A stretch of DNA of 64,000 nt from Spironucleus salmonicida (Eukaryota): contig NC_090601.1 of the NCBI RefSeq assembly GCF_000497125.1, forward strand, positions 496,001-560,000, read 5' to 3'. A program made the translations under genes and the position numbers. Below, in pieces: positions 1 to 64,000 of the stretch. Positions within the stretch are counted from its first letter, which is position 1. Every line of letters starts with the position of its first letter. The notes under the pieces are model-generated. The model did not search any database. It saw nothing but the letters and a program-made list of their open reading frames with translations, and had not been told where the DNA came from.

Positions 1-179
1 ACGCCTTCTGACACGTCTTTCGTTTCAAACTTATCCAGCTTGAAATTCTCCTGGTTGTACATGGGCATGCAGCTAACATTGTCAAGAAACTTGTCCACAC
101 CAACCTTTGGCGTGTAGATCGCATACACACCGCTGAACCTAGAATTTGTAACCTAGAGAGCAATAAAATTTACTATTAT
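1..179 (-). CDS. 5' part of a hypothetical protein running off the window start; start codon uncertain
   Basis: TGA-free frame IIVNFIALQVTNSRFSGVYAIYTPKVGVDKFLDNVSCMPMYNQENFKLDKFETKDVSEG. No ATG at the hydrophobic N-terminus (ATA at 179); first in-frame ATG is at 68. Confidence 0.35.
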
Positions 180-223
180 TTAAAATTTAACTTGTATTAT
201 AAGCAAATAATTAAAATAAATGA

Positions 224-1702
<1,479 letters not shown>

Positions 1703-2018
1703 TAGGTCAATGGAAAGATAATTTGAAGTTATATTTTTATTATTATACATAAATTAAAATATTATTTACAATCAATAACTTTTAAGAATCAGTTTTAACT
1801 CTCTGGTTTTAGAAAAAATCATATAGTCTTAATAATTTTTTAGAATATATTGTTAAACAATCGTTTCTATGTTTAATTTTATTGTATTTTATTAAAATTG
1901 CCCTGTTATATGAAAATATGCGTTATTATATAATTATTGTAATATATTTAATGAATATATTTAGATAAAGTTTGTATATTATATTGTTAATTATAACTAA
2001 TTGTCCATTCATTTTAAA

Positions 2019-2891
2019 ATGACTAAATAATTTGAAGATGTTGATTGGAATAGTGAAGTGCTAGATGAAAGTAAGATTAACTTTATCAAGATTTCTCCTA
2101 AAATTGAGATCAGATATTATCGCTCTTTTCTTCATTCAGAAAATACTCCAACTATATTATTTGTGCATGGATTTGGTTTGTTTATGGATTCATATGCACC
2201 ATTCATTCTAGCATTAAATAAATATTTTAACGTTATCGCTCTTGATAACCCAGGACATGGATATTCATCAGAATTAGCAAACTATTCTTTAGATTTTATT
2301 TTACATGCTATCTAATCATTTATTTCTCATTAACGCTTAACAGATTTCCATATAGTTGGGCACTCCTTAGGAGGATATCTGGCAATTTGTCTCAGATCTC
2401 TCTACCCAGGTAACTGTCTTGTAGCAATAACACCAGCTGGTATTGAGGTAGTAACTTCACCATTAATAAAGTTGGCTAAAAATAAGACATTAAACAAAGT
2501 ACTGAGGGGATGTTGGAAATCTACATTCAAGGCTATTCTTTCTAAAACAAGCCAACTTTTGGAGTTTTAATTGCCAAAATAACAAGAGTATGATGATATC
2601 TGGTACAGAAAGCACATAGACAAGCATAGAAAATACGTCAATTCTCAACTGATGTACCTTCGTGATTTTGAATTTAACGGTGGAGAGGAAGTTTTTCTTA
2701 ATATCAAAGACAGTAGAAATCTTTTTATTCTCTGCATTGACGATACATATATAGATAGTGCTAAGGTTGAAAAATTCGTGTGTGATAATTAGATAGGAGA
2801 AGTCACATGGTATGATGCGATTCATTAAATTACACAAGCGATTCCTCACTAGCTGGCACAGCGGGTCAAGAGTTTTATTTTGGAAAAGTGA
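2019..2891 (+). CDS. Alpha/beta-fold hydrolase (290 aa)
   Basis: LFVHGFG oxyanion motif, ALDNPGHGYS, GHSLGG nucleophile elbow. Single frame with TAR=Gln, ending AAG TGA. Confidence 0.9.
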
Positions 2892-3817
2892 ACCTATTTT
2901 CTTAATTTATATAAATTATTAATATTTTTAGGCCATCTAATAAAACTTAATTAAAAACAGTAAAAAACAAGTTCATCTTTATATAGTGATGATATTTATT
3001 TCATTCGTCTGACTACCATTAGCAAATCTCTTAATTTCTATTAAAAAAAGTAATAGAATAGCAAGAAAATGATAATTAATAATATAATAAACATCTGCTC
3101 CTAAATATAAGATAAATATATATACTTTGTTATGTAAATTACTTTAAAATATATTCTAGATTAATTTCAATATTTTAAAGCTGAAATTTGAAAAGATTAT
3201 TATCAAAGAAGCCTTATCGTTATTAACAGTATATAATGTATAATATATGCGAAGTTTAACGATATTTTATGTAAATTTGTAAAGAATAATATGTTTTTGT
3301 GTAAAAATTATATTTTTCTATAGATAACTTTTAGTAAGTAAAAAAGTAAATAATAGAATAATTCAAGATAAAAGATCTAAGTTCATTAACAACAACAGCA
3401 ACAACAAGATTCACACTAGGCGAACTTATTCCTTAAACATCAGAAATGAGCTAAGCACTCCAAGCGTGAACAACACCGTTATACATTGTTCGATAGAATT
3501 CTCACTGACTAAATCTTTGCTTTTTAATGCTAAATAGATGACGAGTAATTTTTAAGATATACTTTTTGCAAGTAACTAGTCTGTTTTCTACAATCACTCT
3601 AACATCCGATAACAAGACCTACTAAGGAAAATTAATATACTAATCTAAGTTGTGTGTATAAGTTATCTGTTCATGGACTATATATTCGTTCGGATGTACT
3701 ATACTATCCATTATTATTAAAAAATTAGTATATATTAATTGTAAATTATTAATGTAATATTATAAAATATATTTTAGTTTTTATACCTAAAATAAGTGTA
3801 AATTAAAATCTCCAAAG

Positions 3818-4486
3818 ATGATTGGCTGGAAGGCGGACCGCCACCGCGCGCCCTGGCCGAGCAAGGCGGACAGGTTCTTCTACAGCGGCGACTTCAAGTG
3901 GAGCACTCGTTATCTTACTACCGGGATCGTGGTGCTAGCAATCTCGGCGGCCCTGCTGGCTGTCTACGCGAAGCGGATCCCGTTCGCAAAATCGATACCG
4001 GTTATTTACGCACTATCACTCCTGCTGCAGTACTTCGGTAACGTCATCTGCCTGCTCGACGCCCTACACCTCCACCAGTCGTGCCTGGTGCACAGCTCCA
4101 AGCGCCAGGAGGCCCGCAGCCTGATCGTGATCGGCGTGCTCATCAACTGGCAGTTCCTGATGGTGATAACGCGGAAGGCCTTCTTCGCGCAGAAGCTGGG
4201 CCTGCTGCGCTTCGACCGCTCGGACGTGCTGCTGACGCTCTCGAACTGCCTCCCGCAGGCCTACCTGCTCTTCTCCGTGCGGCAGTACGAGGTCTTCGCG
4301 CGCTACGGGAAGTGTGCCTCCAACGCCGCGCTGGCCTCCTACCTCGCGGTGGCGGTGGTGGTGTACCGCGGCTTCCTGACGATCTGCCGCATGCTGGTGG
4401 GGGACAGGGTCGCCGGTGGCAGCGGGAACGCGGTGCAGGTGGAGTATGCGGGTGCTGCCGCGCTGGAGAAGGAGTTCCGGTGCTGA
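3818..4486 (+). CDS. GC-rich multi-pass transmembrane protein (222 aa)
   Basis: ATG directly after an AT-rich leader, strong G/C third-position bias, several hydrophobic segments, TGA stop. Confidence 0.7.
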   Translation: MIGWKADRHRAPWPSKADRFFYSGDFKWSTRYLTTGIVVLAISAALLAVYAKRIPFAKSIPVIYALSLLLQYFGNVICLLDALHLHQSCLVHSSKRQEARSLIVIGVLINWQFLMVITRKAFFAQKLGLLRFDRSDVLLTLSNCLPQAYLLFSVRQYEVFARYGKCASNAALASYLAVAVVVYRGFLTICRMLVGDRVAGGSGNAVQVEYAGAAALEKEFRC

Positions 4487-4491
4487 AAAAA

Positions 4492-4766
4492 TCACTTGCC
4501 GCGCCAGGCATCGACGGGGAGGTCCACCTCGAGCAGGCTGGTGGCCCGGGTGAGGTCGCTGCGGATGGATGTGCATACCAGTTGGACTCAAAGTCGAGCC
4601 GGTGCACCTCGCGGGCGTGCCTCAGGACGCGCCGGGAGTTGTCCCTGGTGAGGCCGTCTAGGACGCTGGATGTTAGAGTGATGCGAATATCGTTGTGCGG
4701 CTTCGGCCTGTGCGTGCCCAACGGCTACCGGACCTGTCCGGCGTAGGCGGAAGACCGCGCCACCAT
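4492..4766 (-). pseudogene. Frameshifted GC-rich small gene
   Basis: MVARSSAYAGQVRQPLGTHRPKPHNDIRITL...DFESNWYA, then a frame change near 4570 to IRSDLTGPTSLLEVDLPVDAWRGK-TGA (AAGTGA). Both parts show G/C third-position bias. Confidence 0.45.
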
Positions 4767-4932
4767 TTCTGGAGACTGCGGGATTTGGCGTATTAGGCTA
4801 TGCCGAACTGAATGTATACAGTTTTTTCAACAGCATATAAAGTATACCGCGAGGGAAACTGAGATGCCGTGTCAGCATACTTCTGGATATATTCCACATT
4901 CTGCCAAAACGAAAGAATAAAAACGAATAGCC

Positions 4933-5058
4933 TCACTCGCCGCAAAGGTGCTTGAAGAGCAGGTCCATGCTCGGGGGCTTGAGCCTGCAGTCAACCACGC
5001 CCTCCAGGCCCTTCAGCCTCTCGCTGCACTGCTGGTACTAGTCTAATGTATCCTTATC
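4933..5058 (-). pseudogene. Orphan 3' fragment of a GC-rich gene
   Basis: DKDTLDQYQQCSERLKGLEGVVDCRLKPPSMDLLFKHLCGE-TGA (GAGTGA). Upstream sequence turns abruptly AT-rich with no nearby start. Confidence 0.45.
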
Positions 5059-5381
5059 AAATTAAAAAATATCAATATTTTATCTCGTAAGTTGGTTATA
5101 AGTTTAACCTGTATTTATAATTTTACTGATTTTACTTAACATTTAAGTAAACAGTTTTTTCTCTTATTATTTTTATACAATGTATAAATATTATGATTTG
5201 TTTAATTATATATTTATAAATCATAATTGATATCATCGATACTAAATATATGGTTCAGATATAAATTACAGGTCACTACAATCTTCATACTCCTAGTTTC
5301 TAGTCAAGATATAAAAATACTCAAAAGAATTATTAATTATTGTCACTATTATAAATAATATATAATTAATTCCGTTAGATA

Positions 5382-5804
5382 TCACTCAAAATAAACTCCC
5401 ATACAGCAACCTTTACCCTTTAAACCACAACTCTCATAAAAATTCTTGACATCATTACCGCAATCTAAAATTACTTTATAACAACCTAGTCTCTTGGCTT
5501 CAGCAATTATATGTTGAACTAGCATTTTCCCTATTCCCTTCCTTCTGTATCTTGTATCAACAACCACCTCCTCAATGTGGCCAACTCTGCTACCACCATG
5601 TGTTAACTTTAGTTCGACTAAAAGTGTTGCTGCACCGATAATTTAGTTGTCAATTTCATATACAAAAATATTATGAAATGGGGATTTTAACGCGTCAAAA
5701 AAAGTATCAATGAATATCTACGATGGTTATGAAGTATTAGTAAGTTATGAATAAAGAGGGAGAAGCTGGGTAACATCTAAAGATGTTATAGTTCTGATAT
5801 TCAT
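5382..5804 (-). CDS. GNA1: Glucosamine-6-phosphate N-acetyltransferase (GNAT, 140 aa)
   Basis: IIGAATLLVELKLTHGGSRVGHIEEVVVDTRYRRKGIGK...LGCYKVILDC...FYESCGL matches the GNA1 signature. Confidence 0.9.
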
Positions 5805-6280
5805 TTTTTAAGATGAGAATCAATTTAATATGTATTAATATTATAAAATGAAAGAAATATACAAAACTATTAATAACCTTGTGAATGATATAATATTGAT
5901 TAGAAATTAAATATTTAGATTAATAATTATGATAAAGTAGTTAAATTGCTGAAAGAACTATAATAAGTTACAGTGCAACTGAGGTAAATATTGAATTTCA
6001 GGTATCATTACGATAGTTTAAACCAGCATGATTATTTAGACTGAAATTAATATTCGTGAATTGTATGATATAATTGAAAAAGATACAGTCATTTATTTTA
6101 CTAAGATATTATCATAAGTATTTTCATTTACAACTAAGATATAAATCACCTTAGGTAGTTTTGTTGCAAATTGAAAAAAGGAGATCGGCATATTCTAATT
6201 AATTTTAAATTTGCGAAAAAATATATTGCTATAGTATAATATCAAAGAAATATTTAATATATTATATTTAAAAAATGACT

Positions 6281-7522
6281 TCACTTCTAAAAATCAATAA
6301 TACCTCTCTATTGTTAATCAATTTGTTTAAGAAGCTTTGTTATCTATTCATTTTTCTTTCTCAACTCCACAATGTTATTTTGATGTATTTAAAACTACTG
6401 TTCGTCTTTTTATAATAATTCTTTTTAAAGGAGAGAAATTTAAGTTTAATAGTAATGTTCTTATGATTAAGGCTTATTTTAGTTCTACTTTTCATGTTCG
6501 GATAACTATTTTAAGTAAATGCTGTTTTATTATTTAAGCTCATAAATATTATTATTTTCGACATAAATTTAGAAGTTATTAAGTAATAGCTAGACTTCTT
6601 TTGTTGCAGGCTATGAAGGCTAAAAGAAATTCACAATCTCGATATCTCTTTAAAGTTGCCTGTGTGCCTCTTATTCTTACTTTAACTACTATACAATGAC
6701 GTTAAATTATTCATTATTAGCGTGATACATAGAAGGCAGAGGGATGCTGTCATTATTTATTAAACAACTTTATACACTCTCAGAAGCTATAGGTTATGCA
6801 GTTATTTCTTAAAGTTAAGAGACTTGTTATTAAGTGGTAATACCTATTTAGGAAACATCTTATATACTTTATTTTTATTGTTAAATTTATGAAGAAGATA
6901 CATACGATTATGCAGTAACATTAATATCTTATGGTTGTTAAATTTCAGCAATTTAACTAACAATTGGTATGTAGGCTTATTGTGAAGATGTGAGCACTAG
7001 AGGTGGCAAATTCGGCGTAGATTTAGCTATAAATTCATCAAAATCCTCTAACTAAGGTTAAAACTCAATAATAGGCTGCTATTATACCTGTTTAGGTTCT
7101 TCAAAAACATTTTCAACTGGTAAAGGAACTGAGACAGCTTCTTATTGAACTGGTTCTACCCATTCGTTGCCCCATTCTTCATCTTTAACTTCTTTTTAAA
7201 CATCAGGCTCTGCTACCGTTTATTGCGCTATCACTTCTTAAGCAAAAGGATCAAACTCAACTGCCTAGTTTTGCTGTTATTATACAACCTAATGCTCATT
7301 CTAATCATAAACTTATGTTTCATTATTTTAATTCTAATCCCATTGGTCATTTGTAGTAGCACCCCAAGAATCAGCAGCCTGGTCCCAATTATTATTTTAA
7401 TCAAAACTCTCCTGTTAGTTCTCAAAAGGATCTTATTCTTTATTTACCAATATATCTATTTCGTTATTCGGTTGAACTGGTTTTGTTGCCTCATTAAAAT
7501 TAAACATATCATCAAAGTCCAT
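6281..7522 (-). CDS. Hypothetical protein (413 aa): acidic low-complexity N-terminus with DPF and Trp motifs, coiled-coil-like C-terminus
   Basis: ATG 7522 (MDFDDMFNF) to AAG TGA 6281, TGA-free for 413 codons, Gln-rich through TAA/TAG. Confidence 0.8.
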
Positions 7523-7869
7523 TTGTGCAAAGATAAAGATTTAACTATTTTATAGATTTAGATAGAATGTTAGTTTTTATCAAATAATCAATATTTAAAA
7601 ATATATAAAATAATTTAAAATTATATATAATTAGTTAATTATAATTTTACAAAATATTAAATGAATTAAATAATATAATAAAATATTAATTTGTATTTCT
7701 ATTTAAGGAGATAATTAAATATTAAATATTTTAGAATATTTTTAAATAATTATCATACTAATAAATATGTAAATTAAATATAGATAATAATAGAACTCTT
7801 ACTTAGTTGCAATTATTCTATTTATTATATATAATATAATGCTAATTTATTAATATATGAACCCATTAA

Positions 7870-8349
7870 ATGAACAATATTTTGACCACTTACTTCGGCC
7901 CAGACTTCTTAAAAATTACTTAAAACCCGAAACTGCTCAAAAAATGCATCAACCACCCGCTTTTCCACTATTAAAATCTTTGTTCCTAGCTAAACATAGA
8001 CCAGAGCAAAACCGATCTTTTCAGCTTCTTAAACACTAAATTTACCCAGCAAATAAACTATAAGAAAATCAGATTCAATCTCTCAAAATTGAAATTGAAT
8101 TTCATTTTTCACTCGTCCTCAAACAATTCTGACAAATGTATTCAAATGGATTGCTCTGAATATTCTGCAATTTAAGGTGCTCTATCTGCAACCTTATCAA
8201 ATAGCATTTCTTCACTTAAACTCAGCATACCTGGAAACTGCAGCAATAGCAGTTTTTGTGAGTTTAGCAGTTTTGACAACAGCGAAAAAATGGAGGAGGG
8301 AGAGGTCGTACAGGGCTTCGACAAGCTATTCGAAGGAGATAATAGCTGA
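7870..8349 (+). CDS. Hypothetical protein (159 aa)
   Basis: taaATG context; MNNILTTYFGPDFLKITQNPK...GFDKLFEGDNS-TGA; longer than the competing frames read. Confidence 0.5.
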
Positions 8350-8848
8350 AAATTCAGGGTTTAATTTTATCTGATTTTATGACTAAAAGGTATAAATTAT
8401 GTATATAATTTTGAAAAAAGAGTTCTTAAAATTTGTGAGTTTACGAGAATATATAGGTGAGCAGCTAGTTTATTAATGATTTATATGTTTATGAATTTCG
8501 TTTAACTAAAATAGTTTTTAAATCTTAGATTGTAACTGAAAATCGAGTTGATTTTTCAAAGTAAAAATTGATTAATAGATTATTTAATAAAAGGTGTCTA
8601 GTGTTTTGTTGGGAATCAAGGCAATCTATTCTCTTTTACCACCAGTTTATTTAATAAGTTATTATTACGTTATTAATATTCAGAATTACAGAAAGTAAAA
8701 TTAAAATATTAATGTATTAACCTCTCTAATGAGATAGTCTATTGAGTAATTAGTTCTATTCAGATAAAGATAATTATCTGTTATCTAAGAATTAATAATT
8801 AAGACATCAAAAATTACAAATGATTCTTCTATCCATCCGATTATGCCT

Positions 8849-10445
8849 GACCTAGCCCGGAGCGTTATATACAATAATATATCCCTTCCAAAATGCAGCC
8901 GGCCATCCGCGATATCCCTTGCTTCATCTTCGACTTCGATGGTACCATCTTCGACTCTGACGAGGCACTGATAAAGCACGATACAATGTTTCTTTCCAAC
9001 TATGGCACGTTTACATTCGACAGAAGACAACACAGGGATTAAATTTGCGGATTCACAGCGCTGGACTACATGCATTTTCTCAAGCGTGAACTCCAGCTGG
9101 AACCACCAGTTGAGGCACTTTATGAAGAATTCACTCGTGCAGCTCTGGCTATTTACAATGATTGCACGGTAATTCACGGTGCCTTGAATCTATTAACTAC
9201 ACTGAAGGCACTTGGTAAGCGGGTTGGTATTGCGACAGCAAACTCAGCTGATGCAGTCAATCAGTTTTTGTCATCAAACACCCAATTTTCAAATCTGGTC
9301 GACGTGGTTGTGTCATGTGAGGAGGTTGAGGTCTGCAAGCCTAACCCAGAGGTATATATCCGATGTGCATAGAAACTAGGGTATGATATTTCTTGCTGTG
9401 TGATTCTAGAGGATTCTCTTGTTGGCCTTAGAGGAGCTCGAGCTAGTGGTGCAAAGGTTTATGGAGTGCTAGCGGAGCCAGACTACCAGCGGCAATAACT
9501 GTGCGACTGGTGGGGGTATGATCTTACCCAAGTCCTAGATTGATGCATGTATTATAATAAATCGTGGTATGAGCATTCGTGGATTAGTATTAAACATTTA
9601 ATGAAATATATTTACATAGTTGGAACAGTTTGTATCCTTAAATTGTTAGTAAGCTTACTTACTAATGGAATACTTTTCACAATAATAATACTGAGAATAT
9701 GTCCGTTGAAAAGGATTTATATCTACGCAAAAATAAGTTCTACGTTATTTTTAATACATTTATTGCTACCAAGCCTGGTAACAAAGTAATTTAGTAGTAT
9801 TTATCAATGCGATATAATGGATTGGTATCAGGTTGAGTTATTTATTCTATAAATTATTAGAATTTACTAATTTGTTTTAGTTTTTTCAAAAATTTAAAAT
9901 GAAGAAATAATAAGAATAAATTGCGCGCAAGTTATATTCTAAAGTCTAAATATATGAATAATGGATTGTATACACAAATTAATTGAAAAATACTCATAAT
10001 TTATTAGTGATAAGCTTGTTATTTTAATTTCATAAATCTATTTTTGCCCTCTTAGTAATAGGTTTTTTGGTATATTTATTTTATCTAAGCATGAACAATT
10101 CATTTATTTATATTTTTACTCCTTTTGCATTGTAATTTCAATAGTTAAAAAACTTCTATATAAATTAGTAATCAACGGAATGCAAAAATGCTGATGCAAA
10201 TGATTCTCATTTTATGTCACTAAAGCTTTAGTTTTCAATATCACTAGGGAGGTCAGTAGAAAATTTGAAATCATAGTTAATTTCACATTATTTAGAAACT
10301 AAGTCTACGCATATTGCCGCTTAGTCTATTTATTCCATTATTGAAATTTCATCAACTATTAAATCGTAAGCAGTGTTTCGTACTTGAATTTTCTTGTACT
10401 GATTTATAATGATCTCCATTTTTGGAAAGATAGATTATATTGTCA
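8849..10445 (+). repeat. Inverted duplication 1, left arm (about 1.6 kb)
   Basis: Reverse complement of 11311-12907 (paired coordinates sum to 21756). At least three substitutions seen. Confidence 0.95.
8893..9543 (+). CDS. HAD-superfamily hydrolase, class IA (beta-PGM/CbbY-like), copy 1 (216 aa)
   Basis: Motif I FIFDFDGTIFDS, motif II GIATANS, motif III KPNPEVY, motif IV ILEDSLVG. Confidence 0.92.
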
Positions 10446-10789
10446 CTAATATTAATCACTAGAACTAATATCTTAATCTTAAAGTTAAGATAAATAACTA
10501 ACAATTTTTTTAAATGCAGATCCATTAAATCGTCGAATTTGACGCTATTTTACCTAAATAATTAATTTTTATCCAATTTCAGTCGTCTTAATTAAATATT
10601 ATTCTCGTTTATCGATCACCAACGTTTTTTATAATTCTTTTGATAACTTAATATATACTGGAATTCTAACATAACTATCTATTCCGTATTTATCCATTAA
10701 CTTTTCCATATCAATTACTTTTTACTTCTTGTAAATAAATGAAGGGCGCTGGTACATAAAATACAGTTAGTAAAAAAATGGTTAGTATA

Positions 10790-11263
10790 TCATTACCTAC
10801 CAATAATCTTACCATCAAAACTTGGTAGAACTTAACAGCTACAGACTGGCTTAAGTCTGCGCTCAACAGATCTTTATCCGTTTCTTTTCACTTACATTGG
10901 AGAAATAGCCCGAATATAATTATTTTAAATTTCGTATCTTGGAAATAAATGTTCAATATCATATATTGGCTATTATGGAAGTTATTAACATGATAAACTA
11001 GCCTAATTCTATCTTTAATGGACTCTTTTCGTTTAGAGTCTAGAATGTTATTGTCTTTTATTATCATTGGTATATGATTCATCAATAATATGTATAGCTT
11101 CTGGTTTATTAAAAGATATTTTTGGTATATAAGTTTTCTTTTGATCTTCTGTTATTTCATAATCTAAAAACAAAGCTTAGGTTAATAAATACTTTCTATC
11201 CTAATTGAATGCTAATTCAAACTTATTTTCTTAAACATCATCGGCTTAGATTTTTTCTTTCAT
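10790..11263 (-). CDS. Hypothetical protein in the spacer of inverted duplication 1 (157 aa)
   Basis: aaaATG MKEKIQADDVQENKFELAF...SFDGKIIGRQ-TGA, TGA-free. Confidence 0.5.
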
Positions 11264-11310
11264 TTTAGCTATCATATACAATATACTTATAATTATATAG
11301 TCAAACATGA

Positions 11311-12907
11311 TGACAATATAATATATCTTTCCAAAAATGGAGATCATTATAAATCAGTACAAGAAAATTCAAGTACGAAACACTGCTTACGATTTAATAG
11401 TTGATGAAATTTCAATAATGGAATAAATAGACTAAGCGGCAATATGCGTAGACTTAGTTTCTAAATAATGTGAAATTAACTATGATTTCAAATTTTCTAC
11501 TGACCTCCCTAGTGATATTGAAAACTAAAGCTTTAGTGACATAAAATGAGAATCATTTGCATCAGCATTTTTGCATTCCGTTGATTACTAATTTATATAG
11601 AAGTTTTTTAACTATTGAAATTACAATGCAAAAGGAGTAAAAATATAAATAAATGAATTGTTCATGCTTAGATAAAATAAATATACCAAAAAACCTATTA
11701 CTAAGAGGGCAAAAATAGATTTATGAAATTAAAATAACAAGCTTATCACTAATAAATTATGAGTATTTTTCAATTAATTTGTGTATACAATCCATTATTC
11801 ATATATTTAGACTTTAGAATATAACTTGCGCGCAATTTATTCTTATTATTTCTTCATTTTAAATTTTTGAAAAAACTAAAACAAATTAGTAAATTCTAAT
11901 AATTTATAGAATAAATAACTCAACCTGATACCAATCCATTATATCGCATTGATAAATACTACTAAATTACTTTGTTACCAGGCTTGGTAGCAATAAATGT
12001 ATTAAAAATAACGTAGAACTTATTTTTGCGTAGATATAAATCCTTTTCAACGGACATATTCTCAGTATTATTATTGTGAAAAGTATTCCATTAGTAAGTA
12101 AGCTTACTAACAATTTAATGATACAAACTGTTCCAACTATGTAAATATATTTCATTAAATGTTTAATACTAATCCACGAATGCTCATACCACGATTTATT
12201 ATAATACATGCATCAATCTAGGACTTGGGTAAGATCATACCCCCACCAGTCGCACAGTTATTGCCGCTGGTAGTCTGGCTCCGCTAGCACTCCATAAACC
12301 TTTGCACCACTAGCTCGAGCTCCTCTAAGGCCAACAAGAGAATCCTCTAGAATCACACAGCAAGAAATATCATACCCTAGTTTCTATGCACATCGGATAT
12401 ATACCTCTGGGTTAGGCTTGCAGACCTCAACCTCCTCACATGACACAACCACGTCGACCAGATTTGAAAATTGGGTGTTTGATGACAAAAACTGATTGAC
12501 TGCATCAGCTGAGTTTGCTGTCGCAATACCAACCCGCTTACCAAGTTCCTTCAGTGTAGTTAATAGATTCAAGGCACCGTGAATTACCGTGCAATCATTG
12601 TAAATAGCCAGAGCTGCACGAGTGAATTCTTCATAAAGTGCCTCAACTGGTGGTTCCAGCTGGAGTTCACGCTTGAGAAAATGCATGTAGTCCAGCGCTG
12701 TGAATCCGCAAATTTAATCCCTGTGTTGTCTTCTGTCGAATGTAAACGTGCCATAGTTGGAAAGAAACATTGTATCGTGCTTTATCAGTGCCTCGTCAGA
12801 GTCGAAGATGGTACCATCGAAGTCGAAGATGAAGCAAGGGATATCGCGGATGGCCGGCTGCATTTTGGAAGGGATATATTATTGTATATAACGCTCCGGG
12901 CTAGGTC
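11311..12907 (-). repeat. Inverted duplication 1, right arm
   Basis: Reverse complement of 8849-10445. Confidence 0.95.
12213..12863 (-). CDS. HAD-superfamily hydrolase, copy 2 (216 aa)
   Basis: Mirror of 8893-9543; LKEL here versus LKAL in copy 1. Confidence 0.92.
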
Positions 12908-13291
12908 GGGTGTAGTAAGGCGTAGGGTGAAAACAGTATATATTTTAGAATGAATAGTCTTATACAATTTAATTTAAATATAAACATTCATATAAAAATT
13001 AAAACTTATAATTTGATTAGGTGAGTTGAAATATATTATATTTAAGAATTAATATGATCAGTAGATAGAAATAAGAAGCTTTTTTAAATAAATATCAGGT
13101 TTTATTATAAAATAATATTACCTGTATTTACAAAGTATTTACGTCTATATCAATATATTAATCAATATATAGCATTAAGTTAATATTATGAAAATTAAAA
13201 TAATAGTAATGATATAAATATATCTAGTATCAGTATATCAATTATTTATTAAAAACTAAAATCGTCGAGAACAGTAAATCTAAATTGGTTT

Positions 13292-14005
13292 ATGAATCAA
13301 TCATCTTCAATAATTTTCTCTAACTACATTTTACCGATAATACTATAATCAAATACTAAAAATTATTAAGCAGAAATTTTATTTGCGGCTAGTCTATAAT
13401 TATTTGGTTATTCTTAAATAAACGATGTTTAAAATTTATTAAAATCATGTTTATGTGATAATTAATCAGGAATAATCGTTCTATGTAAAAAATTTGACAT
13501 TTTATAGCCTTTATTTAGTTATTTTAGTGGTTTCACTATAGGTCTCATTTTTAGAATGAATAAAAACGATTATAGGTATTTGATTATTATAGGATAAAGT
13601 TTTAATGGATTATTTATAGAATTATTTAATTATAATTATAATATATTTATATCAAATTATAATAGATTTTCAGAATATAGTAAATATGAGATACAATATA
13701 ACTTTATATATAAATATTCTTGTATTTTTTACTTGTTTTAAAACATAGAAAATATCACCAATATAAATTATAATTCTTAATTGAACATTATCTTTAAAAT
13801 AAAAAATGAGAAAAAATATTTTACTCTTATAGAACTATGTAAGTTATCTTATTATACTTATAAATTTATACTAATTAAAACTAGCAAAATCCATTATATA
13901 TAGATTAGTTTTTTAATCACTCAAATGATTAAATTATTTATTAAAATCATTATCTAAGTGTGGCTCACTGTAAATTAAAAAAATATTAATAGCATTATAA
14001 TATGA
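13292..14005 (+). CDS. Possible hypothetical protein (237 aa), very AT-rich
   Basis: Long TGA-free frame with no recognisable motif; could be chance in a one-stop code. Confidence 0.25.
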
Positions 14006-14351
14006 GGAAAAATTGAAGTACTACATAGATTACTATTATCAAAGATAATAAAATAACTTTACTTCACATTAACATGTGTTATTTATATTCATATTACTTT
14101 AACGAAATGTGAATAACAGAATTACAAATTTTAGTTAAGTTATGTGATAATTGACATGTTTCAGAATTAGTTATCAATCCGTATTATTCCATAATATTGT
14201 GTAGTCCGGTTAATTCAATTGATTAAAAAATTAAAAAACTTTAGTTATTTCTTAGGTAAAATCAGAAGATACATTTTAATAAAATAAATGTTCGCCAGTA
14301 TAATATTTGCTGCTTAATACTGTAATATATTTATATTTACACAAAAAATAA

Positions 14352-14660
14352 TCACTCATCTATCGATCTAAGACTATCCTCTTTTAATATATTTAACACC
14401 AAACCTTCTACATCTTACTCCAGTTTATTAATAATAAAATTTATATTGCTACCTGCATCCGATTCTTCTGATCTTCGTCTGATATCCATCTGAAATGAGG
14501 GAATTCCAAAAGTCTCTGTCAAATCATTTTTCTATACACACATATTAGATACAAAAAATTAGACACAATCAGTGTTGTCTACATTTTACTCTTTTATTTT
14601 ATATTCTTTTTTTATATTTTCTGGATTGTCTGATGTTATTTCTGAATATTACGAACCCAT
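14352..14660 (-). CDS. Small acidic protein with an N-myristoylation-like start (102 aa)
   Basis: MGSQYSEITSDNPENIKKEY...KEDSLRSIDE-TGA (GAGTGA). Confidence 0.65.
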
Positions 14661-15618
14661 TAATAATTTTTTGTTTAGTTAGTAATATATAAGATTTATA
14701 TAATTTATATGGCTTATTTTAATATAAGTTATTTTATCGACATATTATTTAGTATTTCTTTATTAGTAAAAAATGAACTGTGCAAATAATGATTATTTAT
14801 TATTAATATAAAGTATTGATTAAAAAATAGTAAATAAAAAGTCTTTATACTTATATTTAAATTTAATTAATTATCTAATTTGATTATTAAACATGCTGAT
14901 TATTATATAATAACATATAACTAATTTATAAGGTATTCTGTATATATTATTTTTAATTAATTGAAAATTAATATTAATTTAGTAAGTAAATTATTTATCA
15001 TTATCTAATAAATCAAGAGCAATTTTGTTATTAAAAATATAACAAATCATGTCACAAATATAAAATTTTATTTAAATGAGAAGACTATAAAATAATATAA
15101 ACATAGCATTGGCAATTGACACCATCTTTTAACATTCTCTTTATGCCCAATGATAATTATAATATATATTGTATGATCATAATTAAAAAAGTCACGTAAC
15201 ATTAAATATACATTATAAATAAACTATAAATATATAATTTATAACTAATATATACTAATGCAGTGTAGTTATAACATTTCTGCAAGCTATATATTCTAGA
15301 AATAATATATTATAATTTCGCTTTAATGATTAAATACAAATTTATTAATAATAATCTTTTCGAAAATAACTAAACATATTTTCAATTTTTATTCCAAGTG
15401 TTAAAGTAAATAGAATATGAAGACATTGTGTAGATTTCATGTTTTCATCGTTTATATTATAATTTGTACTGTGTAGTTCTTAGTGTATAATTTACTTATT
15501 AAAGTAAAATAAATATAATATATTATGATTATTATATAATTTTATATTAAATTAAAAAACATTATTTATATATATTACTATTATACTATATTTATAAGGC
15601 GTGATACCACTTTAATCG

Positions 15619-15981
15619 ATGTAATCCCCTCGAGATAATGAAAATTTTGCTTTCACTCTTAAAAATCTAGAAAGATATTAAAAATCTGTTAAAAAGCAAA
15701 AAGAATTCAAGGAAAAAGAACTACTGCATGACTCTTTTATAAAATTAAATAATAGCAGGAATGCATAGTAGAAGGTCAATGAGAATGAGTTTAAGTCAGC
15801 AATGAGCAGAAAGCATACATTTTCACATATAAAACTAATATAAATAAAAAATAAAAAAGAAATTCAGCTTATAAAAAGCAACATGGCAAAAGGATCTATT
15901 TAAAAATGTGATAATTTGATGTTATAAAGTAAATTTGATATGACTAAAATTACAGTAGAAGATAGTTTCTCAGAGATATGA
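15619..15981 (+). CDS. Hypothetical basic protein (120 aa)
   Basis: MQSPRDNENFAFTLKNLERYQKSVKKQKEF...VEDSFSEI-TGA. Confidence 0.5.
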
Positions 15982-16501
15982 GGGAATACATCTATGGGTT
16001 AGGAAATATTTAAAAGTTAGTTAGATTAATATGTACAATTTATCAGGTAAAATCAGCGTCATTTTATAATTAGCACTATTTAAATTTATGTTCGAGTTAT
16101 TCATGCAGATTCTATAAATTTTATGTAAATCATCGAATTTAGGCATAAGTTACAACCATTAGTATTTAAATACAAATTAATTTACTCTAAAAATACGGCT
16201 TTATCACTAAATCAGCTTCAAACACTATGAAAATATTTATTACGAATATCATAATTATTAAAACTTATAGTATTTTGTGTTATAAGATCAAAAATATCCA
16301 GTGAGGTTATATCCTAATTCCAACTATAACCTTATACTTTTTAATTGATGTTAACAAGAGCTGGTAGGTTGGAGTTAGCATAATAAGTTAATTTAAGTAT
16401 TGCTAGTATTAAGTTGTATAAACCAGGCATAACTATAAGTCTTAACTTGCATTTCGGAGTTTCCGAGTAAAGTTGCACGAGTATTAAGGATTAGTCTGAG
16501 A

Positions 16502-16552
16502 TAATTGAATATTTATGCTAATTGAATATTTATGCTAATTGATTATTTATGT
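16502..16552. repeat. 17-bp tandem repeat, 3 copies (TAATTGAATATTTATGC)
   Basis: Two perfect copies and one degenerate copy. Confidence 0.8.
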
Positions 16553-16998
16553 AAATTAATTAACAATAGATAATGGCTGTATATAATAGAATGATAATTA
16601 TTTGAACCCGTTTTATTTATATATTGATTTTTAAGATAATGTTAGATAGCAGTAATAATAAATACAAAGTATTATATATAATTTATTTAAAATTTGATAC
16701 ATATTGAGCATGTTGTTGATTATTATTATAAACTAAAATATTATATCTATATTATTCCTTTAATGAGCTATATAAATTTTATACTAGAAGTAAGTAAAAA
16801 CGGTTTCGGGATAGTCCACTATAATATTAATTAATTATAACAATCATAAATGAATAAATGTTTCTGTGATAAAATGAATATTTATGTTTTTATTAAAGTA
16901 TAGATTTTTATAACTAATGGATATGGAATTTACTTAAATTCCAAAAATATATAATATCTTAACAAATACCAAGTAACCCAAAACTAGCTGAGTTTAAA

Positions 16999-17883
16999 AT
17001 GACAGCTTCAGGAACATGTTCTACAACCTCCTAGCAGTGCAAGTAAAATCATTACTGTCCCGCCACAGATGCTAAGTAAGTTTAGTGTTTACCCTGCTCA
17101 GATGATATACAACAAGGCCAAGGGTGCTTCTGCTAAGATTATCAGGTAACTGAAAATTGCCTTGAATGTGCTAATGGGAAATGTTCTAAATTCTTAATGT
17201 AGAAAACAAAATAAGATAATAGTTGTGTGGCAAATTGTGCAGAATGTATTACTGGGAAAGGATGTACTAAGTGTAACGACGGATACACACTTGATACAGT
17301 ATCTATTACCTGTAGACCTTCATGTACTGACAATTCTTAATGCTTACCTGAACATTAGCATTATTGTAATATAAATAAATAAATTTGTGACTAGTGTACC
17401 GGAAGATGCTCTCTTTGTTCGTCAGAAACGTTTTGTCTTGGATGCAGTGGAACAAATTAAGTTTTAACGATTGAAGGTAAGTGTATTGATTAATGTAGTA
17501 GTTTATAAACAGGTTAGTATTGTAATAATGGAACCCCTGCGACTTGTACTGAAGATATCACTTCAGAGTGCACATGTGGTAGTGCCAAAAACTGCGCCAC
17601 ATGTTCTGACGACCGCAATAGCTGTTCAGTATGTTTGATTGGTATGGCGAAAGATGACAGTGGGGCATGTAACAAATGTGTTGAAGGACATACGATGATC
17701 AGTGGAAAATGTTGGCTTAATGGTAAAACCCCGACTAGACCAGTTAATCCTGCTGTAAATAAAAATAATCTCAGTGGTGGTGCGATCGTTGGTATTATTA
17801 TTGGAGTATTGGCTGTTGTAGGGGCGATTAGTGGTATTGTAATGGTGATAATTATAAAAAGTAAAAAGAATTAAGTAAAATGA
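16999..17883 (+). CDS. Cysteine-rich membrane protein, one module (294 aa)
   Basis: MTASGTCSTTSQQCKQNHYCPA; many CxxC/CxC motifs; C-terminal TM LSGGAIVGIIIGVLAVVGAISGIVMVIII followed by KSKK. Confidence 0.9.
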
Positions 17884-20055
17884 CACTGGATCTATTAATA
17901 TTGTTCAATGAGTGATAGGCAATTAATGTATACTGATAACTGATAATTTTTACTCAGTATGATTATATCATTAGTAAATGAAAATATATCAATTCTCATT
18001 ACTATAGTATAATATTAGTATTAAATATGCATGATTTGAATAATAGAAACAGTTTTCCATAAAGACATTTCATATTTATGTGCTAATATTATAAACTAAC
18101 GTAAATCTCCTATACATGTTTATATCAGATTTACACTTTAGCATTTCTACAAGCATAATATCTCATATCAATTTATTATAAATACTACACCATACGATTT
18201 CCTTTTTCTTTAAATGATGCTTAATAAGTAATCGACTTAGCTATTTTACCGACTATCGTTTATATAAATAAATTTTTCTTTTTCTTATATTCTATATACT
18301 ATAAACTTAATGATTTCATGCAGGCTTTCTATATGTTAAAAACGAACTATTATATATTAATTATAATATTCTAATTCCTTAAACGATTACTCGAAATATA
18401 GCTATTTCTATATTACCATATAAATACGTATTTAACACCTCAATTTACTATCCTCTCATAAACCCCACTCCAATCCGAATGCCTTATTTTTTAAATAATT
18501 AAATTTGTGCCCATTCAGCAAATGTAAAAATCACCAGACGACGCTATTTGCACCGTCCAGTACCTTCATTGCAAACTAACCAGAAAATTACGAAATCAGA
18601 AAGCTGCGCAAAACCTGCTCTGCTCAGTCTTCACGCGCCAGATCATTTTACCGCTTCATTGACGCCAGCGGCGAGTGCAAAAACGGTGAATTTTGCAAGT
18701 GGAACCCCACTGGAACCTAGAGCGTTCCTGAAACACAGAACATAAATGCACACCTGCAATATCGGCTTCGAAAGGCCCTCCGATCGAAACTGTGCAGCGA
18801 ATCGAGGCATGCTGCAAAAGACGGTTAGATAATGTACCCTGAAAATGGCCTACAAGCGCGATACACCGGCTGCAGCTTCTCAGGATGTGAAGAATTCTGA
18901 CTAAAACTTATTCATGCGGAAGCTGAAAGGCGAACGTGCACAAATCGTGCGGGTATGACTTTCAATGTACGAGATAACTGTCATAACGCGGTATAGCTGC
19001 GCTTCAGAGCATAGAAATTGTAGTTTTTCTGGTGCGTATCTGAAGACTCCAATGACAAAAATAACCTCTCAAGAGTGATTAAATTAATTGCGATCGGGAA
19101 GCTAGTATGTTAATGCATAAAAAGAGCGAGGAAGTAACGGATAGTTTTGGTTTAAAAAGTTAGTTTGATGTAGCTTTAAGGGGTTAAAAATTGCAGTTTG
19201 GTTGGTGGGTGTTGAGCAAGGCTAGTAAAAAGGAGTAGGAAATTGATCTTAGGGAAGGGTATAATACTCAATTTAGTATTTTTAAAATTAGATTGATAAG
19301 TAAACTAGAAATAAACTAGAAAGGAACCAGACACTTAATTATCTGTAAAGCTAAAACTTGAAAAAAATAGTATAATTTCTAGGTATTATATTGCTAGAAA
19401 AAAATTGATTATGGTTGATGGAATTGAAATTATTAAAGCGATTTTTATTATGCATATGTAATTATAGCGGAAGGGAGCAAGAAAAATATAAATTAAATGT
19501 CTATAAACCCATTGAATGTGCTCATTCAAGGCATAGAAATTATAAGAAGTGTTAAATGTATAATAATGACACATCAAATGCGTGCATAAATCGATATTCA
19601 CTTAAATAAACCGCTGGTTTGCAAACATATATATTATTGCTAAAGTATTAATTTGTAGTTTATAGAATTTTGTTCATTATTAAAAAATAAAATTATGAAT
19701 ATATATGCAGGAACCACTGAAGAAACTTTTAGTTAATAAAAATTATAACTAATTTATTAAAAAATTATCAACAAAATATTGTTTATAATTATTATATCTA
19801 GCATATAATATCATTACTGATTTTAATAAATAAGGGTTTATTATTAATTTTTTACTATATTACTAGAAACTGTATTTCTATTCTTTTATATTTATAATAT
19901 AATTTTATCATAAGATTATGGATCTCATTTATACTCAAAGAAACAGAACTAGAAATATATCATATTCATTAATTATAATATGTACTATGAAAAATTATAT
20001 TGTTATTAATACCTAACTTTAATTCTCTATCAGAAAATAAATCAAATCCTACAAA

Positions 20056-21792
20056 ATGACAGGAACATGTTCAGATACTATAAATAAGTGCGAGACTAAT
20101 AATTATTGTCCGGTAAATCCTGGTATTAATGAAATATTCTGTGTATAATGTACTCCAAATATGCCAGTACATACATTTTGTCACTGTAGTGAACAAGCTG
20201 TTCTTGATAGAAACTGCATTGAATGTAAAGAAAATGAGTGTACTAATTGTCGATTAGGGTATTTTATTAAAGAAAAACGTTGTACTAAATGCATGGAAAA
20301 TTGTAATAGTTGTGTAGACGAAACTACATGCACCAAATGCATAAACAGTTTCTATCTAACTAATGGAACCTGTAATAAATGCTTGATTAATTGTTAAAAT
20401 TGTTAAAATAAAAGTACATGTGAACTTTGCGCTTTGGGTTAAAGTTTAACAATTGAAAAAACTTGTTCTAATTGCCCAGAAAACTGTGCTAGATGCAACA
20501 ACTAAAATAAATGTAAATAATGCAGCTAAAGTTTTACTTTATCTACTAATAATACTTGCGATCCATGCTAAACTATAACTACTCTAGCCTAAAAATGTTA
20601 ATGTGGGAATAGATAGATAAGTGGCTGCCTAGATTGTAGCATAGACAACATTAGCTGCAAAACTTGTCTACCTGGCGGACGATTTTTGTATAATAGATGC
20701 GTAATTGACGAGTGCTAAACTGAATTAGACTGCAATAAAGGTTATTTTTGCTTTAAAATCAGTCTCCTTCAGAATACGTGTATAAAATGCAGAGAAAGAT
20801 GTGCATCTTGTAAAGGTGGTAGTAGTTTGTGCACTTCATGCCACTTTGGAGAGTATTTGGATGCTAATTTTTGTAAAAAATGTGAGATATAAGGCCCAAC
20901 TGGATTTAGTTGCTAATGTGGAGATAACTTAATTAGTAATTGTGGATTATGCACAGGAAATTCTTGTTAGACATGTATACATGGATTCAGTTTAGTTAAT
21001 GGTGTATGTTAAGTATGTTCAGATAATATAGAAGGTGATTCATGTTAATGCAATGAAAAGTATATTATGAATTGTACAGAATGCGGAGAATAAGGATGTT
21101 AAAAATGTATTAACGGTTATATTTATGACGGATAAGTATGTAAGCTAAGTAGTTGTGAAGCCGAAAATTTTTGTGGCAACGGAATGTACTGTGATACCAC
21201 ATCATCTTTATAGACATGCAAAGCGTGTATAGCTGGTTGTAGTTCTTGTTTAAATGGATTGAAATGTGATATATGTTAAAATAATTCATTTTTAAAGAAT
21301 TAAATTTGTGTTACTTGTTCTTAAAACAATACAGATCCATGTAATTGTGATGGTTAAATGATAAATGGATGTACAAACTGTAATGGGACATAATGTTAGA
21401 CATGCTCATCAGGTATGTATTTGAAAGCCAACTAATGTAATTAATGTATGTTGTTATAATTAGGTGAATAATGTTAATGTGGTTTGGTTAAGATTGATAA
21501 TTGTATCTAATGCGGTGATAGTGGTTAGTGTAATACTTGTGTAGAAGGTGCATAATTAGTAGATCACGTGTGCATTGATTGCACAATAAATCCTGAAAAA
21601 TGTGATAATAGCTATATTTCTACTAATTCTATAATAGGGATTATAGCTGGAATTATACTGCTATTAATATTAATTATACTTGGTATTACTTTTGCTGTTG
21701 TAAAATACAGAAAAAGAAAAGAAAAATTAAAATTAAATGATTTAAGCATGCTAGTTCGAAAAGAAACTTCAAGTAGTCAATTATTACTCTGA
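20056..21792 (+). CDS. Cysteine-rich membrane protein (578 aa)
   Basis: MTGTCSDTINKCETNNYCP; furin-like CxxC repeats; TM IIGIIAGIILLLILIILGITFAVV followed by KYRKRK. Confidence 0.9.
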
Positions 21793-22533
21793 TTTTTTTT
21801 AAATATTAATCAAAAAATTATATAAAATTTAATTTATCTATTACTAACCTAAAAAGAATTTTACTAATTTAGAGTAAATTAATTTATATTAATAAACTCA
21901 GTTATATTCTAAAGATTAATTATAAAACACAATATAGTTTTTTGTAAACTAGAAGATTTATACAGTAAAAATATCTTAAGCTCGTAAATAAGATGGATAA
22001 TTTAAGTAGAGTATTACTATCCATGCAACTTATTATATTTAACATTTTTAATAAATTTTGCGGAATGTCATTGTCAAATAATATCAATTAAAATACAAGC
22101 TATCTAAAATAGTCATAAACCCTAACAAATAAAATTTAAATATTAATGGTTATTAGTGTCTCATAAAAATATGAAATTAACATATTTATATTTTATTAAC
22201 AATTTTTAACTTCACAAGCACTTAAATAATGATGAATAATTAAAACATATTTTTTGCTTAAAAATACGATATAAGTTACATTAAATCATAATTAAAATCA
22301 TAGTTTATATGGTCTTCAAATTGAGCAAATTATTGAAACATGATGAATTTTCTTATCTAAAATGTTCTTAATTATTCACCATATAATTTCATAACATATT
22401 TATGATATATTATTATAAAATATCAATAAAATTAACATATAAGCTAAACTATACAATACAAAGGTTGGTTTTAATGTTATCTCCCTATTATCATTAAATA
22501 TTATACAAATTTTAATATACTTTCCATCATTAA

Positions 22534-23136
22534 ATGCCAATTCCACTACCAGGTAGCCATGCTCCTAATTTCTAAATAGATGTCCTCACGCCAACATTAT
22601 CATTTGAAAAACGCCAATTATCCGATTATAAAGGAAAGTATCTTGTTATTGTCTTTTATCCTTTAGATTTTGCATTCGTTTGTCCTTCAGAAATAATACA
22701 CTTTTCCGAAGCTTCTGCTTAGCTTAAAATTCATACTTGCGATATAATAATAGGTTCATGTGATTCTTAATATACACATTTTGCGTGGTCTCTTTAGGAA
22801 TAAAGCGAAGGAGGTATCGGTGTGTGTAAATGTGATATTTTTGCTGATAAGTCAACTAAAATGTCACAAGATTTTGGAGTTTTAACTGAGGGATAAGGAA
22901 AGGCATTGAGAGGAATTTTTATTATTTCAGATACTGGGATTGTTAGGTCTGTAACTGTAAACGATTTTTAAGTAGGTAGATCCGTTGAAGAGTGTCTGAG
23001 GCTTGTTCAGGCCTTTTAGTATGCAGACAAAACAGGGGCTGGGGTTCCCTGTGGTTGGAGTCCAGAGAAACCGGATGAAGTAGTAAAAGGTACTATAGAG
23101 GAGAAAAAGGAATTTTATAAAAGGAATTTTGATTGA
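22534..23136 (+). CDS. 2-Cys peroxiredoxin, AhpC/Prx1 family (200 aa)
   Basis: [57 protein letters not shown]-terminal VPCGW. Confidence 0.95.
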
Positions 23137-23504
23137 TATTTTGATTTACGATACTTAAAAAGTATAATAAATAGCCCATTTGCTATACTATTGTATTGAA
23201 TTTACAATAAATTTGATGATGACAAATTTATATATATGGGATATATAAAGTAAATCAGGTTTATATAGTGAGGAGCATTAATTAACTTTCAATATTCGTA
23301 TTTACAGTATTTTAAATTCATTTTTAAAATATATTTACGCATTATATATAATAAAGTTAATGCAACTATTTAAATTTTATTCTAAAATCTTCAATATAAA
23401 TTCTATTATTCAAGCACATATTTAACGATTATAAAAGATTAATCTTATGTTATTCGATAAATCATTATATTAATAGAGTGTATTAATTTTTATATAATTA
23501 CAAA

Positions 23505-24068
23505 ATGAACATAGTTGAACGTTATCAAGAGCATATTGATCAAGCTATATCATTATCTAAAATTGATGCATATAGAACACATACAGATATATTTATTCAT
23601 CTTGGACTGATATTTGATGCACTGGATAAACGATTAACTTTATTTTCTCCATAAATTTTTGCTTTATAGAATAAAGTATAAAAACCTTCCAATATTATTG
23701 AAGATGGGTAGGAAACATCACGAATCATAGAAGGTTTAAAGACTGAAAATAAAATTTTGTAGTCACGTTTGAACACGATTATTACTGCGAATACTCGACT
23801 TTAGAAGTTTCATATACACAAAGATTAAGAGATAGGCCAATAAAGTATTTATGAAGTAGTTGGAGAGTATCAGTTAAAGTATATTAAACTACAAAATGAG
23901 CATCACAAAATAGATTAAGAATGTAGTAATTATAGAAAATTAGCCTCAGAAAATATAGGACTATAGATACCGAAATTGAGCATATCTCCTATCATAAAAT
24001 CTGTGCTGAATAAGCGTGGTATTTCTGTCTGTGAAAATAGGCTCATAAAGACTGGACGAATTTAGTGA
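23505..24068 (+). CDS. Hypothetical coiled-coil protein (187 aa)
   Basis: aaaATG MNIVERYQEHIDQAISL..., ending TAG TGA. Confidence 0.7.
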
Positions 24069-24283
24069 TATATTTATTAAGAGCATAAAAGATAAAATAT
24101 TTAATTTGATTATCTTTCAAAAAATTAAAATATTGAGTTCTACATTATAAATTTACAATTATAACTAATAATAGGTTTATATTGATATAGGTTTTTCATG
24201 AAAATAGCATATTTTCCATATCAATTTAAATTCAACAATGTTATTTGCCACTTAAAAAGTATAGTGTCACTATTTAAATTAAT

Positions 24284-24706
24284 TCAATCATCAAGTAACA
24301 CAACAAATAGTTTAAATGCACCGCAAATACCATAATTTTTCACACTAATAGCAGCATTTTATAATAAATCTCCATTTGCTTTTCGAATTTAAATGTTATT
24401 ATATTAAATTAAATTTGAAGCATATTCATATAGACAACAAGATTACATTTCTTAATTAGTTTTAATGATTGTTGATATTCCATCAGGGAATGAAAGTTTG
24501 ATTATGGTATCGTTTATAGTAAAAGATGGAATATATAATAAAGGATTGATATCTTAAATTAAAGTTTATTTTTAATTTTTAATATCTGAAATAATTTTTG
24601 GGACTCCTAAAAACCTTTCTACTTATATTTAAGGTTATTTTATCACTTTAATCGTCGGGTTCTTTGTAGCTGTTTTGGTTTTTTTAAATTTTACTCTTGA
24701 CTACAT
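24284..24706 (-). CDS. Protein with a C-terminal UBX/ubiquitin-like fold (140 aa)
   Basis: DTIIKLSFPDGISTIIKT...LYEYA...SVKNYGICGAFKLFVVL resembles the UBX beta-grasp pattern. Confidence 0.55.
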
Positions 24707-25581
24707 TTTATGAAATGTGAACTTTATTATTATATACATTCTATTTAAATAAATAATAAGTTAAAATATTAACGTAGATATCTTCATACCATACAATTTA
24801 CTAACTCTGCTAGCATTGAGTATATATTCTCTAAATTTTAGTTATATAAGACTACTAAATGCAATAGATCTATTTCTTTTATATTCACTACCTTGTTGGT
24901 TTTAGCTATAATGTCACTAATATGAATTATTTATAGATTTGGCATAAATTTACCATATTGGACAGTAATTTGGGTATATTCTACAAAGTTCAATCATTCT
25001 GTCAGTAATTACTAATTATTTGTACCGTAGTAATCAATTTATAATTTAAATAATTTTTAGATTTTATTTAGTATTTAAACGTATCAATTCAATTACTATG
25101 ATTATTGCAAGAAGGTCTGTATGTTATTTGAGAGTTTGGATTATTAAGAGGATTAACATAAAATTACATACTAGAGATAATTCTTTTTAACATAAAAAAT
25201 TATTCTAATGTTACATCTCATTTTATTTCTTTAAATATGATATTTCTTGTATTTCCATACTATTTAAAGTTTTAGGAAAAAACTAGATTTATTATTTACA
25301 CCTAAGTTTATATATTTATATAATTAAACTATGATGTAAATATTCTAATAAATTCGTATTATATTATATAATTTACAATGAAGAGTTTGTTTATTATTAA
25401 AACTAAAAGTTGAACCAAATATAATTTATTTATATTATATCAATAGAAGTAATTATGTTTAAAGACTGAATAAAAATAGATATATCATATATCATCTTTA
25501 GAATTTGTATAAACATAATCACAATATTTTTAGAATGTTAATAATTATTAATATAATTAATAATTAAAAAATATTTTTAAA

Positions 25582-25767
25582 ATGAAACCTTAACAACATT
25601 GCAGGAAGCACAACTCTGTAGTTATACTGAATGCGGCACATCCAATTATAGTTTAAAAAAGATAGTAGAATTTACTTCGGAATGTAAGTTTTAATAATAC
25701 CTCACCACGTATTAAGCATAAAGATTATTTTGAAGGATTTGTAAGTTTTGATACGGTTATTGAATGA
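25582..25767 (+). CDS. Microprotein family member A (61 aa)
   Basis: MKPQQHCRKHNSVVILNAAHPIIVQKRQQNLLRNVSFNNTSPRIKHKDYFEGFVSFDTVIE; paralogous to the ORFs at 26220 and 27412. Confidence 0.75.
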
Positions 25768-26219
25768 GAATTAGTCAGTGAAAGTTATGTATACTAATGA
25801 ATTTTTAGTAATAATTCCTATTTGTGTAAAAGCTCATTCATACAAATTTAGATAAAGATACTAATAATAAGACTACTATCTATTACACTTATAATTTTAC
25901 TTGTGAATAATTTTTACTATTAATTTATGCAATCTATTTTGATATAATTTATTCATTAAAGAATATACTTTTATGTTATAATTATATTTATTTTACGAAT
26001 ATAAAGAAAGAAAATTGAGCATATAAAATTGAAAACATAATTATTGTTATTAGCAGAATTTATTTTAATTATTATAGCTCATAATAATTTATTTCAATAT
26101 TTTTACAGATTTTGAACTAACCTTATTATAATAAATTATAAAGATAAGAAAAGAAACTGATAAAGCTTTATCAGTATTACAATAATAAGATTATTTTAAT
26201 ACGCAACTAATTGTTTGAA

Positions 26220-26405
26220 ATGAATGTAAAAACAAAATCAACAACTAAAAACGCTATGGTAATTCTTTAGTCTGCCTTCCCCACTATAGTAAAAGATAGA
26301 CAGCAGTAGTTGTTTTCTGATGTTTACATTCATCCTAGCTCTCCTCGTATTAAACCTAAAAACTATTTATAAGAATTTGTTAGTTTTGACTCAACAAATG
26401 AGTGA
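26220..26405 (+). CDS. Microprotein family member B (61 aa)
   Basis: MNVKTKSTTKNAMVILQSAFPTIVKDRQQQLFSDVYIHPSSPRIKPKNYLQEFVSFDSTNE; ends GAGTGA. Confidence 0.78.
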
Positions 26406-27041
26406 CTATATTTATAATAAAATCAATACGCTAAATAAAGTGAATCGATTTGGATATATTTTAATTTATCAAGTTAATATCTATATTAACTGAGACAATA
26501 GTAAAATTGTTTAATTAATAGTTTACATTAAAACAATAATAACATGCATAATAAGACGATAAATTATGTTATAAAAATTATTATTCAGTATAACATTAGA
26601 GTCAAATTTTACTATGAATTTTATCTCAGCCGCCTATAAATTAAATTGTTAGTAAAAATCTATGCGATATTAAAATTTATAATTTGTCCTAATTTATAGT
26701 ATTTTATGCAACGCTAATTTTGTATATAAATAATTAAAATACATAATGAGATTATATACTAAACTAAGATGTGCCCTATTTTACTTAAGGAGAATATATT
26801 TAAATATATCGACTTAATTTTAATAAAAATATGTTTTTATTACCATAAAAATTTAGAGGCAATATCAATACAACAATACAGAATAATTAACTTAAACTAA
26901 TATTGCTTAAATTAACTATAATTAGTTTAGATACTATTGTTGTAGCATCAAAAAGGCAATTAGTTTATTTACATTAAAATCCTTTAATCTATATAAAAAA
27001 CTAAATCACTATATATTAATATAATTATATTTTTTTAGAAA

Positions 27042-27290
27042 ATGCATGATTTAACTATTTTTGTTTAATCACTTAAATAGTAGAGAGTCAAGATTAATCT
27101 TAAAACAAATGAGGTTATTCACGGTACTGTACAATCGACAGATAACCAACAAAATATATATCTTATTGATGCAATAATTGATGATAATGAGGTTGATAAA
27201 GTTTTAGTAAGAGGTAGCTCTGTATAATCCATTTAGTCTCTATAATAATTAGATAAGGTACTTTAAAAATGTGCATCGAAAGTATTATGA
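27042..27290 (+). CDS. Sm/LSm-fold RNA-binding protein, SmD1/LSm2-like (82 aa)
   Basis: FVQSLKQQRVKINLKTNEVIHGTVQSTDNQQNIYLIDA (Sm1) and VDKVLVRGSSVQSIQ (Sm2, RG motif). Confidence 0.85.
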
Positions 27291-27411
27291 AGAAAGTGAA
27301 TCAATATTAAGTATGATATTCGAAAATAGATTTGTATTGTTATTTGAATTAGGATATTTTATTTAATATACCTATATATTGAAATAGTTAGAATAAAAGT
27401 TTTATTATAAA

Positions 27412-27591
27412 ATGGACCACTTAAAACAACTTAGTGAAAACTCTATAACGATGCTAACATCAGCATAGCCATATGCAGTTAGTAAAGGATAGAGGTTAAA
27501 ATTTAGTAAATTTACAGATGGGTTATCTACTCCTTAAATATCGCCTAGAGATTATCTATAAGATTATGAAAGCTTTTACTAAAATGAATGA
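27412..27591 (+). CDS. Microprotein family member C (59 aa)
   Basis: MDHLKQLSENSITMLTSAQPYAVSKGQRLKFSKFTDGLSTPQISPRDYLQDYESFYQNE. Confidence 0.72.
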
Positions 27592-27728
27592 AAATATAGT
27601 TATTTGATAATATATTAACATAATAATAATTAATAGCGTTTACTTAAAAAATTATTTACGTAATATAATAACTTACTATATAATTTATATGAATTATATA
27701 TTAAAATACTAGTATATTATAAGATAAA

Positions 27729-27983
27729 ATGATTTATGACGATATAGAGAGTTGTTAAAAATAGTGTAAGCTTGTTTGTACTTAGACAAAAAAAGGATAT
27801 CAATGCAAACATATTGTAGTATAGTGGGTGCTTTTTACGTTGTTCCTGATTGCATTTTTTGCTATTTTTGTCGTAGTTATTTTTATAGTTATTAAAAAGT
27901 TAATCAGGAGAAATAAATTACTCCAGTAATCAAAATTAATTTTGGAATGCGATATTTAGTATTCATCGTCTTATAATTAATGA
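27729..27983 (+). CDS. Small single-pass membrane protein with a 4-Cys N-terminal domain (84 aa)
   Basis: MIYDDIESCQKQCKLVCTQTKKGYQCK, long hydrophobic helix, then KKLIRRNK. Confidence 0.7.
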
Positions 27984-28908
27984 TTATTTGATCAGTAAAG
28001 GGCGCATTGAGATATACCCTTCATTAGATTATAAATTATCATTTCACATTGCTTAATAGCAGTTAATTTTAAAAGTGTAAGTCTTATTATCTGAATGATA
28101 TTAATTGTAGATTACTACTTTAATAGTTAAAAAGGGATAAATATTTTCTTATTAGCTTAGTATATATGATTTATTAAAACAATGAGTATATTAAGGATTA
28201 TAGCAATTTATAGCGTGAAACTTTTGATTATAAGCGTTACAGTAGAAGTATAAGATTCAATAAAAAATTACATCTAACAAGTGAAAAATGAAAATTACTA
28301 GACCTAAGTAAAATTATGCATTTAATCTTTGTATATACATGTAAGTTAATTTGTAGGTTAAAACACTTACTATGATTTTAAATAAAATATCATATTTATA
28401 TTGATAAATATAATTTAGGAATAGTTTATCATGTTCTGTATTCATATATTAAACAAAAATTATATGTGATTTGTTCAAACTGATAATTAATGTCTAAATA
28501 TCAGACAATTATAGTGATATGATTATAATCAAATCAATATTGTATTTATAATAAATAGAATTTATCAATTTCTAATAAGATTTTATAATGTTCAAACAAT
28601 ATTTTATCATATTTTTGTATATTTAAACAGTAATAAAGATTTAAATCTATATAAATATTAATAATGTTTACTTTTTAGATATTCTAATTTCTTTAGTATT
28701 TATTTATTCTCATTTATTTGTTTCAACATTAGTTATTTTATAACTATCATATTAATATCAAATTTAATAATATACTAGTATGATACTATTAATATTATAT
28801 ATAAATAAATATTAAATAGAAAATCAGAGTTTTTATTTATAGAATAAAAAAATATAACAATATAATAATAATAGATTTTCTTTTCATCACCACTTCGCAA
28901 ATACACAA

Positions 28909-29490
28909 ATGTCACAAACTTTTATTAAATGTGTTGTTGTAGGAGATGGTGCTGTTGGTAAAACATGTTTGATACACGTATTTACTTAAAATTGTTTCCC
29001 AGAAGATTATATTCCAACAGTTTTTGATAACTACTAAACCAATATAGACCTAGATAATCGTAATTTTCAGCTTGGTATTTGGGATACTGCTGGATAGGAT
29101 GATTATGATTCAGTTCGTCCTTTATCATACTCTGGCGCATAAGTATTTTTAATTTGCTACTCAATTATGGCTCCAGCAAACTTTGATAATGTTCGTTAAA
29201 AATGGGCACCTGAAATTTTTGCATACAAAAAAGATATTCCAATTATTTTAGTAGGTACAAAGGGAGATTTATTAAATGACTAGGAGGCATTAGACGAATT
29301 GAAGGCCCAAACAAAATCAGTTCCTGTTACTACTGAATAAGCTGCCGCTATGCAAAAGGAAATTGGTGCAATTGGTAACGTCGTAATTAGCGCTAGAACA
29401 GGAAAAGGTGTTAAAGAATTATTCGAAAATGCAGTAAGAGCTGCTATTACCCCTATTAATAAGAAAAAAGGAGGTTGTGGCACCAATTGA
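28909..29490 (+). CDS. Rho-family (Rac-like) small GTPase (193 aa)
   Basis: IKCVVVGDGAVGKTCL, YIPTVFDNY, WDTAGQ (Q encoded by TAG), RPLSY, LVGTKGDL; tail KKKGGCGTN. Confidence 0.97.
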
Positions 29491-29614
29491 AATGAGTGAG
29501 CGTTAAAAATCATTAACATTACTTTTTAATAACGTATAAATACGAAAATCCATAATATAAACTTATTATTATACACTATAATACATATTCCCTTCCAATT
29601 CTCTATTCACTGAA

Positions 29615-30166
29615 ATGAATTTCTTACCTGCTGAATTTTTAAAGTAAGCGCCACCAGTTACTTATAATTATGCTATAATTATAATTTTAATTAGTGTCGC
29701 TACTACATTAAACATTCTATCTCCATTTAACCTTATTTTTGATTTCGACTTAATTTTCAACAATTTTTAATTTCATAGATTGGTCACTGGTTTTTTATAT
29801 ACCGGTTCTATAAACCTCTAATGGTTAATCAATACATTTTCTAACATCTAAACACTGGCCAGAGCCGAAAACCATTTCCCAAGAAATTCATTGAAACTGT
29901 TATTCACATATCTTCTATTATCAATTACCTTGTTTTCCAAATTCATCCCGATGCCCTTACCTTCAATTCCATTCCTTTCCGCAATTTCTACGATTTTTGT
30001 TATTTACTTCCCAGATAACTTAGTGTAAATTTTCGGTATTTTCGAGATGAAAGCGAAGTATCTGCCTGCGATTCAGCTGGCGCTCTCCAATGACTACCGG
30101 GTTTAAATACTTGGCATGGCTATTGGTGCAGGATGGGTCCTAATTGAGAGAACCCTGCTGAAGTGA
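29615..30166 (+). CDS. Derlin (Der1-like) ERAD membrane protein (183 aa)
   Basis: APPVTY...LSPFNLIFDFDLIFNNFQFHRLVTGFLYTG...VQIFGIFEMKAKYLP; ends AAGTGA. Confidence 0.85.
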
Positions 30167-30176
30167 GCGAAAATTA

Positions 30177-30665
30177 TCATTTCAAGCGTCTGTTGTTTTA
30201 GCTACCTAGCGCCCCTTACTTACTGTTGAACTACTCGTGAAAGGTGCCAATTTCGTCCTCCTCCATATTGAATAGGTCCCTTCTGATGTTCTCCTTTCCA
30301 GTTTTAAGGTCCTTTTCGTACCTCCCGATAACACGTTTTTCACCTATTTGTTGGAAGTGTTCTTTCTGCTCCATATCGTTCGATCTGGTGTGCTTTTTAG
30401 TCTCTACAACTCCGTTTGGGAGAATTGTTGTGGAGGTGGATGAGCAGTAGTATTATGATGATGATGGTTCGTGCGGTTTCTGGAAAAAGGTGTCGAGTTC
30501 TTAAAATGCATTTTGGAATGGGTCATTTTTGAAGAAATTTTAGTGCATTTAAGACATTTGGTTGAAGATAGATTATTAGTCGCCGAATGGGCTCATGAAA
30601 TTATCACTAATTTGACCGAAATCATCAGGAGAGAGATGGTTGGTTAGATTAGATTTTCTGGACAT
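30177..30665 (-). CDS. Myeloid leukemia factor (MLF)-like protein (162 aa)
   Basis: F/M/DPF-rich N-terminus, YYCSSTST, PNGVVETKK...QQIGEKR...KDLKTGKENIRRDLFNMEEDEIGTFHEQF parallels the MLF domain. Confidence 0.75.
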
Positions 30666-31392
30666 TATGTGGAATGATATGTTTAAAAAAAGGAAAGGAA
30701 ATTTGAGGATATACTTATATAAAGTATAATAATAAAGTAGTAAAAAATATGTAAATTAATCAAATTCGAATAAATTTTAGATTGAGTAAAATTACATAAT
30801 ATACATTATATACTAATTCTTTATTTGTTTCTCTAGGATGGTAAATGAAAATATTTTATCTAAATTCATATTGTAATTAATTGTAGAATTTATCATGTAA
30901 TTACATAAAATTGATACAATTGTTTACAATCTTTAACTTATAATTTTAGTTAACAGATATATAAATAAAGTGAAGATACTGTATAATTTCTCTGTTTAAT
31001 AAATACAATTAAACATTATCTTATTTTAGTTATAGTTGTTATTACTTTAAAAAATAACATGATATTTATCAGTTTATTTTACACTCTTAATAAAGTGAAG
31101 TAATTATGCTCTAAACAGATAATATAAAAAGTGCATCTTATCTACATCACCATTATATCAAATCTAAATTTGATGACTAATGTACAACTACAAATTTATA
31201 AATATTTAGCTTGAAAATTGATTGAAATATATTAAGATCAGTTAATAAATTAATGGATATGCCTTTATGGATATACTTAATCATGACCAATAATTAATTC
31301 TATATGATATTTAAGTGCTTATTCTGACGCCTTTAGAAATAATATTCACTAACCATTTCAATTACACCCTTTGAACACATTTACAAATTGCA

Positions 31393-31899
31393 ATGGATCG
31401 ATTGGAAAATGCTGAATTATTGTTCTACAAATTATCTAAACACTCAAGCAAGTACCAGTAAATACCCATTAGAATATTGCAGAAAAGCTCTGCAAATCAC
31501 ATTTTTTCTGCACCACGAATTTGTCAAATTATATATCAGCAGGCGAACTAAAGTATCCCTAAATTTCTTCTCCACCCACTCAACAGACTGCCATAACTCT
31601 CCCAATTCGCCTTAAATTCACAATTTCATACACCAGATTTCACCATATTTACTTGCAAAACGACCCTTAAAATAGTGACACTGCTCAAACGGCATCTTTC
31701 TACATTTAGAATTTTTTCCTAAAATCACTCTCAGGACTTAAAAAAACGTGAATAAATGCTCAATTTGGCCACCAAAACGCTGAAATCTTTATATTAAAGT
31801 TTGCAAGCGGCCTAGACTGGCATTTCCGGCATGGATTTTCAGGAATTAAAAAAACCAAATCTGCACAAAGCAAAAATCTGCAGAACAGACCGCCCCTGA
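31393..31899 (+). CDS. Possible hypothetical protein (168 aa)
   Basis: TGA-free frame from ATG; no motif recognised. Confidence 0.25.
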
Positions 31900-32123
31900 A
31901 ACGTTGAAGTTTCTGCAGAAACTTCAGTGAAAATTAACATTTGGAGCGAATTTGCAGGTTTCGAAATTCGAGAAATTCGACGAAAAAGGAGCGGAACTAC
32001 GTTACAATAGCTTTAATGTCAAAAATATTTCTTGTAACATCAGGTACGTGCTAAATGCATGATACCAATCCAGCTTGCTGCTGGGTAGGATTTCGTCTAA
32101 ATTTAATTGTTGGAAAGTACCCG

Positions 32124-35100
32124 CTGAACCACAAATGCAAGTATTGAATTCGGATACTATCCTTATATGGCCGGCTGTTTTTCGCTTCCAAGAATCTGGC
32201 AGCCGCTGCAGATATTCTGCCGAAGCATTGCGCATCTGGCGAGTATACAAAATTACTCTAACAGAGCCTGTACGTGCGGGAACTACGGTGCGCGTAAGTA
32301 TTCTAATTAGCTGCGCGCGTATTACCGCCCCAATTCCAAATCATCTCCCACGCCGGAAACTCCCACGCCACAATATACGCCTATACTGTGGTTTCGAATC
32401 GCGTACCAATTATAAAATGGGCAACTCCTCCACGTGCACGAGTACCGCGAACTACTGCTACGCCGGGCAGTTCTGTCCCGCGACCAGCGGCACTGAGGTG
32501 TTTTGTAAGTTCTGCTCCACTGGCGTCACGCCGGGGCAGGGGTGCAGCTGTAAGAGATATCACGAGATCAAGGGCTGCTCCAAATGCGATGGTGATGATT
32601 GCGTGGAATGCCTTCCTGGTCATTTCCTGCAGGAGAATACGTGCCAATAATGCGCCAAAGGCTGTGAGCTCTGTGACTCTATCTACGTCTGTACAAAGTG
32701 CCAGGAACAGTACATATTCGACACCATCAGCCAAGATTGCATCCCCGCCTGCATTACCAACGATGACTGCAAGATTCCCCAGGGTTATTTCTGCAATTAA
32801 TTTTCCAGCCGATGCGAGGCATGCGATGAATTTTGCTTGGTATGTATATCTACCGATGTCTGCATATCCTGCTTATAGAAAGAAGATCTTCTGACTATCG
32901 ACGGAAGCTGCATAGCAGGATGCGGGACCCTCAAAAATGGCTAATACTGTTTGTATGATAGCCCTACTCCATGTGTCGAGGATATCAGCACCCAGTGCAA
33001 GTGTGGTTCGGCAATAAACTGCGCAACATGTACAAAAGATGGAACCACCTGTGACAAGTGCCTTACTACATTCTAAAAGGATAACAGCGGAAGATGCCAG
33101 TTGTGCATAGAAGGCTATGAGTCTAAGGGTTATCTATGTGTTCCTAGAGCTATAACTCTCTAGGAGTCTGGAACTTGTTCAGTAGCCAATAATGGCTGCA
33201 AAGCTGGATATTTTTGCCCTTCCACTGGATCTTACTCCGTGTAGTGCGTGCCGTGCAACAACGATATGATCTTTGGTCAATCATGCTATTGCGCCGATAA
33301 TACTCCTACCAAAAACTGTGTAGAGTGTGCTAATGGAAAATGTACTCACGTCCTTCTGGAAAAGGATGGGTAGAAAGTCCCACACACGAAGTGCCTTCAT
33401 GCATGCTTCGAGTGTGATGAGAACTAGAAGTGTCTCCGTTGCGTGCAGGCGCATACGTTAAATAAGGATACCAATACCTGTCATAATGCATGTGTGCATA
33501 ATATTGACTGCGCGTAAGCGAGGGGAAGTTTTTGTAATATTCCAACGAGGAGATGCACACCCTGTCCCACAGGATGCATATACTGTTAAAGTAAAGATTT
33601 CTGCCTCATATGTGATAAGTCTAACTTTGTAACCACCATCGCTGGTATCTGTGAGCCGATGTGCGGAAATCTCGAAACCGGTCAGTACTGCAATGACGGG
33701 AAGGCTGATACATGTGGTATTTACATATCTTCCGAATGCAAGTGCGGTAAGGCTATGAACTGTTCGACGTGCAAAGAAGATGGTGTTAGCTGCGCTACGT
33801 GTTTATCTGGTACGTCAATGGATCACTATGGAATTTGTTATAAGATAATTCCACACGGCCTCGCGTAGTAGCAATTAATAAAAACTGAAATAGTGGAAAG
33901 CTCTGGTGTCCAACTTGGTGTTGGTGCTGCTATTGGTGTCATTTTTACCTTGGTGGTACTGACGGGGAGCGTTGGGGCCATCCTTTACGCTATACTCAAG
34001 AAGAGAAACAAAGCAGCTGTGGCAGTTGACACTGCTACTAACTGATTAATTTATTCATTATATGAACGATACACGTTTGGTGACACATCTTCGCACGGAA
34101 TGTTTACTATGAAGCTATGTTTCACCCGCCTGAGTTTGCACCAATTTATAGTTCAACATAGTTACATCCTAATAATTCCAATTGTGTAATGTCCTTTTCC
34201 CTGAACTTAATAATCAAGGCGAGGTTTCAATAATGTGTTTTGAGTATCAACAGTACTATTCTGCACAGCTAATACCAGCGTGAAATTTATATAAATATGG
34301 GATTATACATTTTTAGTGATATGTGGAAATAAGTAAATCTAGGCCACACAAAATTGTACGGTGGAATACTCATAATAAAGCATGATTAAGAACTAGATCT
34401 GGTAATCAAGGGGTAAACAAACTTGAATTTCCTTTAGCGTAATAAATGATATAACTAGATATTGCATACATAACTTATTATCATGGATAATTACGGAACA
34501 GAGTGGAACGGACTAAGCCCCGTCCATAAAAGCTTACGATACCCCATAACCCATGCATATCTCGAGATATACATTCTCATTTTCAGTGATAAAATAATAG
34601 ATTTCTATTAGTATAAGTACACTGGGCCTAACTGTATTGCAGCTTCAAAGCAAAAGAGAGAATACTAATTGTTAAGACGTATTTTTAAAGAATAGTATAT
34701 AAAATACAGGATTATTCTTCTATTAATATAATTTAAGCTCGGATGATATAGGTGATACTTACGTATAATGATTGACCTCAGTTCACCAGATGGCCATTTT
34801 CACTCCAGATTTACTATATTATATATTATATACTATATTTGTGATTTGAAATGCTGGCTTAATAACTAACTCTATGAATGTACTGCAGTGATTCTATTGA
34901 GAATAATTTGTCCTGTATAGTATTAATTCCATAATTATCCATATAAATAGGTGGCTATCAATCACCCTGGATTAGCGATGTTTAGCTGGCACAGTAAACC
35001 TGACTGGCCTTGTTAATATCAACGGAGTTCGCATTGTCTTTAACGAAATTATTCAATTACTGATATTTAAGACCCGTATATATAAACTACCAGCGCCCAG

Positions 35101-35751
35101 CTACTATTGGTAATAGCTGCTAGTAGCTATCATTTTGGGCACCGTGAGCCGGAAGATGTAAAATCGCCCTATAGTTATTATAACTCCAGTATGGAAGTTT
35201 GATGTAGTATGATGATGCTTGCTTAGCCATTTTCACTAGTTAGTTATTTCATCACTCGGCAGTCGCCGCTCCAATTACGAACGATCCCCTTCCAAATGCC
35301 AAGAACTACACTTACTGCTTCTACCCTACACGATCGGCCTTATCTCTAAACACTGTATAGCACATTATAGTACCGGAGAATTACAGAAGATATTGTTTCC
35401 ACACCAATTCCGCAACCTCCGTATGCCTTCCATCTGGAGGTGTGCAAGATGCAGTAGATGCTTGCCTCAAGCCGTCTTGTCGTGCAGCGAGACATGCCTG
35501 TACTTATACTCTTGTGTGAAAAGGCTCTGGAGATTATAGTTTCTACTAGCCAGCACTTTCGCGTCCGTGCTAACCGCCTCATACCACAGCGCGGCCCCCA
35601 CTATGTTGAGATGCACACATTCTGTAGTAGTCTTATGTCGCTTATTCTCACAGTATAGCGTATCAGAACCGAAAACCAGAGCGGCCGCGTTGCCATCATC
35701 TGTGCCAACTTCCTGCGTGAGCTCCGCGTACACGGGTTTGACCTTCAGTGA
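32124..35751 (+). repeat. Inverted duplication 2, left arm (about 3.63 kb)
   Basis: Reverse complement of 39604-43231 (paired coordinates sum to 75355); mirrored ORF-track peptides are identical within the arms. Confidence 0.97.
32417..34045 (+). CDS. Cysteine-rich membrane protein, two modules, copy 1 (542 aa)
   Basis: MGNSSTCTSTANYCYAGQFCPA; second module ESGTCSVANNGCKAGYFCP; TM LGVGAAIGVIFTLVVLTGSVGAILYAIL followed by KKRNK; intact with TAR=Gln. Confidence 0.92.
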
Positions 35752-36058
35752 TTAGTTTAAATATATATTCATATCATTGTTATGAGGCTTTTTTAATTTA
35801 ATAATTTATACGTGAATTTTATATTCATAATTTTATACTCATTATATATAAAAATAAAATATTTAACTCATGTTTCTGATTTTCCTAAAGTCCTAAAACT
35901 CTAATATAAATTTGTTGCAATTTATTCTTTTTATTTTTGGAAACTAATCTCTTTTTACAAGCAAAGGTTCTATTTATCACCAGTTATACTAATCCATAAA
36001 AATAATTATATCTTATATATATAATTATACATTTTATTCGTTCCACTTTATACCAAAA

Positions 36059-39016
36059 ATGCAATTTTTACCTTAGGAAATTCATCCTCTACTTGCAGAT
36101 GCCAAATCAACATCTGGGTTCACTAGAATCGAGCGTTAATAATCCCCCTAGTTTAAGCTTCTATGTGCATTCGCATCACGTTGGCGAGGCTCCCAACCAT
36201 CTGGTTTCGACGTATCTACATTATAGGGAAAACAAAACGTAGCATAAATTATTGATAAAGTTTTATTAGCACTTCCTGCAGAGAGGTAAGATTTACTAAT
36301 TAACAAACTGCTTATCTGGCTTGCACAACTAGTAAAAACAGCTGAAATAGATGAAAAGTGGTTTGACGATGCATTTAGACGACTGGTGGATTAAGTATAA
36401 AAACTAGACCTTAACATAAATGATTCAGCTCCTCCGTAATAAATAAATTTAACTAAACCGAAATAGTAGATTTCAATAGAAAAAAAATATGAGATTTAGG
36501 AGTCAGATGACTAAGTAATCTAAGTGGAAAGTTTTGATAAAATAACACCTAAATATCTAAATTGCTATAAATATTAAGATTGTGTGAATCCAGAATTCTT
36601 TAAGTTCACAAAAAATGAACTTACAAAACCATAAAATGTACTTAATAATGCATAATACTAAGCTGTCCATGGAAAAAGAATAGCAAAAATTGAAAGAGAA
36701 GTAGAAACTAGAAATTCAGTGCATATTCGAAATGCATCGGATACAGCTCCATACCATTAACGAGCCCTTTCTGCACCATATTTTCATGGCCTTTAGGAAG
36801 CGAAATAAAAAGCAGAAATTATTAATTTGTTAGAAATAGGATAAAATGTACAATAAAATGGAAGGGTAATTGCTAATTTGAGCAAAGGATAACGGGATCA
36901 GCTTAAAAATGTCATTATGAGTAATGATATCAATTTGGATGCTTAGAGCAAAATCAATGCTTATAATGAGGGTCGTGCTAAATAAAAAACGATTGAAATA
37001 AACAAAACCGAGAGTAAAAGATATAATAATCATATTATTAATAATGAAAAATTTGAAAATAACTATTTCCATGGATAAAATAACAAGAAACCCACAATAT
37101 TTGATAATAATAATGAAAGTTAAGCAATAGATTAGGTTAATTTAAATAATTACGACGAAATTGTAGAAAATTAGCATGATGAAGATTTCACAGGCCTTGG
37201 CCTATGTAACCTGAATGAAGCAGAAATTAAAGCCAGATTAAATATTAATGACGAAGGGGAATAATAAGAGGATGAAGCTAAGACAAAAATGGCAGGTTAT
37301 GCATTTAGAAAAACTATAGTTAACGATATGTTATAATAGGTTAGTATACCTATGTTTGATACCAAAATCAAAGGTCTAGAATATATAAAAGATGAAGAAA
37401 ATTACGTTGCTGCGAATACTCAAGATATTGAAAAGCAAATCTTAGCTGGTGGAGATCATAAATTTGATCCTAAGGTATATTAAGTCTGTGCAGTGGCGAA
37501 ATTTGTGACAGATAATAATGATTTATCGATTCATTCAGACTCAGATGAGATTATCGAGGATGAATGTTTTAGAGGTGGTTTATCCGATTCAGAATGCTCT
37601 GAGAATATTTAAATAGAGGATAATGAGCCAAAATTAGTAAAACGTAGTGAAGTGTTAAAAGATCTAAAAGAAACGTTAAAAGTCATAGAATCTGCAGAGA
37701 TTGCTAGTTCCAACGCACCTACCGTTATTTATGGTATGGAGAAAAAGAAAGGGTTAGTTGTTAAGCGTGAAAGAGCACAATTCGACTTAGACGAACAACT
37801 TAGATCTAAAGAGGCTAAAAAGAAAGAAAAACCTTTTAAACCTAAAAAGTTTGTATCTTAGACAACCAAATAGTTTTATAACACTAAAACTGGTGCTTCA
37901 TTGCCGGTATAAGCCAAAATCAACGAGATTTTAGAAAATCAATATAACATTACAGTGAATAAATAATAGGCTACCAAGTTATTAACTGAAATTGATGCCT
38001 AGATAAAATAAGATTAAGAACTTGAGAATACGTATGAAAATGAAATTAAAATTGTAACTAGGAAAACAGAAGCTGCAGAACCATTAAAAGCGGCAATTTT
38101 ATTAAAAGAAAAAGAAAGCTCTGCTCCGAAAAAAATATTATCCTCTATTCTTTTTACAGAAAATTTTAATCCTGAAACAACCCCTCATTAGGTTATTTAA
38201 GATGCTTAAAAATATATAGAGCAAGTAAATAAAGATCTTTAGAAACCATTTATATATGGATCGACAAATGGAATGGATAGTATAAAGTAACGTTTTTATT
38301 AAGAACCTGAAAATTTGACTGAAGCAGACTAACCCGGAATGCCTCTATAAAAGCAAACTTACTTGCCTGTTGGAGCATAAATAAAAGAACCAGGCATGTC
38401 ACATAATGTAGTAAAGTATCAATAAAATTCTGTTTTTGTTAATAATTTTTTATAAAAAATGACAGATATTTAGCAATTTATTGGGGAAAATACTCCAGTA
38501 GACAATTTAGCTATTTTAGCTTCATAAAAAATCAATCAATAACATCAATAAACAAAAAAATAACCCGTTACGCATAGTTAGGATCAACAATCTTCACTAT
38601 ATGATACTAAATATTTCAATTCAGCAAAAGTATTTTCTAACGAACCAATTATTGATCAAGATGCTCCTATAATTAATTTAGCTACTCCATATTAAAATCC
38701 ACAGAATCCAGAAATACTTGCAGAAAATTTAAGAAAGCAAAACTAATTCTAACGCTAAATTGTGCCAACTAAGAATTTACTTGCTATGTAAAGAGCTACT
38801 TCTAGTAATATTTATTATAGAAAACAGTTGCTAGATGCTGGTATTAGAGTGGTTGGAGGAGAGCCTGTTAAGGCAGAAAATAAACCAATTCTAAGCTGTT
38901 TTGAAGGAGTTAGTTAAAGTACTGGTCCTGATATGGCTCCTAGAGTTCTCGTTAAGAAAGGTAAAAAAGGCAAAAAAGGAAAGAAAGGCAAAAAGGGTTA
39001 AAAAGGAAAGAAGTGA
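36059..39016 (+). CDS. Large hypothetical protein with a (KKG)n C-terminal tail (985 aa)
   Basis: aaaATG MQFLPQEIHPLL; the track ORF at 37652 is in the same frame; ends KKGKKGKKGKKGKKGQKGKK-TGA (AAGTGA). The middle was not read codon by codon. Confidence 0.8.
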
Positions 39017-39163
39017 TAAATTGTTTAGTATATATATTTTTGAATTTTGATTACTATTGGAACAAAAAATATACTATTAAATTATATTTTTATAGATATA
39101 GATGATTTTCTACAAGAATAAATATATTATTTATGTTATTCAGTGTGTATTAATTAAAAATAA

Positions 39164-39415
39164 ATGGGAGGTATTTTCTCTGAAGTTACAAAGGATTATA
39201 CAGATATGATGCAGTAAACAAGCTTACAATCATAAATCTAAAGAAAAGTTATTTCAGAGCATCTATAATATACTAAAGTTTAATCATTGACAAAAGAATT
39301 CTGGAAAGAATTATAAGCATCAACAGAGTATTAAATATAACATTTAGATTTATAAGGGGATATAGATCATCATGGTAAAAGTGTTATTAGTATGTCGCTT
39401 CCAAGTTTTGATTGA
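39164..39415 (+). CDS. Small protein with an N-myristoylation-like start (83 aa)
   Basis: MGGIFSEVTKDYTDMMQQ...VISMSLPSFD-TGA. Confidence 0.65.
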
Positions 39416-39603
39416 AGGTTCTTTTATTGCTGATTTATTCTGAATTGAATACAACATGTAATTAAGTTAAAATTATTATATGATTATTTACTAATATATT
39501 AATCATACTTGGATATTTATTTTAAAAAATCTCTAAAACAATGAATACAATTTCATTTTGCATCTATTAATTCTTGCAAATAAATATTACAGAAAATTAA
39601 TAT

Positions 39604-42600
39604 TCACTGAAGGTCAAACCCGTGTACGCGGAGCTCACGCAGGAAGTTGGCACAGATGATGGCAACGCGGCCGCTCTGGTTTTCGGTTCTGATACGCTAT
39701 ACTGTGAGAATAAGCGACATAAGACTACTACAGAATGTGTGCATCTCAACATAGTGGGGGCCGCGCTGTGGTATGAGGCGGTTAGCACGGACGCGAAAGT
39801 GCTGGCTAGTAGAAACTATAATCTCCAGAGCCTTTTCACACAAGAGTATAAGTACAGGCATGTCTCGCTGCACGACAAGACGGCTTGAGGCAAGCATCTA
39901 CTGCATCTTGCACACCTCCAGATGGAAGGCATACGGAGGTTGCGGAATTGGTGTGGAAACAATATCTTCTGTAATTCTCCGGTACTATAATGTGCTATAC
40001 AGTGTTTAGAGATAAGGCCGATCGTGTAGGGTAGAAGCAGTAAGTGTAGTTCTTGGCATTTGGAAGGGGATCGTTCGTAATTGGAGCGGCGACTGCCGAG
40101 TGATGAAATAACTAACTAGTGAAAATGGCTAAGCAAGCATCATCATACTACATCAAACTTCCATACTGGAGTTATAATAACTATAGGGCGATTTTACATC
40201 TTCCGGCTCACGGTGCCCAAAATGATAGCTACTAGCAGCTATTACCAATAGTAGCTGGGCGCTGGTAGTTTATATATACGGGTCTTAAATATCAGTAATT
40301 GAATAATTTCGTTAAAGACAATGCGAACTCCGTTGATATTAACAAGGCCAGTCAGGTTTACTGTGCCAGCTAAACATCGCTAATCCAGGGTGATTGATAG
40401 CCACCTATTTATATGGATAATTATGGAATTAATACTATACAGGACAAATTATTCTCAATAGAATCACTGCAGTACATTCATAGAGTTAGTTATTAAGCCA
40501 GCATTTCAAATCACAAATATAGTATATAATATATAATATAGTAAATCTGGAGTGAAAATGGCCATCTGGTGAACTGAGGTCAATCATTATACGTAAGTAT
40601 CACCTATATCATCCGAGCTTAAATTATATTAATAGAAGAATAATCCTGTATTTTATATACTATTCTTTAAAAATACGTCTTAACAATTAGTATTCTCTCT
40701 TTTGCTTTGAAGCTGCAATACAGTTAGGCCCAGTGTACTTATACTAATAGAAATCTATTATTTTATCACTGAAAATGAGAATGTATATCTCGAGATATGC
40801 ATGGGTTATGGGGTATCGTAAGCTTTTATGGACGGGGCTTAGTCCGTTCCACTCTGTTCCGTAATTATCCATGATAATAAGTTATGTATGCAATATCTAG
40901 TTATATCATTTATTACGCTAAAGGAAATTCAAGTTTGTTTACCCCTTGATTACCAGATCTAGTTCTTAATCATGCTTTATTATGAGTATTCCACCGTACA
41001 ATTTTGTGTGGCCTAGATTTACTTATTTCCACATATCACTAAAAATGTATAATCCCATATTTATATAAATTTCACGCTGGTATTAGCTGTGCAGAATAGT
41101 ACTGTTGATACTCAAAACACATTATTGAAACCTCGCCTTGATTATTAAGTTCAGGGAAAAGGACATTACACAATTGGAATTATTAGGATGTAACTATGTT
41201 GAACTATAAATTGGTGCAAACTCAGGCGGGTGAAACATAGCTTCATAGTAAACATTCCGTGCGAAGATGTGTCACCAAACGTGTATCGTTCATATAATGA
41301 ATAAATTAATCAGTTAGTAGCAGTGTCAACTGCCACAGCTGCTTTGTTTCTCTTCTTGAGTATAGCGTAAAGGATGGCCCCAACGCTCCCCGTCAGTACC
41401 ACCAAGGTAAAAATGACACCAATAGCAGCACCAACACCAAGTTGGACACCAGAGCTTTCCACTATTTCAGTTTTTATTAATTGCTACTACGCGAGGCCGT
41501 GTGGAATTATCTTATAACAAATTCCATAGTGATCCATTGACGTACCAGATAAACACGTAGCGCAGCTAACACCATCTTCTTTGCACGTCGAACAGTTCAT
41601 AGCCTTACCGCACTTGCATTCGGAAGATATGTAAATACCACATGTATCAGCCTTCCCGTCATTGCAGTACTGACCGGTTTCGAGATTTCCGCACATCGGC
41701 TCACAGATACCAGCGATGGTGGTTACAAAGTTAGACTTATCACATATGAGGCAGAAATCTTTACTTTAACAGTATATGCATCCTGTGGGACAGGGTGTGC
41801 ATCTCCTCGTTGGAATATTACAAAAACTTCCCCTCGCTTACGCGCAGTCAATATTATGCACACATGCATTATGACAGGTATTGGTATCCTTATTTAACGT
41901 ATGCGCCTGCACGCAACGGAGACACTTCTAGTTCTCATCACACTCGAAGCATGCATGAAGGCACTTCGTGTGTGGGACTTTCTACCCATCCTTTTCCAGA
42001 AGGACGTGAGTACATTTTCCATTAGCACACTCTACACAGTTTTTGGTAGGAGTATTATCGGCGCAATAGCATGATTGACCAAAGATCATATCGTTGTTGC
42101 ACGGCACGCACTACACGGAGTAAGATCCAGTGGAAGGGCAAAAATATCCAGCTTTGCAGCCATTATTGGCTACTGAACAAGTTCCAGACTCCTAGAGAGT
42201 TATAGCTCTAGGAACACATAGATAACCCTTAGACTCATAGCCTTCTATGCACAACTGGCATCTTCCGCTGTTATCCTTTTAGAATGTAGTAAGGCACTTG
42301 TCACAGGTGGTTCCATCTTTTGTACATGTTGCGCAGTTTATTGCCGAACCACACTTGCACTGGGTGCTGATATCCTCGACACATGGAGTAGGGCTATCAT
42401 ACAAACAGTATTAGCCATTTTTGAGGGTCCCGCATCCTGCTATGCAGCTTCCGTCGATAGTCAGAAGATCTTCTTTCTATAAGCAGGATATGCAGACATC
42501 GGTAGATATACATACCAAGCAAAATTCATCGCATGCCTCGCATCGGCTGGAAAATTAATTGCAGAAATAACCCTGGGGAATCTTGCAGTCATCGTTGGTA

Positions 42601-43231
42601 ATGCAGGCGGGGATGCAATCTTGGCTGATGGTGTCGAATATGTACTGTTCCTGGCACTTTGTACAGACGTAGATAGAGTCACAGAGCTCACAGCCTTTGG
42701 CGCATTATTGGCACGTATTCTCCTGCAGGAAATGACCAGGAAGGCATTCCACGCAATCATCACCATCGCATTTGGAGCAGCCCTTGATCTCGTGATATCT
42801 CTTACAGCTGCACCCCTGCCCCGGCGTGACGCCAGTGGAGCAGAACTTACAAAACACCTCAGTGCCGCTGGTCGCGGGACAGAACTGCCCGGCGTAGCAG
42901 TAGTTCGCGGTACTCGTGCACGTGGAGGAGTTGCCCATTTTATAATTGGTACGCGATTCGAAACCACAGTATAGGCGTATATTGTGGCGTGGGAGTTTCC
43001 GGCGTGGGAGATGATTTGGAATTGGGGCGGTAATACGCGCGCAGCTAATTAGAATACTTACGCGCACCGTAGTTCCCGCACGTACAGGCTCTGTTAGAGT
43101 AATTTTGTATACTCGCCAGATGCGCAATGCTTCGGCAGAATATCTGCAGCGGCTGCCAGATTCTTGGAAGCGAAAAACAGCCGGCCATATAAGGATAGTA
43201 TCCGAATTCAATACTTGCATTTGTGGTTCAG
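39604..43231 (-). repeat. Inverted duplication 2, right arm
   Basis: Reverse complement of 32124-35751. Confidence 0.97.
41310..42938 (-). CDS. Cysteine-rich membrane protein, two modules, copy 2 (542 aa)
   Basis: Mirror of 32417-34045. Confidence 0.92.
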
Positions 43232-43816
43232 TAGAAACTATCGGCCAATAAATCCCAACGAAAATGGCAGGATCTGTGCACGCTCATACTGGTAGGGTAG
43301 ATCACACAACCAATTTAACTTGAAATAACATATTCTAATAGACACCACAAATTTAATTTATTAAATATTGCTCATTCTTCAGGTTAATATTTACCTATTT
43401 CTTATGATTCTTTTTTCTTAATATAATCAGTAGGTAAATAAGGGTATGTTAATAGTAACTATTATCGTCAATAAATCAAAGAAATTCTTATATAATATAT
43501 ATTGACATTATAAATCAAAGAGTATAAAATAATATGCAGATTAATTAAAAGAATTTATACAGAAAAGAATTAGCATTTTGAGATAATAGTTCAGGATATT
43601 AATTAAGATGAATACGTAGCATACTATTAGTAAAAGAAACATCGACTTCTTAAAAATTGAGATGCATTATTTTTTCATGACAACAAATAAAATAGAATAT
43701 ATTAATCAAGATAATAATTTAACATAGTTAATTAGATGTTGCATTTATTTGTATCGATTCAGTATTAAGGGTATAAAAAATACACGAATTTAAACCGTGT
43801 TTTCAAAAATATTTAC

Positions 43817-44421
<605 letters not shown>

Positions 44422-44627
44422 TGTCAAAATCTATCTTTACTATTATAAGATATAATTTGCAGAACAAAGTCTTTTCCTAACATTAATTTACTATTAATTA
44501 TAGAGTATTGTATATATTTGATATATTACTTTGGAAAAAATTGTTACTTGGTTCTGTATTAACTAATTATAATATAAATATTCTATATTCAATTTTTGAA
44601 ATAATTTATATAATTAATTTTCTATAC

Positions 44628-46299
44628 ATGCAGACTAAAAATTATATTTTTAGTTTATCCTAGCTTCAATCTAAAGTTAATTATTTTTGTTTAATATTTT
44701 TTATACGCTCTTAACTAGAAATATTGCTATTACTTACTACATAAACAGAATGTTTTTATGCCAATTCAACACTTAAAGCGGTGATGTAAAAATCTTAATA
44801 TATAGTTAGTATAACTAATCTAGAACCATCACCTATTAAGTGTTATGAATTTAATGATACCATTTCAAAAGTTTAGTCAAAATATACTGATGCTGGTACG
44901 ACTAAACTAATAGAAGTTGCCTTTCAATTTTATTATGAAGGTATATTAACAATCTCATTTGATTCTATTCCTGATAATATTTTTTAACTTATGACTAAAT
45001 TGTCTATTATATCTTATAATATGCTACTATAAGAACAATTGAAAGTATAATGAGAGTTTTCTGAAATAAGCAACACCCTTGTTAATACATCAAATTGGTG
45101 GAGCCATTTATAGCTGAACGATTCTAGAAGTGGACCAAGCTCGTACTTAAATCTATCAGGTGACCCAAATGATTGCTTAATCACGGATCCTTAAGTATTT
45201 ATAGAATATAACACTGATAATAAATGGCATAATATCCCTATAGCTCCGCTTGCTGGTGCATCAACAGATTATGAAGGTTACAAATTACCGTTTATCCATT
45301 TACAAATCAAATTCTATCGCTTAAACTTTTCGGATTCAACTTTAGAAATTTAAACTTAAATAGACATTTTTAATATCTTTTAAATAGATAGATAAGTGCA
45401 AATTAGATTACTTATGTAATTTACTCAGGCCGGCTCAAGTCTAAAATAACAAATTTTCACGTACATTACGAATATAAGGTCATTAAGTGTAGAATGTTTA
45501 ACTAAAATTAATCCTTTTGGAGTATTTAACTCTAACACAATCTCACTAACTGGAGATTTAACTCATTTTAAAGACTGTCAGATGGGAACAACATTTGTTA
45601 ACTCAAGTGTTATTTTAATGTATAAATAGTATAATGATCATCGCCCATTTACTACTATTCTGAATATGGGTGTTATATTATTTATTTTACCTTAGAAAAA
45701 TGAAACAGTATTGCTTGATATAAATTTCACAAATATATTAGCATTTATCACATTAATAGCAGAAGATGGCTCTGTTATTAGAAAGGAAGTAAAATATTTT
45801 AGAACTAAACTTTCTTGTTTTTATAACTTTATGACAGTGGTAGCCTATTTAGATACTTGTATTGTATTTTTTTCCAGTACAATCCCAAAAATGTGTGGAT
45901 TTATATTTAGAAAAGGTCAAGACAAGAGTATAATAAGTTTTATAAATAACTCCTGCATCTTCCAGCTGTATGGTTCATCACGTTTTTGAATTCGATATGC
46001 CATTTAAATATGTTTATTACTTTAAAATTTGATTAAATGAGTTAAGTACATCTTAAAATTCAACTGACCCATTTTATCCGGGAAATTTTGCACAAAGTTA
46101 AAGACTATTTGTGGATAAACTTTAAACCTCTTTCCAACCATTGATTATAATTGACAACAAAGATTAATCATCATTTGCATATTCATGTGATATTGATTAG
46201 TTCAATATGATTTTTATATCTATTTTCCTAATCTTTGGATTAATTCTTATAATAGTTGCATCAAGTTCAATTATCATTATAATAAAAACAAACCAATGA
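44628..46299 (+). pseudogene. Disrupted type-I transmembrane protein gene
   Basis: Long coding-like frame (ILLLLTTQTECFYANS...) with an in-frame TGA at 45051, a frameshift near 45950, a further TGA and an intact-looking C-terminal TM helix. Confidence 0.65.
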
Positions 46300-47014
46300 T
46301 TGAACTAAACCTACATTATCACAGGAGATTTTAATTTAATAAATAAACACATTCGTAAAATTATGTTTTAAACTAATTATAATGTGTATATATTTTATAT
46401 AGCTAGATCGTAGTTACTATTATTATATAGTATACTCTGATTAATAATTAATAATCTTCATATTTAAAGCTCATATAATTTAACCTTAATAATACATAAA
46501 AATATAATTAATTTGTTTTATTTCTATTAAATTTATAGAACAAATCGTATAAAATTTAATTTTTAATATTTTTAATTATTATATATTTATATTCAGGTCT
46601 CTTTTAGGTATTTGTGCTTTATTTTTTCATATCCTATCATATATTTAAGTTACGTTGATGCTTTATCTAGATTACAATTAACTTCTCTATATGAGTATAA
46701 ATAAAGAACACACGTGTAAATTATTTCGTTGATTTGTATTTCTCCTAAACATAAATTAGCTATTATTATGTTTTCAATTTTTGGAAACAAATACTAAGAA
46801 CTAAACTATCAGTATTCTTAATTACTATACTAACTCAAATAAAAGCTTTTCTGCATAATTTTAAATATTCCTTCTTATATCCACATCATAATCACCACAT
46901 AGAATTCTTGACTAAAATCACTATTTACTGAATTACGCCGTAATTAGTCTATATTTGTCATTCTGTAGTCTCCTAAAATTAGATGCCTGAAGTCCTAATT
47001 AATGTCTACGACTA

Positions 47015-48430
47015 ATGCTGAACATCGAGTACTTCATACAGGACACTGTTTGCAGCGATAGTAAAAATGCAGTGAATCAACTCAGCGAGCTGTGCAGGAC
47101 CTCAGTGCAGGAATCCTCCCTGGGAAGAATTCTTATTTACTTCTGCCTCGAATACGCCCACAAAAACTGTATTTCCACCGACACGATCTGCAGAGATAGC
47201 GGCATCTGTGGACCTGTAACTCGCTGTTTAGCCCGTTTACTCTGGCTGTGCGGCAAACTGTGGCAGAACACGGATCTGCCCCTGCTTCCTGCACACAAAA
47301 TGCATTTTTGATGTCAACTGTGGAATGCGTCTATTGAAAGTTCTCTGCAACGACCTAGTATAGTATTGATTCGACGGCCTTCATAGCACAGTTTTAGCTA
47401 GCCGGTTCCCAACAGAATGTTCGGTTCCACACAGTGCTGGATGGGCTAAATAGTACGCGGTCGTTACAAAAAATGTGACGAAAACGGTTTCTGGCTGTGT
47501 TTAAATAACTTAGGGAGCTAAAATCACAGTAATACCAGGGGTAATATCTGTAGTTGGAAAGTGGAGTGTGATGATACAATATAATAGTATAGATGATGGT
47601 CAGAATACTCTGGGAATCACTGCAATTTGTGCTCTAAGGGGATGAACAGAGCCAACAGTGGGACTGAATATGATAATTCTTAATGTATAATAAATGATAT
47701 AATTTGCAGTAGAACCGGTAAATGCGCTGGTTACGATTCTGAAACCAGTGAATGTGAAATTAAAACCCATAAGAAATAATTTCAGCATGCATAGTGGTGG
47801 ACTGTGATTTTCATCTGAAAACAGACCTATGGGCCAGATTTGTGCAGTACATTAATAGGATTCTATTATGGGGGGAGCTACTGGTTCGAAAAAGATGGTT
47901 CATTGCTTTGTAATGCTTCTCGTCCGGCAACGTTTATTGATACAATGAAATCATGCATGGAGTTTCTGCTAGGGGTCCACTTTTCTGGTCCGTTAGTAAA
48001 TCATGAATATCGATGGGCAAAGTGAATTATGGATGATACTCTGTACAATTGCCATAGAAAATGTCGGAATGCAGAATTCTGCTCTTACGATAATACAAAT
48101 TAGCATCCATATATTGGGTGTAAAAGTTGTAAAACTGATAATCCCCAAGGTGGTGCAAAATGGATTTATTAGAACTTTGTTATTGGTGAAAAGGAATGTG
48201 ATACTAAAGTTCGAGGTTAAGACCAATCCTGTAAATGCGTAACTACTTTAGTAAATGATAAACTATAATACAGTTAATGTAATTCTGACAGTGCACTAGT
48301 CGGTGAATCTTCCACTATTTGCAGAGGTGATACAAAATGGCTAAATGAGAGTGTTCTGATAGCAAGTGGACATTCGCACAGATCTGAAGCTCTAAGATTT
48401 GAAAATATAGGAAGTAATTGTGAGGATTGA
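47015..48430 (+). pseudogene. Decayed cysteine-rich protein gene (boundaries approximate)
   Basis: Scattered CxxC/CxC peptides (CKSCK, SCKCV, CAGYDSETSEC) in changing frames with TGAs. Confidence 0.4.
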
Positions 48431-48826
48431 TATTTTTATATTCGCAAGTATAGCTTAAGCTGGCATACGTGTTTTCTCTCATATTATGAGAAAAACTGTA
48501 ATCAGGAGATAAAATTCATTGGTAAGTGAAAGAAACATTTAATATTTGTATCAAGTTTGAGGATAATTAGAAACTCGTTACCGAAAACGAGTAATACGCA
48601 AAGTGATCATAAATTTTCTTACTATACTCTAATATTATATAATAATAGTATGATATTTATATTAACTTTATGTAATTCATGAACAGCTAGTCAAAGAATA
48701 TGAATAGTTATGCCGAAGTTTTATTCGGTATTATGACCCTTGCGCTACTGTTTGAAATCTGTCACTACTTACCTATCAGTATCGTTAATCGCATATCATG
48801 AAAAAACCACACCCATTTGAAACCCC

Positions 48827-50437
48827 TCACTTCCTCCTGAGCATAATCAGCAGCCTTAATACCTTGAACCCGACGAACACTACTAATAAGACGACTAGCA
48901 CCACAGGCAGCACCATGAACAACCACTTTCCTGAAATTCCAGACAGAAACTCAACAACCTTTACGTAGAACAGCCCGACGTCCCCCAAACCGCCCCCTAC
49001 AATCTGACTAAAAAAGCTATCAATCAGAGGCAATTTAGCCATTTCCTAGACCGCATCCTCGTTGCAAAGATTGCCAGTGACGTAGTTTACCGTTGTAAAG
49101 TTCTCTGGGCAGACGCAAGTACCACGTTCAGCAGTACCGGGCAGGTTGCAATTGAACTGTTCAAGGTACTCGGGATCTGGTATAAAAGTCTCGCCAGTGG
49201 CTACCAGATAGTCATCTTCGCTGAGGCAGGAAAGTAAAGGCAGATACGCAATCAAGCCAACCGCGCACTCAGCCATCTCGCACCTGTTATCGACCCGCAT
49301 GCTACTGTTAACGCATCCGGTGAAGCAACGCTTCCCATCTCTACTGTACCCAGCTTTCTCAGAGCAAAACTCGAGATCGGCCACCTGCCCGAACTTTATG
49401 TTGCCATCAAGCTCAATTTCCAGCACGTTCCCTTCCACCACCACTCTAAACTTCAGTTTCTGGGAGTAGAACTCAATTTCGTATACTAAAGTATTGCTTA
49501 CTAGAGTTGACAGGGCGCGCTCGTAAACTTGAAATCCGTCTTCGTCGTAAATTTGAATGTTTTTGTTGAAATTCTTCGTTCCTTCTACGGTTAGAATCAA
49601 GTTTACGACTATCAGAGAGGTATTAAAATTCTTCGCTATTTATCCCAATATGGTGAAATACTCCGCTTCTTCTACCTCGGAAACCTTCTTGAAATCATCG
49701 AACGTGAGCTCGAAAATCGTCTGCGAAATAAGATCGCAGGACAGCAGAATGCGATCTTCTAGAATTTGAGAAGTCGTGCATTTTAAGCCAATTTTGTTTC
49801 TCTCAAACTGGTCCAAAAATCCTGGCTGGTAGCTGGGTAAGACGGTGTTCAAATCCGTTCGCAAACTACGCCAAGTATCCTCGCTTTAAGCAACCTGGGT
49901 CGCAACTAAATTTGAGACCGAAAACGACTTTCCGCTCCTTATTACTATATCATCAAAAATGAGGAAAGTTGGCTTTTGGCTGAGTATGAGCCGCCCTGTG
50001 ATTCCGGGGACCGAGAACTGCGTCTGGCTGTCGTTCAGCTCGTACGACTCAAACTGGCACTTCAGCACTACCTTCTGGTCCACATTCTCGCTACCTTTGC
50101 AGAGCTAGAAGCTAAAAAGCTCAACCAGGTCGAATCCACGCTAATTGGGGCCGTCCGGAAAGCAAATTTGTGACGTGCATGGGACTGGGTAAGTGTATAG
50201 TTTGGAAGTCTCTTGGTACTGGGTATGCTGCTAGCACCCCTCGAGGAGAACCTAGTATACGGAGGTCTGTTGGGCAACGCAGGTTTTGAAATTTGGCTTA
50301 AAGTTGTTCTAGAGGGCTGGTGTGTTGAAAGAAAACTAGTAGTGTTGAGTGAAGTCGGTAGAAATTGTGGCAGTTTGGGAGGGTTATGGTGGCGGTTTCG
50401 TGATCCAGGAGATCTCGTGGGCGAGCGCAACGAGCAT
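48827..50437 (-). CDS. Type-I membrane protein (536 aa): beta-rich ectodomain, Cys-rich stem, C-terminal TM
   Basis: Four track ORFs (starting 50083, 49864, 49600, 49042) share one frame and join through TAR. ATG 50437; ends MLRRK, AAG TGA. Confidence 0.88.
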
Positions 50438-50774
50438 TTTTGTTATGATTGCCTTAAAATTATAGTCAAAAGTTCAAATGTATTTACTATTATATGTTTT
50501 GAAGGCACCTACAATAGGAGTGGAAAGGTTTTAAGATCTATAAATCTAAGGTGTTGGCGGCAATTGCGATGGAAAATACCTAGTGCGCGGTTTAGCGTAT
50601 TGCATTGTTTCAATGTTCTGGTAGACTGCAGAGAGAGTACTCGGTTACATATGATAGAAGATACAAACTACTGCAAACCGCTTGCTTAAATAGCACTTAT
50701 TTAAGCATACCATTGACCGCGCTGCTCCCGCTTCCATCCAAGGCCTCACGCATCATAATAAAATCCATAGATTA

Positions 50775-51866
50775 TCACTCCACCACCTCTGATTCTCCTG
50801 CCAGCAGCAGCTCGGCCACCACATAGCAGTCGTCAAGTGCGCAGTGTATCGCTTCCTTTTTCCCTTTCTTGCTAAACGTCTTCCCCTGGTGTTTCACGTG
50901 GAAGTTGCAGTAGTGGAATTTTCTATGTGCTCCGTGGTATTCGCTTCTATCTTTGGTTAGGATGTCGTCGCTGTTCTGTATTTTTATGCCCAGCACCTGC
51001 TTCTCCAACTCTGGCCCTTTGGCCAGAATGTTCGGTTTTTCCACCTCACAGAAGTCCTCTAGAATCGTAACCCCGGAAAGCCCAGCGAGGGCAGCGCTGT
51101 CGAGCCTGCTAAAGCTATCGAAGAGCGTTCCTATCTCCCCGCTATGTATTCCTGTGGTCATCTTAGAGCAGTCCAGCTTGGTCATATTCCTAGCCATGAA
51201 CAGCTAGCTGTCAGGCAGTCTCAGACACGCGGCTGAGGGCAGTACGATGTTCTGTATCGTGGCAACGATTCTCCGATTCTGGACGCGGACGGCGCCGAAC
51301 TCAGAAATATGCGTCTTGCTGGGATCGAACCCACCTCCGCGAACCTACTATGTCGCGTACGCCTCGAAGTCCACGACTGTGAAATCTGGCTACACCGCCC
51401 GGCGTGGCTTGAAGGTGGCGCAAAGTGCCTTGGGGAGTTTAATAATAAGCTTCGACGAATCTTTGAAATGGTTTTACAGCTAGGTGGTCAGAAGCGATCG
51501 CTTCCCCTCCACAAACTTCATGCCCAGCGCTAAGTCGACCGTTGCTACACACTCGACGTCGTCGAGGGAGAGGACATGTTTCAAGTCCCCATCAGTGAAG
51601 CCTTGATGCACAAAGTCGCAACGCGCTGTTTCTACTGCTTCGAGGTCGAGTGGGGCGTCGTGAACCAGATTTTTTGAGGAAATGGCTTCGATTTGGGTGA
51701 CCTAGAGGTTCTCGAAAATGCCCTGGAGGAGGTTCAACGCGAGCGTCGCCTGTACCTGCAGCACCTGGGCGTCCTAGTATATCTTGGTAACCTGGGCGAT
51801 CTGCTTGAGGGTTACCAGGGCTGCCTCGGGGAGCTGGAAGTAGCGGAAGCAGACTGTGGGTATCAT
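50775..51866 (-). CDS. DEDDh (DnaQ-like) 3'-5' exonuclease, Maelstrom-like (363 aa)
   Basis: FTVVDFEAY (ExoI), ISEFGAVRV, LAKGPELEKQVL (ExoII variant), YCNFH...HCALDDC (ExoIII plus C-H-C). Alternative in-frame ATG at 51905. Confidence 0.8.
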
Positions 51867-51934
51867 TTGAAGCGAATGGGAAGGAGCGAAGCGGGTGCAT
51901 ATCATAATGCAAATGCACACGAATGCGTAAAATT

Positions 51935-52016
51935 CGACACCTATGGGATTTGAACCCATGCGCACAACGTGCAAAAGATTTCTAGTCTTTCGCCTTAACC
52001 ACTCGGCCAAAGTGTC
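51935..52016 (-). tRNA. tRNA-Ser(AGA)
   Basis: GACACTT TGGCCGAGTGGTTAAGGC G AAAGA CT-AGA-AA TCTTT, long variable arm GCAC-GTT-GTGC, ATGGG TTCAAAT CCCAT AGGTGTC G, followed by TTTT. Confidence 0.96.
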
Positions 52017-52034
52017 ATAACAAATTTATGAAGC

Positions 52035-52328
52035 TCACTACAGCATCATCCTCACGCCCACGACCACGCTTAGCCCCCAGCCGACCAGCAGCGGGGCGAA
52101 CAGGAACATGTACAGTCCGGCGCATGCGATCTGGCAGGCCCCACGCTGGCAGCATTCGCCAAGGCAGCAACACGCGCCGGCATACAGCCCGCACCCAGGT
52201 ATCAGGACGTTGAGGCACCCCGCGCACCGCTGGCACTCCGCATAGTATGGTGTCTTGCATCGGCACAGCACATCATTCTATGATAGGTAGCACGGCGGGT
52301 CTATTTCTATTGGGTTCTCAACAGTCAT
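52035..52328 (-). CDS. SPEC3/Stum-like small Cys-rich membrane protein (97 aa)
   Basis: CLNVLIPGCGLYAGAC...GLYMFLFAPLLVGWGLSVVVGVRM resembles the LNxxxPGxG...GWxxSxxxG pattern. Confidence 0.65.
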
Positions 52329-54953
52329 CAACAGCGTTAGCAGTGTTAGTACCTCGTGGGAATCATATTTAGCATTCCTCTTATTTTATATTAAACTGCG
52401 GAATCTGGTTGCAATAGTTAGTTATCGGCGTGTGAAACTTATGCAAGGATTTACTCTACTGAGCAAAATGTTAGAATAGTTCTTCTCACTATCTGAATAT
52501 AAAATATAGTTCGTCGTCGGCTCGGCGACAATATAGTTGCCTATTCAACCAGACATATCATCTAATTTTAATATTCTCAGTTAAGAGTCAGTGCTAAATT
52601 CTAAACTGAAGTCGTGTAGGTCACTCAATTGACTCTATTGGTCGGAGTCGGTAAATATTGCGCATAATACATCTTGATAAAATACTCACCGCTATATAGG
52701 CATCTCAAAGTATCCATAGAGGCTGCTATTTATATAATTATGTCATACTATACGATACCAACATTAATCACGAGCAAGTTAACCTTCACTCTAATCAAAA
52801 TGCATTGTGCGCTGACCTTCCTGAAAACGTGATGGTCGAGTTGTCAATCAACATGTATGGAATTACCTAACTGCCATATTAACAATTATATTAAACATCT
52901 TTGAGTATAGCAGAGCTTTCACGGATTACTTTTGCGATGCCTTCCCTGCGGTAACTGATAAAATTTATATGTATACCTCGTACCTACGCATCTGCACGTC
53001 TGGGGAGGTTATCTCGCCTTAATTTGAAAGCTTCCTAGTAATAAACTCTAATATCAGGATTAACGACTTCCATAATTCCACCACACATATTTTCTTAGAT
53101 ACAGTATATACGACACTGTGGCCGAATAGATAATATGAATTCCACATAAAACTAGCATCTGGGGCGTATATTACGTATATTTAGGAGCTCTCTGGATGTG
53201 AATGGCATCTGGTTCCAGGTACACCTCAACACCTTTGTGTATGCAAATTAGTAGCAGTAGCTAACGTTTAGCTCGAGCATTCTCTATTTAGGCAATCACC
53301 TATTTCTAAAGTGGTGAATCGCGTTTATCTGCAACCAAAACGCTAACTTAGTGCACTTTGAACACGAAATATACGAAATACTTCTGAACAATGTGCCAGA
53401 TATTATATAGTATGCGGCGGTAGGCTTTTTGACCGCACGGTTTCGTTTGAGCATCATGTTTGACATTCACTATATGAAGATTAGATGCAGAGCTTTGGCG
53501 ATATAACACTACTGGAACTGACTTGGCTCCTAAAATGGAGCATCCCTCTCGCATAATTCTCTATCACGAGCCCGTGTAGCAAAAGTAACTGATCTAACTT
53601 AGGGGAATCAATTATATAACCATAGCAAGGACCTGCAAGAGGATAGTGCGCGGGCAATTGTGCGATGGGGTGGTTTTTGATATTTTTTCGCATGAAAAAG
53701 ATGGCAGCGTAGTGTCCCATTATAAATACGTTACTCAAATCTGGCGACCCTGCTGGACCAGACTTACTGGATGAGTCTATTATGGTATGCATCAGAATAC
53801 TGCCATCTGCAGCAATGAACACTAGAGGAATTATGAAGGTGTTTTTGTACCACTAAGCTTAAGATAGTACGAGATAGTACGGAAAAGTAAAACTGGAGCG
53901 AATAGTGCAAAACTAGTGTTCAAGTTCTACCAAAAATACTTCTTAATGATAGCAACTATTGTTAATAAGTACTGCAGTATCGGCATTGACTTTATACCGC
54001 AGGTGGTTTAAACTAGAGCAGCATAACTGTATTTAGTATAGAAACTATTTTACTCACTACTGGCACTAACCTTGCGACCTTTGGCGTATATATGTCATGT
54101 CTATTGACCAAACTGTACAGGAAAGATCGGAGAAAGCGGTCGGGTAAGAAAATTTAGTATACGAACTAAGGTGTCTGAGTTATTTTATGGAATTCGAAAA
54201 TATTGGCTACTAACAAAATATGGGTGTTTTACCAGAAAATATGTTTTTAATAAACTACTACTAGCAGCAGTAAAGTTAATCAATCTACTCGCAATTTTAA
54301 CTTCAGTGCTTGTAAAAATAGTAATTCCAATACTAGTATCACATCGGCTGCGTTCAAACCCTGTCGGAATCATAACAGTTGTTACCATATCACAGTAAGC
54401 AAACTGCCCCATCCCCAACGCATTGAAACTAGCATGGTGCAAAGTGTAACTTTACTGTCTAGCTTACATGCGCTATGTATATTTTTCTAGCGCTCACATA
54501 AACTATACAGAGAACGGAGCAGGGAAATAGATTTGATTATATCTGCCAGCCGCATACAAATGATGCTGCAATAGGGCTGACACATGCGTGCTTAGCATCC
54601 ATGCGATACCTACTTGGAGCTAGATTCTACTCCTAAGTGGATCCGCTATCTTTCATAGTCTCAACTGAAGTTGTGCAAACTATAGTATTATTTTTGCATA
54701 TGAGCTGATTGAGCTGGTCACAGCCCCTTCGGCAGATATTTGTGTATAATACTAAAAACCTTAAGTACCACATGTGCCTGTCGCATCCGCCAACGAAATA
54801 TAATTCACTCTACAGCTCCCTAGACTCTATGCAAAATAAAAATCAGAAATCTAGCATATTCAGTCTACGCCATTAAGTTCGCTAACTTTAGGAAACCTCG
54901 CGAAAGCCACGACATTTACAATATTTTTACCCTACCATATCCCTATCAGGTCA

Positions 54954-55868
54954 TCATTCTGCGTAGTAGCTATCCATCTTCAACCCCTAGAAATCGTTCG
55001 ATTTCGTGCGCTGACTTATAGAAACCGTCCTCGAAGACAGAATAGAGTTCCGCCGTGTCGGGATACCCCGCTAGCGGAGCTGGTAAACTGCAATAGCACA
55101 TACTTAGAACACTGCAACCGCAACGAGAACCACAATGGCTACCACCATTCCGCATTCCCTGGTCCCCCATTTCGGCAACAAGCTTACGCATTGCAGCTCC
55201 AGATAGTCAAATCGTTCTCCCTTCCTGCAGCTAACATCAATACAGGTCCCGTGTACAATCTAGAACCTGTTCATGCACTCGATGCAGAAATCACCTATCA
55301 GTGCGTTCGGGTCTTTGCATGAGCTGCAGTTGGCCGTGGAATCGAGGCGCGAGCTGAAGCACTAACACACCTGACCATCACAAAACCCCCGCTCTGCGCA
55401 CTCGGTCCCGCCGGTGATGCAGCCCTGGAAAACGCACTTGCGGCCGATGAGTACATGGTTCTCCAGACATGACGCGCAGGCCCTTCCGCCGTCGAAATTA
55501 GGGTCGTAGCACGCACACTACCCTATTTCCAAGCAGACTCCCCTGCCGCTGCAGATAGTTGGACCTGCAACGCACGCTGCTGGTCGGCACTCCAAGTTGG
55601 GCTCAGGGCCGAAGAACACCGAGTTTTGAACGCAGGCTAGGCATCGTGATACTGAGGAGTTATAGGGGTACTCGGTGCAGGGTTGACAGGAAAACACCCC
55701 GGGTGGCACGGCAGCGTTACTGACAAATAGGCACTCCGCGCGGCCCGCGCAGTCACCGAAAACAGTCTCGCAGTCGTTCTATACACACGTTAAATCCATA
55801 TCAGAGTGCTACTTATAGCCGCGTTTGCACTAGCAGAAGAAGCCTGATGTCCCATCTTCGCAGCTCAT
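54954..55868 (-). CDS. EGF/tenascin-like cysteine-rich membrane protein (304 aa)
   Basis: MSCEDGTSGFFCQCKRGY; CSGRGVC...CAC and CAERGFC...CQC repeats; TM MVVAIVVLVAVAVFQVCAIAVY. Confidence 0.85.
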
Positions 55869-57216
55869 TTTGGAAGGTGAGATATTATGAATGTTATATC
55901 GAAGAAATAGGATGTATTCGCGATCCATAGCATTAGTATTATATGATAATTAATATATTATTTTAAAATAGCTTTACTTCCGATTTAGACGAAATTATCC
56001 GAAATAGTAGATGGAATAAAAATAGTATCACTTGACTATTATAGGTAACCACATATCGAACTATCTACTTTGAAAGAGTATTGAGGAAACGGTATAGCTC
56101 ATAGTAATTATAAAAGATGCAATTTACAATTATTGCGTTGACAATACTGGGAAACACGGTCTTGCTGCCGCGATCTTATAACTAAAGTTTCTATAACCGC
56201 AATTTTTAAATAATGAGACGCTGGATTCTGTGTTGTAATCTGGAAAATACGTTATTTGCAGCATTTCTCCTCGAATGCAATATTTATGTAGCCAAATCGA
56301 AAGTATATGTCTTGGTTATCTATCAAACCAACCTACAGTCGAGAGCTAAGGAAACTTTTGGGCAGTAATACTTATCAGTCCGTGATGATAATAATCGGTA
56401 GTCGTTATAGTATTTGTAAATTTAATGATAAGGATACACCATAGTAACGGAACGAGGAAAGGTCATGCATATGTGGTGTTGTATAATGTATATTTTTGAA
56501 TAATATATTTTTTGAAGCTTATTATTTTAGTTAGTAGCTGATATATAGTTTTACTTCTATTTAACTTATAAAAAATGATTTAAATGAAGTTTTTTATAAT
56601 TTTTAATATATTCTAACTAGCATTTTTAAAAATTATCTTCTAGCAAATATAGCATGACACTTTACAAAAGGAGTTAAGATAATTATGTAAATTTTTATTA
56701 ATTATTTTATTCTTTAGTCATAATTATTATTTTACTTTTTAGTAAATATTAAAATCATATTTAACTCATTAGAAATCTAAGTGCAAGATATAATTGTTGT
56801 ATGTTATCTATTACACAATTGTAATAAGGTATAATATATATAATTCATTATGCTAGTACTATCTTATATATTGATGAAGTGGATTTAACTTAGTTATTTT
56901 TATAATAATAATACTTAGTTACCTATTTTCAGAATATTATAATAGTAGCTATATAAAAATATCCAGTAAAATCAATATACTTTTACTAGTAATTTACCCG
57001 CTTTTAAATATTTTAAATATAGTTAATAATCGTAACTAGTAATCATACTAAGAAAAATGAACAATTATGAAAACAAATATTGATATTAATATATTTGCTT
57101 AATTATATAATACACTAGATTATTTTTATATTTAATAACAAGATTTGTTTGAAAAACTGAAACTTATACTTTTAAATAAAAAACGAGCTTATGATTATTA
57201 AGATACTTCAATTAAA

Positions 57217-58719
57217 TCAGTATATGGAGATAGCAACCACTCCTGGTGATTTGCGAGCTTTCTTTACAACAATATAAGCAGTAATGCAGACGCAGCTGAT
57301 CAGGGCCAGGACGGCCGCAATTACACCAAGATAAGCCCCAACTTCGAACGTTCCAGCAGAATGCTCATCCGCACTTTCTTCACCAGCTTGTTGCTTCTCT
57401 AATTCCCAGTCTGCTGGTTTCACGCAAATCCCTGTATAGTCCATGTGAATAGCATTAAGGCACTGTTTGCAAGTATTATTATCTGGATTGCATAGGGCAC
57501 AGTTTTTCGCGACTCCACAACTGCACATAGAGGTACTGTCCTCAGTACACAGCTCTGGTTTTCCATTCTTGCAGTAATAGCCAACTGGGAGGTTTTCGCA
57601 TTTAGGGGTACACAAGCCGGAGGTTGTGATGATAAACTAATTCTCGTCGCAAAATGAACATGTGTGATTAGAGTAATCTAAAACGTGAGTATCATCACAC
57701 TTCAAACACCTCTAGTCTGCATTACATTATGAGCAGCCTAAAAGGCATCTTTTGGTATGGGGACTGGTATCTGCCTACTCTATCATTATTCTAGTACAGT
57801 TTCCATTTGCACATTCTATGCAATTCTATGTCGGTACGTTATCCAGGCAGTAGCACGAATCCCCGAACTTCATATCTTCTCTACATGGTAAGCACTGCAC
57901 TAGATGATTACTTGTAGCTGGGCAGTAAAAACCTGCCTTGCATGTATAATCTACTCTAGAACAGGTACCAGAGTTCCAGTGGGTCAAATAACTGGGAATA
58001 CAGAAATTATCAAGCATTTCGTAACCATAGCTGCACTGTGTGCAGGCTCCGAACATGTCCTGCTGATAATGCGGTAAGCAGGAGGTACAGTATCCGGCCA
58101 ATGAGCAGGTAGCACAGTTTTTCTGTTCTCCGCACTTGCACGCCGAAGTGCATCCCTCAAAACAGGGTTCAGCCTTACCTTCCTTGCAGTACTCTCCATT
58201 CTACAGGTTTAAGCATCCCATTTCGCAAATTCCACTGACGGTGAGAGTGTATTAGTCAGAGATACACGAATAGCAGAATGATGGTGAAATGCACCATTGG
58301 CAGAACGGTCCACAGGATTCGCACTAGTTAGTAATCAAGTTACAGTATTTCCCTTTTCTATCCATACAGTCAGTATTTGTGAAGCACTTAGGAGTACATA
58401 TTTTTCTTGCTGAATTGAATATATAGCCGTCTTCACACCTAGTGCAATTATACTCTGACTTGCAGTCTTTACAACCTTAGGTGCATTTTAAGCATCTGGT
58501 AAGATTAGTATAGAATCCAGGTAAACATTTTAAACAATACCTGCTTCTACACTCAATACAATTTTTAATGCTTTTTTTGGCTGTACAATTACATCCATAG
58601 CCGACTGGTATATCTATTGAGCATTTCTAACATGTTTCATGTAGCACACCTGAAGCAGGGCAGTAATAGTTAATATCACAAACATTATTTCCAACCGAAC
58701 AATAGGTCTTTGCAGTCAT
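57217..58719 (-). CDS. Cysteine-rich membrane protein, two modules (500 aa)
   Basis: MTAKTYCSVGNNVCDINYYCPA; second module NSGTCSRVDYTCKAGFYCPA; TM followed by KKARKSPGVVAISIY. Confidence 0.9.
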
Positions 58720-59648
58720 TTTGAAACTAAGATTAAAATCTACCATCATACATTTTCGATATTGTGAAGGTTTGAGTTTCTGTCTATTTGGGGATCTTAT
58801 CATACTGCTACGAACGCTCAAGTCTCTAAGGAGCCCACTTATAGTCCTTCAGCTTTTGGTATCAAAGTATGGCAATAGAGTTATTTTATATAGGAACTTA
58901 AGTCCGATGGAATATACCTGGTCGCGGGTGCAGTTTCGAAGTTTCTGGGAGATTTTTAAAAATTCTAATTTGGGAGTGACTTGAGTAGATATTCATTGTA
59001 TACTTATTTGTGGTTTATCAGTTAGCGATATTTAGCAGACAGTTCACTCCAAAAATTAAAAACATTTTAGGCATTGCTGGGCGATGATGCTGCGTATCTA
59101 CAATTTTAGAGAATCGCATTAACATTAGGGGTATATTGTGGTAGTAGATGATATGATGGACAACCGATTCAATTCTGGGGTTTCTGATTTCGTACGTGCC
59201 TAGATCACGTACACGAACATATGAGTATTATGCTCATCCCCCAAGCTAAATGAAACCAGACATAGAGTTCAAGCTGCATGCGGAACCAGAGATGGCTGAC
59301 CTCGAAATGCAACCTAACTCTTTCATTGGAGATATACACGCAAGAATTAGCAGCCGGAGCAACTGCAGGTGGCAGCATTACCACTGTCCCGAAAATGAAG
59401 GAGACGCGTCCAATGGATTAGGAAGCCCTCGAAGTAACTTGGTCGGATATATAGGGAGTGCAGCTAGATGACCTACAGGGGTACAAGCTGGTCCGCTTCT
59501 TCTGGATACTACCATCATCCGCTAGAGCCAGCTGGTCTGAATGAATATGGTGCCCCTAGTATAACGGGACGGATCATATATACCTTAATAGATTAGAATA
59601 ATTGTGAACATTTACTGTTGTTGGCTAGAATGGACCCTCTCTGACAAA

Positions 59649-61772
59649 ATGTCTCCTGATATCCATTATTGGGTGCCGATATACGGATTATTATGCCATC
59701 ACGAGCTCCTAGCAGCGATGCATTACACACTATGTTCTGTATGGCGCAATACCACAGATTGCAACCAGGCGGATGGATATTACTGTAATGAGGATACGCA
59801 CCAATGCAAGCACCGCGGCGAGTTCTGTGGGGGATGCTTGTCATAAGATTTCTGCTATAAGTGCATTTCGAAAGAGGACGTCCTAAATAGTAATGGGACG
59901 TGCACGACGGGATGCAAGGACCTGGAAGAGGGCTTTTACTGCAATGAGGGAAAGTAAGAGCCGTGCTTTGAGGGCATCGCCTCAGCATGCAGGTGCAAGA
60001 GCGGGGACAACTGCGCAACCTGCTCGATCTACGGGAACTGCCATGCATGCTTACCCAATTATTAGATTAACGAGTATGGGAACTGCTTCTAGTGCGCGCC
60101 GGGGTACGAGATCAAAGCCTAAACTTGCGTTCCAACCCAATATTCGCAGGCAGAGGCTGGCACATGCTCCCTATCCGTATAAGGCTGCAGGGCTGGCTTC
60201 TTCTGCCCCGCCGTGGATAAGTTTTTTGTAAAATGCCAAAAGTGCAATGAGAACATGACTCTCGAACAATCATGCTATTGCGTTGATTATATCCCCACAG
60301 CTAACTGCATACAATGCGCAGGGCTCTCCTGTGGCTAGTACCATATCGCCCAGCACGACCACACGACACCTCTTCACAAGTGCCATCACGGCTGCTTCGA
60401 GTGTGATGAAAACAGGACGTGCTTAAGGTGCGCTCAAACCTATGTTTACGACGAAAACTCCAACACATGCAACAATTATTGCTAGAACAACAAAGATTGT
60501 GAAATAGCACTGGGAAGCTTCTGCGACACGGGCTCTAAGCGGTGCACGGCATGCCAAGCGGGGTGCCTGAAATGCAGTGCGAGCGACTTCTGCGAAAAGT
60601 GCGACCCAAGCAACTATGTCACAACGACAGCTGGACTTTGCACCCCGAAATGCGATTACCTGCTAGGCAGCTTCTACTGCAATAACGGAGCGCCGGCAGG
60701 ATGCGAGGACGGCATCACGTCGCAGTGCAAGTGCGGTGATTCGCAAAACTGTGCCACCTGCACGCAGACCGGAAAGTGTGCATCGTGCTTTTCCCGTTTC
60801 GCCCTAAGCGGAAAAGGAGATTGCCAGCTATGCCAAAGGGGCTATGCGCATATAGGGGACCTGTGTGTTGCAGTAAGAGTGGACCCCGAGGTGTCGGGCT
60901 CATGCACAAGCGAGCAGCCGACGTGCAAGGCTGGCTACTTTTGCCCCGCCGTTGGCTCTCAACGCGTCTAGTGCTAGCTCTGCCACGAGGATATGGCGCT
61001 TGGCGAGTCGTGTTACTGCGCGGACCACGTGCCAAGTAAAAACTGCGTCGAGTGCGTGAATGGCTAATGCACTAGAAGTCAGTATGACCACAAAGAGCAT
61101 GTTCCGAGTCACCCAAAATGCCTTTCTGGATGTTACGAGTGTGACGAATAGCAAAAGTGCTTAATGTGTGCTTAAACTTTCATATTAGATTAAGCAGCCA
61201 ACACATGCAGTAACAAGTGCGAAACGAACCAGGACTGCGCCAAGGTGATTGCAAGCTTTTGCGACACCGACACGAAGCGCTGCACCGAATGTCCTGCTGG
61301 ATGTAGTTTTTGCAGTTCGGCAACTTTTTGCGATAAATGCGAAGATCGCAATTATGTCTTAACCACTACTGGGCTTTGTACGTCGAAGTGTGAAAACATT
61401 CCACTTGGATTTTACTGCAATGACGGGTTACCTGAACCGTGCCATGAAAACATAACATCTTAATGCAACTGTGGGAACTCCTAAAACTGCGCCCTTTGCA
61501 ATTCTAACCATAAGGGATGCTTGAAATGCCTACCCAACATGCAGAAAAATACATATGGTATGTGCTTAACTGCTCTGGAATGGAAATTGTAAAACTAAAA
61601 AGCGGATGGGGAAGTCAAGTAGGAGCTCACACGCGATACTCTTGGTATTAGCACCTACCTTGGAGCTGCTGCTGCTATTGGTATTTTGACCTTCAGCGTT
61701 GGCGCTGTGGCGTACATTGCCGTGAAGAAGGCCCGCAAGGCCGCTGGAGTCGCTGCTACTGCCATCAACTGA
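59649..61772 (+). CDS. Cysteine-rich membrane protein, about 2.5 modules, degenerate 5' end (707 aa; may be a pseudogene)
   Basis: Continuous frame to TGA 61772; modules EAGTCSLSVQGCRAGFFCPA and VSGSCTSEQPTCKAGYFCPA; TM followed by KKARKAAGVAATAIN. Start codon uncertain. Confidence 0.75.
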
Positions 61773-64000
61773 TATAATTAATTCACTGTACCATAACAGC
61801 CCGCTCTGCTCAGCCATAATTTTGAATTTCAATTTAGCATAAGCTTCTTGATATTAAAACTGAAGGCATTTTCAATCCTTAATATTGGGTACAACGATGT
61901 CCATGCATAGTAAGATGTATCGAAAGTGTACTCGGCAAGTAAAATATGATAGCCAAATATTATTAGTTCGATACTTTTTCAATTTGATCTGTAGCAATAG
62001 CATGGTTTTAAAGTATAGAAGCAAGGCGGCCAAGTATCAAATATGTAAAGGTCGCAGCATAAAACTGGAAAGAATCAAATCGCGTTAGCGATTAAGTGAA
62101 TAACCCGTTTATGTCGCCATCCTATATGCTTTTCTCTATGTCATGTATTTCCACTAAATCATAGTCAAAGCATATTGGCCTGCCTTTCGCACGCAGGCTG
62201 TTAGACATTTCTGATACCGGGTGCTTTCTTTTCACAAGTGACTGTTTATCAGCAGGTGCGAAGGCATTCATGCGAACTGCCTACCAGCTATGTTCGTTTG
62301 CAGCACTACCAAGCACTGCTCCCGACGGGCGCTGCCGGAGTACGGTGCGGAGCACAGCGGATTCCTCGCCGTTTTCGCAATCGGTGTTGCAGCGAGGAAC
62401 CAGAGAGCTCGAGGGAATTTTTATTACCTGCAGTACATTGCCGCCCAACACCTCCGGGAGACAGTGTCTACCCCAACCATGCTTTGTCGTACTAGAGACA
62501 TCGCTCCATTGCGGCCTAGCCTTAGTGCGAAGTTTGCTCCAACCGAAATCTCTAAATAAGACATGCACATCCAGTACCGGGCCAGAAAACAATGGAACAT
62601 GTTCAATCACGGTGGCTGCTGGTGAGTGCTAGAGCATGCGCCTTCCAGGGTTACACTAGTAATACATCCCACACGCCGCAAACCTGAGCAAGCGAACTAG
62701 CACCAGCCCAGGCGCCAGATGGCCGTTTTTCAGGAAGCAAAGCTCCGACCTGTGTACGCTGCAGGTTAGACGCATCCTTTACGGTAGTCCAATATTTTTA
62801 GTCAGACCCACTCGCAAAATTTCAGCGATTGGTGGTTGGGTACCAGCAGGACATACTATCGCCTGCGAAAACGATTGCAGCTCACTGCCAAAATCAGTTT
62901 TGCAGTTTTCGCGTAGACTACTTCCTGCGCACTGTTCCGTCCATTATTGTAGGCAGTGGTGTTGGCAGCTTCAGTCTTAGACTCAGCCTGGCACCGCAAG
63001 TCTAATTCCTACGGGGCAGCAGACATATGGCTCGTTTGCAGCCAGAAGCCCTGATCACCTAATGCTGTCTAGAATAGGGGCATTGGTACGTGCTGTTGCG
63101 ACTGCAAGAGCCGGTAAACGATGGTTATAACACACGCCCAAAGAGATGCAAGTCCACGTCCGAAGGTTAGCGCCTGACGCTAGATTCTCTGCCGCTCACC
63201 AAGCTGCAAACCTCATCGACCTCCAATTGTCATCCTTGCCTATTGCAGCGGATATGGCATGATGGTAACGAGGAACCGGCGAACACAAAATTGGCTTGGC
63301 GCCAGCCTTCGTCCCGTGTTCGCGCTAGGTTACCATCGAGTGAGGCTGCAATAGCTGCATGCCTCTGGGAATCGCAACGAGAGCCTTCCGCCCTCGAAGT
63401 TCTTTACAATAGCAGCGGTAACCCGGTCTGGAGAGCTTAACAATCTAGTATTCAGCTTTCTTCGCTGCTATTGCTTGATAAAAGTTAGTCCCACTGCAAA
63501 TGCATGTGGTTTCTGCCAGGCGGCGCTGTGTAGACCTGTATGGATGATACTCGGAGAGGAAATACTAGTATCCTCACTGGCAAGGAAAAGAGCACGCCGT
63601 GCACTTGCTCCAGCGCGACATGAATGTAATTGGGAGGGTTATCACGGGAGGTGGGAGCAGCCGTAAATTGTAAAGAAATGCTGCGATGAATCTGAATGCG
63701 GTATGCCCCAGGGTATATCGCTGCATTTGGCAATCGGGCAGCTAGATACATAAGGGTATCATATACGGTCACACCTCGCAGCTTCACGAAATAACCAAAG
63801 CTGATGCTATGAGCACGCCGTGGCAGCTTCGCTCAGCCGTATCGTCATTATCCCGATACCAGGTGCATGCCGAGCTAGCTGCGCCATCATCCACGCATGA
63901 ACTGGGTGTTTGCTGGTAGAGAATGGGCAGCTGGGTATCTATCATCCCCATCCAGGCCTATTCACTTCCGCTGCGAACCTAACCGGACGCAGCTCCTCGC

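Follow-up and report, generated by a model that had tools for sequence, protein, structure and literature searches.

The 64,000-nucleotide stretch of the Spironucleus salmonicida genome analysed here (the window) contains three short same-strand open reading frames (ORFs) of nearly equal length, which raises the question of whether these frames are genes, whether they form one family, and what peptides of this size would do in the cell. S. salmonicida is a transfectable fish parasite, and a code with a single stop codon makes it easy for annotation to pass over short genes. The sequence-only reading had described ORFs of 61, 61 and 59 aa with a shared motif, and an Sm/LSm gene between the second and the third; coordinates, lengths, strand and motif agree with that description, as does a PF01423 match to the intervening gene (Table 1).

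Table 1. Features of the locus, in window coordinates; copies A, B and C are translated under genetic code table 6
Feature	Position	Strand	Properties
Copy A	25582-25767	+	61 aa, pI 10.0; deposited hypothetical protein, probably SS50377_12590
Copy B	26220-26405	+	61 aa, pI 9.5; apparently unannotated
Copy C	27412-27591	+	59 aa, pI 5.7; most diverged copy; apparently unannotated
Sm/LSm gene between B and C	27042-27290	+	82 aa; PF01423, E 1.2e-9; probably SS50377_12588
Conserved element 1 of A (Asn11 to about residue 33)	25612-25680	+	L-x-x-A-x-P-x-x-V-x3-Q, predicted helix-kink-helix; same element in B and C
Conserved element 2 of A (Ser41-Phe56)	25702-25749	+	[ST]-P-[RQ]-I-x2-[KR]-[DN]-Y-[FL]-x2-[FY]-x-S-F; same element in B and C; P-type cyclins have a similar first cyclin-box motif

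The three peptides align in a gap-free register across 46 residues, from a shared Asn to a Ser-Phe pair, with identities of 44% for A-B, 37% for B-C and 27% for A-C. Thirteen columns are invariant (M1, N11, L16, A19, P21, V24, Q28, P42, I44, Y49, S55, F56 and E61). Smith-Waterman scores are 124 for A-B, 84 for B-C and 68 for A-C. None of 5000 shuffles attains any of these values, and of the 1123 frames of the window the best unrelated one scores 43. In the DNA itself, 24800-28400 holds a single family of three-copy direct repeats, which sits inside the coding regions, at conserved element 2. No repeat common to the flanks of the copies was found there, and GC bumps match the ORF positions.

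Diverged DNA combined with a persisting protein pattern had suggested purifying selection, and codon models bear this out. Under GY94 with code 6, applied to the 46-codon gap-free core, which was picked after the alignment was known, the three-way omega is 0.057 (LRT p 4e-7). Taken pair by pair, omega lies well below 1 for A-B (0.10, p 1e-6) and B-C (0.06, p 0.002), whereas A-C is not significant alone (0.35, p 0.089); intergenic base frequencies in the model give lower omega values. Nei-Gojobori dN/dS counts over the full length are 0.43/1.89 for A-B, 0.70/1.36 for B-C and 0.86/0.74 for A-C, the last of these showing no purifying selection, and synonymous sites among the copies are near saturation. 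Conservation is also frame-specific: by BLOSUM score the annotated frame is the best of six in all three pairs, a score reached by column shuffles in 3, 1 and 0 of 5000 cases across the pairs, with the identity count reached in 11, 614 (A-C) and 0 of 5000. Codon-position identity between A and B is 0.57/0.75/0.46. Collectively, the three copies code for proteins and make up a small lineage-restricted family, which goes back to an ancient tandem duplication within Spironucleus and is maintained by protein-level selection, an assignment that we hold with high confidence.

All three copies begin with an AAA-ATG start, compared with 6% of 1270 background small ORFs. This start element, together with an AGTGA overlap of poly(A) signal and stop codon, is described for S. 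salmonicida (PMC3916229). AGTGA covers the stop codon of B and lies about 13 nt past the stop of A, and no exact AGTGA occurs within 60 nt of the stop of C. The terminal Glu-stop, proposed earlier as a mark of the family, loses that standing because Glu is the last residue in 8 of 31 long ORFs of the genome, and it probably reflects the genome-wide AGTGA signal. Codon-usage scores are modest: the share of background small ORFs that equal them is 15% for A, 7% for B and 17% for C, and in A another frame has about the same score. No upstream motif shared by the three was found. The four available contig sets come from one study and are presumed to be RNA, although none of the runs listed is recorded as such; they are deep over known genes and have ends of poly(A) type. 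A reading in which each copy is the first exon of a longer, spliced gene was rejected: a GT-rich word near the end occurs in A and B and is missing from C, no branch motif lies near the genes, and no splice joint is seen among the contig pieces listed.

The Sm/LSm gene, matched by SmG and SmD3 chains at E 1e-4 to 6e-4 and covered by contigs in all four runs, has no sequence relation to A, B or C and is a neighbour only. An 8-kb interval around the copies (22534-30665) also holds genes for a peroxiredoxin, Der1 and an MLF-like protein, all linked to protein quality control or stress, probably by coincidence in a compact genome. The Der1 (+) and MLF-like (-) genes are arranged tail to tail and would overlap at the 3' side by about 15 nt (30164-30179), to judge from the poly(A)-type ends of contigs at 30179 and 30164. 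Over the peroxiredoxin gene, a contig of run X1 with a loose T-run on its 5' side (22516) would represent either antisense polyadenylated RNA or a library artefact. A 171-aa ORF at 24198-24713 (+), with a hydrophobic segment at its end and low contig depth in run X4, is possibly another missed gene; two of its start forms were looked up among deposited proteins and neither was found. Downstream of C, an 84-aa ORF at 27729-27983 (+) begins at AAA-ATG, contains several cysteines and has a single membrane-helix-like stretch with basic residues after it; it is likewise not deposited. Low-depth contigs (3-7) at 24990-25174 and 27931-28182, each in two of the four runs and at places with no annotated gene or Rfam family, could correspond to further small genes, non-coding transcripts or DNA carry-over.

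The peptides themselves are small (6.8-7.2 kDa) and differ in net charge, from +5 in A and +3 in B to -1 in C. The maximum 19-residue hydropathy is 0.02-0.49, no hydrophobic segment is present, and all three lie at the order/disorder boundary; they are predicted to be soluble and to lack a signal peptide, a membrane helix, cysteines conserved among the copies and a stable core. Models built from the three-row alignment contain two or three helices and no core, with pTM values of 0.30 and 0.20 that are expected from so shallow an alignment and are not proof of disorder. In the model of A, helices span residues 12-19 and 21-33 at pLDDT 70-80, and the model of C is helical as well, more weakly. 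The conserved positions form two blocks. Residues 11-28 make up a Leu/Ala/Pro/Val/Gln helix-kink-helix, and residues 41-56 an aromatic stretch led by S/T-P, a layout that would be expected of a peptide folding on a partner.

On this basis, we consider A, B and C to be lineage-restricted, mostly unstructured small peptides that would fold on binding and serve a larger protein complex in an accessory or regulatory role, as its subunits, a reading to which we assign a probability of about 0.5. In such an arrangement, the helix-kink-helix would dock on the partner together with the C-terminal aromatic helix, which is headed by the conserved S/T-P, while the variable termini, the linker and the change in net charge would tune each copy. 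The conserved S/T-P could, speculatively, act as a phospho-switch. Expression would be low, with A rising when antioxidants are withdrawn, as judged through gene order.

Searches at several levels suggest that the family is restricted to this lineage. Across the genome (14.5 Mb, 42 contigs), protein searches with A, B and C return this cluster only. Three DNA patterns give 5, 28 and 57 matches compared with 2, 14 and 47 for controls; the loci examined comprise 5 of 5, 28 of 28 and 30 of 57, and three of the remaining 27 are A, B and C themselves. A profile HMM run over these loci and the window finds nothing beyond the three copies, the next best scoring 10.8 bits, and because the first-pass patterns are loose, distant copies may escape. 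Among deposited proteins, a word-based search returns A only, and a full HMMER scan yields three matches, A and two tandem-repeat translations that were rejected. None of 248 metagenome tblastn matches was confirmed, and Pfam, NCBIfam, PHROGs and PDB sequences contain nothing below E 0.05. Foldseek, queried with the low-confidence models, gives no match, and VIA-align gives none at Z of at least 5 (best Z 3.1 and 4.1 for models of pTM 0.30 and 0.20), with no cyclin among the matches listed, which with models of this quality says nothing either way. No description of the family was found in the literature, where papers are not searchable by sequence. The expectation of a family not described before stands across family and protein searches, with the genome, protein and metagenome collections returning only A, B and C to a three-row profile of small reach; "orphan" here means that no relative is detected with this profile in the collections searched. 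MicroProteins in the truncated-domain sense are likewise small, paralogous and built of one module. A, B and C differ from them in that no longer parent was found (0 of 150 candidate longer proteins scored as sharing a domain, which is weak evidence), and a cyclin parent is unproven.

The same limited reach gives room to a different interpretation, in which the three are fast-evolving orthologues of a conserved small eukaryotic subunit, such as a flagellar microtubule-associated or nuclear-complex component, that has diverged beyond detection. A 61-position, three-row profile is weak against 1.84 billion proteins, the A-C pair itself scoring only 68, and the diplomonad TBP offers a precedent, having no significant similarity in standard searches (PMC3916229). 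Against this interpretation stands the lack of any match in Pfam, NCBIfam or PDB sequences. One candidate, the Dpy-30/RIIa docking domain (PF05186), resembles the copies in size and in its helix-Pro-helix outline; it was rejected, as no PF05186 match occurs in A, B or C and a profile comparison with the four Dpy-30 domains of the genome gives a probability of 0.11%. In addition, SS50377_12590 is listed as a singleton orthogroup with no Giardia gene (PMC6397501). We regard a diverged conserved subunit as unlikely, and the lineage-restricted reading is retained below.

The cluster was at first described as hidden, which appears to hold for two of its three members. The exact sequence of A is deposited (UniRef, eukprot, MetaClust), whereas the exact sequences of B and C are absent from the same protein collection, and so is a 160-aa upstream-extended form of C. 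Gene order connects A to its published entry. The order MLF, Der1, Rac/Rho, LSm, two hypotheticals and peroxiredoxin in the S. salmonicida table equals the window order reversed; its accessions run gap-free from Rho to peroxiredoxin, with none between Rho and LSm and only two hypotheticals between LSm and peroxiredoxin, and tags 12587, 12589 and 12591 are absent from the part of the supplement that was searched (PMC6397501). Only a 187-aa ORF and Rho are deposited among ten ORFs looked up, and none of five other candidate ORFs tested from the LSm-peroxiredoxin interval is. Since the interval holds two hypotheticals and the 187-aa ORF is the sole other deposited candidate among those tested, gene order and deposition pattern identify A, by inference, with SS50377_12590. 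That entry is a hypothetical protein without InterPro domain, signal peptide or membrane helix, and it would belong to the 4057 S. salmonicida-specific hypothetical genes (PMC6397501). A differs from them by its two apparently unannotated tandem paralogues, through which a shared motif can be recognised and selection measured, as is not the case for a singleton. B and C are absent from the published gene table (PMC6397501), and none of the copies is mentioned in the searched files of the supplements of PMC3916229 and PMC6429047. The annotation combined gene predictors with manual review (PMC9509377), and B and C are apparently unannotated.

Expression data bear mainly on A. Without antioxidants, SS50377_12590 rises about 4-fold (log2FC 2.12, padj 0.013), and under oxygen it is not induced (log2FC 0.86, padj 0.39) (PMC6397501). 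Because its upstream neighbours rise with it (12592, log2FC 1.41; peroxiredoxin, 2.09), the increase may be a regional effect, and such a response is common, as 1221 species-specific genes change without antioxidants (PMC6397501). One contig of run X1 spans 25514-25719 over A at depth 4, a weak sign given that similar contigs occur outside annotated genes. B and C have no cover in the depth bins of the four contig sets (30 of 48 pieces listed), which is not evidence of silence.

These observations bear on whether A alone is active, with B and/or C being recently silenced relics still marked by past selection. The absence of B and C from deposited proteins and from the published table would fit such relics, as would the lack of an exact AGTGA near the stop of C. 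Even so, both frames are intact, match A in length and keep their AAA-ATG starts despite near-saturated synonymous sites, B carries AGTGA on its stop, and short genes are readily overlooked under a one-stop code. Silencing of B or C is accordingly quite unlikely, and we continue to treat all three as members of a maintained family.

A further proposal concerns the origin and partner of the peptides. The sequence-only reading had noted a loose likeness of element 2 to Pho80 and other P-type cyclins. On a truncated-cyclin proposal, A, B and C would derive from the N-terminal end of such a cyclin gene (helix plus first cyclin-box motif) and act as a microProtein, competing in CDK signalling with cyclins or with the partners on which these dock. 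The likeness covers about 15 residues similar to the cyclin-box start of P-type/Pho80-like cyclins (PF08613), namely P-x-I, [KR]-[DN]-Y-[LF] and, further on, two aromatic positions. A metagenome DNA pattern derived from element 2 of A and B only, which C itself does not match, finds 13 loci, two of them PF08613 cyclins matched exactly at the cyclin-box start; the other 11 have stops nearby (table 11) and comprise seven near-copies of one frame and four others. In a gap-free comparison of element 2 with seven P-type cyclins, 8 of 15 columns score strongly, and yeast Pho80 also keeps the P, I, N, Y, F and last F. The three copies rank high under an HMM built from the N-terminal part of the seven, with 6, 26 and 5 of 4591 background pieces above A, B and C respectively; these cyclins are relatives of a pattern match and were reached through the motif, so the ranking is partly circular.

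Other comparisons point away from a cyclin origin. Profile-profile alignment by hhalign gives a probability of 7% over 18 columns, and none of the three copies retains the Ile at +4 or the Arg at +10 of the cyclins. The seven cyclins are 124-200 aa long, compared with 59-61 aa for the copies, whose N-terminal half is unrelated: an HMM of the N-terminal cyclin helix shows no signal in A, B or C, with more than 1000 background pieces scoring as high. Full-length cyclin HMMs place no piece of the A/B/C region among the best four of 4591 six-frame pieces, none of the three copies exceeds the curated PF08613 cut-off, and a genome search with that family finds two other loci only. These two genomic P-type cyclins, L073 (G000:C7:264556-264876) and L074 (G000:C9:175413-175730), do not match the copies, and adding them to the HMM removes the signal. 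As an observation in its own right, both are without the usual first cyclin-box motif of the seven metagenome cyclins. A viral scan for further P-type cyclins confirmed 0 of 22. CDK binding is a property of the cyclin box of about 100 residues (PMC4643991), which is absent from peptides of 59-61 aa. A, B and C are not cyclins. By a rough estimate, their likeness lies near the best chance match, at about 20-27 bits compared with about 22 bits of family-positions.

The S/T-P sites add little to a CDK connection. Cited earlier as kinase sites, they lose their weight as evidence, as none of the four fits the full CDK consensus S/T-P-x-K/R and an S/T-P is expected in a 60-aa stretch with a probability of about 0.38 at the neighbours' rate; one S/T-P at the same column in all three copies does exceed what that rate implies. 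Among docking motifs checked by eye (RVxF, PxIxIT, PIP box, LxxIxE and RxL), none is kept in all three copies. What survives of the cyclin proposal is the short motif likeness, and the truncated-cyclin microProtein is improbable as a whole. Descent of the copies from a cyclin fragment appears very doubtful. Equally doubtful is the fuller scenario in which an N-terminal P-type cyclin fragment became stand-alone microproteins regulating CDK/cyclin signalling by mimicry while the full-length P-type cyclins of the genome drifted from the motif. Were the link true, it would place a cyclin-derived regulatory peptide in a lineage with poorly known cell-cycle control.

Finally, an origin of the similarity in chance, a non-coding repeat or an antisense frame, which the many random ORFs of a one-stop code might suggest (78 of at least 40 aa overlap 22000-31000), is rejected as next to impossible on the shuffle tests, the frame-specific conservation and the absence of any Rfam match in 21500-31500.

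The reading of A, B and C as a selected family of small, putatively fold-on-binding peptides represents a modest gain for the annotation of a genome in which about 4,000 hypothetical genes are species-specific. Two genes that were apparently missed would be added, and a listed singleton becomes one of a three-member family under selection. More broadly, annotation of genomes with one stop codon can overlook genes as short as about 60 aa, and comparison of paralogues can recover them.
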